Source: Nitrosopumilus sp. (GTDB taxonomy: Archaea > Thermoproteota > Nitrososphaeria > Nitrososphaerales > Nitrosopumilaceae). Taken from it: a stretch of DNA of 64,000 nucleotides. The notes under the pieces are model-generated. The model made no database searches. It worked only from the letters and a program-made list of their open reading frames with translations, and was not told where the DNA came from. Location: positions 1,056,001 to 1,120,000 of the forward strand of contig OZ241981.1 of assembly GCA_965204345.1 (NCBI GenBank), given 5' to 3'. This document shows, piece by piece, positions 1 through 64,000 of the stretch (position 1 is the first letter of the stretch; each line of letters starts with the position of its first letter). The position numbers and the translations under genes are program-made.

Positions 1-699
1 TGCCACAAACATGTTTTGATTGGCATCCCAAGTCATTCCCTGAGGGTTTCGGTGTCCTAGCGAATAAACCGGGGAATCAGAAAAAGGATTGTCCTCAGGG
101 ATGGTGCCATCATCGTTTAGTCTTAAGATTTTTCCTGACAGGGACTCAAGATCCTGTGGAAGATGAGATGCATCAGAAACAGTTCCTGTTCCCACGTACA
201 GCTTGTTATCAGGTCCAAACTTCATAAAGCCTCCATTTGTAAACGAAGATCCGGGGATTTTATCCAAGATTGTCTTGGCATTAACAAGTTTATTATCAGA
301 TTCGGTAATTTGGAGAATTTTGTTCCACAGCTTGTCATCTTCCTCATAGGTCAAAAACACATACAGTTTATGATTGGCAGAAAAGTTTGGATGCAACGCT
401 ATTCCCAACAATCCGCCATCAAAGACATCAGCAGTACGTAATGTGGTCAAAGGCGATTCTAACAGTGTGCTGTTTTGTATGACCCTGATTTTTCCATCTT
501 TTTCAGTTACAAAGATTCGATCATCGGATATGGCAATGGCACGAGGCTTGTTGAGATTCTCAGCCAGTACAGTTACAAAAGCATTCTCAGGAGTCGAGTT
601 TGGTTCAGGCAAGGGTATGGGATCATCAGGAGACGTCAAGACCAATACAGAAAATGCAATGGCGACAACAATTGCGCCAATCTGGATTCTTTTATCCAT
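1..699 (-). CDS. PQQ-dependent sugar (glucose/sorbosone) dehydrogenase, 3' end runs off the window
   Basis: Not in the ORF track. Manual translation: MDKRIQIGAIVVAIAFSVLVLT (membrane anchor)...LNKPRAIA...DGGLLGIALHPNF...FGPDNKLYVGTG...GKILRLNDDG...SLGHRNPQGMTWD, which are GSDH beta-propeller motifs. Confidence 0.9.
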   Translation of the reverse strand, partial: MDKRIQIGAIVVAIAFSVLVLTSPDDPIPLPEPNSTPENAFVTVLAENLNKPRAIAISDDRIFVTEKDGKIRVIQNSTLLESPLTTLRTADVFDGGLLGIALHPNFSANHKLYVFLTYEEDDKLWNKILQITESDNKLVNAKTILDKIPGSSFTNGGFMKFGPDNKLYVGTGTVSDASHLPQDLESLSGKILRLNDDGTIPEDNPFSDSPVYSLGHRNPQGMTWDANQNMFVA

Positions 700-780
700 G
701 AAGAGAAATCTTTTGAAATCCTATTAATTACTTTCAAAGATTAGATAAAGCGTATATACCGCACAACTTCATTTATCTTC

Positions 781-855
781 AGCGGGGTGGGGAAGCCAGG
801 TCATCCCGGCGGGCTCATAACCCGCAGTTCAGTAGTTCAAATCTACTCCCCGCTA
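781..855 (+). tRNA. initiator tRNA-Met (CAT)
   Basis: Cloverleaf AGCGGGG...CCCCGCTA with an A1:U72 pair, anticodon stem GCGGG/CCCGC (three G-C pairs), loop CTCATAA and T-loop TTCAAAT. Confidence 0.95.
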
Positions 856-862
856 CTACCAG

Positions 863-2203
863 TTAATTTCTGTAAACGCAAAACCATGAAAGCGACGCAT
901 CAAATTTTGAGGAGTCGTTTTTTGCACCAATTCGTTGCAAGGGTCTTGTAAGATGCCTGTGTGCGGAGATTTTTGGAAGATAAAGCTGCCTTTTGATCTT
1001 TCTTGAAATTTCAACAGGTATTTTTTTGGAGGCCTTTTTTCCACATCGAATACACTCAAATCCCTGATTGAGGCCTTTTGATTTCATTTTTTTGCTACAT
1101 TTTTTGCATGCAGGATTGGATGCAGTAATGTCCTTTGCAAGAGAAACAACGTCAATAAATTCCAGATTGATAGTCCTAGGATAATTTTTGGAGGCCTTTC
1201 GAACTCCGCCGCCCACGGATATCTTATCTCCCCTTAGCAGATTTGAGGCGATGTGAGTCATTCCGGTAGGTTTGTAGACAGCACACCAGAATTCATGATT
1301 GTTTGAAATGATTTTAAAGGATACATGCCCTCCCTTTGTGATTTTTGGGACGTTGCATACAACACCAGCAAGTCTTCCAGAAGCATAAGGCTTGATATTT
1401 TCAAAAGTTAGCTCGTTTTTCAAATGATCACCGGTTCCTTGATTTGATTTGAAGATCATATAACCATCAAGTTTTTCAGGAGTCTTTAGGATTTTAGTGG
1501 CATGAACTAGCGAGTCTACGTTTTCGCCCCTAACTCCATAGAAGACAGGATCAGGTCCATGAGGAGTAATCAAAACTCGGCCTTTTTTGGTATCAAAGCT
1601 ATTAAAGGTATCAGGAAAAGTTTTCTCTTGCATATCTTTTACGCTTTGAGCAGAAATTTTTCTTTCCTTTCCAAATTTTGGCTTTTTGCGATAGCTCAAA
1701 AGCTCCAAAGTATGATCATTAAAATCATAACCCATAGCGCCGATTGCGCCAACTAGTCCTTGTCCATTTCCTTGATAGTAAACTTCGAGATTATTTTTTT
1801 TGGCAAACTTTTTTGCTGTGTTACGACTGATTAGTTGCCATAAGGCTAGTTTGCTAAAACTAGTAAAGTCTGGCGGAATCAAGCTGCTTTGAAAGAATAC
1901 TAGCCCGGGGTTTGCGCCATTTTTAGTATCAGAATATTTTGAAACATAGTCTTTGATTTGGCTTTTTATTTTTGTGGGATTTTTTGTTTTGATTTTCATG
2001 GAAACGGCCCCGTTTCCTCTGGTTTTCCACGGAATGTTAGGATTAAATCGGATTAGCCTGGGAAAATCTAAAAATTCTGCATGTTGCTTTTGTAGTAAAT
2101 CGACTATTTTGTAAGCCAGAAAAGTCGTACACATTCCCTTAGGCGAATCAGTATCATCAAAGCCAACATGAAGAACAGTCTCTTTTTCCACAGATTTCCT
2201 CAC
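863..2203 (-). CDS. tiaS: tRNA(Ile2) 2-agmatinylcytidine synthetase
   Basis: GFDDTDS..GMCTT, NPNIPWKTRGNGA, PHGPDPVFYGVRG, SNQGTGDH, C-terminal Zn ribbon. Confidence 0.95.
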   Translation of the reverse strand: MRKSVEKETVLHVGFDDTDSPKGMCTTFLAYKIVDLLQKQHAEFLDFPRLIRFNPNIPWKTRGNGAVSMKIKTKNPTKIKSQIKDYVSKYSDTKNGANPGLVFFQSSLIPPDFTSFSKLALWQLISRNTAKKFAKKNNLEVYYQGNGQGLVGAIGAMGYDFNDHTLELLSYRKKPKFGKERKISAQSVKDMQEKTFPDTFNSFDTKKGRVLITPHGPDPVFYGVRGENVDSLVHATKILKTPEKLDGYMIFKSNQGTGDHLKNELTFENIKPYASGRLAGVVCNVPKITKGGHVSFKIISNNHEFWCAVYKPTGMTHIASNLLRGDKISVGGGVRKASKNYPRTINLEFIDVVSLAKDITASNPACKKCSKKMKSKGLNQGFECIRCGKKASKKIPVEISRKIKRQLYLPKISAHRHLTRPLQRIGAKNDSSKFDASLSWFCVYRN

Positions 2204-2254
2204 CAGCTAAGACATTTTTAGTTGTTGAGGCTACAGTTGGTTTAAATTAATAAT

Positions 2255-3268
2255 ATGATATTCCAAGCTGAATTGATCATAGTAGACAATGAAAGGATTT
2301 TCAAGGAAATCGAGGAAAAAAACCCTGCATCAGTTTCATTAAACGGACCTGACGGGATACTGCCGCAAGTTCAAGAGACTGCAATGAAGATTACAAAAAA
2401 GTTTGGAATTCCCGCATATGTTCTAGCCGATACAACTTGGGGAACATGCGATCTCAATGTCAACGGTGCAAAGGTTTTGGGCTCTGAAATTCAATTTAAC
2501 ATCGGACACACAATCAATACAGAATCACTAGAAAAAAATTTGGTGTTAATTGATGCATTTGATGATGTTGAGTTTGATAGTGTTGCAAAAAAATGCACAG
2601 AGATCCTAAGGGGAAAAATCATCTCATTGGTTACAGACAGCCAGCATTTGCATCAAGTCGACAAAGTAGAAAAGATACTAGCCCAAGGCGGAATTAAAGT
2701 CAGAATCGGAAAAGGCAGGGGGCAGCTAAATGACGGACAGGTTTTTGGTTGTGAGTTTTACCCTGCATCGGAATTAAAAAAAGAGGTTGACGCGTATGTC
2801 TTTTTGGGACAGAGTAACTTTCATGCAGCAGGAATTGCACTGTCAACTAATTTGCCAACATATGTTTTGGATCCATACTTTAACGAAGTCAGGGAAGTTA
2901 CAGAATTTGCCCAGAAACTAAAAAAGAAAGCCACTCTTGCAATATACAAGGCAGCTGAGGCACAGTCGTTTGGCGTAATTGTGGGGTTAAAAGAAGGTCA
3001 GCTATCCAAAGTCTTTGCATTAAAGATCAAAAAAGAGTTGGAATCAGAAGGCAAGGATGTTCAGTTGTTTGCATTAACTGACATTACAAATGACAGACTG
3101 AGAAATTTGAAAGGGATAGATGCGTTTATCCAAGTGGCATGCCCAAGAATTTCTACAGACAACCAGTTTGACAAGCCTGTTTTGTCCACTCCACAAGCAA
3201 ATGCCCTCTTGAAAATTTTAAGAAAAGAGAGTATTGATGAATACTTGGAAATTCCGCACTGGTTATAG
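2255..3268 (+). CDS. dph2: diphthamide biosynthesis enzyme Dph2
   Basis: WGTCD, GQVFGC and ACPRI cysteine motifs. Confidence 0.93.
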   Translation: MIFQAELIIVDNERIFKEIEEKNPASVSLNGPDGILPQVQETAMKITKKFGIPAYVLADTTWGTCDLNVNGAKVLGSEIQFNIGHTINTESLEKNLVLIDAFDDVEFDSVAKKCTEILRGKIISLVTDSQHLHQVDKVEKILAQGGIKVRIGKGRGQLNDGQVFGCEFYPASELKKEVDAYVFLGQSNFHAAGIALSTNLPTYVLDPYFNEVREVTEFAQKLKKKATLAIYKAAEAQSFGVIVGLKEGQLSKVFALKIKKELESEGKDVQLFALTDITNDRLRNLKGIDAFIQVACPRISTDNQFDKPVLSTPQANALLKILRKESIDEYLEIPHWL

Positions 3269-3270
3269 CG

Positions 3271-3897
3271 TTACAGCACTAGATTTTGAAATCTAGAGTT
3301 GTTGGAGAATTTTTCAAATAGTTTTGATTTTTTTGCCTTAGTTTTGTATTGCATGCCCTGAGAAATGGCATGCTCCAACAAATCCAGAGCCTCATCGTAC
3401 TGGGATAGCATTACAAGGCAGCAGGATTTGTCAAACAACACATCTCCATTATCAGGATAATCATTCAATATTTCATTGCAGCATAAAACGGATTCTTTAA
3501 AACTGCCCATAGAAAACAAAATTCTTTCCTTATGATATAGGGCAATATTGTATCTTGGGTTATCACTTAGAATCGCATCACAAATAGATAGTGCCTCCTC
3601 GTTGAGTGTGCCCCGCTTACGAAATGACGAGATTTTATTAACTAGTACAGATGTGTCGCCTGGAGAAATAGCCAATGCCGCATCATAGCACTTTATCGCG
3701 CCATCAAAATCTTTTAGTTTGCTCAGCGCATATCCCTTGTTGTTAAGGGAGCTAAGATGTTTAGGGTTTTCATTTAAGATCTTATCATAATAACGGACTG
3801 CTTGCTGGAATTTTCCCTGTAGGAACAGCCTGTTTGCCTCATCCAAAATAGAATTTGTTTTAGAATGAACGTCATTATCAGGATTCATATCAGTCAA
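3271..3897 (-). CDS. TPR-repeat protein
   Basis: Repeated TPR helices, e.g. NNKGYALSKLKDFDGAIKCYDAAL. Confidence 0.85.
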   Translation of the reverse strand: MTDMNPDNDVHSKTNSILDEANRLFLQGKFQQAVRYYDKILNENPKHLSSLNNKGYALSKLKDFDGAIKCYDAALAISPGDTSVLVNKISSFRKRGTLNEEALSICDAILSDNPRYNIALYHKERILFSMGSFKESVLCCNEILNDYPDNGDVLFDKSCCLVMLSQYDEALDLLEHAISQGMQYKTKAKKSKLFEKFSNNSRFQNLVL

Positions 3898-4981
3898 GAC
3901 CTGGTTTGATCAGGATTTTTCCAAACATGCCCTTTCCAGTCAACATCTTCGTATGAGCCTTGGGGGCATCTTCCAAGGAATATACAGAATCAATGACTGA
4001 CCTTATTTTTCCCTTTGACATCCAATACAGGCCTTCTTCTAATTCAGCCCTTGTGCCCTGCGTGGAACCCAGAATGTTTATGCCCTTAAAGAAAATATGG
4101 CGCAGATCAGTTTTAGCATCATAACCTGTTGTTGCACCGGTTGTAATAATAGTCCCACCATAATTTAGCAGAGTCAATTCCTTGTTCCAATGAGAACCTC
4201 CAATATGTTCAAAAATCACATTTACGCCGGTGGCATCACCAAACGGTCTTGGGATTTTCTTTGCAATTGATCTTACTTTTTTGTGCCAATCTTCCCTTCT
4301 GTGATCTACTGCAAAATCAGCCCCAAGGTCTAATAATTTGTCTAGTTTGTCAGGACTTGCAGTTGCTATAACGGTACATCCAAAAAGCTTGGCAATTTGA
4401 ATTCCATAGTTTCCTACTCCAGAACTGCCACCCATGATCAAGACTATTTGACCGGGCTGAATTTTTGCCCTGCCAACTAACATATGCCAGGAAGTCAGCA
4501 GAGTCATTGATGCTGCCGCAGCCTGATCATATGAGAGGCCCTCTGGAATTTTTACAACGTTAACTTCTGGAAGATGTGTAAATTCACAATAGCCTCCCCA
4601 TAGCGGACCGGTTTGAAAACCCCAAATGGTTCGCCTCCTACAATCAAATTCCCTTCCATCAGTGCACGCTTTGCAAACCCTGCAAGACATGTTTCCATGT
4701 GAAACCACTCTGTCTCCAACCTTGATATTTTTGACATCGCTGCCAACTGCAGTTACTACACCTGCAGCGTCCGTTCCAGAAATATGTGGCAGGGGGATTG
4801 CCAAGGGTTTTCCTCGCATTCCCCAAATATCATCATAATTCAGAGCAGCTGCCTTTACTTTGAATACAACTTCGTTTGATTTTGGCTGGGGGATTGGGAT
4901 ATCCTTGACCTGTAGGATTTTAGAAAAATTATCATCTGTGGTATATTCGTCATAGACTAGTGCCCTCATGATTTTTATCAA
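3890..4981 (-). CDS. Zn-binding MDR dehydrogenase/reductase (candidate acryloyl-CoA reductase family)
   Basis: GroES-type ADH, CRVCKAC..C structural Zn site, MGGSSGVG nucleotide motif; close paralog at 54077-55156. True start probably the Met at 4969. Confidence 0.85.
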   Translation of the reverse strand: MIKIMRALVYDEYTTDDNFSKILQVKDIPIPQPKSNEVVFKVKAAALNYDDIWGMRGKPLAIPLPHISGTDAAGVVTAVGSDVKNIKVGDRVVSHGNMSCRVCKACTDGREFDCRRRTIWGFQTGPLWGGYCEFTHLPEVNVVKIPEGLSYDQAAAASMTLLTSWHMLVGRAKIQPGQIVLIMGGSSGVGNYGIQIAKLFGCTVIATASPDKLDKLLDLGADFAVDHRREDWHKKVRSIAKKIPRPFGDATGVNVIFEHIGGSHWNKELTLLNYGGTIITTGATTGYDAKTDLRHIFFKGINILGSTQGTRAELEEGLYWMSKGKIRSVIDSVYSLEDAPKAHTKMLTGKGMFGKILIKPGLD

Positions 4982-5326
4982 ATTTTTAAAGATATATGAT
5001 TTGTTGGGCTCTTAGGGTATACACAGAAAGATGGAGTATTATTAGCATATTTGGAACATGTCCAATCAAGGCTCCTTTTTGAGCTGTATTTACCATATAT
5101 CCATTGTCTCAAAATATGTCACAATTTCACAAATAACTTACAGGTATTTTTTGTTAGATTTGATATAATATTTCATAAGCCATTTTAGGAAATGAATTTC
5201 ATCGTTGTTGTTTAAGTGAGATTTTTCGATTCTGTTGCGTTCATGAGGGATAGACACTAGAGCTAAATTTGGTTTAGCCTGGTTTTTCACATATCAGTAA
5301 TGATTCCCGGCAGTAATAGATTTACA

Positions 5327-5365
5327 CAATCTTAAACATTAACGTACCCTTTCTTTGTTCCAGTA
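5327..5365 (+). repeat. 39-bp dispersed repeat, copy 1
   Basis: CAATCTTAAACATTAACGTACCCTTTCTTTGTTCCAGTA, identical to 30715-30753. Confidence 0.9.
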
Positions 5366-5366
5366 A

Positions 5367-6011
5367 GGCAAGACTGTAAATCATTCTACGATATATCGCT
5401 GGCTGGTCAAATATACTGATATGATATCCAAACACACAGACGCCATAACCCCAATGGTGTCTAACAGATGGAGAACTGATGAACTGCATGCCAAGTTTAG
5501 CGGTATGCTAAAATGGGTCTATACCATGATGGATGATGAAACAAGATTCATGATTGCACAGCAAATATCCGATAAGAAATATACTGAAAACATAAGACCA
5601 ATATTTAGGATGTCAGAAAGGCAGGCAGGCATGATTCCTCATACTTTGATCTCAGATTCAGCCCCAAACTTCCATGATGCATGGAAGGCAGAATGGAGGC
5701 AAAGAAATTCAGACAGAAAATTGACTTCCCATGTTCGTCATACCCACATAGCAAGAGACATGAACAATAACAAGATGGAGCGTCTTAACGGAACCATGAG
5801 GGATTGGGAGACGGTTAGACGTGGACTGAAAAAAGAGGACGGTTCAATGTTCAGGCAATTTAGAATATACTATAACTTTATCAAAAATCACAGTGGCATA
5901 AATGGCAAGATGTCTGCTGAAGAATCCCTGATTTTCGTATCCGGTAATAACAAGCAGCTCACACTAATGCAAAACGCAAGTTTGGAGAGGAGTAGAAATG
6001 TCGGGCTTTAG
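5367..6011 (+). pseudogene. 5'-truncated IS6-family DDE transposase
   Basis: The frame opens after TAA at 5364-5366 with GKTVNHSTIYRWL (HTH), then WRTDE, LISD and NNNKMERLNG DDE motifs, and YYNF. The N-terminus is missing. Confidence 0.85.
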
Positions 6012-6267
6012 ATGCAGAGTCTGTTTTTTGAACTATGATGATGATGATCAAAAGGCAGATAGTGTGCTGTTCATGGGCATTTTGACTCACATGTGCAAGG
6101 AATGTAAAAGAACAGGCAATACAAAGAGAAACACCATCTGCTGTGAATTTTGTGATGAAAAGCGTGATGATCTCAAAGAGTATGTGGAAGATGATCTCAA
6201 AATATTGCTCTGTGATAGATGCAGAAAAGAAGCCGAGGAACAGAGAAACGATCCCAGGTACTTGTAA
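5998..6267 (+). CDS. small Cys-rich protein (4 x CxxC), passenger gene inside the IS
   Basis: CRVC, CKEC, CEFC, CDRC; overlaps the transposase stop; lies inside the inverted repeats. Confidence 0.6.
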   Translation: MSGFRCRVCFLNYDDDDQKADSVLFMGILTHMCKECKRTGNTKRNTICCEFCDEKRDDLKEYVEDDLKILLCDRCRKEAEEQRNDPRYL

Positions 6268-6354
6268 GCTGGTGTGTTTGCAGGTCTTGATTAAAACTTG
6301 TTCTACCAGACAGATTCGCGCCTATACCTCATGAACGCAACAGAACCTGCAATA

Positions 6355-6370
6355 CCGAACCTTTAAAAAA
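6355..6370 (+). promoter_or_regulatory. BRE/TATA-like promoter for the putative ncRNA
   Basis: CCGAAC-C-TTTAAAAAA centred about 26 nt upstream of the structured RNA at 6392. Confidence 0.55.
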
Positions 6371-6391
6371 TAGTAATTGATAGTGTTATTA

Positions 6392-6447
6392 CGGTTCCGT
6401 TGGTGTAATGCTAACTATGAGACTTGGAAACAAGAGCTCAGGAATCG
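6392..6447 (+). ncRNA. putative DUF3800-associated three-way-junction RNA
   Basis: P1 CGGTTCC(6392-98)/GGAATCG(6441-47); P2 GTTGGTG-TAA-TGCTAAC(6399-6415); P3 TGAG.CTTG-GAAA-CAAG..CTCA(6418-6440). G-U pairs and the GNRA tetraloop favour the + strand. It abuts the DUF3800 stop codon. Confidence 0.7.
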
Positions 6448-6450
6448 CCT

Positions 6451-7194
6451 TTAGATTTCAACATTCTCTACTTTGTACGACCCATAATCTAATCGATAAT
6501 ACTTGTCTTTGATTGACAACCATCTAGTTTGAGAGGAATTAGAAGTGGTTTGCTTTATCCATACAGCATATGCAAAAAAATCTGCAAGTTGCAGTATTGG
6601 TGATGTTTTGGGATCTCCATTTTCTACATGACCTCGTATATTATCAAGCTTCTTGTAATGCCTAAACTGCAAAATTTCTTTTAATCCTTTGATGGTTCGT
6701 TCTGTCTTTTTTCTAGCCTTTTTGTTAAATTTCTCATAAATTGCCCTGCCTTCAGCATCATGCTCTTCAAGAAAATCTTGGAATCTCTCCAGCAGTATCA
6801 AGATAGCATATGCTTTGGGGTCTGCTGACATACCATATTTTGTACAGTGACTGTCTAGATTTATTGTAACTGACAAAAGATGACAGTTTGATTTTTTGAT
6901 AAGTTCAAACATATCATTGGCTAGCTGAAATCTTTGAGTGTCTAATAATTTATCATATGGAGGGCGTTTGTTTCTTAATGGATGATAATGAATCTTGAAA
7001 TTTTCAGGTAGTATTGTCTTTGAAAAATATCTGTTACTTATGGAGTTAATTTCATTATTGAGTTTTATTTTTAATATATCATCTACTATGATCCCAGCTA
7101 GAGTGAAAAATTTAGAACTTCCATCTATTACTTTATTATGTTTGTCTAAATAATCCCCTGCATCTCCACTTTCATCAATATACAAGTAATACAC
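6451..7194 (-). CDS. DUF3800 domain protein (RNase H-like fold)
   Basis: N-terminal YLYIDESGD, F(T)LAGII, IHYH, and C-terminal LQLADFFAYAV motifs. Confidence 0.9.
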   Translation of the reverse strand: MYYLYIDESGDAGDYLDKHNKVIDGSSKFFTLAGIIVDDILKIKLNNEINSISNRYFSKTILPENFKIHYHPLRNKRPPYDKLLDTQRFQLANDMFELIKKSNCHLLSVTINLDSHCTKYGMSADPKAYAILILLERFQDFLEEHDAEGRAIYEKFNKKARKKTERTIKGLKEILQFRHYKKLDNIRGHVENGDPKTSPILQLADFFAYAVWIKQTTSNSSQTRWLSIKDKYYRLDYGSYKVENVEI

Positions 7195-7383
7195 AGTTTC
7201 AAAATATAGTATATGTGATAAAAAAATTGAATGTGTTTACTGTTAACTTGAAGATTTATTATTTTGACAACAAGATTTAATTTTTAAAATTTTGATTTTA
7301 ACATTAACTATTGACTGTGGCGATCAGTCTACTATCAGACACTAGAGAATATTTCATATAACTCCCACATCACTTTTCTCACA

Positions 7384-7557
7384 ATGGTCAGCCATGATTT
7401 TGTAATTCTAGATTATTCTCATATGAGATAATATAGAAATCATACATGTGTAAAGTGTGAGAAATCAGTTATAATTGGTGGCTCTAGTCACTCTCAAAGA
7501 ACAAAACGTTCGAAAAAATCACACCATAAAACATGTTGGGAAGCAATGTACCATTAG
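7384..7557 (+). pseudogene. small CxxC...HxxC zinc-finger gene with an internal stop
   Basis: MVSHDFVILDYSHMR*YRNHTCVKCEKSVIIG...HHKTCWEAMYH*. Confidence 0.5.
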
Positions 7558-7702
7558 TATGAAAAGCCTCTACTGCAAAGCGGTTTTACATGTGTTTTAT
7601 TGCCTGTATTTTGTATTTGAAAACTCAAAAAATGAAATTCTGAAATCTCTTATCATACATCAATTCGAAATTTCTAAATTATGCTAAATATAATGATACA
7701 AA

Positions 7703-8047
7703 ATGGATTTAGATAAAATACAAAAGGTACAAGATCTGATTGACTCAGGCAGGGGAGACATGGGAAGAAATGAATTTATTTTAAATTCACTTCAAAATGG
7801 AAAGAAACTATACAATACAGATATACTGTATCTCAAGATTCAGACTCAAAAGCTAGATGAGAAGATAGTATCACTGCAACCCTCCAAAAAGAAGCCAAAA
7901 AGAGAGCCTGCATTAAGCGATGATGAGATTGACAAAATTTTAGCAGAACATGACAAAAAATATGCACAAAAGAAGAAAATCCCCCAAGAACCAATGCCTA
8001 AAAATACAGTTAGAGCCAAAATAAAGAATTTCTTTTCAAGAAACTAG
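7703..8047 (+). CDS. hypothetical protein
   Basis: Clean 114-aa ORF; the N-terminal LIDSGRGDMGRNEFILNSL pattern is seen in thaumarchaeal hypotheticals. Confidence 0.7.
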   Translation: MDLDKIQKVQDLIDSGRGDMGRNEFILNSLQNGKKLYNTDILYLKIQTQKLDEKIVSLQPSKKKPKREPALSDDEIDKILAEHDKKYAQKKKIPQEPMPKNTVRAKIKNFFSRN

Positions 8048-8049
8048 AT

Positions 8050-8156
8050 GTAATGTAATATCAATTTCTTTTTTCTTGTTGTACCCAAACAGTATCATCT
8101 CGTACCGGTGCCGCCACGTAGTAATGTAATATCAATTTCTTTTTTCTTGTTGTACC
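8050..8156. repeat. 36-bp perfect direct repeat flanking a 35-bp unique insert (CRISPR-like single unit)
   Basis: GTAATGTAATATCAATTTCTTTTTTCTTGTTGTACC at 8050-8085 and 8121-8156; insert CAAACAGTATCATCTCGTACCGGTGCCGCCACGTA. Confidence 0.9.
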
Positions 8157-8347
8157 AGCAATAATCTCTGCCTTGCTTGGTTACCCCTTGGCTTTGTTCT
8201 AAGAGCCATTCCACAACAGGGACAGTTGGTGCCATCCCAATGTATGAAAATTTCACAAGAGGTGCAACGCTTTTGGCCAGATCTGTACCTTGTCTCTCCA
8301 ACCTTTTTTAGTGCTCTATATCTTGTGCAGATTCCACGACAGGGCAT
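8132..8347 (-). CDS. thaumarchaeal Cys-rich Zn-binding small protein
   Basis: CxGICxRY...GQKRCxxCEIFIxW.G..CPCCG..LRTKPR; paralog at 38785-39255. Confidence 0.85.
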   Translation of the reverse strand: MPCRGICTRYRALKKVGETRYRSGQKRCTSCEIFIHWDGTNCPCCGMALRTKPRGNQARQRLLLVQQEKRN

Positions 8348-8386
8348 GTTTTGAATATATGAAAATGATTATTTCTAGTCTTGGAA

Positions 8387-9259
8387 TTATCTTTTTTTGA
8401 GCCAGTCAGACAAAATCTTGTTTGCCATCTGATCAGGATTCACATTGTTTTTGCTTGCATGTTTTTTTAATTTTCTTGCAGCACCCTTTGTCAACTCAAG
8501 TTTGATTTTTTGTTGCAGCATGCGGGATTTTGCAATTTTTAATAATTTTTTATGGGATGACTTTGGACTGCGAGCCAATACACGCAGGTATTCTTTTCGG
8601 AGCTTTATGTCCAATGGGGCTATTTTTTGTATAATGTTTTCAATTTTTTGGATGTTGGAGACTATTTGGTATAGTTTGGTGATATCATCACGAGAAATTT
8701 CTTGTGGGACATACTGTCTTAATCTATCTGGAACCGCTGCAAATCCAAGGTATTTCTTTAGGGTCTGGGATGAAATTCCAAGGGATTGTGCGGCCTTTGA
8801 CTTGCCAGTTTTTTCAGTCAAGAAGACACATGCAGCAGTCATATCTCTGGTATTCATCTTGTTTCTGTGCAGGTTTTCGACTACCGATGCTGCCTTTGCA
8901 TCCTCAAGATCATACTTTGAGGAGTTAGTTAATAGCAATACGGGAATTTTCTTTGCCCTCAGCCTCTTGAGAGCTGCCAGCCTTCTTTGGCCGGACATCA
9001 GGAGATAGGAATTTTTTGCTTCCTTTTGGACCATTGGAGGATTTTGCAATCCCTCATTTTTGATAGAGCGTGCAAGCTCGGCAATCCCTTCTTTGTCTAG
9101 TTTTCTGGCCTGAGCCTGCCTCCATACTTTGATGTATTTGATTGGAATCTCAGTTAGCCTGTAATTGATCTTAGAATTGTAACGTTTAGCCACGCTAACT
9201 TGCGGGATTGATTTTTGATAAAACATGCTAGCTGTAATTAGTTGACAAAAAACAGACAT
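8387..9259 (-). CDS. ParB/Spo0J-like protein
   Basis: LARSIKNEGLQNPPMV, SGQRRLAA and VENLHR ParB motifs, plus an HTH (AAQSLGIS). True start probably further downstream. Confidence 0.85.
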   Translation of the reverse strand: MSVFCQLITASMFYQKSIPQVSVAKRYNSKINYRLTEIPIKYIKVWRQAQARKLDKEGIAELARSIKNEGLQNPPMVQKEAKNSYLLMSGQRRLAALKRLRAKKIPVLLLTNSSKYDLEDAKAASVVENLHRNKMNTRDMTAACVFLTEKTGKSKAAQSLGISSQTLKKYLGFAAVPDRLRQYVPQEISRDDITKLYQIVSNIQKIENIIQKIAPLDIKLRKEYLRVLARSPKSSHKKLLKIAKSRMLQQKIKLELTKGAARKLKKHASKNNVNPDQMANKILSDWLKKR

Positions 9260-9498
9260 TCATTAAAGTATTTTTTCATATTTTACGATTAAAAACAAAT
9301 GCAGAAAAGAGAAAAATGGTTTTATAATCTCTAGTGTGAAGGAACAGTTGGATTTTCAGTATCAGGTGTTTCTTGCAATGCGATGTTTTTCTCTGCAATG
9401 AATCCGTGTTATCATTGTAACCCAGCCTCCATATGATTTCCAGTCAGAGAGACACCTTCTTCTTTGAACATAAATTAGATGCAGATTAATTTCAAAAT

Positions 9499-9584
9499 GC
9501 ATGGGTTTGAGCCTGGTCAAAATAGATCGACTATCAGTTGATTACCACAGGGTTTCGTGGGTTCAAATCCCACTCCATACATCA
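9499..9584 (+). pseudogene. degenerate tRNA (Leu-type body)
   Basis: Acceptor GCATGGG/TCCATAC; D-loop GAGCCTGGTCAAA; stem ATCGA/TTGAT; long variable arm; intact T arm GTGGG-TTCAAAT-CCCAC. D stem is broken and the anticodon loop is abnormal. Confidence 0.7.
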
Positions 9585-9787
9585 TTGATGTGCCTGAAAA
9601 AATAACAACTGTTAATTATAATTATTGTGGTTAGATTAATGATAGTCGATTACCTGATGGTAATTATGATTGAGCTTGAAAATGGTTCCTAGTCTTTTTT
9701 AATTTAAAACTTTAATTCAATTTATCCCATAAAATTATCTTGCTTTTGCATTCTCATTTAACCAAACATATACCACTCAAAGAAGTC

Positions 9788-10032
9788 GATTCTGTTAAGT
9801 AACCAAACCTACACTGTATCTTCTTTGCGTTAAGCATAAAGACCTAAAGTTCATTCTCATATTTTCTTAAAAATTATAAAATATTATTGATTATTTGGAT
9901 GGATCTCTTTTAAATAAGAACGGTTTATTCTGGTGAGAATTTCCTTTATGGCATTATGTAAAATATCTACAATTTCCTCTTCGTTATACCAATCCGATAA
10001 AAAAGAAAAGAAAGAGGTGGCTTAACAGAACC
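9788..10032. mobile_element. IS6-type MITE or internally deleted element
   Basis: Left end GATTCTGTTAAGTAACC versus reverse complement of the right end GGTTCTGTTAAGCCACC (14/17). Same tcGATTCTGTT...AACAGAACCt end signature as 5228-6347. No ORF inside. Confidence 0.6.
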
Positions 10033-10075
10033 TCAGACCACAAACAATTATAATCATAAAAACAAAAACCCCAGC

Positions 10076-10627
10076 ATGTCTGAAAATACCGTACTCCCAG
10101 GTGAGAAAATAGCGGCAATTGAAGAATATGAGGCAGGAGACAACGCCTTTGATGATGGAGATATGGTCAGAGCGGCAACAGTTGGAGAGAAAGATATTGA
10201 CAAGGCATCACGAACAGCCAACATAAAAAATCCAAAACTTTTGTCAATTCCCAAAGTTGGGGACATCATAATTGGAACAGTTGCAGCAGTAATGTCATCA
10301 ATGATTGCAGTTTCAATAGACTACATTAACGGCAAGCCAACCACCTCAAAAGTTGAATGCGTATGCGCAACAAGAAATTTACGAATAAGAAATATAGCTC
10401 TAGTCAATGACATAGTAACACTGAAAATTCTTAATCATCTTAACGGCACAATCCATGCTGGAATTAGCGAGCCGAATCTGGGAATTTTGTTCACTAAATG
10501 TAGAAAGTGCGGGGGCAAGGTTGTCCCAATGCGTGATGCAATAAAGTGCACGGACTGTGCATGGATTGATGAAAGAAAACTTTCCTCAAATTTTGGAAAC
10601 AGTGATTTCGTAAATCTAAGAGGCTAA
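10076..10627 (+). CDS. csl4: exosome RNA-binding protein Csl4
   Basis: VLPGEKI..EEY..G, S1 domain, C-terminal CRKC...CTDC..ERKLS Zn ribbon. Confidence 0.92.
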   Translation: MSENTVLPGEKIAAIEEYEAGDNAFDDGDMVRAATVGEKDIDKASRTANIKNPKLLSIPKVGDIIIGTVAAVMSSMIAVSIDYINGKPTTSKVECVCATRNLRIRNIALVNDIVTLKILNHLNGTIHAGISEPNLGILFTKCRKCGGKVVPMRDAIKCTDCAWIDERKLSSNFGNSDFVNLRG

Positions 10628-10630
10628 GAG

Positions 10631-11446
10631 ATGATACGCGTATCGTTCCAGGGTGAACGAGGTGCATATAGTGAGGCAGCAGCAAAATCATTTTTTACCG
10701 AAAAGGTTCAGACTGTTCCCCTTTCTACGTTTGCCGAAGCGTTACAAAGCACATCTGAGAATAAAACCCAGTATGCGGTTTTACCAGTAGAGAATTCACT
10801 GGAAGGCAGTGTCGGGGAAAGCTATGATTTGCTGTATTTGACATCACTAAATGCAGTAGGTGAGATCTATCACAGAATTGAGCACTGCCTAATTGGAAGG
10901 GGTAAAAAAGACGAGATTGATACTGTATATTCACATCCACAGGCATTGGGTCAGTGCAGAAAATTTATTGAGGAAAACAATATGAAAACGATTCCTGCAT
11001 ACGATACAGCAGGTAGTGTAAAAATTGTCAAAGAATTAAACAATGATAACTGCGCAGGCATTGCAAGTAAGGACGCGGCAGAAATTTATGATATGCCAAT
11101 AATTTTAAGCAACATTGCAAATAATCTAAATAATTACACAAGATTTTTGATTTTATCAAAAGAATACAGTCCAAAGACAGATAACGACAAGACATCAATC
11201 ATATTCTCAATAAAGCACGAGCCTGGCTCACTATATAGGATCATAGAGAGCTTTCACAAGAACAATGTCAATCTTACAAAAATCGAATCAAGGCCAACCA
11301 AAGAAAATACGTGGGAGTATAATTTCTATGTGGATTTTGAGGGGCACAGGGATGATTCCAAGATTTCAGAGATGCTAGATAAGATAAAACAAGAGGCACT
11401 TTTCATCAAAGTTTTGGGGTCATATCCGTCTGCAAGACTAAATTAA
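10631..11446 (+). CDS. pheA: prephenate dehydratase
   Basis: FQGERGAYSE, PVENSLEGSV, SHPQALGQC, NYTRF, ACT domain with IESRP. Confidence 0.96.
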   Translation: MIRVSFQGERGAYSEAAAKSFFTEKVQTVPLSTFAEALQSTSENKTQYAVLPVENSLEGSVGESYDLLYLTSLNAVGEIYHRIEHCLIGRGKKDEIDTVYSHPQALGQCRKFIEENNMKTIPAYDTAGSVKIVKELNNDNCAGIASKDAAEIYDMPIILSNIANNLNNYTRFLILSKEYSPKTDNDKTSIIFSIKHEPGSLYRIIESFHKNNVNLTKIESRPTKENTWEYNFYVDFEGHRDDSKISEMLDKIKQEALFIKVLGSYPSARLN

Positions 11447-11447
11447 G

Positions 11448-11915
11448 TTAAAATCCCTTAGGCTTTCTTAAGGTAAAGCCCATGCTAAATCCCATAATGA
11501 TGATTCCAGAGGTCATGACCATTAGATCATATGTGAACCAGATGGGATCAGAGCTTCTAATTAGTTGACCAGTAATTGTTAGTTCTGCATCACCGGTATT
11601 TTGAATCAAAATTTTTGTTTCGCCATCCTCGACATGAGTCCAATCAAGAACTAGTTCCTCCTTGTATGACGTATTTGGAATCTGCCTTCCCTCTCCCGGG
11701 CTTTGAAGCTTTAGATCAAAAGAGTCGCCTGTGATCACCATGTGTTGCGGGGTGTCAGCCGGTGCAGGGATTGTGTAGGGTATTGAGTCACCTACTGACA
11801 AGATGTAATTCTCATTTATAGTAATTGGACCCACATGTGATATTAGAGAATAGCCTCCAATTGCAATGATTATACTGCCAACTGCCAATCCAATAATGGT
11901 TCTTTTAGATAGCAC
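11448..11915 (-). CDS. hypothetical membrane protein
   Basis: N- and C-terminal hydrophobic helices. Confidence 0.75.
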   Translation of the reverse strand: MLSKRTIIGLAVGSIIIAIGGYSLISHVGPITINENYILSVGDSIPYTIPAPADTPQHMVITGDSFDLKLQSPGEGRQIPNTSYKEELVLDWTHVEDGETKILIQNTGDAELTITGQLIRSSDPIWFTYDLMVMTSGIIIMGFSMGFTLRKPKGF

Positions 11916-11950
11916 AATTCAATGATTCTAGGTGCTGGTTAAAAAATTAT

Positions 11951-13381
11951 CTACATTAAAGAAACATCATGTGGCTGGCTTTCTGCAAATCCGGCTCTTG
12001 ACATCTTGATAAATTCCGCATTTTCTTGCATTTGAGGTATTGTATGAGCACCGCAATAGCTCAGGCCGGAACGTACCCCGCCTGTGAGCTGCTTTAGAAT
12101 ATCAGTAACGGTGCCCTTGTAAGGAACCATTGCCTCAACACCCTCTGCAACATAGTCATTAAGATCATCATCAAGGGACAGTGAGCCTGTTTCCTTGGAT
12201 TTTCTTCCAATGGATGCGGCCAATGATGCCATTCCTCGATAAACCTTGAATCGTTTTCCATTTTTGGTCAGAACCGTACCGGGGGATTCATCAGTTCCGC
12301 CCAGCATGCTGCCAACCATTACTGAGCAAGCACCGGAGGCCAATGCCTTTGTTGCATCGCCAGAAGTCCTAGTCCCGCCATCAGATATGATTGGAATCCC
12401 ATGGTCCTTTCCAACTTTGGCACAATCCATTACTGCTGTTAGCTGGGGTACGCCTGAACCGGTAATTACTCTGGTAATACAAATCGAGCCAGAACCTACG
12501 CCAACTTTTACTGCATCAACTCCTGCCCTAATCAAGTCTTCAACGCCTTGAGCAGTCGCAATATTTCCTGCAATCAGTTCACAGTCAGGAAATGCCTTTT
12601 TGATGTTGCGAATTGTACTTAGGGCATTCTCACTGTGTCCGTGAGCTATATCAACTACAAGTACATCAGCGCCTGCCTCTAAAAGGGATTCACTTCTTTC
12701 CAGAAAATCACCCCTCACCCCAACTGCAGCCCCGACTAGGGGTCTGCCTTTCTTGTCCTTAGACGCATTTGGAAAATCGGCATTATTTGTAATGTCTTTG
12801 CTTGTAATCAAGCCCCTTGCGATTCCAGAATCATCAACTATTGGCAGTTTTTCAATCCTGTGCTGATGTAAGAGTTTTTTGGATTCATCTAGTGTGACGC
12901 CAACCTTTGCAGTTACCACATCCCTGGTCATAACATCCTGAATTGTGGCAGTCTTGCTAGCAAACAGCAGGTCCCGCTCAGTTACAATCCCAATCAATTT
13001 GGAATCAGAATCAACAACCAACAAGCCTGATACCTCCTTGTCTTCTGCATAGTCTAGGGCATCTTGGATTGATTTTTCAACAGAGATAGAGTATGGATTT
13101 TCTATCATTATGCTGCCTGAACGTTTTACCTTAAGGACCTCATTTGCCTGTTCTTTAATTGTCAAAAATCTGTGAATGATTCCTATGCCCCCGGCACGAG
13201 CCATGGCACCTGCCATGGACGACTCGGTGACAGTGTCCATATTTGCACTCACAAACGGAATGCTAATTGAGATATTTCTAGATAGTTTGGTAGTTAGATC
13301 AGTCTGACTCCTGCTTGTAATATCAGAATATTTGGGTACAAGAAGAACATCGTCAAAAGTTAATCCTTCTTTAAATTCCAA
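11951..13381 (-). CDS. guaB: IMP dehydrogenase
   Basis: LTFDDVLLVP, CBS pair, GVGSGSICITR. Confidence 0.97.
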   Translation of the reverse strand: MEFKEGLTFDDVLLVPKYSDITSRSQTDLTTKLSRNISISIPFVSANMDTVTESSMAGAMARAGGIGIIHRFLTIKEQANEVLKVKRSGSIMIENPYSISVEKSIQDALDYAEDKEVSGLLVVDSDSKLIGIVTERDLLFASKTATIQDVMTRDVVTAKVGVTLDESKKLLHQHRIEKLPIVDDSGIARGLITSKDITNNADFPNASKDKKGRPLVGAAVGVRGDFLERSESLLEAGADVLVVDIAHGHSENALSTIRNIKKAFPDCELIAGNIATAQGVEDLIRAGVDAVKVGVGSGSICITRVITGSGVPQLTAVMDCAKVGKDHGIPIISDGGTRTSGDATKALASGACSVMVGSMLGGTDESPGTVLTKNGKRFKVYRGMASLAASIGRKSKETGSLSLDDDLNDYVAEGVEAMVPYKGTVTDILKQLTGGVRSGLSYCGAHTIPQMQENAEFIKMSRAGFAESQPHDVSLM

Positions 13382-13426
13382 TGAGACCTTGTTAAGAAGG
13401 TAAAATATCGATTATAAGCCTTTGTG

Positions 13427-14293
13427 TTATTTGGATAGTTGAGAGGCGATCAGTATTGCATCCCTGGCTGCCTCCACATTATGAGTACGAACGATATTAG
13501 CACCGTTCATCACAGAAACAGTTTCTGCTGCAATTGTGCCAAATAGTCGATCAGATGGATTTTCTTTTCCTAGGATTTTTCCTAGAAAGGATTTGTTGGA
13601 AACGGAGATCAGAAGAGGGTGGTTTTGTTTTAAGGAATTCAGATTCTTAATTATTGATAAATCCCGTTTTAGCCAGTCAGAATTAATTTTTGTAAAAAAC
13701 TGGCCCCTGCCAACTCTTCTAAAAAATCCAATAGCAGGATCCAACACAATTTTGTCAGAGGAGATATCGGATTTTTTTGCCAATTCAAGGCTCTCTTTAA
13801 GAAGTCTTCTAGTAGCAACCAGAGAAGAATTTTCAGGAGATGCTTTTGGACCATATGCGCATAAGATCAAAGAAGGGGAAAACTTTGAAACAACATCAGA
13901 CATCCTTTTGTCATATTTTAGTCCGGAAATATCATTGACTATTTCAACGCCGAGTTCCAAGGCATCTTTGGCGACTCTTGCCCTACAGGTATCAACGGAT
14001 ATTGGAAGATTGGTAAAGTTTTGTATTATTTTAATTGCACTGAGAATCCTTTCTGATTCAACTTGTTCTGAAACCACAGTGGACAGATACGGTGCAGTGG
14101 ACATGCCGCCAACATCAATAAAATCTGCCCCCTGATCTTCCATCAGTTTTACACGGTTTTTTATGCTGGATTTGCCGGTACTCACAGATTTTTTGTAAAA
14201 TGATTCGGGACTGGTGTTTAGAATCCCCATAACACGTACAGGGCTGTCTTTACCTACTCGGAGATTGCCAATTTTTGCCACATGGTTTATCAA
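13427..14293 (-). CDS. folP: dihydropteroate synthase
   Basis: MGILNTSPESF, DVGGMSTAP, SNKSF, RTHNV. Confidence 0.93.
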   Translation of the reverse strand: MINHVAKIGNLRVGKDSPVRVMGILNTSPESFYKKSVSTGKSSIKNRVKLMEDQGADFIDVGGMSTAPYLSTVVSEQVESERILSAIKIIQNFTNLPISVDTCRARVAKDALELGVEIVNDISGLKYDKRMSDVVSKFSPSLILCAYGPKASPENSSLVATRRLLKESLELAKKSDISSDKIVLDPAIGFFRRVGRGQFFTKINSDWLKRDLSIIKNLNSLKQNHPLLISVSNKSFLGKILGKENPSDRLFGTIAAETVSVMNGANIVRTHNVEAARDAILIASQLSK

Positions 14294-14306
14294 AAACTAA
14301 TGTAAT

Positions 14307-15053
14307 TTGAGTTATATTATGATTTTAGGTTGGAAAAAGAGATACTCAAAAATTTTAAAAGATTTCAAGTATGATCAAAAAGCTGACAAGGAATCGGCAA
14401 TTCGCTTAAATTCAGTCTTAAAAAAATCTGACATTCATAAAAAAATCGCCGGTCTAATTGAAGGCCAGACGGTCCTAGTTATTGGCTCAGGGCCATCACT
14501 GTCATCTGCGATTCCAAGATTAAAAAAATACAAAAAGACGCTAAAAATTGCCGCAGACAGTTCAGTAAAACCGCTTGTAGAGAACGGAATCATGCCAGAC
14601 ATTATTACTACTGACCTGGATGGAGACGAAAAGACGCTAAGAAAAGTCGGAAGAACAAAGTGCATTTTTGTCGTACATGCACATGGCGACAACATAGAAA
14701 AGTTGGAACTTGCCAGAAAATTTAAAAATTGTATTGGAACAACACAATCTGTTCCCTTTGGTAAAATTGAGAACTTTGGAGGATTTACAGATGGCGACAG
14801 AGGGGTATTTCTAGCAAATTATTTTCACGCAAAAAGGATCATCCTCTTTGGAATGGATTTTGACAAGCAGATAGGAAAATTCTCAAATACAAAAAAATCA
14901 GACCGAAAAACAAAGTTGAAGAAATTGAAAACAGGGGAGATTCTTTTAGAGTGGCTATCAACCATTACAAAATCAGAATTATTTACCACGTCAAGATCAA
15001 TTAAGGGATTTGAAAAAATATCATACAGGGATCTGGATATCATAATTACCTAG
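14307..15053 (+). CDS. mptE: 6-hydroxymethyl-7,8-dihydropterin pyrophosphokinase (MptE-like)
   Basis: GSGPSL, TTDLDG, VHAHGDN, NFGGFTDGDRG, GMDF; divergent from folP. Confidence 0.88.
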   Translation: MSYIMILGWKKRYSKILKDFKYDQKADKESAIRLNSVLKKSDIHKKIAGLIEGQTVLVIGSGPSLSSAIPRLKKYKKTLKIAADSSVKPLVENGIMPDIITTDLDGDEKTLRKVGRTKCIFVVHAHGDNIEKLELARKFKNCIGTTQSVPFGKIENFGGFTDGDRGVFLANYFHAKRIILFGMDFDKQIGKFSNTKKSDRKTKLKKLKTGEILLEWLSTITKSELFTTSRSIKGFEKISYRDLDIIIT

Positions 15054-15088
15054 AATGTATTTAATACCCATAAACCATTTATCAAATC

Positions 15089-15655
15089 ATGAAATTCTCA
15101 GAGGAGCAAGTAAAGGAAATTGTTGCACTAAAGGAAAGCTTGATCGAGCAAATAGATAAGCACCAAGAGGGAATAGAGATGTTAGAAAAAAATATCACGG
15201 TCCTAGACTTGTTCCTAAAAGATTCCAGTTTTACAAAGGCTTCTCAATTAGAAATAAAGACAAAAGAGAAAGGAGAAACGCAAGAAGAAAAACCAATTGA
15301 AAATTCGATTCCAATCAAGAGGAGCAGCGATGGCAAGATAATTGCAAATGCGTTTGTTACACCGGATCAGGTTTCCATAGTTGTGGATAATGAGATTGCA
15401 ATTGATGCAGATACGCCGCCCTTCAAATCATTCTTCCTGGATAGAATAATCGGGGAGATGAAAAAGAAAGACGCCATTGAGGCAGAAAACGGAAAAATCC
15501 AAAAGGAATCAATGATTGACTATATCATAAGCAAAAATGGTGCAGACATTAGAGAGATCATAATCAAAAACTATAGGCAAAAGGAAAGAATAAACGAGCT
15601 GATCAGTACGGCAGGATGGTCACTAAGCAGGATGCTTGAGAATATCAACAAGTGA
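15089..15655 (+). CDS. conserved hypothetical protein
   Basis: Clean ORF with a coiled-coil N-terminus, directly upstream of guaA. Confidence 0.75.
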   Translation: MKFSEEQVKEIVALKESLIEQIDKHQEGIEMLEKNITVLDLFLKDSSFTKASQLEIKTKEKGETQEEKPIENSIPIKRSSDGKIIANAFVTPDQVSIVVDNEIAIDADTPPFKSFFLDRIIGEMKKKDAIEAENGKIQKESMIDYIISKNGADIREIIIKNYRQKERINELISTAGWSLSRMLENINK

Positions 15656-15659
15656 TAGC

Positions 15660-17183
15660 ATGGATAAAATCGTTGTTTTAGATTTTGGATCACAGTATAG
15701 TCACTTAATTTGTAGAAGAATCAGAGAGTTCTCAGTTTATGCAGAATTGGTTCCATATGACATTGGCTATGACGAGTTGCAAAAACTAAATCCTGCAGGA
15801 ATAATTTTTTCAGGGGGTCCATCAAGCGTGTATAATTCAGACGCCCCGGTTCCAGAAAATAGGATTTTTGATATGAATTTGCCCCTGCTTGGAATTTGTT
15901 ACGGACATCAGCTGATTGTTGACAGATATGGCGGAAAGGTAAAGAGGGCAAATAAAGAATATGGATCATCATTGCTAACTATTGATAGCGACAAAGATCT
16001 TCTAAACGGTCTGGGTGAATCAGTAAGGGCATGGATGAGTCATGGTGATGAGGCAGAACAGATTCCAGAAGGGTTCAAAGTGATTGGGCATACTAAGAGC
16101 GCAAAAGCGGCGGCAATTGCATCAGAGGAAAAGTCAATCTACGGTATTCAGTTTCATCCCGAGGTAGTACATACAGAACAAGGCACGGAGATTCTCAAGA
16201 ACTTTGTCTTGAAAGTCTGTGGGGCAAAGCAAGAGTGGACAATGGAAGGCTTTGTAGATGCTGCTGTTGAAAAAATTTCAAAAATTCAGGGAAATGTGCT
16301 TTGTGGGGTAAGTGGAGGAATAGATTCCACAGTAGTGGCATTGCTAATTCACAAAGCAATTGGAGACAGACTAAAGTGTGTTTTTGTGAATAATGGCGTG
16401 TTACGACTAGATGAAGAAAAAGAGGTTGAGGAGATGTTCAGGGATAATTTCAAAGTGAATTTCACGTCAGTTGATGCGGCAAAAATATTTCTTGAGAAGC
16501 TAAGGGGAGTAGAGGATCCTGAAAAGAAAAGAAAGGTTGTAGGAGAAGAGTTTGTTCGTGTTTTCACCGAATTTGCCAAAGAAAACGGTCCGTTCAAATG
16601 GTTAGCTCAAGGTACGTTATATCCGGACGTAATTGAAAGTGGCGTATCAAAAGGACCTGCCGCGGTAATAAAGTCCCATCACAATGTTGGAGGGTTGCCA
16701 GAATGGCTCAATTTAGAAATTTTGGAGCCTTTGAGGGACTTGTATAAGGATGAAGTAAGAAAGATTGCAAGAATTCTTCAAGTTCCTCAAAAACTTTTCA
16801 TGAGACATCCATTTCCAGGTCCAGGCTTGTCAGTCAGAATTATTGGGCAAGTTACCCCAAAGAAGCTGGAGATTTGTAAGGTGGCAAGTAAAATTGTGGA
16901 GGAAGAATTGATCGAGGCAGGTTGGTACGAAAAAGTATGGCAGGCATATGCAGCCGTAGGCGATGACAGGGCCGTAGGCGTTGTAGGAGATGAAAGAAGA
17001 TACGGAAATATTGTAATGATTAGGGTAGTAGATTCAATTGATGCAATGACTGCAGATTGGACAAGACTCCCACATGGTTTATTAGAAAAAATGAGCAACA
17101 GGATAACAAATGAAATCGAGGATGTTACATGGGTTACCTATGCAATTTCAAGCAAACCGCCAGCCACGATTGAGCCGCAATAG
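15660..17183 (+). CDS. guaA: GMP synthase (glutamine-hydrolysing)
   Basis: LDFGSQY, GICYGHQ, QFHPE, SGGIDS, KSHHNVGG, KPPATIE; start moved to MDKIVV. Confidence 0.97.
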   Translation: MDKIVVLDFGSQYSHLICRRIREFSVYAELVPYDIGYDELQKLNPAGIIFSGGPSSVYNSDAPVPENRIFDMNLPLLGICYGHQLIVDRYGGKVKRANKEYGSSLLTIDSDKDLLNGLGESVRAWMSHGDEAEQIPEGFKVIGHTKSAKAAAIASEEKSIYGIQFHPEVVHTEQGTEILKNFVLKVCGAKQEWTMEGFVDAAVEKISKIQGNVLCGVSGGIDSTVVALLIHKAIGDRLKCVFVNNGVLRLDEEKEVEEMFRDNFKVNFTSVDAAKIFLEKLRGVEDPEKKRKVVGEEFVRVFTEFAKENGPFKWLAQGTLYPDVIESGVSKGPAAVIKSHHNVGGLPEWLNLEILEPLRDLYKDEVRKIARILQVPQKLFMRHPFPGPGLSVRIIGQVTPKKLEICKVASKIVEEELIEAGWYEKVWQAYAAVGDDRAVGVVGDERRYGNIVMIRVVDSIDAMTADWTRLPHGLLEKMSNRITNEIEDVTWVTYAISSKPPATIEPQ

Positions 17184-17548
17184 TGATGCATATGGAATAT
17201 GAGAAAATTTGTGATCAGATTTTAGAATGTGATGAATATATTCGGTATGTGGGGATTTACGACTATGGGGAACTTTATGAGAAGATGAGAGCCGGATTAA
17301 AAAGCTATTTAACAAGAGAGGAGACTGAGATGTCTTTATCTCAGGCAGTTTATCGTTGGTCTACACGCAAAAAGACAGCAGACAAGATTGGGAATCCGTT
17401 ATTTGCATTAGCAAAATATGAGAAGGTTTATCGGATAACTGTCCCAATTGGGGGCGCAGGGCTGATTCTAGTAAATACAGAGCTAGACATTGATGTAAAT
17501 ACGATTGTAGAAAAAATTATAACAATTAAAAATCAACATTCCACATAG
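17183..17548 (+). CDS. thaumarchaeal roadblock-like hypothetical protein
   Basis: Family pattern CDQIL..IRYVGI...G....MRAG...IG.....AKYEKV. Confidence 0.7.
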   Translation: MMHMEYEKICDQILECDEYIRYVGIYDYGELYEKMRAGLKSYLTREETEMSLSQAVYRWSTRKKTADKIGNPLFALAKYEKVYRITVPIGGAGLILVNTELDIDVNTIVEKIITIKNQHST

Positions 17549-17559
17549 TTGTAATTGAT

Positions 17560-17820
17560 ATGGATTTTCATGTTTTTGATACATACGTAAAGGCAAGAGA
17601 CGGGCATACAATGCATTTTGATGTCATAACAGATGCAAATGAAACAGAAAAAGCAATCTCTTTTGCTAAAAGATGGCTAAAATCTATTGGAGAAGAATCA
17701 TCTGCAGTAACTACAAATGAATGTAAGTTTTGCCATACTCAATCCGTTCCAGAAGATATGGAGATTCAAATAATGACAGATGGCTATTTTATTTCCAAGA
17801 TGGAAGGATGTCCAGATTAA
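17560..17820 (+). CDS. DUF2024 family protein
   Basis: HVFDTYV...MHFDV, ECKFCH, MEGC. Confidence 0.85.
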   Translation: MDFHVFDTYVKARDGHTMHFDVITDANETEKAISFAKRWLKSIGEESSAVTTNECKFCHTQSVPEDMEIQIMTDGYFISKMEGCPD

Positions 17821-17909
17821 TCAGAAGGAATGCCAGGAATAATCAGATATCTGATTGCAGTTGCGTATAATTGAGAATTTTTTGATAATTAATTCCAAAA
17901 TGGTGTAAA

Positions 17910-18782
17910 TCAGTCAAGCATGCACGCACCAAAGACGCCTGCAGAATCGCCCAGTTTGTTTTTCAATATTGGCGTATCAACAATATCTGAGAAGACCTTG
18001 GCATGAACCGATTCCTTTCCTTCAGTATACAAAAAATCAATGTTTGACAGGCCTCCGCCCAAAACAATTGCATCCGGATCCAAAATGTCAATTACATTTG
18101 CAAGACCGTGCCCAAAATTTTCTAAAAATTCATGCTTCCACTGCTTACCTGCTGCTGCACTATCAACATTACAAAGAATCTCCGGCATGGTTTTAGACTC
18201 ACCAGTTAATTTGGTCCATCTGCTTTCAAGTGCACGACCGCTAATGTAGGTCTCAACACATCCGGTTTTACCACAGTAGCAGGGATTTCCATTATGATGT
18301 AATGTATGATGGCCCCACTCTCCCCCAATGTTGGTCCTTCCAGGATAGAGTTTCTTATCAATGACGATTCCGCCGCCCACTCCAGTTCCAATAATAACAC
18401 CAAAAACTAAATCATAGTCAGCTGCCACACCTAGCGTTGTTTCAGCCATTGTAAAACAGTTAGCGTCATTTTCCATGGAAATTTTTTTTCCAAGCTTATT
18501 TTCCAGATCCTTTTTGAATGGCTTTCCAATCAAGCATTGCGTGTTGCTATTTTTGATCAGTCCGCTCTGCTTAGAAACTGCGCCAGGCGTACAAACACCT
18601 AATGAAAAATCAGAGATGTTCTGTGATAGATCTAAGACAAGTGAGGAGATTGAATCAAGAATTTGATCATAGTCACTTTGGGGTGTTGGAATTCTTTTTC
18701 GTTTGATAACGCCATAATTCTCATCTAATAAAACTGCCTCTATCTTAGTTCCACCTAGATCTACGCCAAGTTTGTACCGCAA
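17910..18782 (-). CDS. ROK family sugar kinase
   Basis: GVDLGGTK, ENDANC, GTGVGGG, GEWGH..CYCGKTGCVE. Confidence 0.93.
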   Translation of the reverse strand: MRYKLGVDLGGTKIEAVLLDENYGVIKRKRIPTPQSDYDQILDSISSLVLDLSQNISDFSLGVCTPGAVSKQSGLIKNSNTQCLIGKPFKKDLENKLGKKISMENDANCFTMAETTLGVAADYDLVFGVIIGTGVGGGIVIDKKLYPGRTNIGGEWGHHTLHHNGNPCYCGKTGCVETYISGRALESRWTKLTGESKTMPEILCNVDSAAAGKQWKHEFLENFGHGLANVIDILDPDAIVLGGGLSNIDFLYTEGKESVHAKVFSDIVDTPILKNKLGDSAGVFGACMLD

Positions 18783-18823
18783 TTATTTACAAGAATTAAA
18801 GTGCCTGAGCTTTAATTAAAATT

Positions 18824-20461
18824 TTATCCCATTGGAGGCATGCCGCCACCGCCTGGTGCTCCGCCGCCAGGAGCTCCTGATATGGAAATGACATCGTCAA
18901 TTCTAAGTACCATGCATGATGCCTCAGTAGCAGATTTTATAATTTGCTCCTTTACTGCAATTGGTTCTACTACAGCAATTCCCATCATGTCAGATATCTT
19001 CATATTTCTGGCATCAATTCCGGTCCATTTTTGGCCCTGATTGTGTTTTGCTATAAGATTGGCCATCGTATCAATAGGATCCATTCCTGCATTTTCAGCA
19101 ATAGTCAACGGAATTGTTTCTAATGCTTCGGCATATTTTTTAATTGCAAGCTGTTCCCTGCCATCGAAATTATCTGCCCAATCCTTGAGTACCGAGGCTG
19201 CAAATGCTTCTGGGGCACCTCCTCCTGCCACTATAGCTGGTTTTTCAATTACGTCTTTTACGACCATCAAGGAATCATGAATGGAACGATCAACCTCATC
19301 AATTACCCTTTGAGTCCCACCCCGAATTAACAGTGTAACTGACTGGGGATGTTTGCATCCTTCAATGAAAACCCATTTGTCAGATTCAATTTTCTTTTGC
19401 TGTGCCAGGTCAGCAGAGCCAAGATCATTTTCTGAGAGATCATCAAGATTGCTAATTACACGCCCTCCGGTGGCTTTGGAGAGTTTAATCATATCACTTT
19501 CTTTGACACGGCGCACTGCCATAATGCCATATTTTGCCAGATAATGCTGCGAGATATCATCAATTCCTTTCTGACAAATTAATACATTGACGCCTACGTC
19601 ATGCAGCTTATCAACCATCGTTTTTAGCATCCTGTTTTCCTCCTCTAGGAACATCTGCATTTGTGTTGGATCAGTAATTTTAATTTCTGAACTAAGTTCG
19701 GTTTTTTCAATTTCTAATGCCGAATTAATTAATGCAATTTTTGCCCTTTCAATTTTTGTTGGCATTCCACTATGAACAATCTCTTTGTCTAAAACAATTC
19801 CTTTTACAACCTGTGTATCATCAATTGAGCCGCCAGCCTTTTTTTCTACTTTAATATTCTCAAGGTCAACAGAGTAGGCATCATCCTTTTTTGTTGCAAT
19901 GCTTAGCACTGCATCGACAATAATTTTTGAAAGTAACGAGCTATCTTCAGAAATCAGTTTTGATTGCATGCTAGTAGTTGCAATTTTGATAAGAGATTCT
20001 CGGTCATCAGGTTGGATTTTCTTTGCTAATTCAGAGTAGATTTCAAGGACCTTATCTGATGCTGCCTGATATCCATCAATAATAGTTGATGCGTGAACAT
20101 CCTTTTTGAGAAGATCCTCTGCTCTTGCTAGCAATGCACCGCCAAAGATAACAGATGATGTTGTACCGTCACCTACCTCATTGTCTACAGTTTTAGAAAC
20201 CTCAACCATCATTTTTGCTGCCGGATGCTGAACGTCAATTTCTTTTAGGATGGTTGCACCGTCATTTGTAATTGTAACATCACCTAATGAGTCAACCAGC
20301 ATTTTATCAAGGCCCCTAGGTCCAAGGCTGCTTCTAACTAATTGTGCAACTAGCTTGGCTGCTGCGATGTTATTTTGTTGAGCATCCTTGCCTTTTTGTT
20401 GTAACGCACTTTCTTTAAGAACTAAGACAGGTCCATTTGGTCCTTGCTGAATTGATGCCAT
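18824..20461 (-). CDS. thermosome (group II chaperonin) subunit
   Basis: [26 protein letters not shown]. Confidence 0.97.
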
Positions 20462-20505
20462 TTAGATTCAGTTTCAATCCGCTAAATCCCCCTTTTTAAC
20501 ATTAC

Positions 20506-22269
20506 TTAGTTGATCGGTGAAATGTAGCTCCGTTTTTTCACATCAACGATACCGCCAGAAAGAATTCGAACTGAGGGCAAGGCCAAAAAAGGCAGAAACA
20601 AAGGAATGAGGTGAGGCTTGGAAAATTTAGAGCCAGAATCAACAATGACATCATTGATTTTTTGGAAGTTGGATGAAACCCTTTCAAAGGGTTCAGTTGA
20701 AACAATTCCTCCAAACTGCAGTGGCAATGAGGCAATAATTTTTCCGGATTTAACAACTACAAGTCCGCCTTGATTTCTGATAAGATGGTTAGATGCAACT
20801 GCCATATCAGAATCATTTGAACCAATGACAATCATATCGTTTTCGTGGAAACTCCAAGTTGAAGCAAATGCCCCTATATCTGCGCCAAAATTTTCAAGAA
20901 AGCCAATGGCATGCTTATTGGTCCGGTGAATTCTGTCAAATGCTGCAACCTTCCAGATATCAGAATCCGGCGAGGATGATACGCAGCCATCTTTTGGGTG
21001 AAGCTCAGCGGAGCCTATCTTTGTAATAATCTCTGTCTGCATGGAAATGGTATTTGCAACGACATCTCTCTTCTTTGATTTTACAAGAAAATCATTTTTA
21101 GAGAAATTTTTTAGCCTTACGGTATTTTTGGCCCAGGAAGAGATTATTTTCTTTCTAATAGGAGTGACAATTCGCCCATTAGATACTACAAGTTTCCCTC
21201 CAACAAAGACCTTGTTTGGCCTGAATGATTTCAAGTCATCAAGGATTAAAATGTCTGCTAATTTTCCAGGCGCTATTCCACCAAGATCTTTTCCCATGTT
21301 ATAATAATCAAAATTATTCTTTGATGCCATTGTAATTGCATCTATGGGTTTCAGTCCAAGTCTGACAGACTCGCGTATGCAGTGATCTATGTGTCCAAAT
21401 CTGGAAATATCAAGAGGATCAAGTCCGTCAGAGCAGAACATTAAGCGATCAATATATGTCCCATGAGATAAGACACGGGGAATTATTTCTTTTAAATCAC
21501 GTCGAATTGATCCCTCCCTGATCATTATCCACATTCCAAGACGTAGTCTTTCTAAAACCTGATCAAAGTTAATTGGTTCATGACAAGACAGTACGCCAGA
21601 AGAGATGTAAGCATTAAGCTTTTTTTCACTTGCACCAGCAGTGTGTCCATTAATTATGCAATCACATTCTAGCATTGCTGAGAGTGATTTCATGGTTTTT
21701 GGTTCACGTAGAGTGACTTTGGTCCATGAAAAGACCTCGCCCATTCCAAGTACGTGCGGATGTTTGACTGCAGATTTTTCTTGTGATACAGTTAGTGACT
21801 TGCTATTACTGAATTTTTCATCCACAGGCAATCCTCCCGGAACCACCTGAAAGATCCTGATTGGGAGATCTTCCCCAAGTTTAAGAAATTCTTTAAAGCC
21901 CTGATTTCCTCCCACACAGACAATGTCAATTGGATCAGAAAAAAGGGAAGTAACGCCACAAAGCAAGGCCTGTTTTGCAAATTCAGATGGCAAAACAAAT
22001 TGATCAATATGCAAATGGGGATCTGCAAAGCCAGGACTGACATATTTTTCTTTTACATCAATTACAATAGTCTTTGGTCCAGCTGTATGTGTTGCATCCG
22101 GGCCAACATATGCAATTCTTTGATTTACAATGGCAATCTGAATTTTTGGAATAATCTCTCTGGTGTAAACAGACAGTAATCTACAATTTTTTAAAATCAG
22201 ATCGGCTTTCTTATCACCCATTGCCACTGAGTTAAGAACAGAGATCGAATTTGCTAGGCTCAAAGTCAC
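20506..22269 (-). CDS. ade: adenine deaminase
   Basis: PGFADPHLH, GH, HE, REGS, GGIAPGKLAD, C-terminal adenine deaminase domain. Confidence 0.88.
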   Translation of the reverse strand: MTLSLANSISVLNSVAMGDKKADLILKNCRLLSVYTREIIPKIQIAIVNQRIAYVGPDATHTAGPKTIVIDVKEKYVSPGFADPHLHIDQFVLPSEFAKQALLCGVTSLFSDPIDIVCVGGNQGFKEFLKLGEDLPIRIFQVVPGGLPVDEKFSNSKSLTVSQEKSAVKHPHVLGMGEVFSWTKVTLREPKTMKSLSAMLECDCIINGHTAGASEKKLNAYISSGVLSCHEPINFDQVLERLRLGMWIMIREGSIRRDLKEIIPRVLSHGTYIDRLMFCSDGLDPLDISRFGHIDHCIRESVRLGLKPIDAITMASKNNFDYYNMGKDLGGIAPGKLADILILDDLKSFRPNKVFVGGKLVVSNGRIVTPIRKKIISSWAKNTVRLKNFSKNDFLVKSKKRDVVANTISMQTEIITKIGSAELHPKDGCVSSSPDSDIWKVAAFDRIHRTNKHAIGFLENFGADIGAFASTWSFHENDMIVIGSNDSDMAVASNHLIRNQGGLVVVKSGKIIASLPLQFGGIVSTEPFERVSSNFQKINDVIVDSGSKFSKPHLIPLFLPFLALPSVRILSGGIVDVKKRSYISPIN

Positions 22270-22339
22270 ATCTTTTTGTTGGATTTTGTGCCTATTATAG
22301 ATTCAATGCTTAAATTACGGATGAAGAGGTTTTGTTGAT

Positions 22340-22621
22340 ATGAACATTCCTAAGGTGATCCGAAAGTATTGTGCAAAATGTAAGACACATACTGAGCAAA
22401 AGGTCTCCATTTACAAGGCTGGAAAAAGGCGTGGCTCTGCAAGGGGTGAGCGCAGGCATGCAGAACGTAAAGAGGGATATGGTGGGCAAAAATTCCCAAA
22501 ACTGGCAAAGCCGGCCAAGGTTACAAAGAAGGTAACTCCTCTTATGACATGTACTGTTTGTAAAAAGAAATACAATAAAAAAGGCGTTAGAATTAAGAAA
22601 TTTGAGTTGGTAGCAGCATGA
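22340..22621 (+). CDS. rpl44e: 50S ribosomal protein L44e
   Basis: YCAKCKTHT, GYGGQKFP, KVTKK. Confidence 0.96.
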   Translation: MNIPKVIRKYCAKCKTHTEQKVSIYKAGKRRGSARGERRHAERKEGYGGQKFPKLAKPAKVTKKVTPLMTCTVCKKKYNKKGVRIKKFELVAA

Positions 22622-22812
22622 AAAAAGATCACGTTGAAATCCCAAAGCCCTCAAGTAATTTTCAAAGGGTCAATTGTAATGAATGTGGGGAGCTGCAAGT
22701 AATTTATTCACATGCATCAACGCAAATTGCATGCAATTCCTGTGGCAATACTATTTCAGAGCCAACAGGCTCAAAAGCTATGATAAATGGCAAGATCTTA
22801 GGCAGTGCCTAG
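22618..22812 (+). CDS. rps27e: 30S ribosomal protein S27e
   Basis: P.S.F..V.CNECG...IYSHAST...CNSCG...PTG. Confidence 0.95.
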   Translation: MKKDHVEIPKPSSNFQRVNCNECGELQVIYSHASTQIACNSCGNTISEPTGSKAMINGKILGSA

Positions 22813-23382
22813 TAAATCATAATCCTGCTTGGAGTTTAGATTAAAGGCGATTCTCTTATCGTCGATTATGACATAATTTTCTTCTAAATGTTCCAATGAA
22901 GAAATATCCTCTGAATTAACCAAAGAAATTCCAGCATAATGACATTTTTGTCCATTGTAATTTACAGATAAATCCGATTCAAGCCCAAGAGAAGTTAAAA
23001 ACTTGTTTGTAACAAGGATGCTAGTCCAAGTTTTTGTAGCATCAAAGTAAGTAAGAATATTTTGTATTATCTCCACATCCAAAAGGGGCAAGTCTCCGGA
23101 TGTAACTAGAACCTTGTCACGAATGGTCTTTAGTACAGAATTTAGATCTTTGGCATAACCAATTCCAAAAGTATCAAAAGTTTCAACATTATTTTCCTCA
23201 AGAAATTTTTTTGTTTTTGGAGAATTGGAGCTAGTTATTGCCAATATTTTTGAAAAGGAATTTGAGTCATGTAATGAATCAATTACGTGAAGAATTACTG
23301 GTTTTTTATATTTAAGCAGTAATTTTTCTTGATCTAGATTCATCCTGGTTCCCTTGCCGCCTGCCATTACAAGCCCAATCAT
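22798..23382 (-). CDS. cobY: adenosylcobinamide-phosphate guanylyltransferase (NTP transferase)
   Basis: MAGGKGTRM...EK.LL, GDLPL, NLN; last gene of the cob operon. Confidence 0.85.
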   Translation of the reverse strand: MIGLVMAGGKGTRMNLDQEKLLLKYKKPVILHVIDSLHDSNSFSKILAITSSNSPKTKKFLEENNVETFDTFGIGYAKDLNSVLKTIRDKVLVTSGDLPLLDVEIIQNILTYFDATKTWTSILVTNKFLTSLGLESDLSVNYNGQKCHYAGISLVNSEDISSLEHLEENYVIIDDKRIAFNLNSKQDYDLLGTA

Positions 23383-24104
23383 ACTGAAACAAACACCATC
23401 AAAGAGGCTAACCGTGTGAATTCATTGGTAGCACCAAGTACGTCGCCGGTTATCCCGCCAAAACTGCGAGCAGATAAGGCCAGCAGAAACAATGTCAGAA
23501 TAATAGTTGCTCCAAGCATTACAAGTCCGGTAGTTTCACCAATTAATACTACTGGAACTAGCATTATGAGAAAAGCGGCTGATATCTTTTTCTTGTCTTT
23601 CATAAATGCAACAAAGGGCGAATTTGACCCTAGCGAAGCGGATTTGCCCATACTGGCCATCAGCACCATGGAGAATTTTGCTAGAATCTCGCTAATCAAG
23701 ACAGCCTTGAACAAATCAAGCCCACTTGTCATGGAAATGGTAATTATCAAGCCGACAAGATACAAGACAATTGCAACAATTCCTGCCGAACCAGTGGAAA
23801 GATCCTTCATGGCTTGAAGTTTTTTATCCTTGGTACCTTTTGCCATAAGGCCGTCTGCAAAATCTGCTAGGCCATCTGCATGATGTATGCCAGTTACAAT
23901 TGCAATAGAGGCAACAACCAATAAGCTGACTAGCAAGGGTTCGAGGATCAAGGATAGCCCAAATCCCAATGAACCAATTAACAGTCCAATTGCAATTCCT
24001 ACCAGGGGGAAAACAAACATGTACTTTGCAATATTTTCCAATGTTGCATTTGGTGATGGAAAGATTGTTAAGAACGAAAAAACAGAGCCGATTTCTTTAA
24101 GCAT
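23379..24104 (-). CDS. cobS: adenosylcobinamide-GDP ribazoletransferase
   Basis: FLTIFP, TGIHHADGLADFADG, MKD, GGITGDVLGA. Confidence 0.95.
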   Translation of the reverse strand: MLKEIGSVFSFLTIFPSPNATLENIAKYMFVFPLVGIAIGLLIGSLGFGLSLILEPLLVSLLVVASIAIVTGIHHADGLADFADGLMAKGTKDKKLQAMKDLSTGSAGIVAIVLYLVGLIITISMTSGLDLFKAVLISEILAKFSMVLMASMGKSASLGSNSPFVAFMKDKKKISAAFLIMLVPVVLIGETTGLVMLGATIILTLFLLALSARSFGGITGDVLGATNEFTRLASLMVFVSV

Positions 24105-25074
24105 GTATCCACCATCCAGTTATTGACAAGATAGTAATTATTGGAACAGTTACGATTCCAAAAAACAGTATAGAAGTGAGTTTCATAATTGAAATTGCAG
24201 AATGTACGTGTTCTTTTGTAAGAATTGTTTGGCCATCACCTAGTTGGTAGTGATTAATTTTTTCAAATCTTGTTTCCAGGGCTCCGGCCAAGGCAGCCAT
24301 GGGGTATCCTGCATTTGGACTTTGAGTTTTTTTGCCATCACTAATCATTACTTTGTAAGATTTTCTCCAATTATTTTGCAAAATTGCAGCCGAAATGATC
24401 ATGACTAGTCCTGTAAGTCTGGATGGAATATAGTTTAAGATGCTATCACAGTTTGCTGCAAACCAACCAATATTCTTGAAGATGTCTGTCTTGTAGCCAA
24501 TCATTGAATCTGCTGTATTTACTACGCGATAAACAAATGCGCCAGGCAAGCCCAACAAAGCATAGTAAAATAATGGGCCGGTAATTCCATCAACTGTGTT
24601 TTCACTGATACTCTCAAGCACGCCTGAGATAATGTGATTCTTGTCCAAATTCTTGGTATTTCTCTTTACAATCATAGATAAATGGGCTCTAGCTGCATCA
24701 AGATTTTCCTCGTCAATAGATTCCAATACAGAAATGGCATGTTTTTCCATTCCACGAATGGCAATTGTGGTTTTTAGCAGGATGCTGCCAGCAATCACCG
24801 AACCAGCTAATAAAACCAGTTCAATGGTAATCAGGGATGATATTCCAGCATCCAGTGCGAAAAGCAGCAAGACAACTGCACCACAAGTAATTCCCACAAC
24901 ACACATGCCGCCAAGTTTTTCTATAATTGCATGATCATTTTTTGCCATGGGAGCAAGTTTGGCAATCAAAGAACCAATCCAAGCTGTCGGATGATACTTG
25001 TTTTTGGGATCTCCAAATTTCAAATCAAGTAAAACTGCAAGACCAACAACAAGTAAGGATTCTACAACAGTCAT
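24097..25074 (-). CDS. cbiB: adenosylcobinamide-phosphate synthase
   Basis: D...GDP....HP, ESISENTVDG, NTADSMIGY, SPNAGYPMAA. Confidence 0.95.
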   Translation of the reverse strand: MTVVESLLVVGLAVLLDLKFGDPKNKYHPTAWIGSLIAKLAPMAKNDHAIIEKLGGMCVVGITCGAVVLLLFALDAGISSLITIELVLLAGSVIAGSILLKTTIAIRGMEKHAISVLESIDEENLDAARAHLSMIVKRNTKNLDKNHIISGVLESISENTVDGITGPLFYYALLGLPGAFVYRVVNTADSMIGYKTDIFKNIGWFAANCDSILNYIPSRLTGLVMIISAAILQNNWRKSYKVMISDGKKTQSPNAGYPMAALAGALETRFEKINHYQLGDGQTILTKEHVHSAISIMKLTSILFFGIVTVPIITILSITGWWIHA

Positions 25075-25910
25075 TGTAACATTCTCTCAATGGATTTTAT
25101 GTCAATGCTAGATTTTACAGTTTTTGCCAGCATGCCTAATTGATGATCAATCTTTGAAAGATTTTTCCTAGTCCATTTAATCTCTTTGGGATTGGCATGG
25201 AGTGAATCCTCTTCTGGTAGATCCAAATTCATTAACGGAATAGTTCCCATTACAGGAATCTTTGTAATGTTTTCAAGTCTCTTAAATCCAGGTTTTAAAA
25301 CTTTTAAATCTCCTCTGAATTTGTTTAATACAAAACCTTTTACAAATTGTTGGTATTTTTTTTCGATTAGAGCCATCGTTCCAACAAGGCTGGCAAAAGA
25401 TCCTCCCTTGTCTATATCTGAAACTAGTAGTACAGAGGCACCAGCCTTTTGGGCAATTTTCATGTTTGCAATGTCATATTTTTGTAAATTGATTTCTGCA
25501 GGAGAGCCAGCACCTTCTAAAATTACCAAGTCATTGTTCTTTTGTAGTGTTCTTAGGGATTTTGTTGCAATTTTAATTCCTTCATGGTTTACAAATTTTT
25601 CATAGTATTCCTTTGCATGCATTCTCTTGTAGCGCTTCCCATTGAGATAGAGGACACTGCTGTAATTGCCAATAGGCTTGAGTAAAATTGGATTAAGGTC
25701 GGCAGTAATTTCGCACCTTGAGCCCATAGCTTGGATAGCTTGAGCACGAGATATCTCAAGTTCAGGCGTAGCATATGCAAAATTAGACATGTTTTGAGAT
25801 TTGAATGGCGCTACACGATAGCCTTTATCAGAGAAAATTCTGCATAGTGCAGCCACCAGTGTTGTTTTGCCTGCACCAGACGATGTGCCCTGAATCATCA
25901 AAGATTTCAA
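25071..25910 (-). CDS. cbiP: cobyric acid synthase, synthetase domain only
   Basis: GTSSGAGKT, PFKSQNMS, NPILLKP, EGAGSPAEIN, NKFRGD, LPEEDS; only 279 aa with no glutaminase domain. Confidence 0.9.
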   Translation of the reverse strand: MKSLMIQGTSSGAGKTTLVAALCRIFSDKGYRVAPFKSQNMSNFAYATPELEISRAQAIQAMGSRCEITADLNPILLKPIGNYSSVLYLNGKRYKRMHAKEYYEKFVNHEGIKIATKSLRTLQKNNDLVILEGAGSPAEINLQKYDIANMKIAQKAGASVLLVSDIDKGGSFASLVGTMALIEKKYQQFVKGFVLNKFRGDLKVLKPGFKRLENITKIPVMGTIPLMNLDLPEEDSLHANPKEIKWTRKNLSKIDHQLGMLAKTVKSSIDIKSIERMLQ

Positions 25911-26989
25911 TTGACATTCTCCAATGCTTTTACTAGTTTTAGATTCTCTTTATGAGATTTGACGGCGATACGAATATGGTGATTGCTTAGACCCCTAAAA
26001 TTTTTACAGTCACGTACTAGAATCTTCTGTCCGAGTAATTTTTTTTGCAAGCTCGTTGAATTTTTTTTTGTTTTAATCAGAATAAAATTTGTGGATGATT
26101 TGCTGCAATCAAAACCATCCAACCGGCTGATTTTGTTTGTCAAATAGTCTAATTCTTTTTTTATTACCAAGTTAGATTTTGTAATATGTGATTTATTTTT
26201 GAGGGCAGTGTTAGCTGCGTCTTGGGCTAAAGAATTCACGCTCCATGGAATTTTAATTTTCTGCAGTATTTTTATCATGTGTTCTGATGATGCAGCATAC
26301 CCAATTCTTATTCCTGGCAATGCAAAAGATTTAGTCAATGAACGTAAAACAAAAAGATTATCATGTTTTTTAACATATGAGATTACAGATTCGTTTGATT
26401 CTGGAACCATTTCGATAAAACACTCATCAACAAACACAATTGTGGAAAGTTTCTTTGCTTTTTTAATAATTTGGAGTATTTGGCGTTTTTCTAATAGTTT
26501 TCCTGTGGGATTGTTGGGATTACAGATGAAGATACAGCCATTTTTTGGAATCTTTGAGATAAGTTGATCAAGGTTTTCTGACAGATTCATTGTTTTAAAA
26601 TATGAAATATGGCAATTGTTTAGTTTAGCTGCTGTCTCATATTCTTGAAAAGTTGGGATCGGAATCAAAACCTTAGTTTTTTCAGATAAAAATGCAAAAC
26701 AGAAATTGTAGATTATTTCAATTGCGCCATTGCCGACTAAAAGATTTGGCTTCTCTAACTGCGTGTATTTTTTTAGGCTCAAAACAACAGCAGATGAACT
26801 AAAATCAGGATAGTTCTCGATATTTTTGATATTTTTTTTAAGGATTTTTTTTACTGACGTTGGGGTTCCGATAGGGGAAATATTTGAGCTAAAATCAATA
26901 ATACCTGAATCAGTGCTTTGAAGGGTATTTTTTCCACCATGAACTACAGGTATATGTCTGGTGATGGAGGGTTTTGTCCGTATTTTCAC
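25907..26989 (-). CDS. cobD: L-threonine-O-3-phosphate decarboxylase (HisC-like PLP enzyme)
   Basis: HGG, DFSSNISP, NPNNPTG, VDECF, SLTKSFALPGIRIGY; first gene of the cob operon. GTG start at 26989 preferred. Confidence 0.82.
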   Translation of the reverse strand: MKIRTKPSITRHIPVVHGGKNTLQSTDSGIIDFSSNISPIGTPTSVKKILKKNIKNIENYPDFSSSAVVLSLKKYTQLEKPNLLVGNGAIEIIYNFCFAFLSEKTKVLIPIPTFQEYETAAKLNNCHISYFKTMNLSENLDQLISKIPKNGCIFICNPNNPTGKLLEKRQILQIIKKAKKLSTIVFVDECFIEMVPESNESVISYVKKHDNLFVLRSLTKSFALPGIRIGYAASSEHMIKILQKIKIPWSVNSLAQDAANTALKNKSHITKSNLVIKKELDYLTNKISRLDGFDCSKSSTNFILIKTKKNSTSLQKKLLGQKILVRDCKNFRGLSNHHIRIAVKSHKENLKLVKALENVN

Positions 26990-27357
26990 AGTTCCAAATA
27001 GAATTTGCCGATTTAGTATGTTGTGGTAATCCAGAAAACGATTACTGTGGGGCAAAAGGATTCGGTGTAATATTTGGGATCAAATATGATTAAGACTTGG
27101 CAAATTGCTCTGACAATATGAAAATTTAGTTGAATGGATGGTATGGGGAGGAGGAAAATTAAAGCCAGCAGGACATCTGCATATCTTGCGGGAAGAAGCG
27201 CCGTATGCCTGCTGAGAAGAGTCATGAATTTATCTTGGATGTTTTTAGCAAACAAGCTAAAAGCATCATTTGTCTGGGATATTTCTGATAACTGATACAG
27301 AACATGAATAAAAATACCCATAATAACGATTATAATTGAAGACGAACATTATCGTAT

Positions 27358-28434
27358 ATGGACAAGAAGAGAGTGGCAATTATTGGGGTTACAGGTTCTG
27401 TAGGTCAGGAATTTGTGCAGTCATTAAATAACCACCCATGGTTTGAAGTGACTCAAATTGCTGCATCTGAGCGTTCGGCAGGAAAAAACTATCTTGATGC
27501 AATAAAGGATGCAAGTGGGATAGTAGCATGGGATGTAGGTGGTGAAATTCCAGAATATATCAAAAAAATGACAGTAAAGAAAATTGATGAATTAGATGTT
27601 TCCCAATTGGACTTGGTATTTTCAGCAGTTGAATCAGTAGCTGCCAGAGACATAGAGACCAAGATGGCAGCAGATTTACCAGTAATTTCAACTAGTTCAG
27701 CATATAGATATGAAGAGGATGTGCCGATTCTAATTCCAGGTATTAACGATGAACAAACAGAGTTACTTGAAACGCAAAAGAGGAACAGGAATTGGAAAGG
27801 GTGGGTAGCACCATTGCCAAATTGCACTACAACAGGTTTAGTAATCACATTAAAACCATTGCTGGAAAAATATGGAGCAACAAAAGTTATGATGACTTCC
27901 ATGCAAGCAATATCTGGAGGAGGCAAGTCAGGAGTGTCAGCTATGGGAATTACAGATAATATCATTCCTTTCATTCCAAATGAAGAAAGAAAAGTTAGAT
28001 TAGAAACAAGGAAAATTTTAGGCAGGCTAAAAGACGGAAAAATTGAAGATGCAGATATCAGAATCAGTTGTACCTGTACAAGAGTTCCAGTAATTGACGG
28101 ACATACAGAATCAGTCTTTGTTGAGACAAAGGAGAAAATTGATCCTTTAAAGGCCAAAGAGACCTACAGTGAGTATAACAGAAATATTTCAGTAACAGGA
28201 CTGCCATCGGCTCCAGAAAAATACTATGCATTTCATGAAGATCCAACCAGACCTCAACCAAGAATGGAGAGAACCGTCGGTGATGGAATGACTACAACAA
28301 TTGGAAGAGTAGAAAAAGAAGAATTATTTGATAATGGTCTCAAATACATGTTGTTCTCACATAACAAAAAAATGGGTTCGGCAAAAGGCGCAGTTTTGTT
28401 AGCAGAAATGTTATACAAAAAAGGCAAGATTTAG
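27358..28434 (+). CDS. asd: aspartate-semialdehyde dehydrogenase
   Basis: GVTGSVGQ, PNCTT, QAISGGG, RVPVIDGH, HN...GSA. Confidence 0.96.
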   Translation: MDKKRVAIIGVTGSVGQEFVQSLNNHPWFEVTQIAASERSAGKNYLDAIKDASGIVAWDVGGEIPEYIKKMTVKKIDELDVSQLDLVFSAVESVAARDIETKMAADLPVISTSSAYRYEEDVPILIPGINDEQTELLETQKRNRNWKGWVAPLPNCTTTGLVITLKPLLEKYGATKVMMTSMQAISGGGKSGVSAMGITDNIIPFIPNEERKVRLETRKILGRLKDGKIEDADIRISCTCTRVPVIDGHTESVFVETKEKIDPLKAKETYSEYNRNISVTGLPSAPEKYYAFHEDPTRPQPRMERTVGDGMTTTIGRVEKEELFDNGLKYMLFSHNKKMGSAKGAVLLAEMLYKKGKI

Positions 28435-28505
28435 AGAATTTTTTGCAATTTTTACAATAATAACTTTATAAGATCCAGAAATCTAGATCGACTCAGATGT
28501 TTTAG

Positions 28506-28973
28506 ATGGCAAAAGTAGATGACCTAGATTTACAAATTTTATCAGAATTATCCAATGATGCATCAATTTCTGTTCCTCGCCTATCAAAAAAAATCAATGT
28601 TAATTCCTCTGTCGTATATTCAAGAATCAAGAGATTAGTGAAAAGAAAACTAATTGAACGTTTTACAATCGTTGTCAATGATGCTGAGCTTGGGTATAAT
28701 GTCAAAGCATTAACTGGCATTAATATGGATACAAAAAAGCGGGATCATATCATTGAAGAATTATTCAAAATTGACGGAGTTAGAGAGGTTGCAGAAGTTA
28801 CAGGCAGATTTGATATTTTAGTAACAATGTACTCCAAATCTTTAGATCAGATGCATAAGATGGTATCAGAAAGGATTGGCAGGATTGAGGGAATTCAATC
28901 ATCTGAATCGTTTATTGAAATGAAGTCAAGAATGAAAGCAATGCCATATATGCCATCAAAGGACAGTGACTAA
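28506..28973 (+). CDS. Lrp/AsnC family transcriptional regulator
   Basis: DDLDLQIL..L..DA, HTH, VTGRFDI. Confidence 0.92.
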   Translation: MAKVDDLDLQILSELSNDASISVPRLSKKINVNSSVVYSRIKRLVKRKLIERFTIVVNDAELGYNVKALTGINMDTKKRDHIIEELFKIDGVREVAEVTGRFDILVTMYSKSLDQMHKMVSERIGRIEGIQSSESFIEMKSRMKAMPYMPSKDSD

Positions 28974-28975
28974 CA

Positions 28976-29905
28976 ATGCAAAAGCAAAAATCAGAATCCA
29001 GAGTCGCTGTATATTATGAATTAACAAAACCAAAGATTTGGTATTTGTTGGTATTTACTGCATTTGGAACTGCATTAACAGCATCTAATGTTTATGATAT
29101 TGAAATTTCCCCTGCAACATGGGTTTTAATGCTGTTTTCAGTGGCTGCAGGATCAGCCGCTGCAAATACGCTAACAAATTATCATGACAGAGACATTGAT
29201 GCAATTATGGAGAGAACAAAGGATAGGCCTTTGCCATCAAAAAGAATCCATCCTGCAGTTAAAGCAAGGAACTTTGGATTAGCATTAGCTGGAATATCAC
29301 TAGTTTTGGCATTTGGAATTTCCTTTACTACCACACTAGAACAAGGTGCATGGGCAACTGCTTTCATTGCGTTTGGACTGGTTAACAATATTCTGATTTA
29401 TTCATATGTGTTAAAACGGAACTCAAGAAGTAACATAATTTTAGGTGGATTATGTGGTGGTTCACCCCCAATGATTGGATGGGTATCTGTAAGCATGTCA
29501 GATTTATGGACTATGGGTCTTGCAATGGCAGGTTTAGTGTTTATCTGGATTCCAATGCATATTTGGGCATTGACATTGCATTTCAAAGATGACTATAACA
29601 AAGTAAATGTTCCAATGTTAACTGCTGTACAATCAGAAAAAACTTCTGCTAGAGCCATTGCATTATCCACAGTTGTGATGGTAGCATTTTCAATAGCCCC
29701 ATTCTTTATCACAACGCAGGATGGTGAAGAGATGGTTGATGCAGTATATCTTTGGACGGCAGTTGCATCAGGCGCATTAATGCTTGGATTATCAGTGTGG
29801 GTAATTATCAAGCCTATGGAAAAAGCTGCGTGGACACTGTTTAAATTTTCTAGTCCATATTTGGCAGTATTGTTCATTGCATTAATGGTTGACTCTGCTC
29901 TATAA
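28976..29905 (+). CDS. ctaB: protoheme IX farnesyltransferase (heme o synthase)
   Basis: LTKPKI, DRDIDAIMERTKDRPLP, WIPMHIWAL, DDY....VPML. Confidence 0.95.
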   Translation: MQKQKSESRVAVYYELTKPKIWYLLVFTAFGTALTASNVYDIEISPATWVLMLFSVAAGSAAANTLTNYHDRDIDAIMERTKDRPLPSKRIHPAVKARNFGLALAGISLVLAFGISFTTTLEQGAWATAFIAFGLVNNILIYSYVLKRNSRSNIILGGLCGGSPPMIGWVSVSMSDLWTMGLAMAGLVFIWIPMHIWALTLHFKDDYNKVNVPMLTAVQSEKTSARAIALSTVVMVAFSIAPFFITTQDGEEMVDAVYLWTAVASGALMLGLSVWVIIKPMEKAAWTLFKFSSPYLAVLFIALMVDSAL

Positions 29906-30109
29906 CATACTGGCCTTATCATCCAAGCTGTTAATCTCTTTTGTAATTTCAGAATGATTGTCAACTAGAGTCTTGAGTTCATTTTTTAATTCTTCAGAAT
30001 TCCATTCAGTAGAAATTAGATATGTCAGTTTTGCAACAATTCTCCATTGAATATTGGTTTGATCATCAATTAATTTTAAAAATCTTTTTCCTTTCTCATC
30101 ATCATTCAT
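29900..30109 (-). CDS. small hypothetical protein
   Basis: 69-aa helical ORF starting with ATG. Confidence 0.65.
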   Translation of the reverse strand: MNDDEKGKRFLKLIDDQTNIQWRIVAKLTYLISTEWNSEELKNELKTLVDNHSEITKEINSLDDKASML

Positions 30110-30647
30110 AATCTTTTAGGATAGCAGTCATTAAAGAAAGTTAGCATTGGCAATTACAGTAACTGTAGAGTTTTTAAAAAATTTCGATTATTAATAATTT
30201 TTATATTTACTGAATTTAATCAGTACATTCTAGTAGATATGGATACATCCAATAATAATAATAATTGTTAAATTGAGTTTTTTTTTTTGAATTAACAGTG
30301 GCTCAAACCAGAATTCTCTTAAAAGCTGAAAAAATAAAAAAGAAAAGGCTAGTGTAAATTAGCATGTTCCCCTATGCTAAGAACACGAATAAAACAGAAT
30401 ACACAATTCTTTTCTTGGCAATGATTTTACTAATACCTGTTGATATGAATAATTCATTTGTGCAGTAAATGCCAGGAGAAGAAGAGTTTGAAGAACAGGA
30501 CCCCCCATCTAATCCTGGAGGTCATTATCTCGAATTGCTGGTGCAATTACATTTTAGAATCTTGGCTACCAATTTACTTCACTGCTAGAACGCCACATCA
30601 TGGATCAACTAATGCATATGTTGCTGCTAGAATATCTGATTAAATGC

Positions 30648-30753
30648 TACACTGTTCAATCTTAGTGTCATTTGCCTGTTTTAAACAGACTGTTCAATTC
30701 GAGTGTACACTGTTCAATCTTAAACATTAACGTACCCTTTCTTTGTTCCAGTA
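30648..30753 (+). repeat. tandem IS-end-like repeats plus copy 2 of the 39-bp repeat
   Basis: TACACTGTTCAATCTTA at 30648-30664 and 30706-30722; ACTGTTCAAT at 30689-30698; 30715-30753 identical to 5327-5365. Confidence 0.85.
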
Positions 30754-30907
30754 TGGAGAATTGCATTTTTTATTATTGCAGTTTTTGGGAGATTCATTTC
30801 GACTATACCAAATCTCATTACATCTATTGCATTCATGTCTCCAATATGCACCATCTACTTTCACACTCATATTCAAACGATAAATTTAGCATTATATAAT
30901 AATTTAC

Positions 30908-30955
30908 TATATGTAGTTAAAAAGTATAGTATATATGTAGGTGAAAAGTATAGTA
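30908..30955. repeat. 2 x 24-bp imperfect tandem repeat
   Basis: TATATGTAGTTAAAAAGTATAGTA / TATATGTAGGTGAAAAGTATAGTA. Confidence 0.75.
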
Positions 30956-31213
30956 TGATGTGAGAGATATGATGATGATAAAAAATATCAAAGGCTCTGG
31001 AAAGCCGATGATGTGTTTAATAGGCTCTGAATATTTCTCACATTCCCACTTTATAATTTTTGAGGTTGAATCCAAATGAACTTAAATTCTAATCTTGATG
31101 CAGTTTGCTGTGATACTTTTGCAATTGTAATTTGCCGACTTTGATTTTACAACAACGCATAGGGATAACACGCAAAATTTCCGTTTTAAATACAAACTGT
31201 ATTCTGATGTGTA

Positions 31214-31348
31214 ATGGTACAGCTAACAACTGAAAACATCAAATGGCTGGCACTAACTGCTGTCATTGCAGTAGCTGCAATCGCCGTGATAGGTACAGGT
31301 GTGCTTACCGGACTGTCTTCTGATTCCATAGAGATAACAGAGGCTTAA
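31214..31348 (+). CDS. 44-aa single-pass membrane peptide
   Basis: MVQLTTENIKWLALTAVIAVAAIAVIGTGVLTGLSSDSIEITEA; TTTAAA box about 26 nt upstream; below the ORF-track cutoff. Confidence 0.7.
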   Translation: MVQLTTENIKWLALTAVIAVAAIAVIGTGVLTGLSSDSIEITEA

Positions 31349-31414
31349 ATGCAATAAATATAAAAATTATAAGTAATCAAAATTTTATTAGGAAATAATT
31401 GTGATTTTATCATA

Positions 31415-31570
31415 TTGCAATGTAGTATTTCAGAATGTAAAGAAAAAGCTGTTCAGACGGTGAAAATTAGTTATAGAGAGACTAGAAATCTATGTGATAA
31501 GCACTACAAGTTGTTCAAAAATAAAGATAGAAAGCATTTTCCAAGATTTTCAAAAGCATCAGACTATTAG
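31415..31570 (+). CDS. 51-aa Cx4C...CxxH zinc-finger protein
   Basis: TTG start: MQCSISECKEKAVQTVKISYRETRNLCDKHYKLFKNKDRKHFPRFSKASDY. Confidence 0.7.
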   Translation: MQCSISECKEKAVQTVKISYRETRNLCDKHYKLFKNKDRKHFPRFSKASDY

Positions 31571-31640
31571 TGAAAGCAAAAGGAATATCAAAAACAGAAA
31601 TGATTGAAAGATTTAACATCTACTATTTATAGATCAGAGT

Positions 31641-32111
31641 ATGGTAGGCAGGAAAAAAAGCACTTCAAAGAAAACAGTGAAAAAGACTGCTTCAAAACCA
31701 AAACAACGAGTTAAAACTTCATCAAAGAAACCTGAATTTGAAAAAGCATGGAAAGATTACAATTCTGCCCTGAACGGATGGAAAGAATCTCTTGCGCAAT
31801 GGCAAAAGGCTACAAATGAAACTTTGATAACATATCATGATGCATGCCAAAAGGCATTAGAATCAGATGCTGAAATGTTAAAAAAAGTAAGTACTAGTTG
31901 GGAAAACACATGGCAAGAAATTGGACCAGAATATATCAAACAGCAAACAAAGATGATGGAAAATATATTTAAAGAAACAAACATTGAATCAATAAAAAAA
32001 TTCAATGTTCAATGGGAAAAATTCCTGAAAACTTCTGGGGACGATTCAATTATAGCATATCAAGAAGCCATCAAAAAGTTCAACCAGGCATGGCAATCAG
32101 GGCAAATGTGA
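31641..32111 (+). CDS. Trp-periodic helical protein with a basic N-terminal tail
   Basis: Lys-rich N-terminus; paralog of 35338-35751. Confidence 0.8.
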   Translation: MVGRKKSTSKKTVKKTASKPKQRVKTSSKKPEFEKAWKDYNSALNGWKESLAQWQKATNETLITYHDACQKALESDAEMLKKVSTSWENTWQEIGPEYIKQQTKMMENIFKETNIESIKKFNVQWEKFLKTSGDDSIIAYQEAIKKFNQAWQSGQM

Positions 32112-32138
32112 TTCTGTTGGTGTTATATTAGAAAGATT

Positions 32139-34076
32139 TTATTTTTTCATTTTTCCAATTCTAAAAACTTTACATTCACATACGGAACAAGTTCCTCTTA
32201 TAGCTGGTCTTCCATTTTTCATGAGAGTTTCTTGTGGATTTTCAATAATTCTTTTTGTTTTGCATCTAACACAGTATGCTTCTTGTGAAATAGATTTTGA
32301 AGATTTGGTTGAAGAAATATCTGAATGATCAAGTTGATTTTCAGTATTATCAAGTTTTTTGTTTTGTTTTTGTAATGTTTGTATAACTTCATATTCTATA
32401 TAAGCAGATTCAAGTTTCTTGATCTCTTTTTCTAGTTTTTTAACTTTAGAAAATTGCTCATGGGTAGCTTCTTCTTCTTCCTCTTCTTCCTTTGGTTCTG
32501 AATCAGGGAAATTATGAGATAACATAATATTTTCTAGATCATCAATTTGTTGTTGTAGAGTGTTTACCTGTTTCAATTGTTCAGGTGTAGCTTCCTCTTC
32601 TTCTTCTTCCTTTGGTTCTGCAACAGGTTCTGGTGCAAGGTCTAGTTCTTGAGGAAGTTCTTCTGTGGATTCCTTTGGTAGTGAACCTCTAGGACTAGAA
32701 GGTGGTTCTGGTTCTGCAACAGGTTCTGGTGCAAGGTCTAGTTCTTGAGGAAGTTCTTCTGTGGATTCCTTTGGTAGTGAACCTCTAGGACTAGAAGGTG
32801 GTTCTGGTTCTGCAACAGGTTCTGGTGCAAGGTCTAGTTCTTGAGGAAGTTCTTCTGTGGATTCCTTTGGTAGTGAACCTCTAGGACTAGAAGGTGGTTC
32901 TGGTTCTGCAACAGGTTCTGGTGCAAGGTCTAGTTCTTGAGGAAGTTCTTCTGTGGATTCCTTTGGTAGTGAACCTCTAGGACTAGAAGGTGGTTCTGGT
33001 TCTGCAACAGGTTCTGGTGCAAGGTCTAGTTCTTGAGGAAGTTCTTCTGTGGATTCCTTTGGTAGTGAACCTCTAGGACTAGAAGGTGGTTCTGGTTCTG
33101 CAACAGGTTCTGGTGCAAGGTCTAGTTCTTGAGGAAGTTCTTCTGTGGATTCCTTTGGTAGTGAACCTCTAGGACTAGAAGGTGGTTCTGGTTCTGCAAC
33201 AGGTTCTGGTGCAAGGTCTAGTTCTTGAGGAAGTTCTTCTGTGGATTCCTTTGGTAGTGAACCTCTAGGACTAGAAGGTGGTTCTGGTTCTGCAACAGGT
33301 TCTGGTTCTGCAACAGGTTCTGGTTCTGCAACAGGTTCTGGTGCAAGGTCTAGTTCTTGAGGAAGTTCTTCTGTGGATTCCTTTGGTAGTGAACCTCTAG
33401 GACTAGAAGGTGGTTCTGGTTCTGCAACAGGTTCTGGTGCAAGGTCTAGTTCTTGAGGAAGTTCTTCTGTGGATTCCTTTGGTAGTGAACCTCTAGGACT
33501 AGAAGGTGGTTCTGGTTCTGCAACAGGTTCTGGTTCTGCAACAGGTTCTGGTTCTGCAACAGGTTCTGGTGCAAGGTCTAGTTCTTGAGGAAGTTCTTCT
33601 GTGGATTCCTTTGGTAGTGAACCTCTAGGACTAGAAGGTGGTTCTGGTTCTGCAACAGGTTCTGGTTCTGCAACAGGTTCTGGTTCTGCAACAGGTTCTG
33701 GTTCTGCAACAGGTTCTGGTTCTGCAACAGGTTCTGGTTGTGATTCTAATCCTGGAATTGGGAAATTTTTTTCAAATGAAGAACTAGGTAAATCTCCCAA
33801 ATAATCTAATTTTACTTTATTTCCATCAATACGGAGATAAGGATTACCGTCAATTGAGAAGGTTTGAATTTTATGCCCTTTTTTCCATGAATTTTTTCCA
33901 CTGTAGACTGTAATGTACAATAATCCATTTTTGATATCAGATGCAATTGTTAAGCGATCTATAGGTTGACCCTTAGTAAGTCCTTCATCAATATCTTGAT
34001 GTCTAGTAGCTACTGAGATCAAATGCTCAGAATCATAACTTGTTTCAGAAATTATGTAGTCGGCCCATTTTTTCAT
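32139..34076 (-). CDS. DUF3892 - Pro/Glu repeat - DUF5679 protein
   Basis: N-terminus ADYIIS...[10 protein letters not shown]....D.LGDLP (DUF3892-like); C-terminus AYCVRCK...[20 protein letters not shown] (DUF5679-like); central repeats. Confidence 0.82.
32613..33738 (-). repeat. intragenic compound tandem repeat (10 x 96-bp unit with nested 18-bp units)
   Basis: GTGGATTCCTTTGGTAGTGAACC starts at 32665, 32761, 32857, 32953, 33049, 33145, 33241, 33373, 33469 and 33601 (spacing 96 or 132); the 18-bp unit GGTTCTGCAACAGGTTCT encodes EPVAEP. Confidence 0.95.
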
Positions 34077-34243
34077 TATAAAAAATATTGGTTATTTTCT
34101 ACTAATTAATCAATGATTCTGAATTAGCATATTGTCAAAAAAACAAAATTATAGCTTCTTCAAGTATGTTAAAAAATAAGAATTTTGAAGAAATAGGCTC
34201 AAAAAAAATAGGATTATTACTAGTATAATTTTACCATAAATAG

Positions 34244-34627
34244 ATGGAAATTTCTGTTGAGCCTTGGAAAAAATTAGTTATTCATGAAGTAATTGAGTAC
34301 AAATTTGAAGATTGGGTCAAGCAAATAGCATTCAGTACGCGATCATCAGGAGGTGGAATTCCTACCATGCAGTGGACAAACGGTATTGTTTTTTCTCCAG
34401 CAAAGTTTCCAACGACTAATTCTACAGTTGATGAGCAATTGAAAGGTACTTTACATTGGTCTTCAGTATCATTTGCAATTAAAGAGAAGTTTGAAAAACA
34501 AATTGTGAAAGAAAATGCTACAATTAATTTAGTTGATGTTAGTGTAAATCAAATTTTTAAGGAATTGGCAACTAGACTAAAAGCACAATCAAAATATTCT
34601 TCCTTAGAATCTGACAAAACCCAATGA
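34244..34627 (+). CDS. conserved archaeal hypothetical protein
   Basis: P.KKLVIHEV...WTNGIVF...HWSSV.FA pattern. Confidence 0.8.
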   Translation: MEISVEPWKKLVIHEVIEYKFEDWVKQIAFSTRSSGGGIPTMQWTNGIVFSPAKFPTTNSTVDEQLKGTLHWSSVSFAIKEKFEKQIVKENATINLVDVSVNQIFKELATRLKAQSKYSSLESDKTQ

Positions 34628-35310
34628 ACATGGACGAAGCAATTAATGAATGTGAGATTCTCTTAAAACAGATTAAACAATATGAGCCAGATCCATTTTA
34701 CGTAAATTATTTTTTTGATCAATTTATTGATAAAACTGATTATATTATTTCAGGTATTTTTGAAGAGGCAAATAATGATTTTGGATTATTTCTAACAGAG
34801 CAGTTTTCTGAAAAAAGCTTTTATGAAAAAGCAAAGGTAAAAAATGATAAAAATGCGATAAAATTTTCTGAATGGTTTGCAATGAAATACAGCGAAGAAC
34901 ATGAAAATTTATATCCAAATTTTATAAGTAAAATATTTGATTTTAAGAAAAAATTTGGAAAACTACCACAAATTAAAATTATGATCAGGGCAAAAGATAG
35001 ATACAAAGATGATGTAAATCAACAAATCAAAATCAATTTGAGTAATGAGAAGTTGCGATCAAAAAAGGAATTACAAATTGAAATTAAGAGACAAATGCCA
35101 ATATTTCTAGAAATTATTAACAGCAAGAGACAAATCAAAAATGAGCCCAAAGTAAAAGAAAATCAAATTGTTGCATCGACTTTTTTAGGTATTGAAAATC
35201 AGGGTGAGATTGAAATTGTGTATGCAACACAAATTTACATTCCAGTATTAAGAAGGTTGGTTGGAGAATCTAGAAAAAAAATTAGAGAGTTAACCAGTAA
35301 GACTTGTTAG
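34624..35310 (+). CDS. hypothetical protein
   Basis: 228-aa ORF overlapping the upstream stop (ATGA coupling). Confidence 0.75.
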   Translation: MNMDEAINECEILLKQIKQYEPDPFYVNYFFDQFIDKTDYIISGIFEEANNDFGLFLTEQFSEKSFYEKAKVKNDKNAIKFSEWFAMKYSEEHENLYPNFISKIFDFKKKFGKLPQIKIMIRAKDRYKDDVNQQIKINLSNEKLRSKKELQIEIKRQMPIFLEIINSKRQIKNEPKVKENQIVASTFLGIENQGEIEIVYATQIYIPVLRRLVGESRKKIRELTSKTC

Positions 35311-35337
35311 CCAAATGGAAGAGCTTGGCCTAAAACA

Positions 35338-35751
35338 TTATTGGGGTTTTGGCCACATCGATGCCCATGTTTCAGAAAATTTTTTCATCATTTCACCATA
35401 AGCATTCATCTGTTCTAGGCCAGATGAACTAAGAGACTTTTGCCAATTTTCAGCAAATTGTTTGAATGATGCTACATTAGTGTCGTTGGGAGGCATTTGC
35501 CAATTTTCAGCAAGTTCCTTAAGAGAATTCACGCCTGCATTGCTGAGAGCTTTTTGCCAATTTTCAGTAAATAATTTTATGATTTCAGTACTTGACTCTA
35601 CAGTTGCTTTATCCCAAACATCGTTGAATTTTGATTGCATGTCTTTACTTGCATTTTGAATTTGTTCAAAAAGCGTTTTCCAATTTTCAAGTGACTTTGT
35701 ATATTCCTGCCACAGCGAGTCCCATTCCACGTTCTTTTGGTCTTCAGACAT
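35338..35751 (-). CDS. Trp-periodic helical protein
   Basis: Three 19-aa repeats (F.ENWQK..); paralog of 31641-32111. Confidence 0.8.
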   Translation of the reverse strand: MSEDQKNVEWDSLWQEYTKSLENWKTLFEQIQNASKDMQSKFNDVWDKATVESSTEIIKLFTENWQKALSNAGVNSLKELAENWQMPPNDTNVASFKQFAENWQKSLSSSGLEQMNAYGEMMKKFSETWASMWPKPQ

Positions 35752-35817
35752 AACATGACATGAATTCCCTGACTCTTAAATGGATCCCCTGATGTTAGGC
35801 GTTGCATTGCACAAAAA

Positions 35818-36288
35818 TTAGTCTGCCCATTCAAGTTTGGACATTGAGAAAGTGTATAATTCTATGTTAGGATATCTTTCAGTTAAAGCATCTTTAACAT
35901 TAGATAATTCCTCATAATATACTTCATCATTAATTTCTACCCATAATCCATCCTGATCTGGATCATTTGGCATGGATGGTATACCCATCAAATTGATTGG
36001 AGCTCGATCAAAAACATTTACCAAGTCATCATCTGAAGTCAGAGTACCACTCATAATTTCACGTAATGTTGACTCGGCTAGTTCTAATTCATTAGTTATG
36101 CTAGCTGGTTCTAGTTCATCAGGAAAATTTTCTTGTCCTGGTACCGTTTGTGTCATTGCCACTGCTGGTATCAGCATAAGCATAGCTATTGAAGTCATTA
36201 TTATCGTTTTTCTAATCACTGAAGGATTCATTATAATTATAGGCCGTATATCTGCATGTAAATCAGCGTAACGGTTTAGGTTAGGCAT
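35818..36288 (-). CDS. hypothetical secreted protein (possibly truncated)
   Basis: Signal-peptide-like MTSIAMLMLIPAVAM and an acidic body; true start probably downstream of 36288. Confidence 0.55.
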   Translation of the reverse strand: MPNLNRYADLHADIRPIIIMNPSVIRKTIIMTSIAMLMLIPAVAMTQTVPGQENFPDELEPASITNELELAESTLREIMSGTLTSDDDLVNVFDRAPINLMGIPSMPNDPDQDGLWVEINDEVYYEELSNVKDALTERYPNIELYTFSMSKLEWAD

Positions 36289-36572
36289 GAGTCCTAGATT
36301 GGTTCAAGCATAGATTTTGATCTCTGAGAATGGTGAACCTAACCTCATACAAATTGGCAGTATTTGTCTTATCCAAAGACTAGTTTGCTAATTCATGGGA
36401 CATCTTTATCCATTTTGGGTTGTTTTTTTTTGGGTTGCAGAAGAGGATCTCTTTGTTCCTAAATGCCTTGATGATTTCCAGTCAAATCTTGGACTTGAAA
36501 TAATCCCCAGCCCAACCCTGAACTTGTCAATCTTTAGTGTGGCAGAATTTCTGCATATTGGCATGCTGCACG

Positions 36573-37052
36573 CTACTTTGCACGGTTCTTTATCCGCCTT
36601 TCCATTCTGACTTTGCCCTCCTCGAACTTTGCCCTGTCCTCGTCTGTCTTGAGGGACATCTTGGGGACATGAAGCGGCTTTCCCTCTCCGTCTAGCGCTA
36701 CAAAGGTCACAAACGCTGTGCCGGTCTTGGTTTTTATTCCAGTTACAATGTCTTCTGCCTCTGCCCCTACCTCGATCTCCATTGACGAGTTGTGGACATA
36801 GTTTATCCTGGCATCAAGTCTCAGGACGTTGCCGACAAATACCGGCTTGAGAAAGTTCACACTGTCCATGCAAACGGTGACAGCGTTTGACTGCGAGTGT
36901 CGCTGGGCGACAATCCCGGCAACCATGTCTATATGCTTGAGTATTTCGCCTCCAAACACGTTTCCAGCAGGGTTTGCATCGGAGGGAAACATTCTTACAA
37001 TTACCTCGGCATGCGATTCTGAGGGACTCTTTTCAAGGCTATTCGTAACCAT
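36573..37052 (-). CDS. acyl-CoA thioesterase (hotdog fold, YciA-like)
   Basis: FPSDANPAGNVFGGEILKHID, VNFLKPV, SSMEIEV, TFVALD. Confidence 0.93.
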   Translation of the reverse strand: MVTNSLEKSPSESHAEVIVRMFPSDANPAGNVFGGEILKHIDMVAGIVAQRHSQSNAVTVCMDSVNFLKPVFVGNVLRLDARINYVHNSSMEIEVGAEAEDIVTGIKTKTGTAFVTFVALDGEGKPLHVPKMSLKTDEDRAKFEEGKVRMERRIKNRAK

Positions 37053-37098
37053 GATACACCCAAATGTATCCCATCCAATTTAATCTAAACATTTGCCG

Positions 37099-38439
37099 CT
37101 ATTTCCCGATGTACTTGTTCAAGTCAATCCTGTCCATTTTAGGAATCCTTGCGAGCTCAAACCCCTCGGGTCTCTTTGAGAGAGGCCGCGTCGCATCAAT
37201 GCCCATCTTTGCAGTTTGTAATTTCTGCTGGTTGCTAGAAGGATCCAGACTAGAACCGCGAACGTTTTTGATAATAACAAGATCCTTATCAGCTTGAAAT
37301 CGTGTAGCCATAGCATATTCTACAGATTCTGCATTATTGGGATCTATATCTTCATCAACTACAGTTACCTGTTTTAGTGAACGGTGTGATTCAAAGGTTT
37401 TTTTAATAATTTTTTTAGGATCAGAATTGTTTTTCTTTTTGATTTGTACAACAGCATGTAGCCAATTACACCCACCATTAGTCATTGAAACCTGTATTGT
37501 TTGCGAAAACGATTTTTTTAATTCCCCATTTAGTTTGGATTCAATTGGCATTCCCATTAGTAGTCGATGTTCTGAGAATCCTGAGAGAACATCATGGAAA
37601 ATTGGATCATTTCTAAAATATAGATTATCAAGTTCAAAGACAGGTTGAGACCTTTTGTGATCATATGTTTGAAGCATTTCTACCATCCATTCAGGATGAG
37701 TTTTATCCTGGAGTATTCTGCCCTCCATTACAATCTCAGAACCAGATGGAACATTTAATCCTGTAAATGGTAATTTTGCTAAAGTTAATTTTCCACCCAA
37801 AAGGGAATTTGCTATATCGATTTCATCCTTTCCCCAATCAGCTTGATATGCACCAGCAATGGATATGGCTGGATGTACACCAACAGTAATAGCAATTTTT
37901 AGATCTTGACCATGTTCTTTGGCATCAGTAAAACATCTGTGCAAATGACGACCTTCAACCATTCTTATGGAAAAATGAGTTTTGTCAATTGGCATCATTC
38001 TATGAAAGGATGAATTTTGTTTTCCTGTTTCTGGGTTTTTTGCATATGCAATAGATGATGTGATGAATGGACCAGATTCTTTTTCAAAATGAGTTACTAT
38101 AGGCATGGAAAATATGTCTTTTGACTGATTTTCCATAAATTTTCCTGATGATATGATCTTGGGTTTTTTGGCCTGTTTAATTGCAGAAATGACTTTTTTG
38201 TGAATATTGAATTCTGAGCCTCCAACTGCAATACCAAATCGCTTTCTAGTTCCAACAAGATTGGCAATTAATTTAAAATTACTTTCTTTGATATTTTCAA
38301 ATAATACAGCATTAGAGCCGTCAACTTTTGCAGTGATCCCGGCAATTTCATATTTGGTTGAAACCCTAGTTCTTACAGTTTTAAGTTCGTGAATTTTTTT
38401 AATTTGGGAAATGTAGCTCCTTAAATCACTCATTCTCAA
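37099..38439 (-). CDS. UbiD family decarboxylase
   Basis: DLRSYI, N.SFHR, EIVMEG, VVDEDID, GSSLDPS, KMGIDAT. Confidence 0.93.
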   Translation of the reverse strand: MRMSDLRSYISQIKKIHELKTVRTRVSTKYEIAGITAKVDGSNAVLFENIKESNFKLIANLVGTRKRFGIAVGGSEFNIHKKVISAIKQAKKPKIISSGKFMENQSKDIFSMPIVTHFEKESGPFITSSIAYAKNPETGKQNSSFHRMMPIDKTHFSIRMVEGRHLHRCFTDAKEHGQDLKIAITVGVHPAISIAGAYQADWGKDEIDIANSLLGGKLTLAKLPFTGLNVPSGSEIVMEGRILQDKTHPEWMVEMLQTYDHKRSQPVFELDNLYFRNDPIFHDVLSGFSEHRLLMGMPIESKLNGELKKSFSQTIQVSMTNGGCNWLHAVVQIKKKNNSDPKKIIKKTFESHRSLKQVTVVDEDIDPNNAESVEYAMATRFQADKDLVIIKNVRGSSLDPSSNQQKLQTAKMGIDATRPLSKRPEGFELARIPKMDRIDLNKYIGK

Positions 38440-38770
38440 TCATCTCCATAATCTCAGACATTAAGGCTTTTGCAGTATTAGGCTCTAAAGGCTTTTGAAT
38501 AAAAGTGGAAACTAATGAAATGCCTTTCATTCTGGTACTAATTCGTTCAGCTGTAAGTTTTAAAAAAAGGGCTTCGGATCTAGAGGGAATAATGGTAGTA
38601 GTAATAGGTGTAGGTCCAGTAGCTAAAGATACAACCATGGATCCTAACTTGTTAGAACCTTCAGTAACAGAAACAAAATATCCATTTTCAAATTTTTGAA
38701 TTTGTAAAGAAAAACTGCGACTCTCCAAACTTACCATTTTCTGGAAAAATCCATTTGGAGAGGTCAACAA
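38426..38770 (-). CDS. hypothetical protein
   Basis: 114-aa ORF coupled to the UbiD gene. Confidence 0.7.
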   Translation of the reverse strand: MLTSPNGFFQKMVSLESRSFSLQIQKFENGYFVSVTEGSNKLGSMVVSLATGPTPITTTIIPSRSEALFLKLTAERISTRMKGISLVSTFIQKPLEPNTAKALMSEIMEMIENE

Positions 38771-38784
38771 GCTATGAACAAATC

Positions 38785-39255
38785 TTATGCTTTTATTGCT
38801 ATTGATTCACTAGTCTGGGAAGATACAACTTCAGTATTCTTCTTGCAATTCTTTGCATGTTTATCTGGATAAACAAAGAGTTTTTCACAATATTTGCATG
38901 GAGATTTTTCTTTAGTTTTTGCTTTGGATTTTATTGTTTTAGATTTAGCAGTTTTAGCTTTGGATTTAGCTTTGGATTTAGCTTTTGATCTGACTGCTAT
39001 TTCTTCAACTTTTGATTCAATTCCAGTAGCTGCTGCAGCTTCCATAGAATCAGCTTCAACTCTAGCGCGTAATTTTGCTTTGTATTTCAAATTACGTGGT
39101 TTTGTTCTTAATCTATACCCACAACATGGACACCAAAGTCCTTCCCATTTGATGAATATTTCACAAATTTGGCATCGACGTTGTCCAGAAGCGTATCTTC
39201 CAGTGCCAACAGGCTTTTGAGCCTTATATCTAACACAAATTCCTTTACAAGTCAT
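38785..39255 (-). CDS. Cys-rich Zn-binding protein with AKSK low-complexity tail and C2HC finger
   Basis: Same N-terminal domain as 8132-8347; KAKSKAKSK tract; CKYC..H...C. Confidence 0.85.
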   Translation of the reverse strand: MTCKGICVRYKAQKPVGTGRYASGQRRCQICEIFIKWEGLWCPCCGYRLRTKPRNLKYKAKLRARVEADSMEAAAATGIESKVEEIAVRSKAKSKAKSKAKTAKSKTIKSKAKTKEKSPCKYCEKLFVYPDKHAKNCKKNTEVVSSQTSESIAIKA

Positions 39256-39605
39256 CTTGGTACCATATTATAGAATTCATAACTATATAAGCATGGATCG
39301 ATAAAATCTATATAAAATTGTAAGAAAAGTTGAAAAAAATAGATCATATATGCCGATTAAAATTATTATTTTCAAATAAAACCATAAAATCATCAATAAA
39401 TATGTATAGCTTATTTCAAAACAATATTTTATGAAAAATTAACAGGTAGTAATATAGTTGTTTGATAAATTATTTCATTTTTTTAAAAGAAAATAATGAA
39501 AAATTAGAATATTCTCATACTTTTACTATTATTAGCCGAATACAAAATTAGAAAGTTTCTAAAATAGACTTAGGTTTAATCATTTTTTGTCATAATAAAC
39601 AAAAT

Positions 39606-40259
39606 TCATCCCGTAATTGACAAAGGAAGAATTGAATGTCTGTATCCATCCCGCTGAGAAATATATTTTGCAGAGAGCATATCACGTTTGCCTCCTTGAT
39701 TAAAATTTTTAATCTTTAAACTAGTTTTTCTTTCATCTACAAATTCTAGTTGAAATGATGAACAAAATTTTAGATTAAGCATTGTTACAATTTGTTTTGC
39801 AATAGCCATATTTCCATTTCCAATTTTTAGAATTCTTCTTTTAGCTCTGAGTCCGCCTAAAATTTGGATTATATGTAAAACTAATTTTTCAATTGAGGTG
39901 TGAACTGAGCTTTCAATTTCTGCTCCATAGTAAAATATTGATAAACCCATTCTTTGCCCAGGATCAATGCCCAAAATCAAATCTTCTTCTTCAAAATCTA
40001 GACCAATTTTTTGCAATATTATTCCTCTAATTACAGTGGGATGATATTGAAGAATATCATCATGAAATAAAATTTTCTTACATTTTTGAGGTGATTCTTT
40101 TTTGGTAGTAAATACTAGATGTCCGGAATAATCATGAATTTCTTCAGGTAGAATAGTATCAAAAGATAGATTAAGAGACTTGAGATATGTTGAAAATTTA
40201 TAGTATGGCTTACCATAAGCTGTAGCAAGTCCAATACGGAAATTTTGTAGGGGATCCAT
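39606..40259 (-). CDS. hypothetical protein with a YqgF/RNase H-like C-terminal domain
   Basis: ILGIDPG..MG, IGNG, VDE..TS, D..SA. Confidence 0.75.
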   Translation of the reverse strand: MDPLQNFRIGLATAYGKPYYKFSTYLKSLNLSFDTILPEEIHDYSGHLVFTTKKESPQKCKKILFHDDILQYHPTVIRGIILQKIGLDFEEEDLILGIDPGQRMGLSIFYYGAEIESSVHTSIEKLVLHIIQILGGLRAKRRILKIGNGNMAIAKQIVTMLNLKFCSSFQLEFVDERKTSLKIKNFNQGGKRDMLSAKYISQRDGYRHSILPLSITG

Positions 40260-40289
40260 AACTAATAAAATGAAATATGGGATTTAGGT

Positions 40290-40625
40290 TTATGCTTTCA
40301 AAACAATTGACACCACATGTTTGACTGCCTCATCAAAATTAGTATCAATTCTAGATTGGATTTCAGATAGTTTTGCATCGCCTTCTTGAGCTATTTTTGC
40401 AGATTCAGCAGTTGCTTTATCTTTTGATGCATTGATAGCCACTTCAGCTTCTCTAGTAGCCATTTCTCTGGTTTTCTCCAACAAAATATCAATTTCTGAT
40501 TGAGTCTTTACAGATAGTTGTTTTTTTATATCCCCAACTTTACTGTTTAGGGAATCTAGATCATCCTCCAAAGCATTCAAGGATTTGATGATTCCCGTAA
40601 CTTTGGATTCGGCAACACTGCTCAT
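40290..40625 (-). CDS. coiled-coil protein (A/V-ATPase subunit H/G-like)
   Basis: Ala/Glu/Lys-rich helix ending EAVKHVVSIVL. Confidence 0.6.
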   Translation of the reverse strand: MSSVAESKVTGIIKSLNALEDDLDSLNSKVGDIKKQLSVKTQSEIDILLEKTREMATREAEVAINASKDKATAESAKIAQEGDAKLSEIQSRIDTNFDEAVKHVVSIVLKA

Positions 40626-40698
40626 TATACTCCAAATCTAATAATCCCATTACTTAAATCATTCATTTTTAGGCACAAAAATGAGATATTTGTGGATT

Positions 40699-41043
40699 TT
40701 ATCCTGAGGTTAAGAGCAAAATGGCTCTTGCCAGATCGCCTTTAGTTTCTTCTAAAGCACCTTTTGCCTTTTCTTCATCAACACCTGCCTGTTGACTGAC
40801 TAGCTGAATATCTTCTTCTGAGAAGATTGGAACTTCTAGCTCTTTTTCTTCATAACCATCTGCTGTTACTGTAAAAATGGAATTGTCTTTTGCCTTCATC
40901 TCAGTCACAGAAGGCTTGGAGATAATAATTTCTTTTTTGTCGGTTTTAATTATTACTTCTTGAACATTGGATAATTCATTCATATCCAGACCCATCTTAT
41001 CCATCATTCTTCGCATTTCGCGATTGCCTCCTCCCCGCATCAT
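40699..41043 (-). CDS. nac: nascent polypeptide-associated complex protein
   Basis: MRRMMDKMGL, EEDIQLVSQQAGV..EKA..AL...GDLARAIL. Confidence 0.95.
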   Translation of the reverse strand: MMRGGGNREMRRMMDKMGLDMNELSNVQEVIIKTDKKEIIISKPSVTEMKAKDNSIFTVTADGYEEKELEVPIFSEEDIQLVSQQAGVDEEKAKGALEETKGDLARAILLLTSG

Positions 41044-41519
41044 GATTTTATTTCCTCATTACGACTTTTTAAACTATCCCTGACTTTGATGGCCACGCCT
41101 CTATTAAGATCAGATATCATTGCCGAGGATAAGATTGCCCTGCCAACAGCGATGACTTGATTTTTAAATAAAACGGGAGTATCTGCGGCAACCTGAATGT
41201 TTTTTCCACAGGATACCACATGTTTACAAAATACTGATCTGCCTTGCTCAACAAAAGGGGCAGCATCTGCATTGATTTCCACGCAATTTTCTTTGAATTT
41301 CTTATTTTTCAGTAACATCTGAGCAAAATGAGTACTAATGGCCAAACTTCCATCAATGCGTAAAGTGCATAGTAATTTTTCTTCATGTGAAACTGTTCGT
41401 ATTCTACCAGTCTTTCGTGAAAACGTCATTTCAATATCTTTTGGCAATAGTTTTGATGTGCCATTTCCAAACAATGCATCAAGGGAACACCGAAGTTTTA
41501 GAACATGATCCATAGGCAT
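41040..41519 (-). CDS. PUA-domain protein (archaeosine tRNA-guanine transglycosylase C-terminal-like)
   Basis: SRKTGRIR, GRSVFCKHV, AVGRA, GVAIKVR. Confidence 0.85.
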   Translation of the reverse strand: MPMDHVLKLRCSLDALFGNGTSKLLPKDIEMTFSRKTGRIRTVSHEEKLLCTLRIDGSLAISTHFAQMLLKNKKFKENCVEINADAAPFVEQGRSVFCKHVVSCGKNIQVAADTPVLFKNQVIAVGRAILSSAMISDLNRGVAIKVRDSLKSRNEEIKS

Positions 41520-41604
41520 AGTAAAATTTTATCTAAATATTAGTTGAATGTTAAACCATATTAGAAGAGCTAAACTATATAGAATAATAAATATCATTTA
41601 GATT

Positions 41605-42651
41605 ATGGAGGATGGAGAGGAAACACGAAAAATCCAATTTACTGGAAAATCATCATACATAGTATCATTGCCAAAACAATGGGTTATGGAGTTGGGTCTT
41701 AAACAGGGAGATCAGGTTAGAATGGTTAGAAAAGACTCATCAACATTAGAATTGTATCCGCCAAAATTTGAATCTAGAATACAGAAGAAAGAAGATGCGG
41801 TAATAGAAATCAAAGATGGTGAAGAAGCATCCTCAATTGTTAGAAAATTGATTTCGTTGTATTTTTTAGGATTTAAGACAATTAACGTAAAGCCAAAAAA
41901 TGGTAGATTAAGTGCATCCCAAAGAAATACAGTGAAAGGAGCTGTAAAGCGAATGCTAATGGGCTCTGAAATCATCGCAGATTCAAGCGGAGGAATCACA
42001 GTCCAGGTTCTCGTTAATCTATTAGAACTATCAGTAGATGGGGCATTCAAAAGAATGATTCATTTGGCAAAATCAATGTCAAGTGATGCAATTCTAGCAG
42101 TTAAGGAAAATAATGAGGAACTAGCACAAGAAGTAATCAATACGGATGATGAAGTAGACAGGTTTGGATTTTATATTATTCGTCAATTAAAGATAGCAAT
42201 ACAAAACGAGCACATGTTAAAAGAGATGGGATTTAGAAATGCCAGAAATTGTCTTGGATACAGGCTTGTCGTGAAAAATATTGAAAGAACAGGTGATCAT
42301 GCCGCATTTATTGCAAAAGATCTTTTAGAATTTAAAAAGCCTGTAAAAAAAGAAATTTTGCAAAAATTACAAGATATGAATGAATTTTGCCTGTCTGTTT
42401 TAGATGAATCATGTTTGGCATTATTCAAAGAGGATTATAATCAGGCTGAGAAAAATATTGCAAAAATTAATGAAGTTAGCAAGTATGAGAAAAAAGTAAC
42501 AGATGCGGCAAAATCACTAAAAGATGACGAAGAGATTTACAGAGTCAGAAGAATGACTGAAAACATTAGAAGAATTTCTGAATATGCCAGTGATATAGCA
42601 GAAATAGTTTTGAATATGAATATTGAAAAAACACTCAAAAAAACAGAATAA
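41605..42651 (+). CDS. AbrB-PhoU phosphate uptake regulator
   Basis: RKIQFTGKSSYIVSLPK.W, DDEVDRF, ERTGDHA. Confidence 0.92.
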   Translation: MEDGEETRKIQFTGKSSYIVSLPKQWVMELGLKQGDQVRMVRKDSSTLELYPPKFESRIQKKEDAVIEIKDGEEASSIVRKLISLYFLGFKTINVKPKNGRLSASQRNTVKGAVKRMLMGSEIIADSSGGITVQVLVNLLELSVDGAFKRMIHLAKSMSSDAILAVKENNEELAQEVINTDDEVDRFGFYIIRQLKIAIQNEHMLKEMGFRNARNCLGYRLVVKNIERTGDHAAFIAKDLLEFKKPVKKEILQKLQDMNEFCLSVLDESCLALFKEDYNQAEKNIAKINEVSKYEKKVTDAAKSLKDDEEIYRVRRMTENIRRISEYASDIAEIVLNMNIEKTLKKTE

Positions 42652-42704
42652 TTGGGCAAAAACAGGTGCAATGAAATTTATTCATATTCCAGGAATGAAA
42701 TTAA

Positions 42705-43823
42705 ATGAATTCTGCAATTTTAATCACATATGATAAAAAAGACTCAGTAAATGAGGCTAAAGGATTGTGCGATGCGGCTGGATACGAAATTATGCATGTT
42801 ATCAGAGAGAATTTTTTACAGAAGCCAAAATACGGAATTAGCGGGGGGGTATTAGAGAAATTAGAGGAAATATCAGAGAGATTAAGACCGGATGTAATCA
42901 TATATGATGAAATTCTAAAACCTAGTCAAAATTATAATCTTGCAACAGTCCTTCACAGAGAGGTCTTAGATAGGGAAGCATTAATTCTGGAAATCTTTGA
43001 GAGTAGGGCATCAAGTGCAGAATCAAAATTACAGGTAAAATTGGCACAGTTAAGATATGAGATGGCTAGGGCAAAAGAGAAGGTCCGACTTGCAAATATG
43101 GGCGAACAGCCAGGATTTATGGGAATAGGAAAATTTGAGGTTGATGTGTACTATAATGACATCAAGCATCGAATGCAAACAATAAGAGCTAAACTTGACA
43201 AAGCTGGAAAACAAAGAGAATTGCATAGACAGGGAAGAAAGAGAATGGGATTTAAGACAATATCACTTGCAGGATATACCTCTGCAGGGAAAACCACATT
43301 GTTTAACAAAACAACTGGAGAAACAAGAACACAAAGTAAAAAATTGTTTACAACTCTTACTACAACTACTAGAAGAGTAATGATTAATCAGGAGCCATTT
43401 TTAATTGCAGATACAGTTGGATTTATCAGCAAATTGCCTGCATATATGATTGATGCATTCAAATCAACATTGGAAGAGTTAGTACATACGGATCTAATCA
43501 TTGTAGTAATTGATATTAATGATTCAATTTCGGAATTAAAAAAGAAATTTTCAAGTTGTATGAGAACATTAAGTGAGTTGGGAGTTAAAAAGGACAAAAT
43601 CTTTTACGCTCTAAATAAATCGGATTTATTAGAAAAAGGGCAAATTGAGGAGAAAATTGATATCTTAAACCTGACTGAAAATAAGAAATTAATTTCAGTT
43701 TCTGCAAAAACAGGAAAAAATGTACAAGAGTTAAAACAGCTAGTCAAAGAAATAATAGACAGTCAGAGTTTTCATAGGCCTAAAAGTTCGTGGGAAGAGG
43801 TTGAGGAGAAATTTGGTAATTGA
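42705..43823 (+). CDS. hflX: GTPase HflX
   Basis: [36 protein letters not shown]. Confidence 0.95.
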
Positions 43824-44346
43824 GGTAGTTAGAATTGGACAGCGTGTAGTAAGGGATGATAGGGTAACAACACATGTTGCGCTTGTCTCAAGGGGGTTTG
43901 GTGCAGAGAGAATTTACATGACAGAAGTTAATCCAGAAATCAAAGATACCATTGGAAAGATCAATAAAACATGGGGAGGAGATTTTAAAGTGGAATTTAT
44001 CGATAGTTGGAAAAGTACCGTAAAAAAGAAGAGGGAGGAAAAATTTAAGATTGTTCATCTCTCAATGTATGGTGAAAATATCAATACAATGCAAAAGGAA
44101 CTGCAAGGGGAGGAAAATTTGCTAGTTGTTGTAGGCGCAGAAAAAGTTCCACGTGAAATTTATGAGTTGGCCGACTATAACATAGGGGTCGGAAGTCAGC
44201 CACATTCAGAAATTAGTGCCTTGGCAGTTATTTTAGACCGTATACAAGGCGGTCAACAGTTTGAAAAAGAATTTCCAAACGCAAAAAGGAAGATCATTCC
44301 TACCAAAAATGGTAAAAACGTGCAGGTAAAAGAAACAAGGGATTAA
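43801..44346 (+). CDS. trm56: tRNA (cytidine-56)-2'-O-methyltransferase
   Basis: [36 protein letters not shown]. Confidence 0.95.
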
Positions 44347-44372
44347 TAGTAGAAAATCAGGAGTGATTAGAG

Positions 44373-44888
44373 TTGGTAGATAAATACGAAGATCCTTTTG
44401 TCAGGATTGCTTCAATGATTGGCGGGGATGAATATCTCAAGGTAGCAAGATCCCTGCTAAAAGCTGAGGATGCTACAGATGAAGAAATTGCAAGCTCAAC
44501 AGGTCTCAGAATTAACATGGTGAGAAAAGTATTGTATGATCTATTTGGAAAATCACTCATTACCGGAATCAGAGTCAAAGATGAAAGAAAAGGTTGGTTT
44601 GTCTACAGATGGAGGACCAGAAGGGAAGAAGTTGAACATTTTATTGAAAGTCAAAAGAAGAAGATTGATGAAAGGTTACAGCAACGATTGGATTATGAAA
44701 ACGCTTCAGATTTTTATCATTGTGGAAATGAGGATTGCCCAAGAGTGACATTTGAAAATGCCCTTGATGGCATGTTCAAATGCCCATCATGTCAAAATGT
44801 ACTTAATCTGAAAAAGAATGACAAATCAAAAAAGGCATATCAGAAGAAGATTGATGAAATCAAAAAAGATATGCAGCAAACATTTTAG
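44373..44888 (+). CDS. tfe: transcription factor E alpha
   Basis: TDEEIA, VRKVLY.L, GWFVYRW, Zn ribbon FKCPSC. Confidence 0.93.
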   Translation: MVDKYEDPFVRIASMIGGDEYLKVARSLLKAEDATDEEIASSTGLRINMVRKVLYDLFGKSLITGIRVKDERKGWFVYRWRTRREEVEHFIESQKKKIDERLQQRLDYENASDFYHCGNEDCPRVTFENALDGMFKCPSCQNVLNLKKNDKSKKAYQKKIDEIKKDMQQTF

Positions 44889-44941
44889 GCAGATTCAAAA
44901 CATGTTACTAAAATAAATAGACCGAATTTATAGAAATATTC

Positions 44942-46333
44942 TTGAATCAAATATCCACTGTAAATCCATCTACAGGCGAAGAAATTAAAACATTTTCAGC
45001 TATGGATAAAAATCAAGTATTTGACTTGGTGAGAAAAGCAAAAAGAGCATATCCGGAATGGAAGAAAGATTATGAAAAACGAAGAAGCTATATCTACAAT
45101 TTAGTAGAGTATCTAAAGAAGAATAAGACAGAGCTTGCAAAAGTTGCTACAACTGAAATGGGTAAACCACTCAAGGAATCAATCGGAGAGGTTGAAAAAT
45201 GTGCGTGGGCATTAGAATTTTATGCAGATCATGGGGATAGTTTTCTGTCTGATGAAGTATTAAACACAGATGCAAGGAAAAGTTTTCTAACTTTTGAGCC
45301 ACTTGGGGTTATTGGCTCTATCATGCCATGGAATTTTCCATACTGGCAGGCACTAAGATTTGCAGCTCCCTGCCTAATGGCAGGAAACGTAATTGTCATG
45401 AAACCCTCAAGAGTCACGATGCAGTCAGGCATTGAAATAGAAAAAGCGTTTACTGAATCAGGAATGCCAGATGGGATTTTTCAGACCGTAGTAGGAAGTG
45501 TTGATTCAGCCAATCACTTGATTGATTCAGACGTTAACGCTGTGACATTTACCGGCAGTACCAATGCAGGGGCAAAAGTAGGACAAAGAGCTGCCAGCAA
45601 TTTAAAAAAATGTGTTTTAGAATTAGGCGGAAGTGATCCTTTCATAGTATTAGATGATGCAATTATAGAAAAAGCAGCAGAAGGAGCTGCCAAAGGAAGA
45701 TTCATCAATTGTGGTCAAAGCTGTGTAGCATCAAAAAGATTTTTTGTTGGTAAAAATATTGCAGAAGAGTTTATTGAGGTATTTATTAAAAAAACATCAG
45801 AACTCAAGGTAGGAGATCCTTTGTCTATGGATACAGACATAGGACCAATTTCAAGTGAGGATGGATTAGAAACAATATCGGATATCGTCGAAGATGCAAA
45901 ACAAAAAGGTGCTGAAATTCTTTTGGGCGGTTCTAAAATAGATGGAAAAGGATTTTTCTACAAGCCTACAATTCTTACAAACATCAAGCCAGACATGAGA
46001 ATTGCAAAAGAAGAGACATTTGGTCCGGTGGCACCAATTACAATAGTTGAAAATGAAAGTGAGGCAGTAAAGTTAGCTAATCAAAGTGAATTTGGTTTGG
46101 GTGCCAGTATCTGGACAAAAGATCTTGCCAAAGCAGATAAAATGTCAAGAAGAATTGAATCGGGAATAGTCAGCGTAAATAATGTCGTAATTTCTGATCC
46201 AAGAATTCCGTTTGGTGGAATCAAACACAGCGGGTTTGGAAGAGAATTGTCAAGATATGGAATGTTGGAATTTGTGAATCTAAAATCAGTTAGATTTTAT
46301 GATAATTTGATACATCACCACTATGTAGAATAA
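44942..46333 (+). CDS. NAD(P)-dependent aldehyde dehydrogenase, succinate-semialdehyde dehydrogenase type
   Basis: IMPWNFP, FTGS, LELGGSDP, NCGQSC, EETFGP; candidate succinyl-CoA reductase of the 3HP/4HB cycle (inference). Confidence 0.9.
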   Translation: MNQISTVNPSTGEEIKTFSAMDKNQVFDLVRKAKRAYPEWKKDYEKRRSYIYNLVEYLKKNKTELAKVATTEMGKPLKESIGEVEKCAWALEFYADHGDSFLSDEVLNTDARKSFLTFEPLGVIGSIMPWNFPYWQALRFAAPCLMAGNVIVMKPSRVTMQSGIEIEKAFTESGMPDGIFQTVVGSVDSANHLIDSDVNAVTFTGSTNAGAKVGQRAASNLKKCVLELGGSDPFIVLDDAIIEKAAEGAAKGRFINCGQSCVASKRFFVGKNIAEEFIEVFIKKTSELKVGDPLSMDTDIGPISSEDGLETISDIVEDAKQKGAEILLGGSKIDGKGFFYKPTILTNIKPDMRIAKEETFGPVAPITIVENESEAVKLANQSEFGLGASIWTKDLAKADKMSRRIESGIVSVNNVVISDPRIPFGGIKHSGFGRELSRYGMLEFVNLKSVRFYDNLIHHHYVE

Positions 46334-46348
46334 GAAAATTTGAAAATA

Positions 46349-46630
46349 TCATTCTTCTAATTCATCTTCTTCTAGTTCGTCATCATCGCATTCCTCTAGC
46401 TCAACATGGGTCGGATTACCATCATCTCCAAAGAAAATTTCAATACAAATGCCAGTAGCTAAAGTTGAGACCAGAATATCGATTAGTTCCTTGGGAAAAC
46501 CGCCCAGTCTGCTTGGATTAGAAGAATATCGATATGTGGTTAATTCCTCATCATGATAAAAATCAACTTCAATGTCTCCGGTAGTAAATTTTCTTACAGT
46601 TTCTACCTGACCAAACGTGCTGTGTGACAA
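46349..46630 (-). CDS. small acidic hypothetical protein
   Basis: 93-aa ORF with an Asp/Glu-rich tail. Confidence 0.7.
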   Translation of the reverse strand: MSHSTFGQVETVRKFTTGDIEVDFYHDEELTTYRYSSNPSRLGGFPKELIDILVSTLATGICIEIFFGDDGNPTHVELEECDDDELEEDELEE

Positions 46631-46632
46631 AG

Positions 46633-47190
46633 TTAATTTCCCTGCTCAGAAACATCCTTGATGAGATTTTCAGCTAGTTGTTCATAATATCCTCGGGTTT
46701 TTCCAAGCTCTCCAAGTTTAGATTTTTCAATTTCTCCAAGTTCTTTGTCAACTTTTCCTGAAACATGTTGTAACCTCGCCTCGGCCATCATAAACAGTCT
46801 GTTATTCTCTTTCCACAAATGTTCAGTAATGTGTTCAACATATTGCTGCATATCACTGATCAGTTTTGCTGAATCTCCAGATGAAAGATATTCCTTTGCA
46901 GAGGCCTCCATTGCAGTGCCAATTTCTCGCGAACGTTGATGATCAATTAACATCATTGCAATAGGACCCATGTTGGGAGGCAAACCGGCTTGTTCTAAGG
47001 CAGGAAATAATGATTTTTCTTCTTTGCTATGATGACATACATCAGTAAAGTTTTTTGAAAAATCAATTACAGGCAGCAGTATGGATTCGGGAATTTGTTT
47101 GCCATCACTTAACAATTCAATAGTAGACTGCATGGCTTTGATTACTTTTTCTATTAATTCATGATCACGTCTTAATGATATAGTGGACAT
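46633..47190 (-). CDS. hemerythrin HHE domain protein
   Basis: DH, HHSKEE..LFP, DH, HLWKEN..LF. Confidence 0.92.
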   Translation of the reverse strand: MSTISLRRDHELIEKVIKAMQSTIELLSDGKQIPESILLPVIDFSKNFTDVCHHSKEEKSLFPALEQAGLPPNMGPIAMMLIDHQRSREIGTAMEASAKEYLSSGDSAKLISDMQQYVEHITEHLWKENNRLFMMAEARLQHVSGKVDKELGEIEKSKLGELGKTRGYYEQLAENLIKDVSEQGN

Positions 47191-47288
47191 GTAAATTTTA
47201 CAGTAAATCCAATATCTATATCTTGTTCATTCTAAGAAAAATAATTAAAAGATAGAAATTAGTTAACGATATTTCGTTAACAATGGAT

Positions 47289-47510
47289 CTAACGATTGGA
47301 AAGGCTTTTTGATTTTACAAATGCCCAAATCTTTTTAGTCATTTCACTTGGTGGAATAGGTTTCTTGCCAAATACCTGTTCGACAGTTTCAGTACGCCCT
47401 GCAAAACTAATTGCATATCCGCCAAATGCTGGTTTTTTAGATTTTGATTTGGTTGCCTTCTTTTTTGGTGCAGATTTACTTTTTGGTGCAGCTTTCTTTT
47501 TTATTGCCAA
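47289..47510 (-). CDS. SWIB/MDM2-domain small basic protein
   Basis: Lys/Ala-rich N-terminus, then VFGKKPIPPSEMTKKIWAFVKSKSL. Confidence 0.8.
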   Translation of the reverse strand: MAIKKKAAPKSKSAPKKKATKSKSKKPAFGGYAISFAGRTETVEQVFGKKPIPPSEMTKKIWAFVKSKSLSNR

Positions 47511-47546
47511 TTTCTTGTAATTTTATTTCAAAGAAAGTATAATAAC

Positions 47547-48203
47547 TTACACCTTGAGATAATTCAAAACCAGATGATTTTTGAGCCTCTTGATTGATTT
47601 GAGTCGCAGATTGGGGGATTCTGAAATTTTATCAAATCCTGCACCCTGAATAAAGGATATTGCATCATTTCCACCAATAAGAAACGGTGAAAGAGTGACA
47701 ATCATTTCATCAAAAAGGTCTTGTCTTACAAATTCCCAATTTACGGTTCCTCCGCCTTCAACAATGACGGATTTAAAATTTTTCTTTGATAATTTTTTTA
47801 AAAGGGACTTGATGTTTACGGTATTTTTTCCAACAGTAATTATCTCAACAGGGAACCGGTTTAATGTTTGAAGATTTTTTTTAGTAATGGCTTGGGATAC
47901 AGCTATAATTGTAGGAACTTTATTTGAAGTTTGTAACAATTTTGAATTTATGGAAATTTCACCTTTGGAATCCAGTATTATCCTAACAGGGTTTTTTCCT
48001 TTGGTATGACGTACAGTCAACAAAGGATTATCCTTGATTACAGTATTTTTTCCAACAATAATTCCGTCTGCCTTACTTCGTAGTTTGTGCAACCTAGCAA
48101 GATCTTTAGCAGAAGATAGTTTTGAATTTCCTATTCTGGTAGCAATCTTGCCATCAATAGATATTGCTGCACTCAGAATTACATAAGGCCTAGAGTTTTC
48201 CAT
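47547..48203 (-). CDS. 2,5-diamino-6-ribosylamino-pyrimidinone 5'-phosphate reductase (RibD C-terminal / Rib7 type)
   Basis: RPYVILSAAISIDGKI, DNPLLTVR, VEGGG. Confidence 0.92.
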   Translation of the reverse strand: MENSRPYVILSAAISIDGKIATRIGNSKLSSAKDLARLHKLRSKADGIIVGKNTVIKDNPLLTVRHTKGKNPVRIILDSKGEISINSKLLQTSNKVPTIIAVSQAITKKNLQTLNRFPVEIITVGKNTVNIKSLLKKLSKKNFKSVIVEGGGTVNWEFVRQDLFDEMIVTLSPFLIGGNDAISFIQGAGFDKISESPNLRLKSIKRLKNHLVLNYLKV

Positions 48204-49380
48204 AAACTAACTTTCCTCCAATCATTACGGCTTTAATTGCAGATTCAGATGCTCTATGGACAATTGATGCGTGTGGATTATGCATGGGTTCTAAATCTAA
48301 TGCATGTTTATCTAGAAAAATACAATCTGCAAGCTTGCCGGACTGAATTAGTCCAATTTTTTTATTCAAAATCTTCCCGCCATTTACAGTAGCCATCTTA
48401 AGAATTTCTTTTGCATCGATTCGTTTTCTATGAATGCCCATTGTAACTTTCCAAATAAAATCCATTTCTCTAAACATGTCAGGGGAGTTAATCATCACGT
48501 TATCTGTGCCTAGAGCTAGGGTACAGCCGGATTTCTGCATTAGTTCAATATCAGGAATGCCTTCAGCAAGTGACGAATTAGCTCTAGGACAGACCACCAG
48601 TCCCCTGGTTTTTTTGGATGCCATTTGCAGATCAGATTTGGAGGCATAAGTCATGTGAACCAAAAAGTCGGGTCTTAGGGATAACGCTCTTGCAGTTTCA
48701 GATTTTCCTGTAATTTTTTTGGATTTTGTAGTGCTCTGTTTGGTTTCAGCTGAATGTATCGCTTTTAATTTTGATATTTTTGAATAGTGATTTAGTACTG
48801 AAATGCTGTTTTCGTTTGCACCGCTAACGCCAATTCCATCACATTTTTTTAATAATGACAAGAATTCGCTAGATTTTGTTCTTGGAAAAGACGAATTTTT
48901 TTGGATTTCTTTGGTATTTTGATAGAATTCCATACGTCCTAAAATAATACAGCGTATTGGAATGTCAGATAATGCTTTTTTTAGTAGAATCACGCCATCT
49001 AATCCACCCTCCCGAAAATCAACAAAAGTAGTGATGCCTTTTCTAATCATTGAATAACACGTATTTTTCATAAAATTTCCTAGGTTTTCTTCAGAAGTAT
49101 GTTTGAGAATTTTTGATTTAACGCCAAAAACCGGGTGAATTTTTTCATCAACCGTATTGTTTAAAGAAATATCTTTTCCAATTGAATCTCCCACATGTGT
49201 ATGAGCATTGATAAAACCGGGAATCATCAATAGTCCTTCACAGTCTAAGGAATCCTCTTTTGGAGTTGATTTGATTTTGGAATTAATTTTCTGAAATTTG
49301 TTTTTATGAATTCTTACATCAGTACTTGAAACAAAATCTAAATCCTGTCCCAATAACGCACTGATGTTTTTGATTAGCAT
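48190..49380 (-). CDS. metal-dependent amidohydrolase/deaminase
   Basis: PGFINAHTH, IHSAE, VHMT, CPRAN, LGTDN. Confidence 0.88.
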   Translation of the reverse strand: MLIKNISALLGQDLDFVSSTDVRIHKNKFQKINSKIKSTPKEDSLDCEGLLMIPGFINAHTHVGDSIGKDISLNNTVDEKIHPVFGVKSKILKHTSEENLGNFMKNTCYSMIRKGITTFVDFREGGLDGVILLKKALSDIPIRCIILGRMEFYQNTKEIQKNSSFPRTKSSEFLSLLKKCDGIGVSGANENSISVLNHYSKISKLKAIHSAETKQSTTKSKKITGKSETARALSLRPDFLVHMTYASKSDLQMASKKTRGLVVCPRANSSLAEGIPDIELMQKSGCTLALGTDNVMINSPDMFREMDFIWKVTMGIHRKRIDAKEILKMATVNGGKILNKKIGLIQSGKLADCIFLDKHALDLEPMHNPHASIVHRASESAIKAVMIGGKLVYGKL

Positions 49381-50126
49381 GATAATTCATAAATTTCAGG
49401 TTTTGCTTTTCCCGAATCCCGAATTTCCCTAATTGTATCAAGTGATTTTGTGGCCAATTTTACAGCCTCTCTGCCGGTATTAGCATTACCAATTCCACAA
49501 TTCAGAGAAATTTTGTTGTCATTCCTTACAACATTAATAAAATCTTGTACGGATTTTTTTGCCTCTTCGTTTGCAACAACCATAAAATTATCGCCTCCCA
49601 TAAAAAATGTGAGAGAGTTTTTTTCTAGAAAATATTTAGACATTTGGGAATACAATTCAAAAATAATTGATGAAATTTCATAAGGAGAGTCAGTTGCTCT
49701 TCTTGAGGTTAGATCATCAACATCCAAATGCATTATTGTAACATTTGAATCAGAATTTTTGTCAACAAAACCAAAAATATTGTGCTCTTTGTTCAAAATA
49801 ATTTTATTTTTTTTGCCTTCATATGCCTTTAAATTTGCTTCAAATGGAGAGACGCCATATCCAATGGATATTGTTAGTCCAACATCAAATGACTGTTCAA
49901 GTATCTTTTGAATTTGGATATGATCATCTAGTACCAAGCCATTAGAAATTACAAAGAATTCATCTGCCCGGTTAAGAAAAACGGTACAATTTTTTTCAGA
50001 AAATAATTTCTGTATTTTTTTGTATAATGAGGCTTGAAGCATTTGGAGTTCATGTTCTCTGTCACTGCCTAAAGTTAATGTCCAAGGACCGTATTCTGTT
50101 ATTTTTAGGATGCTTAGTTGAATCAT
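49374..50126 (-). CDS. gch3: GTP cyclohydrolase III
   Basis: YGPWTLTLGSDREHELQ, HLDVDD, FMGGDNF. Confidence 0.93.
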   Translation of the reverse strand: MIQLSILKITEYGPWTLTLGSDREHELQMLQASLYKKIQKLFSEKNCTVFLNRADEFFVISNGLVLDDHIQIQKILEQSFDVGLTISIGYGVSPFEANLKAYEGKKNKIILNKEHNIFGFVDKNSDSNVTIMHLDVDDLTSRRATDSPYEISSIIFELYSQMSKYFLEKNSLTFFMGGDNFMVVANEEAKKSVQDFINVVRNDNKISLNCGIGNANTGREAVKLATKSLDTIREIRDSGKAKPEIYELSC

Positions 50127-50539
50127 GTTTGAATCCTTTTTAGTTCAGCAGATATCTTCACAACAGCCTCTACTGCACGCTCAGCAACAGGCCTGATTCT
50201 AGCATAGGCATGCCTTTCTTGCATTCCAGGGCCGGAGATCCCTAAGGAAACCGGTTTTTTGTGTTTCAGTGATAAATCAGTCAAAGATTGTGCTGCAGCA
50301 TGAGAAATTACTTCATCATGTTTTGTCTGTCCCTTTATGATAGCACCCAAGGTCACTACGGCATCCACATCTTTTTTGTTCAATAATGAATCCACAATTA
50401 TAGGCATATCATAGGCTCCTGGAACCATGCAGATATGAGATACCTTTAATTTCATAAGATCTGCCTTTTCTTTAGCAATAGCAAGCATCCTAGATGTCAC
50501 TTCCTCATTGAATTCCGAAACTACTATTGCAATATTCAA
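50123..50539 (-). CDS. ribH: lumazine synthase
   Basis: IVVSEFN, VPGAYDMP, LGAIIKGQTKHD. Confidence 0.96.
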   Translation of the reverse strand: MNIAIVVSEFNEEVTSRMLAIAKEKADLMKLKVSHICMVPGAYDMPIIVDSLLNKKDVDAVVTLGAIIKGQTKHDEVISHAAAQSLTDLSLKHKKPVSLGISGPGMQERHAYARIRPVAERAVEAVVKISAELKRIQT

Positions 50540-50541
50540 AA

Positions 50542-51207
50542 CTAGTTCACCTTGGCGTATTCTAAAAGATCTTTTCCATCAACTAATGGAATGCCATTTT
50601 GTTTTGCAAATTTTTCAGCTTTTTCGATAGATAATGCAGCATAAGTCTCTGCATCCATCATTTCACATATTGCAGTTATAGGGGTCAGTCCTGCAGCTTG
50701 TGCTAAATAAACAGACATTTCTGTATGTCCTTGCCGTGCAGCTAACAAGCCTTTAGAGGCAATTAACAGCGGAACATGTCCCGGAGTTTTAAAAGAGGAT
50801 ACAAATTTTTTCTGTTTGTGTTCAACATTATAGATTTTGGCCATTTCATTGATTGTAAGTGCCCTATCTTTATCAGTAATTCCAGTATATGTTTGATAGT
50901 GATTAACAGATAGTGAAAATGTTGGATAGTCACCATAAGGAGCTAATCCCATTATCATTTCCTTATTTGAAATTGATGATTCAGAAAGAATTTCATGCAT
51001 ATATTGTAAATCTAGAGATGTTGCAAAATTATTGTCAATTGCCATACATAGCAATCCGCCGGCATTTTGACGCATTCTTGCAATATGTTCAGGAGTAACA
51101 AATTCGGCTGCAACTACCATATCAATTTCATTTTCTCGTCCAGCAGAATCAAAGAGTAGAACAAATTCGCCACGTTTTAGAGATTGTAGCGCAGATTCTA
51201 GCAGCAT
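50542..51207 (-). CDS. ribB: 3,4-dihydroxy-2-butanone-4-phosphate synthase
   Basis: D...RENE.D, TGITDKDR, PGHV, RQGHTE, CEMMD. Confidence 0.96.
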   Translation of the reverse strand: MLLESALQSLKRGEFVLLFDSAGRENEIDMVVAAEFVTPEHIARMRQNAGGLLCMAIDNNFATSLDLQYMHEILSESSISNKEMIMGLAPYGDYPTFSLSVNHYQTYTGITDKDRALTINEMAKIYNVEHKQKKFVSSFKTPGHVPLLIASKGLLAARQGHTEMSVYLAQAAGLTPITAICEMMDAETYAALSIEKAEKFAKQNGIPLVDGKDLLEYAKVN

Positions 51208-51287
51208 TTAAGGAAAAACTTCAAAAATCTAATTATAAAGTTTACTAAAAAATTGGTAATTACCACTAAATTTGTACATATTTGCCT

Positions 51288-51872
51288 TTATCTTAAAATG
51301 TATTTTCCAAGAATGTCAGTTTCAATATTAACTTTATCGCCTACTTTCTTGGTATGAAAATTTGTAACATCAATAGTATGAGGAATTAATGACACAGATG
51401 CAAGCGAATTTTTTATGTCAACAACAGTCAAGCTGATTCCATCTAATGCGATGGAACCTTTTTTCACGACAAATTTTGATAGTTTTTTGGGAATCTCAAA
51501 CCAGATCTGAACCTCCTTGGGTTTTTTTAGAATTTTTTTGATTGTTGCTATTCCATCAACATGTCCTAGAACAAAATGGCCTTCTAGACGATCGCCTACC
51601 CTTAAACTACGTTCAATGTTTACAACTCCGCCGGTTTTTAGGTTGCCAAGATCTGTTTTCTTTGTAGTCTCTTCAATCATTTCAAAAATACAACTAGATT
51701 TTGAGAGTTTGGTGGCCGTAAGACATACGCCATTTAGAGCAACACTTTGGCCAATTTTTAATCCCTTTGCATGTTTTCCTAAGTTTATGGTGATCTGGAT
51801 GGCACTCCTGTTTTTTGTGTTCTTTGAAATTTTTTCTACTTTTCCAATCCCTTCGACAATTCCAGTAAACAC
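51288..51872 (-). CDS. ribE: riboflavin synthase (bacterial alpha-chain type)
   Basis: MFTGIVE, SVALNGVCLT, GHFVLGHVDG, KGSIALDGISLT, VNIETD. Confidence 0.95.
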   Translation of the reverse strand: MFTGIVEGIGKVEKISKNTKNRSAIQITINLGKHAKGLKIGQSVALNGVCLTATKLSKSSCIFEMIEETTKKTDLGNLKTGGVVNIERSLRVGDRLEGHFVLGHVDGIATIKKILKKPKEVQIWFEIPKKLSKFVVKKGSIALDGISLTVVDIKNSLASVSLIPHTIDVTNFHTKKVGDKVNIETDILGKYILR

Positions 51873-51944
51873 AACATTTCAACATTGTTTATGTATAAAA
51901 TTCATTGTATAATGTAGTAGTCATACTGGTTATCAGATAAAATG

Positions 51945-52646
51945 TTATTTCTTTGATTTTGTAAATTCATCGTCACAGAATTGATGAAAGACGGAGCATT
52001 TATTTTCATTGGCATCATATTTTATCTTCGCCATATCCTTATTGAGAACTCCCTGTGCTGCCAGGAAAGCATCATCAGACATTCCTAACTTTTCAAACAA
52101 GCGTGATTTAGCAAGAGGTATTTCTTTTAATTCCGAATCAATTATTTGCGCTCTATCATAGAAATCTATGGCATCCTGATAGTTCCCAATGTGGCTAAGT
52201 GAAATAGCTTTATTCATTAAAGCAGTGACATCGTCGGGGTCTATTAGTAAAGAGGCATCATAGCATTCTAAAGCTTCATGATGGCGGTTTAGCTCATTTA
52301 GAGATATCCCCATGCTATTCAAAGCCCAGATATCTTTGGAGTTAGATGAAAGAATTTTTTTGCATAATTTTAAAACTTCTTCATATTGCTTGAGGTTTTC
52401 CAGCGCATAGATTTTATTTTTTAGGGCATAAGTATCAAAAGCTCTTATTTCTAGAACCTTGTTGCAATAAACTATAGCCTCATCATATTTTTTCAAATAA
52501 ATCAGTGATAATGAGATATTTTGTAATGCAACCATGTCGTTGGGGATTTTTTCTAATAGTTCTTTACAATATGCATACATTTGATCATATTTTTTTGCAT
52601 TAAACATCCTGGTGATTACATTTGAAGGATCAAGCAGATCAACCAT
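51945..52646 (-). CDS. TPR-repeat protein
   Basis: Multiple TPR motifs. Confidence 0.85.
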   Translation of the reverse strand: MVDLLDPSNVITRMFNAKKYDQMYAYCKELLEKIPNDMVALQNISLSLIYLKKYDEAIVYCNKVLEIRAFDTYALKNKIYALENLKQYEEVLKLCKKILSSNSKDIWALNSMGISLNELNRHHEALECYDASLLIDPDDVTALMNKAISLSHIGNYQDAIDFYDRAQIIDSELKEIPLAKSRLFEKLGMSDDAFLAAQGVLNKDMAKIKYDANENKCSVFHQFCDDEFTKSKK

Positions 52647-52713
52647 CTTTACCAGATTTGACTAAAAATCCATTATCTTTAACCTATTCTAATAAAGTTA
52701 GAAATGGGAACAA

Positions 52714-52857
52714 TTATTTTAAAATTTTACGAAGTGTTTCGTTTAAAACCCTAGAATAACTATAAGACGATTGTTCTTGTTGAATTAATTTCGCTTGACG
52801 TAATCTAAGCTTTTTATCAATATCTTCGTCAATCATAATTGTAACACGTTTACTCAT
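52714..52857 (-). CDS. 47-aa ribbon-helix-helix-like protein
   Basis: MSKRVTIMIDEDIDKKLRLRQAKLIQQEQSSYSYSRVLNETLRKILK; below the ORF-track cutoff. Confidence 0.8.
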   Translation of the reverse strand: MSKRVTIMIDEDIDKKLRLRQAKLIQQEQSSYSYSRVLNETLRKILK

Positions 52858-53214
52858 CATTATTATCATCTAGATAACGCAGTTTCTTCAATATAACACT
52901 ATATGAAAAATTCCAAAAATGAGAATGCAGTAATTTTGTATAATAGAAATGACTTGACTCATTTTGGATGGTTTTTGAATAGGATATGGAAAAATAAAAA
53001 AAATTGGTTCTTAATGGATTGCTAATTGAATCAGGCAAACATTAGGCAAAAGTAAAAAAAAATATCCAAATTACAATGTGTTTTTCAAGAAATAAAATCA
53101 GATATCAAAAAGGATAAAATTACAATAGCATGCATGCTAATAATAAGATGTTTGAAAAAAGTACCAGTATGAAATCAATTATAGAAATACACGAATAGCC
53201 GAATTAAAAAATAA

Positions 53215-54069
53215 TCATTTTACAAGATTTAGAAGGGCTTTTGCCTGCTTGAAATGTACTTCGTCTATCATTTTTCCGTCTACGGTAGTAGCTCCCTTGC
53301 CTTTTTTAGTTGATTTAAGATATATTTTGCATACTTTTTCAGCCCAGGATATTTCACTTTCATTTGGATAAAATAATTTATGGACTGTTGGAATTTGATC
53401 CGGATGTATGATGCTTTTTCCCGTATAGCCCAAACTTTTTCCTAGCTTGCAGTCTTTTTCCAAGCCCTTGGGATCTTTTAGGTCCTGCCAAATAGAATCA
53501 ATCACTGCTATTCCGGCTGCATGGGCATCTACAGGTATTTTTCTTCTAGAGTATCTCTCTCCCTCGGAATATTTTGTATATTCAATGCCCAAGTCATTTA
53601 ACAGGTCAAATACGCCAAAAACTATGGCAGAAACCCTTTTGCTAAAAGATGCAATATCAAATGTGTTTACGACTCCCTCTGCAGATTCAATTGAAGGAAT
53701 GATTTGGAGCGGTCTTAATTTTCGGGTTTTTTCTAGACTAGACAGGATTTTCTCGATTTTTTTTAGATCCCTGATATTGTTTACTTTGGGAATCACAATT
53801 CCATCAATGCCTTTTTGAAGTATTTCTTTAAGATCAGATGAAATCCTGCCTGAACTGGGGGAATTTGTTCTCACAAAAATTGAAGATTTGTACGACTTTC
53901 TAGATTTCAGCGCAGACTTGATTAATTTCCTTGCTTTAGTTTTCTCATTGTCAGGAACAGAGTCTTCTAAATCAAAACAGACAATGTCAGCCTGGATGCT
54001 CTTTGCCTTTTCAAGAAACCTAGAATTGTTTCCAGGGACAAAAATGAGGCTGCGGAAGAGCTGGGTCAT
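53215..54069 (-). CDS. CitE / malyl-CoA lyase-like CoA-ester lyase
   Basis: RSLIFVPG, DLEDSV, PKV, IESAEGV, GKSIIHPDQI, GKMID. Confidence 0.92.
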   Translation of the reverse strand: MTQLFRSLIFVPGNNSRFLEKAKSIQADIVCFDLEDSVPDNEKTKARKLIKSALKSRKSYKSSIFVRTNSPSSGRISSDLKEILQKGIDGIVIPKVNNIRDLKKIEKILSSLEKTRKLRPLQIIPSIESAEGVVNTFDIASFSKRVSAIVFGVFDLLNDLGIEYTKYSEGERYSRRKIPVDAHAAGIAVIDSIWQDLKDPKGLEKDCKLGKSLGYTGKSIIHPDQIPTVHKLFYPNESEISWAEKVCKIYLKSTKKGKGATTVDGKMIDEVHFKQAKALLNLVK

Positions 54070-54076
54070 TAAATGA

Positions 54077-55156
54077 TTAAGCGTTCTCTGGCTTCATTAA
54101 GATTTTGCCAAAGAGACCCTTGCCAGTTAACATCTTTGTATGAGCCTCAGCTGCCTGCTCAAATGTGTATGTTGAGTCAATAGCCGCCTTAATTTTTCCT
54201 TGACCCATCCAATACAACCCCTGATCAAGTTCAGCTTTAGTTCCTTGTGTTGAACCCAAGATGTTAGTTCCCTTAAAGAAGATGTGTCTTAGATCTATCT
54301 GTGCATCATATCCGGTGGTTGCACCACATGAGACCAGTGTTGCACCATACTTGAGTAGAGTGAGCTGTTTGTTGAAATGGGTTTGGCCAATATGATCAAA
54401 TGTTAGATCAATTCCCGGAGCTTCGCCTTTTGTTTTTGCAATCTCTTTTGAGATCTTAAAGACTTCTTTTTGCCAATCGTCTTTTCTATGGTCAACTGCA
54501 TAATCGGCACCGAGTGCCCTGCATTTGTCTAGTTTGTCTGGACTTGCAGTTGCGATAACATCGCAATTGTATAATTTTGCAATTTGAATCCCAAAGCTTC
54601 CAACTCCAGAGCCGCCTCCCATAATGAGTACTGTTTGACCCGGAGTAATTTTTGCTCTTCCTACCAACATGTGCCAGGAAGTAAGAAGTGTCATGGATGC
54701 AGCAGCAGCTTCATCATATGAAACTCCCTCGGGAATTTTTGATACGTTGACTTCGGGTAAATGGATTTGTTCAGAATAGGCTCCCCATAGGGGTCCTGTT
54801 TGAAAGCCCCAAACTTGTCTTTTGGTACAGTCAAATTCCCTTCCATCAGTGCATGCTTTACAAACTCTGCATGCAAGGTTAGAATGAGAGACTACTTTGT
54901 CTCCAACTTTGAAATTTGTTACATCCTCACCTACTGCTATCACATCTCCAGCTACATCAGAGCCAGAAACATGTGGAAGAGGGACAGCGACTGGAACTCC
55001 TCTCATTCCCCAAATATCATTATAGTTTAGGGCAGATGCTTTATTGGTAAAAATAACCTCATCTGGTTTTGGTTTTGGCTCATCTATATCCTGGACTTTA
55101 AGGATCTTAGAATAATTATCATCTGGTGCGTATTCGTTGTATACTACAGCTTTCAT
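54077..55156 (-). CDS. Zn-binding MDR dehydrogenase/reductase
   Basis: Close paralog of 3890-4981. Confidence 0.88.
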   Translation of the reverse strand: MKAVVYNEYAPDDNYSKILKVQDIDEPKPKPDEVIFTNKASALNYNDIWGMRGVPVAVPLPHVSGSDVAGDVIAVGEDVTNFKVGDKVVSHSNLACRVCKACTDGREFDCTKRQVWGFQTGPLWGAYSEQIHLPEVNVSKIPEGVSYDEAAAASMTLLTSWHMLVGRAKITPGQTVLIMGGGSGVGSFGIQIAKLYNCDVIATASPDKLDKCRALGADYAVDHRKDDWQKEVFKISKEIAKTKGEAPGIDLTFDHIGQTHFNKQLTLLKYGATLVSCGATTGYDAQIDLRHIFFKGTNILGSTQGTKAELDQGLYWMGQGKIKAAIDSTYTFEQAAEAHTKMLTGKGLFGKILMKPENA

Positions 55157-55197
55157 AGTTTATTGAAAATTTTTCCCATAATTATATTTTGTTGGGA

Positions 55198-55482
55198 TTA
55201 GACCCGATTTATCTTAAAATCACGTTTAGGCTGTTGCGTAGAGAGCAAAATTTGCTTTAACTGATCGTCATTAATTTGGCCAGGGATCTTGCCTTGTGTT
55301 GCCATGCCGATCAAATACTGCTCTACCATATCAGATAGTTCAGGTTTGACCATTTTGATGTTGTTGAGTCTGCTCCTAGCTTCAGGGGTCAGAACTTGTT
55401 TTAGAATTTGTTCTTTTTGTGCAGCTAATTCATTACTGGTATTATCAGCAACAGGAGGCTCGTTAGAATCTGGAAAATCCAT
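55198..55482 (-). CDS. PDCD5-family DNA-binding protein
   Basis: ILKQVLTPEARSRLNNIKMVKPE. Confidence 0.93.
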   Translation of the reverse strand: MDFPDSNEPPVADNTSNELAAQKEQILKQVLTPEARSRLNNIKMVKPELSDMVEQYLIGMATQGKIPGQINDDQLKQILLSTQQPKRDFKINRV

Positions 55483-55489
55483 TTTAAAT

Positions 55490-55942
55490 CTATGAATATA
55501 CTTTTAATTGTGGATTTTCAACGATTAGTTCCTTAAGAATTTCTGTTGATAGCCTATCAAGTTTTCGCATTCCGTGTTTAGAGACTATACGACCTTTCTT
55601 TTCGACTTTTTCTAGATAGCCAAGTTTTTCTAGGCCTTGAATTGCATTTCTAATAATTGCACCACTAGCATCCTTGTGATGGGCAGCACCATATCCAGAA
55701 GGTTTGCCACCGCCATAATCGTTTCTTAAAGCATTAATTCCAATTGGACCATTAAGGTAAATTTTTCTCATAATTGAAGCACATCTTGTATGCCACCATT
55801 CTCTATTTTGTGGAGGTTTATCTGCATGAGCTCCAGTTTTAACAAATGGAGCCCAAGAAGGTGCAGGAATATCTTCATTTTTTAGAGCTGTAGACAATCT
55901 TTCTATCAATACATCAGCAGGTACGTCATACACTTTTGCCAT
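55490..55942 (-). CDS. rps19e: 30S ribosomal protein S19e
   Basis: VYDVP, WAPFVKTG, WWHTRCAS..RKIY, YGG. Confidence 0.96.
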   Translation of the reverse strand: MAKVYDVPADVLIERLSTALKNEDIPAPSWAPFVKTGAHADKPPQNREWWHTRCASIMRKIYLNGPIGINALRNDYGGGKPSGYGAAHHKDASGAIIRNAIQGLEKLGYLEKVEKKGRIVSKHGMRKLDRLSTEILKELIVENPQLKVYS

Positions 55943-55973
55943 AAAGTCAAAAACTTGATAATCGTCTTATAAA

Positions 55974-56276
55974 TCATTGAGATATAATTTTACGATAAGT
56001 ATGCCCACACAGGTTACAAGAAATTCTGATCGACTTGGCAGATGTCCGTCCTAAACGAATCCTAGAATTAATTCCAGGCGCAATAAAGGATTTGCATTTT
56101 TTACAAAAAACCATTCTTAGATTATAGGGCATTCTAATTTTATGTCTAGTACTAATTCTTCTAGCAAGGAATGCCTGTCTTTGAGAAAGACTGGGATTTA
56201 TTTTGGCGTTTTTAATTGCATTTTCAATAAGAATTTGCATTCTCTCCATTGCAATTTGTCTTGCAGCAGGTTTCAC
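55974..56276 (-). CDS. rnp4: RNase P protein Rpp21
   Basis: IAMERM, FCKKC....PG...RIR, CNLCG...R. Confidence 0.92.
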   Translation of the reverse strand: MKPAARQIAMERMQILIENAIKNAKINPSLSQRQAFLARRISTRHKIRMPYNLRMVFCKKCKSFIAPGINSRIRLGRTSAKSIRISCNLCGHTYRKIISQ

Positions 56277-56325
56277 AATTATCTCTAAAACTAGATCTAA
56301 AAATTAGTTCTGATAATAATTAGAA

Positions 56326-56399
56326 TGCAGTCAGCGGGATTCGAACCCGCGTCACAGGGTTGGAAACCCCGAATACTAACCAGGCTATACTATGACTGC
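56326..56399 (-). tRNA. tRNA-Gly (TCC)
   Basis: GCAGTCATAGTATAGCCTGGTTAGTATTCGGGGTT-TCC-AACCCTGTGACGCGGGTTCGAATCCCGCTGACTGCA. Confidence 0.96.
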
Positions 56400-56421
56400 A
56401 ACAAAATGCAGATTTTATTTC

Positions 56422-57090
56422 CTACATAAAAATGGTTTTTTCATATTCATATAGAATTCTAGCAACTACAACATGCCCCTCAAGTGACTCATCACCAACC
56501 GAATAATGATCTGTAAACCTGTTTTGAATTGAAGCTGAAAAATGTCCCTTTTGAAATCCTCCCAATACAAGACATGCATTATCTGTAATCTCTGTTGCAA
56601 TTTTTTCAAAAGTATTTTTACTGCCTTTGGTAGAAAAACCGATTACTTTGGAAGGCTTGATCTCACCAAGTATCTCTGAAAAAGTTTTCTTTCCAATCCT
56701 TAATAAAATATCACCATTTGACACAATCTGTTTTTCCTGATATAATTTTTCTATTAGGCCTGCAAATCTATGATATGATTTAGGAATGTGAACGTTACTG
56801 CCAAAAGATATCACATGATCATCAAGAGTATGAACAAACAGTCTCATTTTGTTTTGAAGGTACAATGGAATAGTTGTGGCTTCAAGAATTGAAAAATGGA
56901 CTAAATCTGGCCGTCCTCTTTTCAGTTCATTTTCAATTCCCTTCATAGCTGCAAAGTGCCAAGAATTATCCAGTAAAATTTTTGATGTATGTTTTCCAAG
57001 CTTTCTTGCATGTGAAACAACAGATGGATGACGTTGTAATTTAGGTGGAACAAGCTCTAATGAAGATTCAGATAAAATTAAAGAAATCAT
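56422..57090 (-). CDS. nep1: 16S rRNA pseudouridine N1-methyltransferase Nep1
   Basis: LSESSLELVP, H.AM, RGRPDLVH, IPKSY.RF.GL, GGFQKGHF. Confidence 0.92.
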   Translation of the reverse strand: MISLILSESSLELVPPKLQRHPSVVSHARKLGKHTSKILLDNSWHFAAMKGIENELKRGRPDLVHFSILEATTIPLYLQNKMRLFVHTLDDHVISFGSNVHIPKSYHRFAGLIEKLYQEKQIVSNGDILLRIGKKTFSEILGEIKPSKVIGFSTKGSKNTFEKIATEITDNACLVLGGFQKGHFSASIQNRFTDHYSVGDESLEGHVVVARILYEYEKTIFM

Positions 57091-57091
57091 T

Positions 57092-58210
57092 TTAATTTAC
57101 CATCTCAATTTGATTTTTAAATTCACTCCAACCAGATTTTGGATTACCGTTATTATTGATTAGACCAGCATTACAAATGTAGTTGCTTACTCTTTCAATT
57201 ACATGCTCACTGCTTCCAAAACCAGAGCCCCCCACCGTAAGAGTATCCTCGCCAATTTTGGGCGCTTCAACCATACAGGTTCCCTCAGGTCGATCGTACT
57301 GTCTATACCAAGTGAAAAATTCTATTTCAGACTCATTTTCGGCATAAAATTCAAAGGAATTTTCTAAAAACTCTGTTTGTTGAGATTCGCTTCCTTGAAC
57401 AAAATCAGACGTGCTCCAACTAATCTCAAAAAGTCCAATTTTTTTATCGCCTGCTAAAGCAAACATCTGTTGTAGATCCTCTTTTGCCTGTTCTGGAGTT
57501 TTGACAATTTCATTAAGACTGTCAACTGGAGAATAAGAAAATGCTATAAAATCACCCACAGATAACTCAGCAACAATATCTTGAAGATTTTTATTTAAAA
57601 CTTGATCCAATGCAAAAGCATTTCCTATTTTTACAGCAGGATGTTTTTCTTTTATTTTATCATAGACTCTATTGAAAAGTTCCTTGTATACAGGAATATT
57701 TTGCTCATAAAATCTGAATTGTGATTCTGTTTGACCTGCAAGAATTACAGTATCAACAATGTCATACCTTGATAATATCTCATCAAGTACAGTAACAATT
57801 CTATCCTCACCTATAGAATTAAGAGAAGGCTTGCCAATCCAATTGGGAAAGGGACCAAGTGTTTCACCGTTAATTATAGAAAAGTACAAAGTGACTTTGA
57901 GGTTATTTTTTTTATTAAAGCTCATTAATGCGTCTGATTGCTGCCAATCATATTCTCCGCGTACTGGTTCAACCAAATTCCAAAAGAGATAGACGTTGCT
58001 TCTTCCAATTCCCGCATCTGATGCTTGAGAATAAACTTGATCTAATTCTTGCAATGTAATAGATTGATTTGGAGAATTGATTACAAGGCCAATTTTTTCA
58101 TTAGGATATGAATTTGTAATAATGCCAGGATCAGATGGAATCATGACCAAATAAGATATTCCAATAATGACTGCTACGCATAAAATTATGCCTATTAGTT
58201 TTTTGTTCAT
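57092..58210 (-). CDS. membrane-anchored glycoside hydrolase-like TIM-barrel protein
   Basis: N-terminal TM helix; WNLVEPVRGEYDW, FSYSP, FEISWS, GLI...G.PK motifs typical of GH-A-like folds. Confidence 0.65.
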   Translation of the reverse strand: MNKKLIGIILCVAVIIGISYLVMIPSDPGIITNSYPNEKIGLVINSPNQSITLQELDQVYSQASDAGIGRSNVYLFWNLVEPVRGEYDWQQSDALMSFNKKNNLKVTLYFSIINGETLGPFPNWIGKPSLNSIGEDRIVTVLDEILSRYDIVDTVILAGQTESQFRFYEQNIPVYKELFNRVYDKIKEKHPAVKIGNAFALDQVLNKNLQDIVAELSVGDFIAFSYSPVDSLNEIVKTPEQAKEDLQQMFALAGDKKIGLFEISWSTSDFVQGSESQQTEFLENSFEFYAENESEIEFFTWYRQYDRPEGTCMVEAPKIGEDTLTVGGSGFGSSEHVIERVSNYICNAGLINNNGNPKSGWSEFKNQIEMVN

Positions 58211-58258
58211 ATATGAATTGGAAAAAAAAAGAAAGTAAAAAAGTTGTGATTCTGTTAT

Positions 58259-60910
58259 TTAACCAGAGGTACAACCGCTGTATCCACATTCAATGCACAT
58301 GCTGCAGCCCTCAACAAAGACAAGATTGTTTTTGCATGTCGGGCATAGACGATCTTCGGAAACCTCTTCAATTTTTGGAGGTTCTAATTGAATTTCTTCA
58401 TCGTGTACTTTTAATGCTAATGCAGCATCAACTTGAGATTTGATGTATGGATTTGTAATGTTTTTAGTTACAAATTCAGTCATATAGTCGCTTGGAGATA
58501 CTTCAAATGTTTTTGTTGCACTCTCGCTGGTCATGTGAAGAACTTGCTTGTGTCTTGAACCGTCACGATAAACAGTCATTCCCTTTAGACCGATTTCATG
58601 TGCAAGCAGATATGCAGACTTTACGTCTTCTACTGTTACATCATATGGCATATTGATTGTTTTTGCAATTGCATTTCCAATCCAGTCTTGCCACACACCC
58701 TGAGCCATTAAATGGTCAGCCCAGTGAATATCCATTGCCGTAACAAAGACATCTTGCATTTCTTGTGGAATTTCATCAATTCCTTTCAAGGAACCATAAT
58801 TATCTGCAATCTTTTCAAGAATTTCATCTGTGTAAAGATCTTTTTCTTTTAATGCTTCCTCAAGAATCTTGTTTGTGTAGAAGAATCTTCCAACAGTAAC
58901 TCTCTTTTCAAATACCAGAGCAAAGGCAGGTTCCATTCCGTTTGAACAGTCTGCAATCATAGAAAGTGTTCCAGTTGGAGCTACAGTAGTGGTTAGGACA
59001 TTTCTAATTCCATGTTTTTGGATTTTGTCAATGAGCGGATCCCATTCATAAGAATGAGAGTCTTTTGATTTCTCATAATATCCAGATACGGGAATCTTGC
59101 CTTCAGGATACTCTGTCTTTGAGCAAAGTGGGAATTCCCCACGGGCACTGGCTAGTGCAACACTTTCTTCCATTGAATAGTATGTCAAGGCTTCAGATAG
59201 TTTTGATTGGAGTTCATAGCCTTCCTTGGAATTGTATGGAATTTTTAGTCTATACAATAGATCAGCTACTCCCATGACGCCAAGCCCAATTCGTCTAGAT
59301 TCTTTTGAGGCCATATTGATTTCTTGTACCGGATAATTATTTACGTCAATGATATTATCCAAGAATCTGGTGGTTTTTCTAATAATTTCTTCATACCCTT
59401 GCCAATCAAATTCATAAGATCCATCTGCCTGTCTCTTTGCAAGATTTACCAGGTTGATAGAACCCAAATTGCAGGATTCGTATGGGTAAAGGCTTTGTTC
59501 GCCGCATGGATTGGTAGCTCTAAGCGGGGCTTGTCTTGCTTTGGCAAACACATTGTATTTGTTAATCTGATCAAAGAAGATCAACCCGGGTTCTGCACTC
59601 TTCCATGCAGACAATGCAATTAGATCAATTAGCTGGTGTGCGTTGATCTCTTTTACCGGTTTTTTATCACGTGGACTGCGTAAAATATAGTTGCCATCAG
59701 TTGTGTTGACAAGTGCATGCCAAAAATCCTCCCAAATGCCGACACTTATGTTGAAATTTTCTAAAACTCCAGCTTCTGTTTTGTTGGTGATGAATTTTTC
59801 CACATCGGGATGCCAAGCTTCTATAATTCCCATATTTGCACCACGTCTTTTACCGCCCTGTTTGACAACTTCAGTAACAGTATTGATGATGTTCATGAAA
59901 GATACAGGTCCGGATGCAACACCGGATGTAGATGCTACAATGTCGCCTTCTTCACGAAGATCAGAATAGTTAATTCCAACCCCGCCGCCGGATTTGAAGA
60001 TTAGCGCTGCATCAGAAGTAGATTTCATGATTTCTTCCATGCCATCGTTCATGCCAAGTACAAAGCATGCTGAAAGCTGTCCTAATCTTCCGCCTGCATT
60101 CATCATTGTTGGTGAGTTTGGTAGAAAGTCCTGGGCTGTCATCATTTCAAAGTATTCGGTTATTTTATCTGAGTAACTTTCTAATTTCTTTGCGGCCAGT
60201 AATGTCAAGAGACCTTTGAAACTTACTTTCATCTGACCTTTATTTGCAAGAGCTGCATAGTGGTTGATCAAAGCTCTAAAATGCCATTTGTTGAAGAAGT
60301 AATCTCCTACTTTGAATTTATAATCAAAGGCATCAAGTTTTTCAAGATAAGAATTTGCCTCATCTACATCTTGCTTGTTGTTCCCAGACTTGTCAAAAAT
60401 TTGAGAGTCATATAACATATCGCCGATTCCAACTAGGATTGCAACCCTTTCAAACATTTGAGTTGGAGACTCTGTAATCTCACTTTTGCTATTTCTGAAA
60501 AGATATCGTGATGCTAGAACTCTCAAACAGTTCAAATCAAATTTTTTAGAGACTGGATCAAGGACCTTGAGATTCAAGACCCTCATTTTTTCGTCTCTTA
60601 ATTTTCTTCTTTCATGCCTGTAAACGATGTATGCCTTTGCAATATCACTATTGCCGCTATCGATTAAAGTTGACTCTACAATGTCTTGAATATCTTCTAC
60701 CGTAGGTGATCTAGAGCTTGTAAATCCTTGCTCCACCAACTTGTTAACTACATCGTCTGCTAGTTTGTCGGCAACGCCACGATCGGCTTTGGAGGTGGCT
60801 GCCAGTGCCTGATAAATGGCATTTGAAATCTTATCTTTATTGAAAGCCGCTACTGCGCCACTGCGCTTGCGGATCTCATTGATCGTATTCTCTATTTGTG
60901 AATTGTCCAT
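58259..60910 (-). CDS. nrdJ: adenosylcobalamin-dependent (class II) ribonucleotide reductase with ATP cone
   Basis: ATP cone (IRKRSG...FNKDKI), PNSPTMMNAG, SACFV, TNPCGEQ, CNLGSINL, APTGT, C-terminal Cys cluster; start MDNSQ at 60910. Confidence 0.95.
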   Translation of the reverse strand: MDNSQIENTINEIRKRSGAVAAFNKDKISNAIYQALAATSKADRGVADKLADDVVNKLVEQGFTSSRSPTVEDIQDIVESTLIDSGNSDIAKAYIVYRHERRKLRDEKMRVLNLKVLDPVSKKFDLNCLRVLASRYLFRNSKSEITESPTQMFERVAILVGIGDMLYDSQIFDKSGNNKQDVDEANSYLEKLDAFDYKFKVGDYFFNKWHFRALINHYAALANKGQMKVSFKGLLTLLAAKKLESYSDKITEYFEMMTAQDFLPNSPTMMNAGGRLGQLSACFVLGMNDGMEEIMKSTSDAALIFKSGGGVGINYSDLREEGDIVASTSGVASGPVSFMNIINTVTEVVKQGGKRRGANMGIIEAWHPDVEKFITNKTEAGVLENFNISVGIWEDFWHALVNTTDGNYILRSPRDKKPVKEINAHQLIDLIALSAWKSAEPGLIFFDQINKYNVFAKARQAPLRATNPCGEQSLYPYESCNLGSINLVNLAKRQADGSYEFDWQGYEEIIRKTTRFLDNIIDVNNYPVQEINMASKESRRIGLGVMGVADLLYRLKIPYNSKEGYELQSKLSEALTYYSMEESVALASARGEFPLCSKTEYPEGKIPVSGYYEKSKDSHSYEWDPLIDKIQKHGIRNVLTTTVAPTGTLSMIADCSNGMEPAFALVFEKRVTVGRFFYTNKILEEALKEKDLYTDEILEKIADNYGSLKGIDEIPQEMQDVFVTAMDIHWADHLMAQGVWQDWIGNAIAKTINMPYDVTVEDVKSAYLLAHEIGLKGMTVYRDGSRHKQVLHMTSESATKTFEVSPSDYMTEFVTKNITNPYIKSQVDAALALKVHDEEIQLEPPKIEEVSEDRLCPTCKNNLVFVEGCSMCIECGYSGCTSG

Positions 60911-61112
60911 AATAATCTCCCCGCAAGGGTTAGAATCAATGATGATAAAAACTATTTGCCCGTTTTTCACAAAACTTCGGTAGAAAAAAATTGACAACGC
61001 TACTATGAAGTTAATATTGCAATAACATTAATCGTATTGGAATGATCGCAGTGTTCGAAACAGATCAGAAATAATTGAAAAATGATCGTAACTAGTTTTT
61101 CATTTATGAATT

Positions 61113-63278
61113 TCAGACAATGTAAGGTGACTTACATTTTGGGCACTTGTCTTCAAACGGTTCATCCTTAAAACCACATTCGCCACAAATTGTGGTATTT
61201 CTCATAGGCTTGAAGGAAGGCGTAAGTTCTGATGCTTTTTCGATAGATTTTTTGATTTCCTCTACCTTTGCTGCTTTATCAATCTCCAAAGTTACTAGTA
61301 ATCCACCATTAAGCAGTTTTGATAGTTTGTTACATTCAGAGATAGGCTCGGTTTTGTTGGTATAATTGGAGATTTCAGATGCATTTACAGATATGCCTTG
61401 AGAATAAAAATCAGCATCCATTGAATTTAGGGTGGAATTTTTGCCATATTTCTCTCCATCAAGGGTTGCAAAACGAGTAGAGCCTTCAGTTTCAGTCATA
61501 GAAATAGCCACCGTCTCGGATAATTCTTTACCTTTTTTGGCACCTACATCAACTGCTGTCTCAATGACTTTGTGTAAAATATCACGTCCCTCTTTGTTAT
61601 CTTGAAATCCAAGTATGTTAAACACTGCCTCTTTTAGTCCAACCAGATTAACAACGAGAGAGACTGAACTTTTTTGCATGTATTGAGTATTTTTTGCAAG
61701 AATTGGATTTAGTCCTCTTCTGGTTAGATCCGAAATCTCTTTTTTTCTTAATGCCATTGAAGCTAAAGCCGGTTTCATTAACAATGCAAGTCTTGCTCTA
61801 AAATAAGTCTCATCCTTATTGGATTCAAAAGCCAATCTTGGAAGATTGATCGAAACAGATTGTAATGCAATTGAGAGTGGGCCCGATGCTTTAGTAGTGC
61901 CATTAGTAATACCATGGCTAGAAGTCTGTCCTTTAGCAAACATGACTTTTCCACCAAGGGAAATTATTTCAGATACTGCCTGGGATACATCAGTTATTTT
62001 TCCTTTAGAAGTATCAATTATCAAACCAATCTTTGGTATTGGCGTAATCTTTGTATAATTTTTGTATGCAGCAATAATCGAATTAATAATTTTTGTATCA
62101 GTTCCTAATTGCAAGTGAATTGAAATATTCGTACTAGTTTTGTTATATTTAGAAGTGGTTGATGCAGTTGCAAAAGCATTGGTTAATTTTTGTTCAAGAT
62201 CCAGAAGAGATTTTGAATGTTTTGTAAATAATGAGACTAGTCCATTAAGTACAACTTCTTGTGAGGCTTCTTTTGAAAGAAGTGAGATAACCACAGATAG
62301 TGAACTTGTAATCTCGTCTAGTTGTTTTGATGCGGGAATTCTTGATACATCAAGGTATTTTCCACCAAGATCAATTCCATTATCAATTAATTCTTTAATG
62401 TTAACAAATATTGTATCAGGAATCATGGACCAAATTCCAGGATTGGTAATATGTAGATCTCCAGAAAGATGAGAGTCTGCTACGTCTTTAGGTAAAATAT
62501 TTGTAAGAAGATGCTCAGCGAATACTTTTTGTCCTGTATTAAACAAAAGACCTTCAGCACCATTATCCACATTGTCTAAATTAGAAATCATCTCCTGAAC
62601 ATCATACACAGGCAGGCCTAGGCGTGCAAGTTTATTCCTATATTCTTCATGACCGTGTTCTAGCAGTACAGAATTGACCATTTCGCGGATTAATGCGCCT
62701 GTAAGGTATGTAGTCTGGTATTTGTAAATTCTGTTTTCTACTTCTTCAGTAATTTTTTGTGCCAATTCTAGAGGGAGGCTTCCTTCTCTTACTAGAGATT
62801 GAATAATTTTATGTGAATTAAACTCCTCAATTGATTCAGAAGATGTTCTAACATACATTTTTCCACTTTCAATAATTGATCGTTCTTCAATTTGTCTTGC
62901 TAAACTTAGGACGAGTTTTCCAAGATTTGTAATTGTGTATCGTCTTTCAGATTTATTGAGTGCAACAAGCGATTGTCTAAGTAGTTTCCTCAAGTGATAT
63001 GCAAATTTGCCACTTTCTTTTTTTGATTTAAAGCCAGCCAGAGACTTTAGTTCAGAATAAGTCAATGGGCCTTTGGAATTTAAAATTCTCAAAATATCAA
63101 TTCTGTTGGGGCTTGCCATAACAGAAAAGATCATTCTAACACGTTTTGATGTAGATTGTAAAATGCCACCTCTTTGAGATTCTGAATCAGAATCCAAATC
63201 CTCGTCTATATCTTCATCCAAGTCAGAGTCTATATCTGCATCCATATCTAGTTCTAACTCCTCTTTACTTAGTTTCAT
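61113..63278 (-). CDS. wHTH - ATP cone - inactive NrdD-like fusion protein
   Basis: ArsR-like RIDILRIL..GPLTYSEL..FAYHLRKL; ATP cone VRTS...EEF...KI; NrdD motifs HLSGDLHI and SINLPRLA; C-terminal Zn ribbon; no RxxGY glycyl loop. Confidence 0.85.
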   Translation of the reverse strand: MKLSKEELELDMDADIDSDLDEDIDEDLDSDSESQRGGILQSTSKRVRMIFSVMASPNRIDILRILNSKGPLTYSELKSLAGFKSKKESGKFAYHLRKLLRQSLVALNKSERRYTITNLGKLVLSLARQIEERSIIESGKMYVRTSSESIEEFNSHKIIQSLVREGSLPLELAQKITEEVENRIYKYQTTYLTGALIREMVNSVLLEHGHEEYRNKLARLGLPVYDVQEMISNLDNVDNGAEGLLFNTGQKVFAEHLLTNILPKDVADSHLSGDLHITNPGIWSMIPDTIFVNIKELIDNGIDLGGKYLDVSRIPASKQLDEITSSLSVVISLLSKEASQEVVLNGLVSLFTKHSKSLLDLEQKLTNAFATASTTSKYNKTSTNISIHLQLGTDTKIINSIIAAYKNYTKITPIPKIGLIIDTSKGKITDVSQAVSEIISLGGKVMFAKGQTSSHGITNGTTKASGPLSIALQSVSINLPRLAFESNKDETYFRARLALLMKPALASMALRKKEISDLTRRGLNPILAKNTQYMQKSSVSLVVNLVGLKEAVFNILGFQDNKEGRDILHKVIETAVDVGAKKGKELSETVAISMTETEGSTRFATLDGEKYGKNSTLNSMDADFYSQGISVNASEISNYTNKTEPISECNKLSKLLNGGLLVTLEIDKAAKVEEIKKSIEKASELTPSFKPMRNTTICGECGFKDEPFEDKCPKCKSPYIV

Positions 63279-63396
63279 TGTTGTCTCTAAAATTAAGGAG
63301 TAAATAAGACTTATGACTAGATCAAATTTGATAGTTTTCAATCAAAATATTCTTGAAAATGTAAAAATGATCTTTGAACATGATCATTTTCTTAGA

Positions 63397-63558
63397 TTAG
63401 TTTTCTTGGACATCTAATGAAAACTCTGATGTTGAAAGTTTTTGTCCACATGATGGACATTTTCCATTTGATGGATTAAGAACATCCTTTAGAGATTTTA
63501 ACATTTTCATGTTTGTGATCTTTTCTCCACATTTACCACATGTAATTTCTACTGACAT
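63397..63558 (-). CDS. 53-aa Zn-ribbon protein
   Basis: MSVEITCGKCGEKI...NGKCPSCGQKLS...; below the ORF-track cutoff. Confidence 0.8.
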   Translation of the reverse strand: MSVEITCGKCGEKITNMKMLKSLKDVLNPSNGKCPSCGQKLSTSEFSLDVQEN

Positions 63559-63628
63559 AAAGATGATCAGGCATACAAAATAATTAAGAAGGGATTTTGA
63601 ATTTATTTAATAATTCAAACAAATTATT

Positions 63629-63994
63629 TTACTGTTTTTCAATGATTATGCCACGTTCATCAAAATCAGTAATTTTTGCTCGGGTTCCAATAGGCAAGTC
63701 TGCAGGAGTGGCAATTTCTCCCATGAATCCAGAAATTCTCAAATCAGTATTATCTAGTTGAAGCACAACAAAGGCATATGGAGTGTATTTTTCAAAACCG
63801 GCAGGAGCAACAGTAATTATGGTATAAGTAGCAATTGAGCCTACACCGTCTAAAATAGCATCCTCAAACTCCTTGCTGCCACATTTTTGACAGTAATACA
63901 CAGTCGACAGATGCAGTAAGCCGCAACTAGAGCACTTGTGAGCAAAAACCTTGCCGTTTTTTGCATTCTCTATAAGTTGTTCTTCGATCGTCAT
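63629..63994 (-). CDS. DUF35-type Zn-ribbon/OB-fold protein
   Basis: CSSCG......YCQKCGS, YTII..AP.GF..PY...V.L. Confidence 0.88.
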   Translation of the reverse strand: MTIEEQLIENAKNGKVFAHKCSSCGLLHLSTVYYCQKCGSKEFEDAILDGVGSIATYTIITVAPAGFEKYTPYAFVVLQLDNTDLRISGFMGEIATPADLPIGTRAKITDFDERGIIIEKQ

Positions 63995-64000
63995 TTTACA

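Follow-up and report, generated by a model that had tools for sequence, protein, structure and literature searches.

Locus structure and gene context

The window considered here is a stretch of 64,000 nucleotides corresponding to positions 1056001-1120000 of contig C1 in genome G000. It contains two convergent genes, encoding proteins of 114 and 71 amino acids, and at their 3' ends two copies of a 36-bp sequence that are 100% identical, start 71 nucleotides apart and enclose a 35-bp insert (Table 1). Sequence comparison and base counts reproduce the composition given in the original prediction, with a GC content of 9/36 (0.25) for the duplicated 36-mer and 19/35 (0.54) for the insert, the value for the contig being 38.7%. 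When up to three mismatches are allowed, the 36-mer is found twice and the 35-mer only once in the window, as had been claimed for the insert, and zero occurrences of either are expected (100 shuffles). No further copy of the 36-mer or the 35-mer was observed in the 2.12-Mb genome with up to eight substitutions allowed.

The left copy begins past the stop codon of gene 7703-8047 and the right copy holds the end of gene 8132-8347, that is, the last codons and the TGA stop noticed originally, and thus both genes are intact. In particular, gene 8132-8347 is intact because the duplication has kept its 3' end. The duplicated 36-mer does not have the ATTGAAAC end, and so the earlier remark that the repeat lacks a typical CRISPR-type end holds. 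One minus-strand frame of the insert reads TWRHRYEMILF; these 11 residues are too few for assignment to a family.

The neighbourhood of the unit contains a fragment of a DDE transposase gene (5421-6011), a DUF3800 gene (6451-7194) and a ParB-like gene. Of the ParB-like gene region, the 3' part (8393-8700) has a second copy with 96% identity at C1:1003868-1004177. No integrase was observed among the neighbouring genes examined.

Table 1. Features of the window unit (window positions, first seven rows), the unit in cas1, and inserts with a second copy in the chromosome (positions on C1)
Feature	Position	Strand	Remarks
Left copy of the duplicated 36-bp target	8050..8085		ordinary chromosome, not a CRISPR repeat; single homologue in G009
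35-bp insert, candidate ectopic spacer	8086..8120		unique in the genome; not present at the G009 orthologous site
Right copy of the duplicated target	8121..8156		supplies gene 8132-8347 with its functional 3' end, the last 7 codons plus TGA
Left flank GAT	8047..8049	+	G at -3, T at -1; then GT at +1/+2 and AA at +3/+4; partial mimic of GCT|GT
Right flank AGC	8157..8159	-	minus strand reads GCT| (G at -3, C at -2, T at -1), matching the leader-end motif in full
71-aa cysteine-rich gene	8132..8347	-	no Pfam match; orthologous sequence in G009
Convergent 114-aa gene	7703..8047	+	no Pfam match; stop 2 nt before the left copy; gene untouched by the unit
Unit in cas1, 38/34/38	G000:C1:1888134-1888243 (L002 18134-18243)		two TAA stops
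Insert 330574	copy at 1275229		34/36 identical
Insert 500922	copy at 964098		30/32 identical
Insert 1385280	copy at 174508		33/34 identical
Insert 1947301	copy at 1288999		30/30 identical
Native off-register insert	copy at 1209418		32/32 identical

Presence in independent samples

The stretch was found in metagenome runs from four studies, most of them labelled as sponge metagenomes. The host is a sponge-associated archaeon; it encodes an archaeal AmoA (E = 2e-116) and is therefore an ammonia-oxidising archaeon. Two of the runs, X1 and X2, come from two studies that are distinct from the one matching the assembly at 0.99. Each of them yields a contig of 95 nucleotides that covers positions 8056-8150 (the tail of one repeat, the whole insert and the head of the other repeat) with 0 differences. 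The depth of this contig is 12.5 in X1, where the flanks have 14 and 8.8, and 267.1 in X2, where they have 298 and 257. Both runs carry SNPs relative to the window at positions 7940, 8029, 8312 and elsewhere, and thus represent another strain. No contig of the four runs skips the insert, although contigs drop rare variants and a rare empty allele is possible. In place of the raw reads proposed originally, contigs assembled independently from X1 and X2 have the insert and both junctions at flank-like depth. The window unit is not an artefact, and it is fixed.

A class of units with the same geometry

Contig C1 was scanned for non-tandem direct repeats with at least 28 of 30 matching positions at every period from 40 to 200. 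In 5-bp bins of the period, 24 events fall at 70-74, six at 75-79 and four at 65-69; the remaining bins contain 0-2 events each, except for a bump at 145-154. Among simple direct-repeat events there are 31 with periods 69-76 versus two at 65-68, two at 77-100 and six at 40-64. Addition of locus 486377, which had been masked by clustering, brings the number of loci to 32. They represent 27 non-redundant units with periods of 69-76 and the mode at 72. Hence the scan for similar duplications suggested in the original prediction added 26 non-redundant units of the same geometry.

The bump at 145-154 was rejected as a part of this class, since it is produced by coding domain repeats. Periods of 144-150 bp (C1 48980, 63765, 745164, 947808, 1127656, and others) reflect repeated domains of about 50 residues encoded in several large genes.

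In every unit, a unique and otherwise ordinary chromosomal stretch of about 35-39 bp is duplicated around an unrelated insert of about 33-37 bp. The exact duplications measure 31-42 bp and the inserts 30-38 nucleotides, most of those in the 20 exact units being 35-38 and 33-37, respectively, and the 36-bp duplication and the 35-bp insert of the window lie within these ranges. No ectopic unit on C1 has more than one insert. The inserts of the 20 exact units are unrelated, they have no shared termini, and BLAST of the inserts revealed no family. A transposon or MITE generating target-site duplications does not fit, as the inserts share neither sequence nor terminal inverted repeats.

Four units are present in two or three copies inside larger duplicated segments, and these units are therefore older than the duplications. 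For instance, the identical units 1406775, 1410373 and 1413971 of C1 are 3598 bp apart, which implies a tandem triplication of about 3.6 kb after integration. A tRNA-Ser(CGA) gene reaches with its 3' end into the target of the unit at C1:486377-486486, and the right-hand copy keeps the tRNA intact.

Empty sites

The original prediction expected relatives with a single 36-bp copy and no insert, and one was found. In G009, from the same genus and about 79% identical over the aligned stretch, the locus of the orthologous convergent genes contains the target only once and lacks the insert.

Four paralogous copies of the region of unit 162808 within G000 align with it with a clean gap of 72 nucleotides exactly at the unit, and several more paralogues have the same empty site as judged by coordinates. 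The region itself (C1:162208-163518, with about nine paralogues, e.g. C1:1701832, C1:302861, C7:2520) is a multi-copy element with an ORF of 567-686 codons and 72-93% identity between copies. It is probably an insertion sequence. One copy of this element carries the unit in frame and is read through.

For the unit in cas1, the Cas1 orthologue of G086 serves as the empty site. At unit 754439, G086 lacks about 63 nucleotides, in a region of low complexity where the alignment is ambiguous. For unit 1974847, both flanks are matched in relatives and the middle is too divergent to be judged, and for unit 1546947 there is no DNA homologue in the 25 relatives searched.

Units within genes

The effect of the units on coding regions was analysed for all 27 units by removing each unit in silico and considering ATG-started ORFs of at least 200 amino acids. 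The period is divisible by three in all six units situated well inside such ORFs versus 9/21 others (one-sided Fisher p = 0.017). This in-frame bias inside genes is a signature of selection. Five of the six in-gene units are read through in frame, within open frames of 686, 313, 528, 899 and 1101 amino acids, adding 23-25 residues to the proteins. Unit 1974847 is situated at or just upstream of the start of a gene of 1014 codons.

The sixth in-gene unit lies in cas1. Read in one frame, Cas1 of G000 aligns end to end with the 328-residue Cas1 of G086, except for the insertion of the unit. The insertion reads VIKIKPYQKHYA-LQ*DLI*SSSII-VIKIKPYQKHYA, which is the duplicated target around an insert with two stops. 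With cas1 broken, the activity cannot be current.

Sources of the inserts

Comparison of 28 ectopic inserts with the genome revealed a second chromosomal copy for four of them, and one of the five inserts of the native array has such a copy as well (Table 1). In this respect the inserts behave as captured spacers. No consistent PAM is seen at the five self protospacers. For two of the five, the match to the protospacer reaches into the seemingly duplicated bases, by 4+5 nucleotides in unit 1947301 and by 4+1 in the native off-register event (1886549). The lengths of duplications and inserts thus scatter in part because the boundaries are ambiguous. The overlap of the spacer end with the target end at 1947301 is far above chance, and microhomology may help off-target integration.

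The insert of the window produced 0 exact matches in viral_contigs and metagenome_contigs, by scans that miss diverged protospacers, and three other ectopic inserts produced 0 viral matches in an exact-match scan. The only BLAST match of the window insert to phage records has 20 nucleotides and E = 4, which is the chance level. With up to three mismatches it occurs in 0/150 other genomes of the genus; in the original prediction, native occurrence in relatives would have spoken against integration, and the insert is missing from all 150. Thus neither a protospacer nor a PAM for the window insert was found in the searches of the genome, viral, metagenome, phage and genus sequences. The insert is probably a prespacer of foreign origin.

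The resident type I-B locus

There is a single match to cas1 in G000, at C1:1887727-1888668, and it contains two in-frame TAA codons. It is about 820 kb away from the window, which itself has no cas1, and for this gene the original description holds. Next to the genes cas4, cas2 and the split cas1 (C1:1886747-1888701) there is a leader with a small, degenerate array, which comprises six repeats and five inserts with periods 72, 68, 70, 72 and 72. The repeat is GTTTCAATCTTTATAATTTTAGAATTCTATTCAG, its reverse complement ends with ATTGAAAC, and its length is 34 nucleotides as delimited here.

In seven relatives with orthologous cas1, the arrays consist of 48-98 repeats of 36-37 nucleotides ending with GATTGAAAC, and the spacers are 34-39 nucleotides long with the mode at 35. 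The sum of repeat and spacer in these relatives is therefore about 71-73, and the scattered units have this same period. They agree with the ruler of the I-B family and not exactly with the degenerate local array and its 34-nucleotide repeat. The original prediction suggested looking for cas1 with fitting repeat and spacer lengths; the genome indeed has cas1, cas2 and cas4, and the ruler fits via the arrays of relatives.

The relative G086 has a complete type I-B system, with a 553-residue gene product without a Pfam match in the cas8b position, cas7, cas5, cas3, cas6b, cas1, cas2, cas4 and an array. In G000, whose genome is 99.74% complete, there are no matches for PF01905, PF05107, PF09704 and PF03787, nor for Cas3 of G086. 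Cas6b is represented by a frame of 131 residues containing only the C-terminal domain. Thus the I-B locus of G000 is a relic with six repeats, no cas7, cas5 or cas3 found, a truncated cas6b and a split cas1.

An off-register event is seen inside the native array at C1:1886549-1886660 (L002 16549-16660), where a duplication of 40 bp surrounds a 32-bp insert. The duplication spans 13 nucleotides of an old spacer and 27 nucleotides of the repeat, and the insert is a perfect copy of C1:1209418-1209449.

Sequence pattern at the junctions

The 40 junctions of the 20 exact units were each read from outside to inside; below, a vertical bar marks the junction. Position -3 is G in 25 of the 40 junctions (binomial p = 1.8e-9 with a background of 0.19), position -2 is C in 16/40 and position +2 is T in 23/40, with an A-rich stretch next. 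G at -3 is present on both sides in eight units, on one side in nine and on neither in three.

A positional weight matrix derived from the ectopic junctions only assigns the score 7.15 to the native leader-repeat junction GAGGCT|CTGAATAGAA, which corresponds to the 99.99th percentile among 200,000 positions drawn at random from the genome. The leaders of G000 and the seven relatives end with GCT| in five of eight arrays, ACT| in two and ACA| in one, and six of the eight repeats start with GT. The match of the edge motif to the native leader-repeat junction argues that the ectopic sites mimic the junction of leader end and repeat start, on both strands and about 36 bp apart. Similarity of the targets to the native repeat over the whole length was ruled out (mean number of matches 14.9 versus 14.8 in the null set, p = 0.35).

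The junctions of the window unit are GAT|GT on the left and, on the minus strand, GCT|GG on the right. The leave-one-out score of the right junction is 3.48 versus the null mean of -2.38. The left junction scores poorly, with -2.2, below the null mean plus one standard deviation.

Candidate mechanism

The window unit is very probably the result of one full-site spacer integration by the resident type I-B Cas1-Cas2, together with Cas4, at a non-CRISPR site. The original prediction described it as a possible natural footprint of off-target Cas1 integration, and this reading of the sequences is strongly supported by the geometry, the genome-wide class, the junction motif, the empty sites and the self-derived copies. 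The window unit fits the class in every tested feature save a traceable protospacer.

Mechanistically, the integrase would attack twice in a staggered manner, at junction-like sequences separated by about 36 bp (GAT|GT on one strand, GCT|GG on the other). Then a prespacer of about 35 bp would be ligated, and gap repair would duplicate the 36-bp target. Since the target spans the gap between the convergent genes and the last codons of one of them, both genes would stay intact, and the insertion would be near-neutral and could become fixed. The event is one of at least 27 independent ones in this genome, one of which landed in cas1 and introduced two stop codons there. The geometry, the genome-wide class, the motif, the self-derived inserts, the empty sites, the occurrence in independent samples and the broken cas1 are observed; the resident Cas1-Cas2 as the enzyme, the order of events and the near-neutrality are what we infer.

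The involvement of the resident enzyme is consistent with cas4, cas2 and cas1 situated beside the array, and with a cas1 that is of full length apart from the unit. On the other hand, several observations count against it: no protospacer or PAM found for the window insert by the searches above, no similarity between targets and repeat, the variable length of duplications, the native repeat of 34 nucleotides, the poor score of the left junction, the broken cas1, and one unit-like locus in G002, a genome with no cas1 match.

Alternative explanations

One alternative is that the units were written by some other Cas1-Cas2, belonging to a virus, a plasmid or a lost element and acting in trans. This would agree with the broken resident cas1, with the tyrosine integrase gene that adjoins the cas remnant, a hint of mobile DNA, and with the patchy distribution of cas1, found in 52 of the 121 genomes sampled from the genus, in some of them in several copies. 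However, the genome has only one cas1 match, and the junction motif matches the leader-repeat junction of the resident array at the 99.99th percentile. The period also fits this I-B family, and an off-register event of the same geometry lies inside the resident array. We consider action in trans very unlikely.

A mechanism without Cas proteins, such as local tandem duplication or insertion of filler DNA associated with repair, seems very unlikely. The period is fixed at 69-76 at 27 sites with nearly zero background at other periods, and we know of no repair process that gives such a fixed period. Moreover, the period equals the sum of repeat and spacer in the family, and the symmetric GCT|GT motif at the edges is that of the CRISPR leader-repeat junction. 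The feature that resembles microhomology-mediated repair is the overlap of spacer and target ends, 4+5 nucleotides at 1947301 and 4+1 in the native off-register event.

It is highly improbable that the unit is a working or nascent mini-CRISPR array yielding a guide RNA, the other half of the original prediction. It does have the architecture of repeat, spacer and repeat. However, the 36-mer is unlike the family repeat and lacks the ATTGAAAC handle, no unit has grown past one insert, only the C-terminal domain of cas6b remains, and no cas7, cas5 or cas3 was found. With one insert per unit, targets unlike the CRISPR repeat, no interference genes found, truncated cas6b and broken cas1, this part of the prediction is not supported.

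The original prediction also mentioned an attL/attR scar of an almost wholly deleted integrative element, for which the mobile-looking surroundings (the DDE transposase fragment, the DUF3800 and ParB-like genes) could speak; it is rejected, with hardly any probability left, by the plain uninterrupted single site in G009, with nothing between the copies, by the 26 other units of the same geometry and unrelated sequence, and by the lack of an integrase beside the window unit. An assembly, adapter or sequencing artefact is equally remote, as the insert and both junctions occur with 0 differences and at flank depth in contigs from two other studies, whose runs carry strain SNPs elsewhere in the region, and as the units show the in-frame bias inside genes and all inserts are different.

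Comparison with known integration systems

Integration by Cas1-Cas2 away from CRISPR arrays has been described in several systems. Off-target "non-canonical" integration and "neo-CRISPR" loci were reported for E. coli by Nivala, Shipman and Church (2018, Nat Microbiol), as described in 10.1101/148544. These off-target integrations are rare events in cells overproducing Cas1-Cas2 according to PMC7054753, and are tied to IHF-like motifs according to PMC9456107. Evidence for natural off-target events, from two other species, is termed "circumstantial" in 10.1101/148544. Like the E. coli neo-CRISPR loci, as presented in these sources and PMC6698737, the units considered here are situated at chromosomal non-CRISPR sites, involve duplication of a repeat-length target and occur at sites that resemble the native integration context. 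Unlike the rare E. coli events under overproduction, as these sources present them, a single archaeal I-B genome contains 27 fixed natural events versus five inserts in the native array, some units are read through inside genes, and one is in cas1 itself.

The Cas1-Cas2 integrase of Pyrococcus furiosus in vitro integrates into non-CRISPR DNA that shares features with repeats, as described in PMC6698737. In both cases, off-target sites reveal the elements recognized by the integrase. However, according to the same source, the P. furiosus experiments were done in vitro on plasmids, whereas the sites considered here are natural and chromosomal, and what they share is a short motif of leader end and repeat start on either side, not similarity over the whole repeat.

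In the I-B system of Haloarcula hispanica, as described in PMC4872114, the duplication begins where the leader meets the repeat and the position of the distal cut is determined by the distance from anchor motifs midway along the repeat; alteration of these motifs leads to aberrant duplication sizes. The subtype is the same as here, but the ectopic targets do not have the internal motifs of the repeat. By analogy, the missing mid-repeat motifs would explain the variable length of the duplications. Ectopic acquisition in Streptococcus thermophilus, where spacers are inserted away from the leader-proximal repeat, occurs inside the array at genuine repeats, as described in PMC7999890 and PMC5338259, whereas the units of G000 are in ordinary genes and intergenic DNA.

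A full-text search of a limited library revealed no natural genome with many such units and no cas1 interrupted by one. The mechanism is of a known kind. To the extent of the literature searched, three features are new, namely the natural scale, the junction motif on both sides and the self-inactivation of cas1. In the sources cited above, off-target integration comes from overexpression and in vitro work and is circumstantial in nature, whereas here there are dozens of fixed natural events.

Implications

The units provide a target-site logo for the type I-B integrase of an uncultivated archaeon without an experiment. They also demonstrate the cost of the adaptation machinery, namely insertions into genes and self-inactivation of cas1, and bear on the origin of new arrays, although here none has gone past one spacer. 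In practical terms, such units will be missed or misread by annotators and CRISPR finders, and those in frame add about 24 residues to proteins.

A tentative scenario, which we hold to be possible although somewhat doubtful, is that after the loss of interference the orphan cas1-cas2-cas4 acted as a free-running integrase. It would have placed at least 27 spacers in the chromosome, five times the content of its own array, and made five in-frame additions to proteins, until it was stopped by the hit in cas1. The order of events in this scenario, with the loss of interference first and the cas1 hit last, is a supposition. If the scenario is true, this genome naturally records the minimal target code used by an archaeal I-B integrase, namely the motif GCT|GT of leader end and repeat start on each of the two strands with a distance of about 36 bp, and the machinery of CRISPR adaptation can act as a significant mutagen from within the cell.

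Units in related genomes

Two stretches of 800 kb were scanned in relatives. In the stretch from G086, which has an intact I-B system, three events were found at periods 69-76. One of them is a mini-array of two genuine CRISPR repeats, another is a clean 36/35/36 unit, and the third is imperfect. In G002, which has no cas1 match, there is one unit-like event in 800 kb versus 11 in the first 800 kb of G000. Further, 16-kb pieces around the cas loci contain one isolated unit each in G086 and G014 (35/34 and 39/34). Thus the phenomenon exists in relatives, and compared with the parts of two relatives that were scanned, G000 stands out as an outlier.

Mini-arrays and solitary repeat units borne by viruses and plasmids have one spacer between two repeats, are situated away from cas genes and use the genuine repeat of the host system. 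They differ from the window unit in exactly this respect, as a mini-array has a genuine CRISPR repeat (e.g. G086:C1:43914) and the repeat of the window is duplicated host sequence. The mini-array of G086 (G086:C1:43914-44020) consists of two repeats and one spacer; its genuine 37-nucleotide repeat belongs to a family unlike that of the main array of G086, and it is far from the cas locus.

The GC content varies widely within this one genus, being 52% in G002 (first 800 kb), 33% in G086 and 39% in G000.
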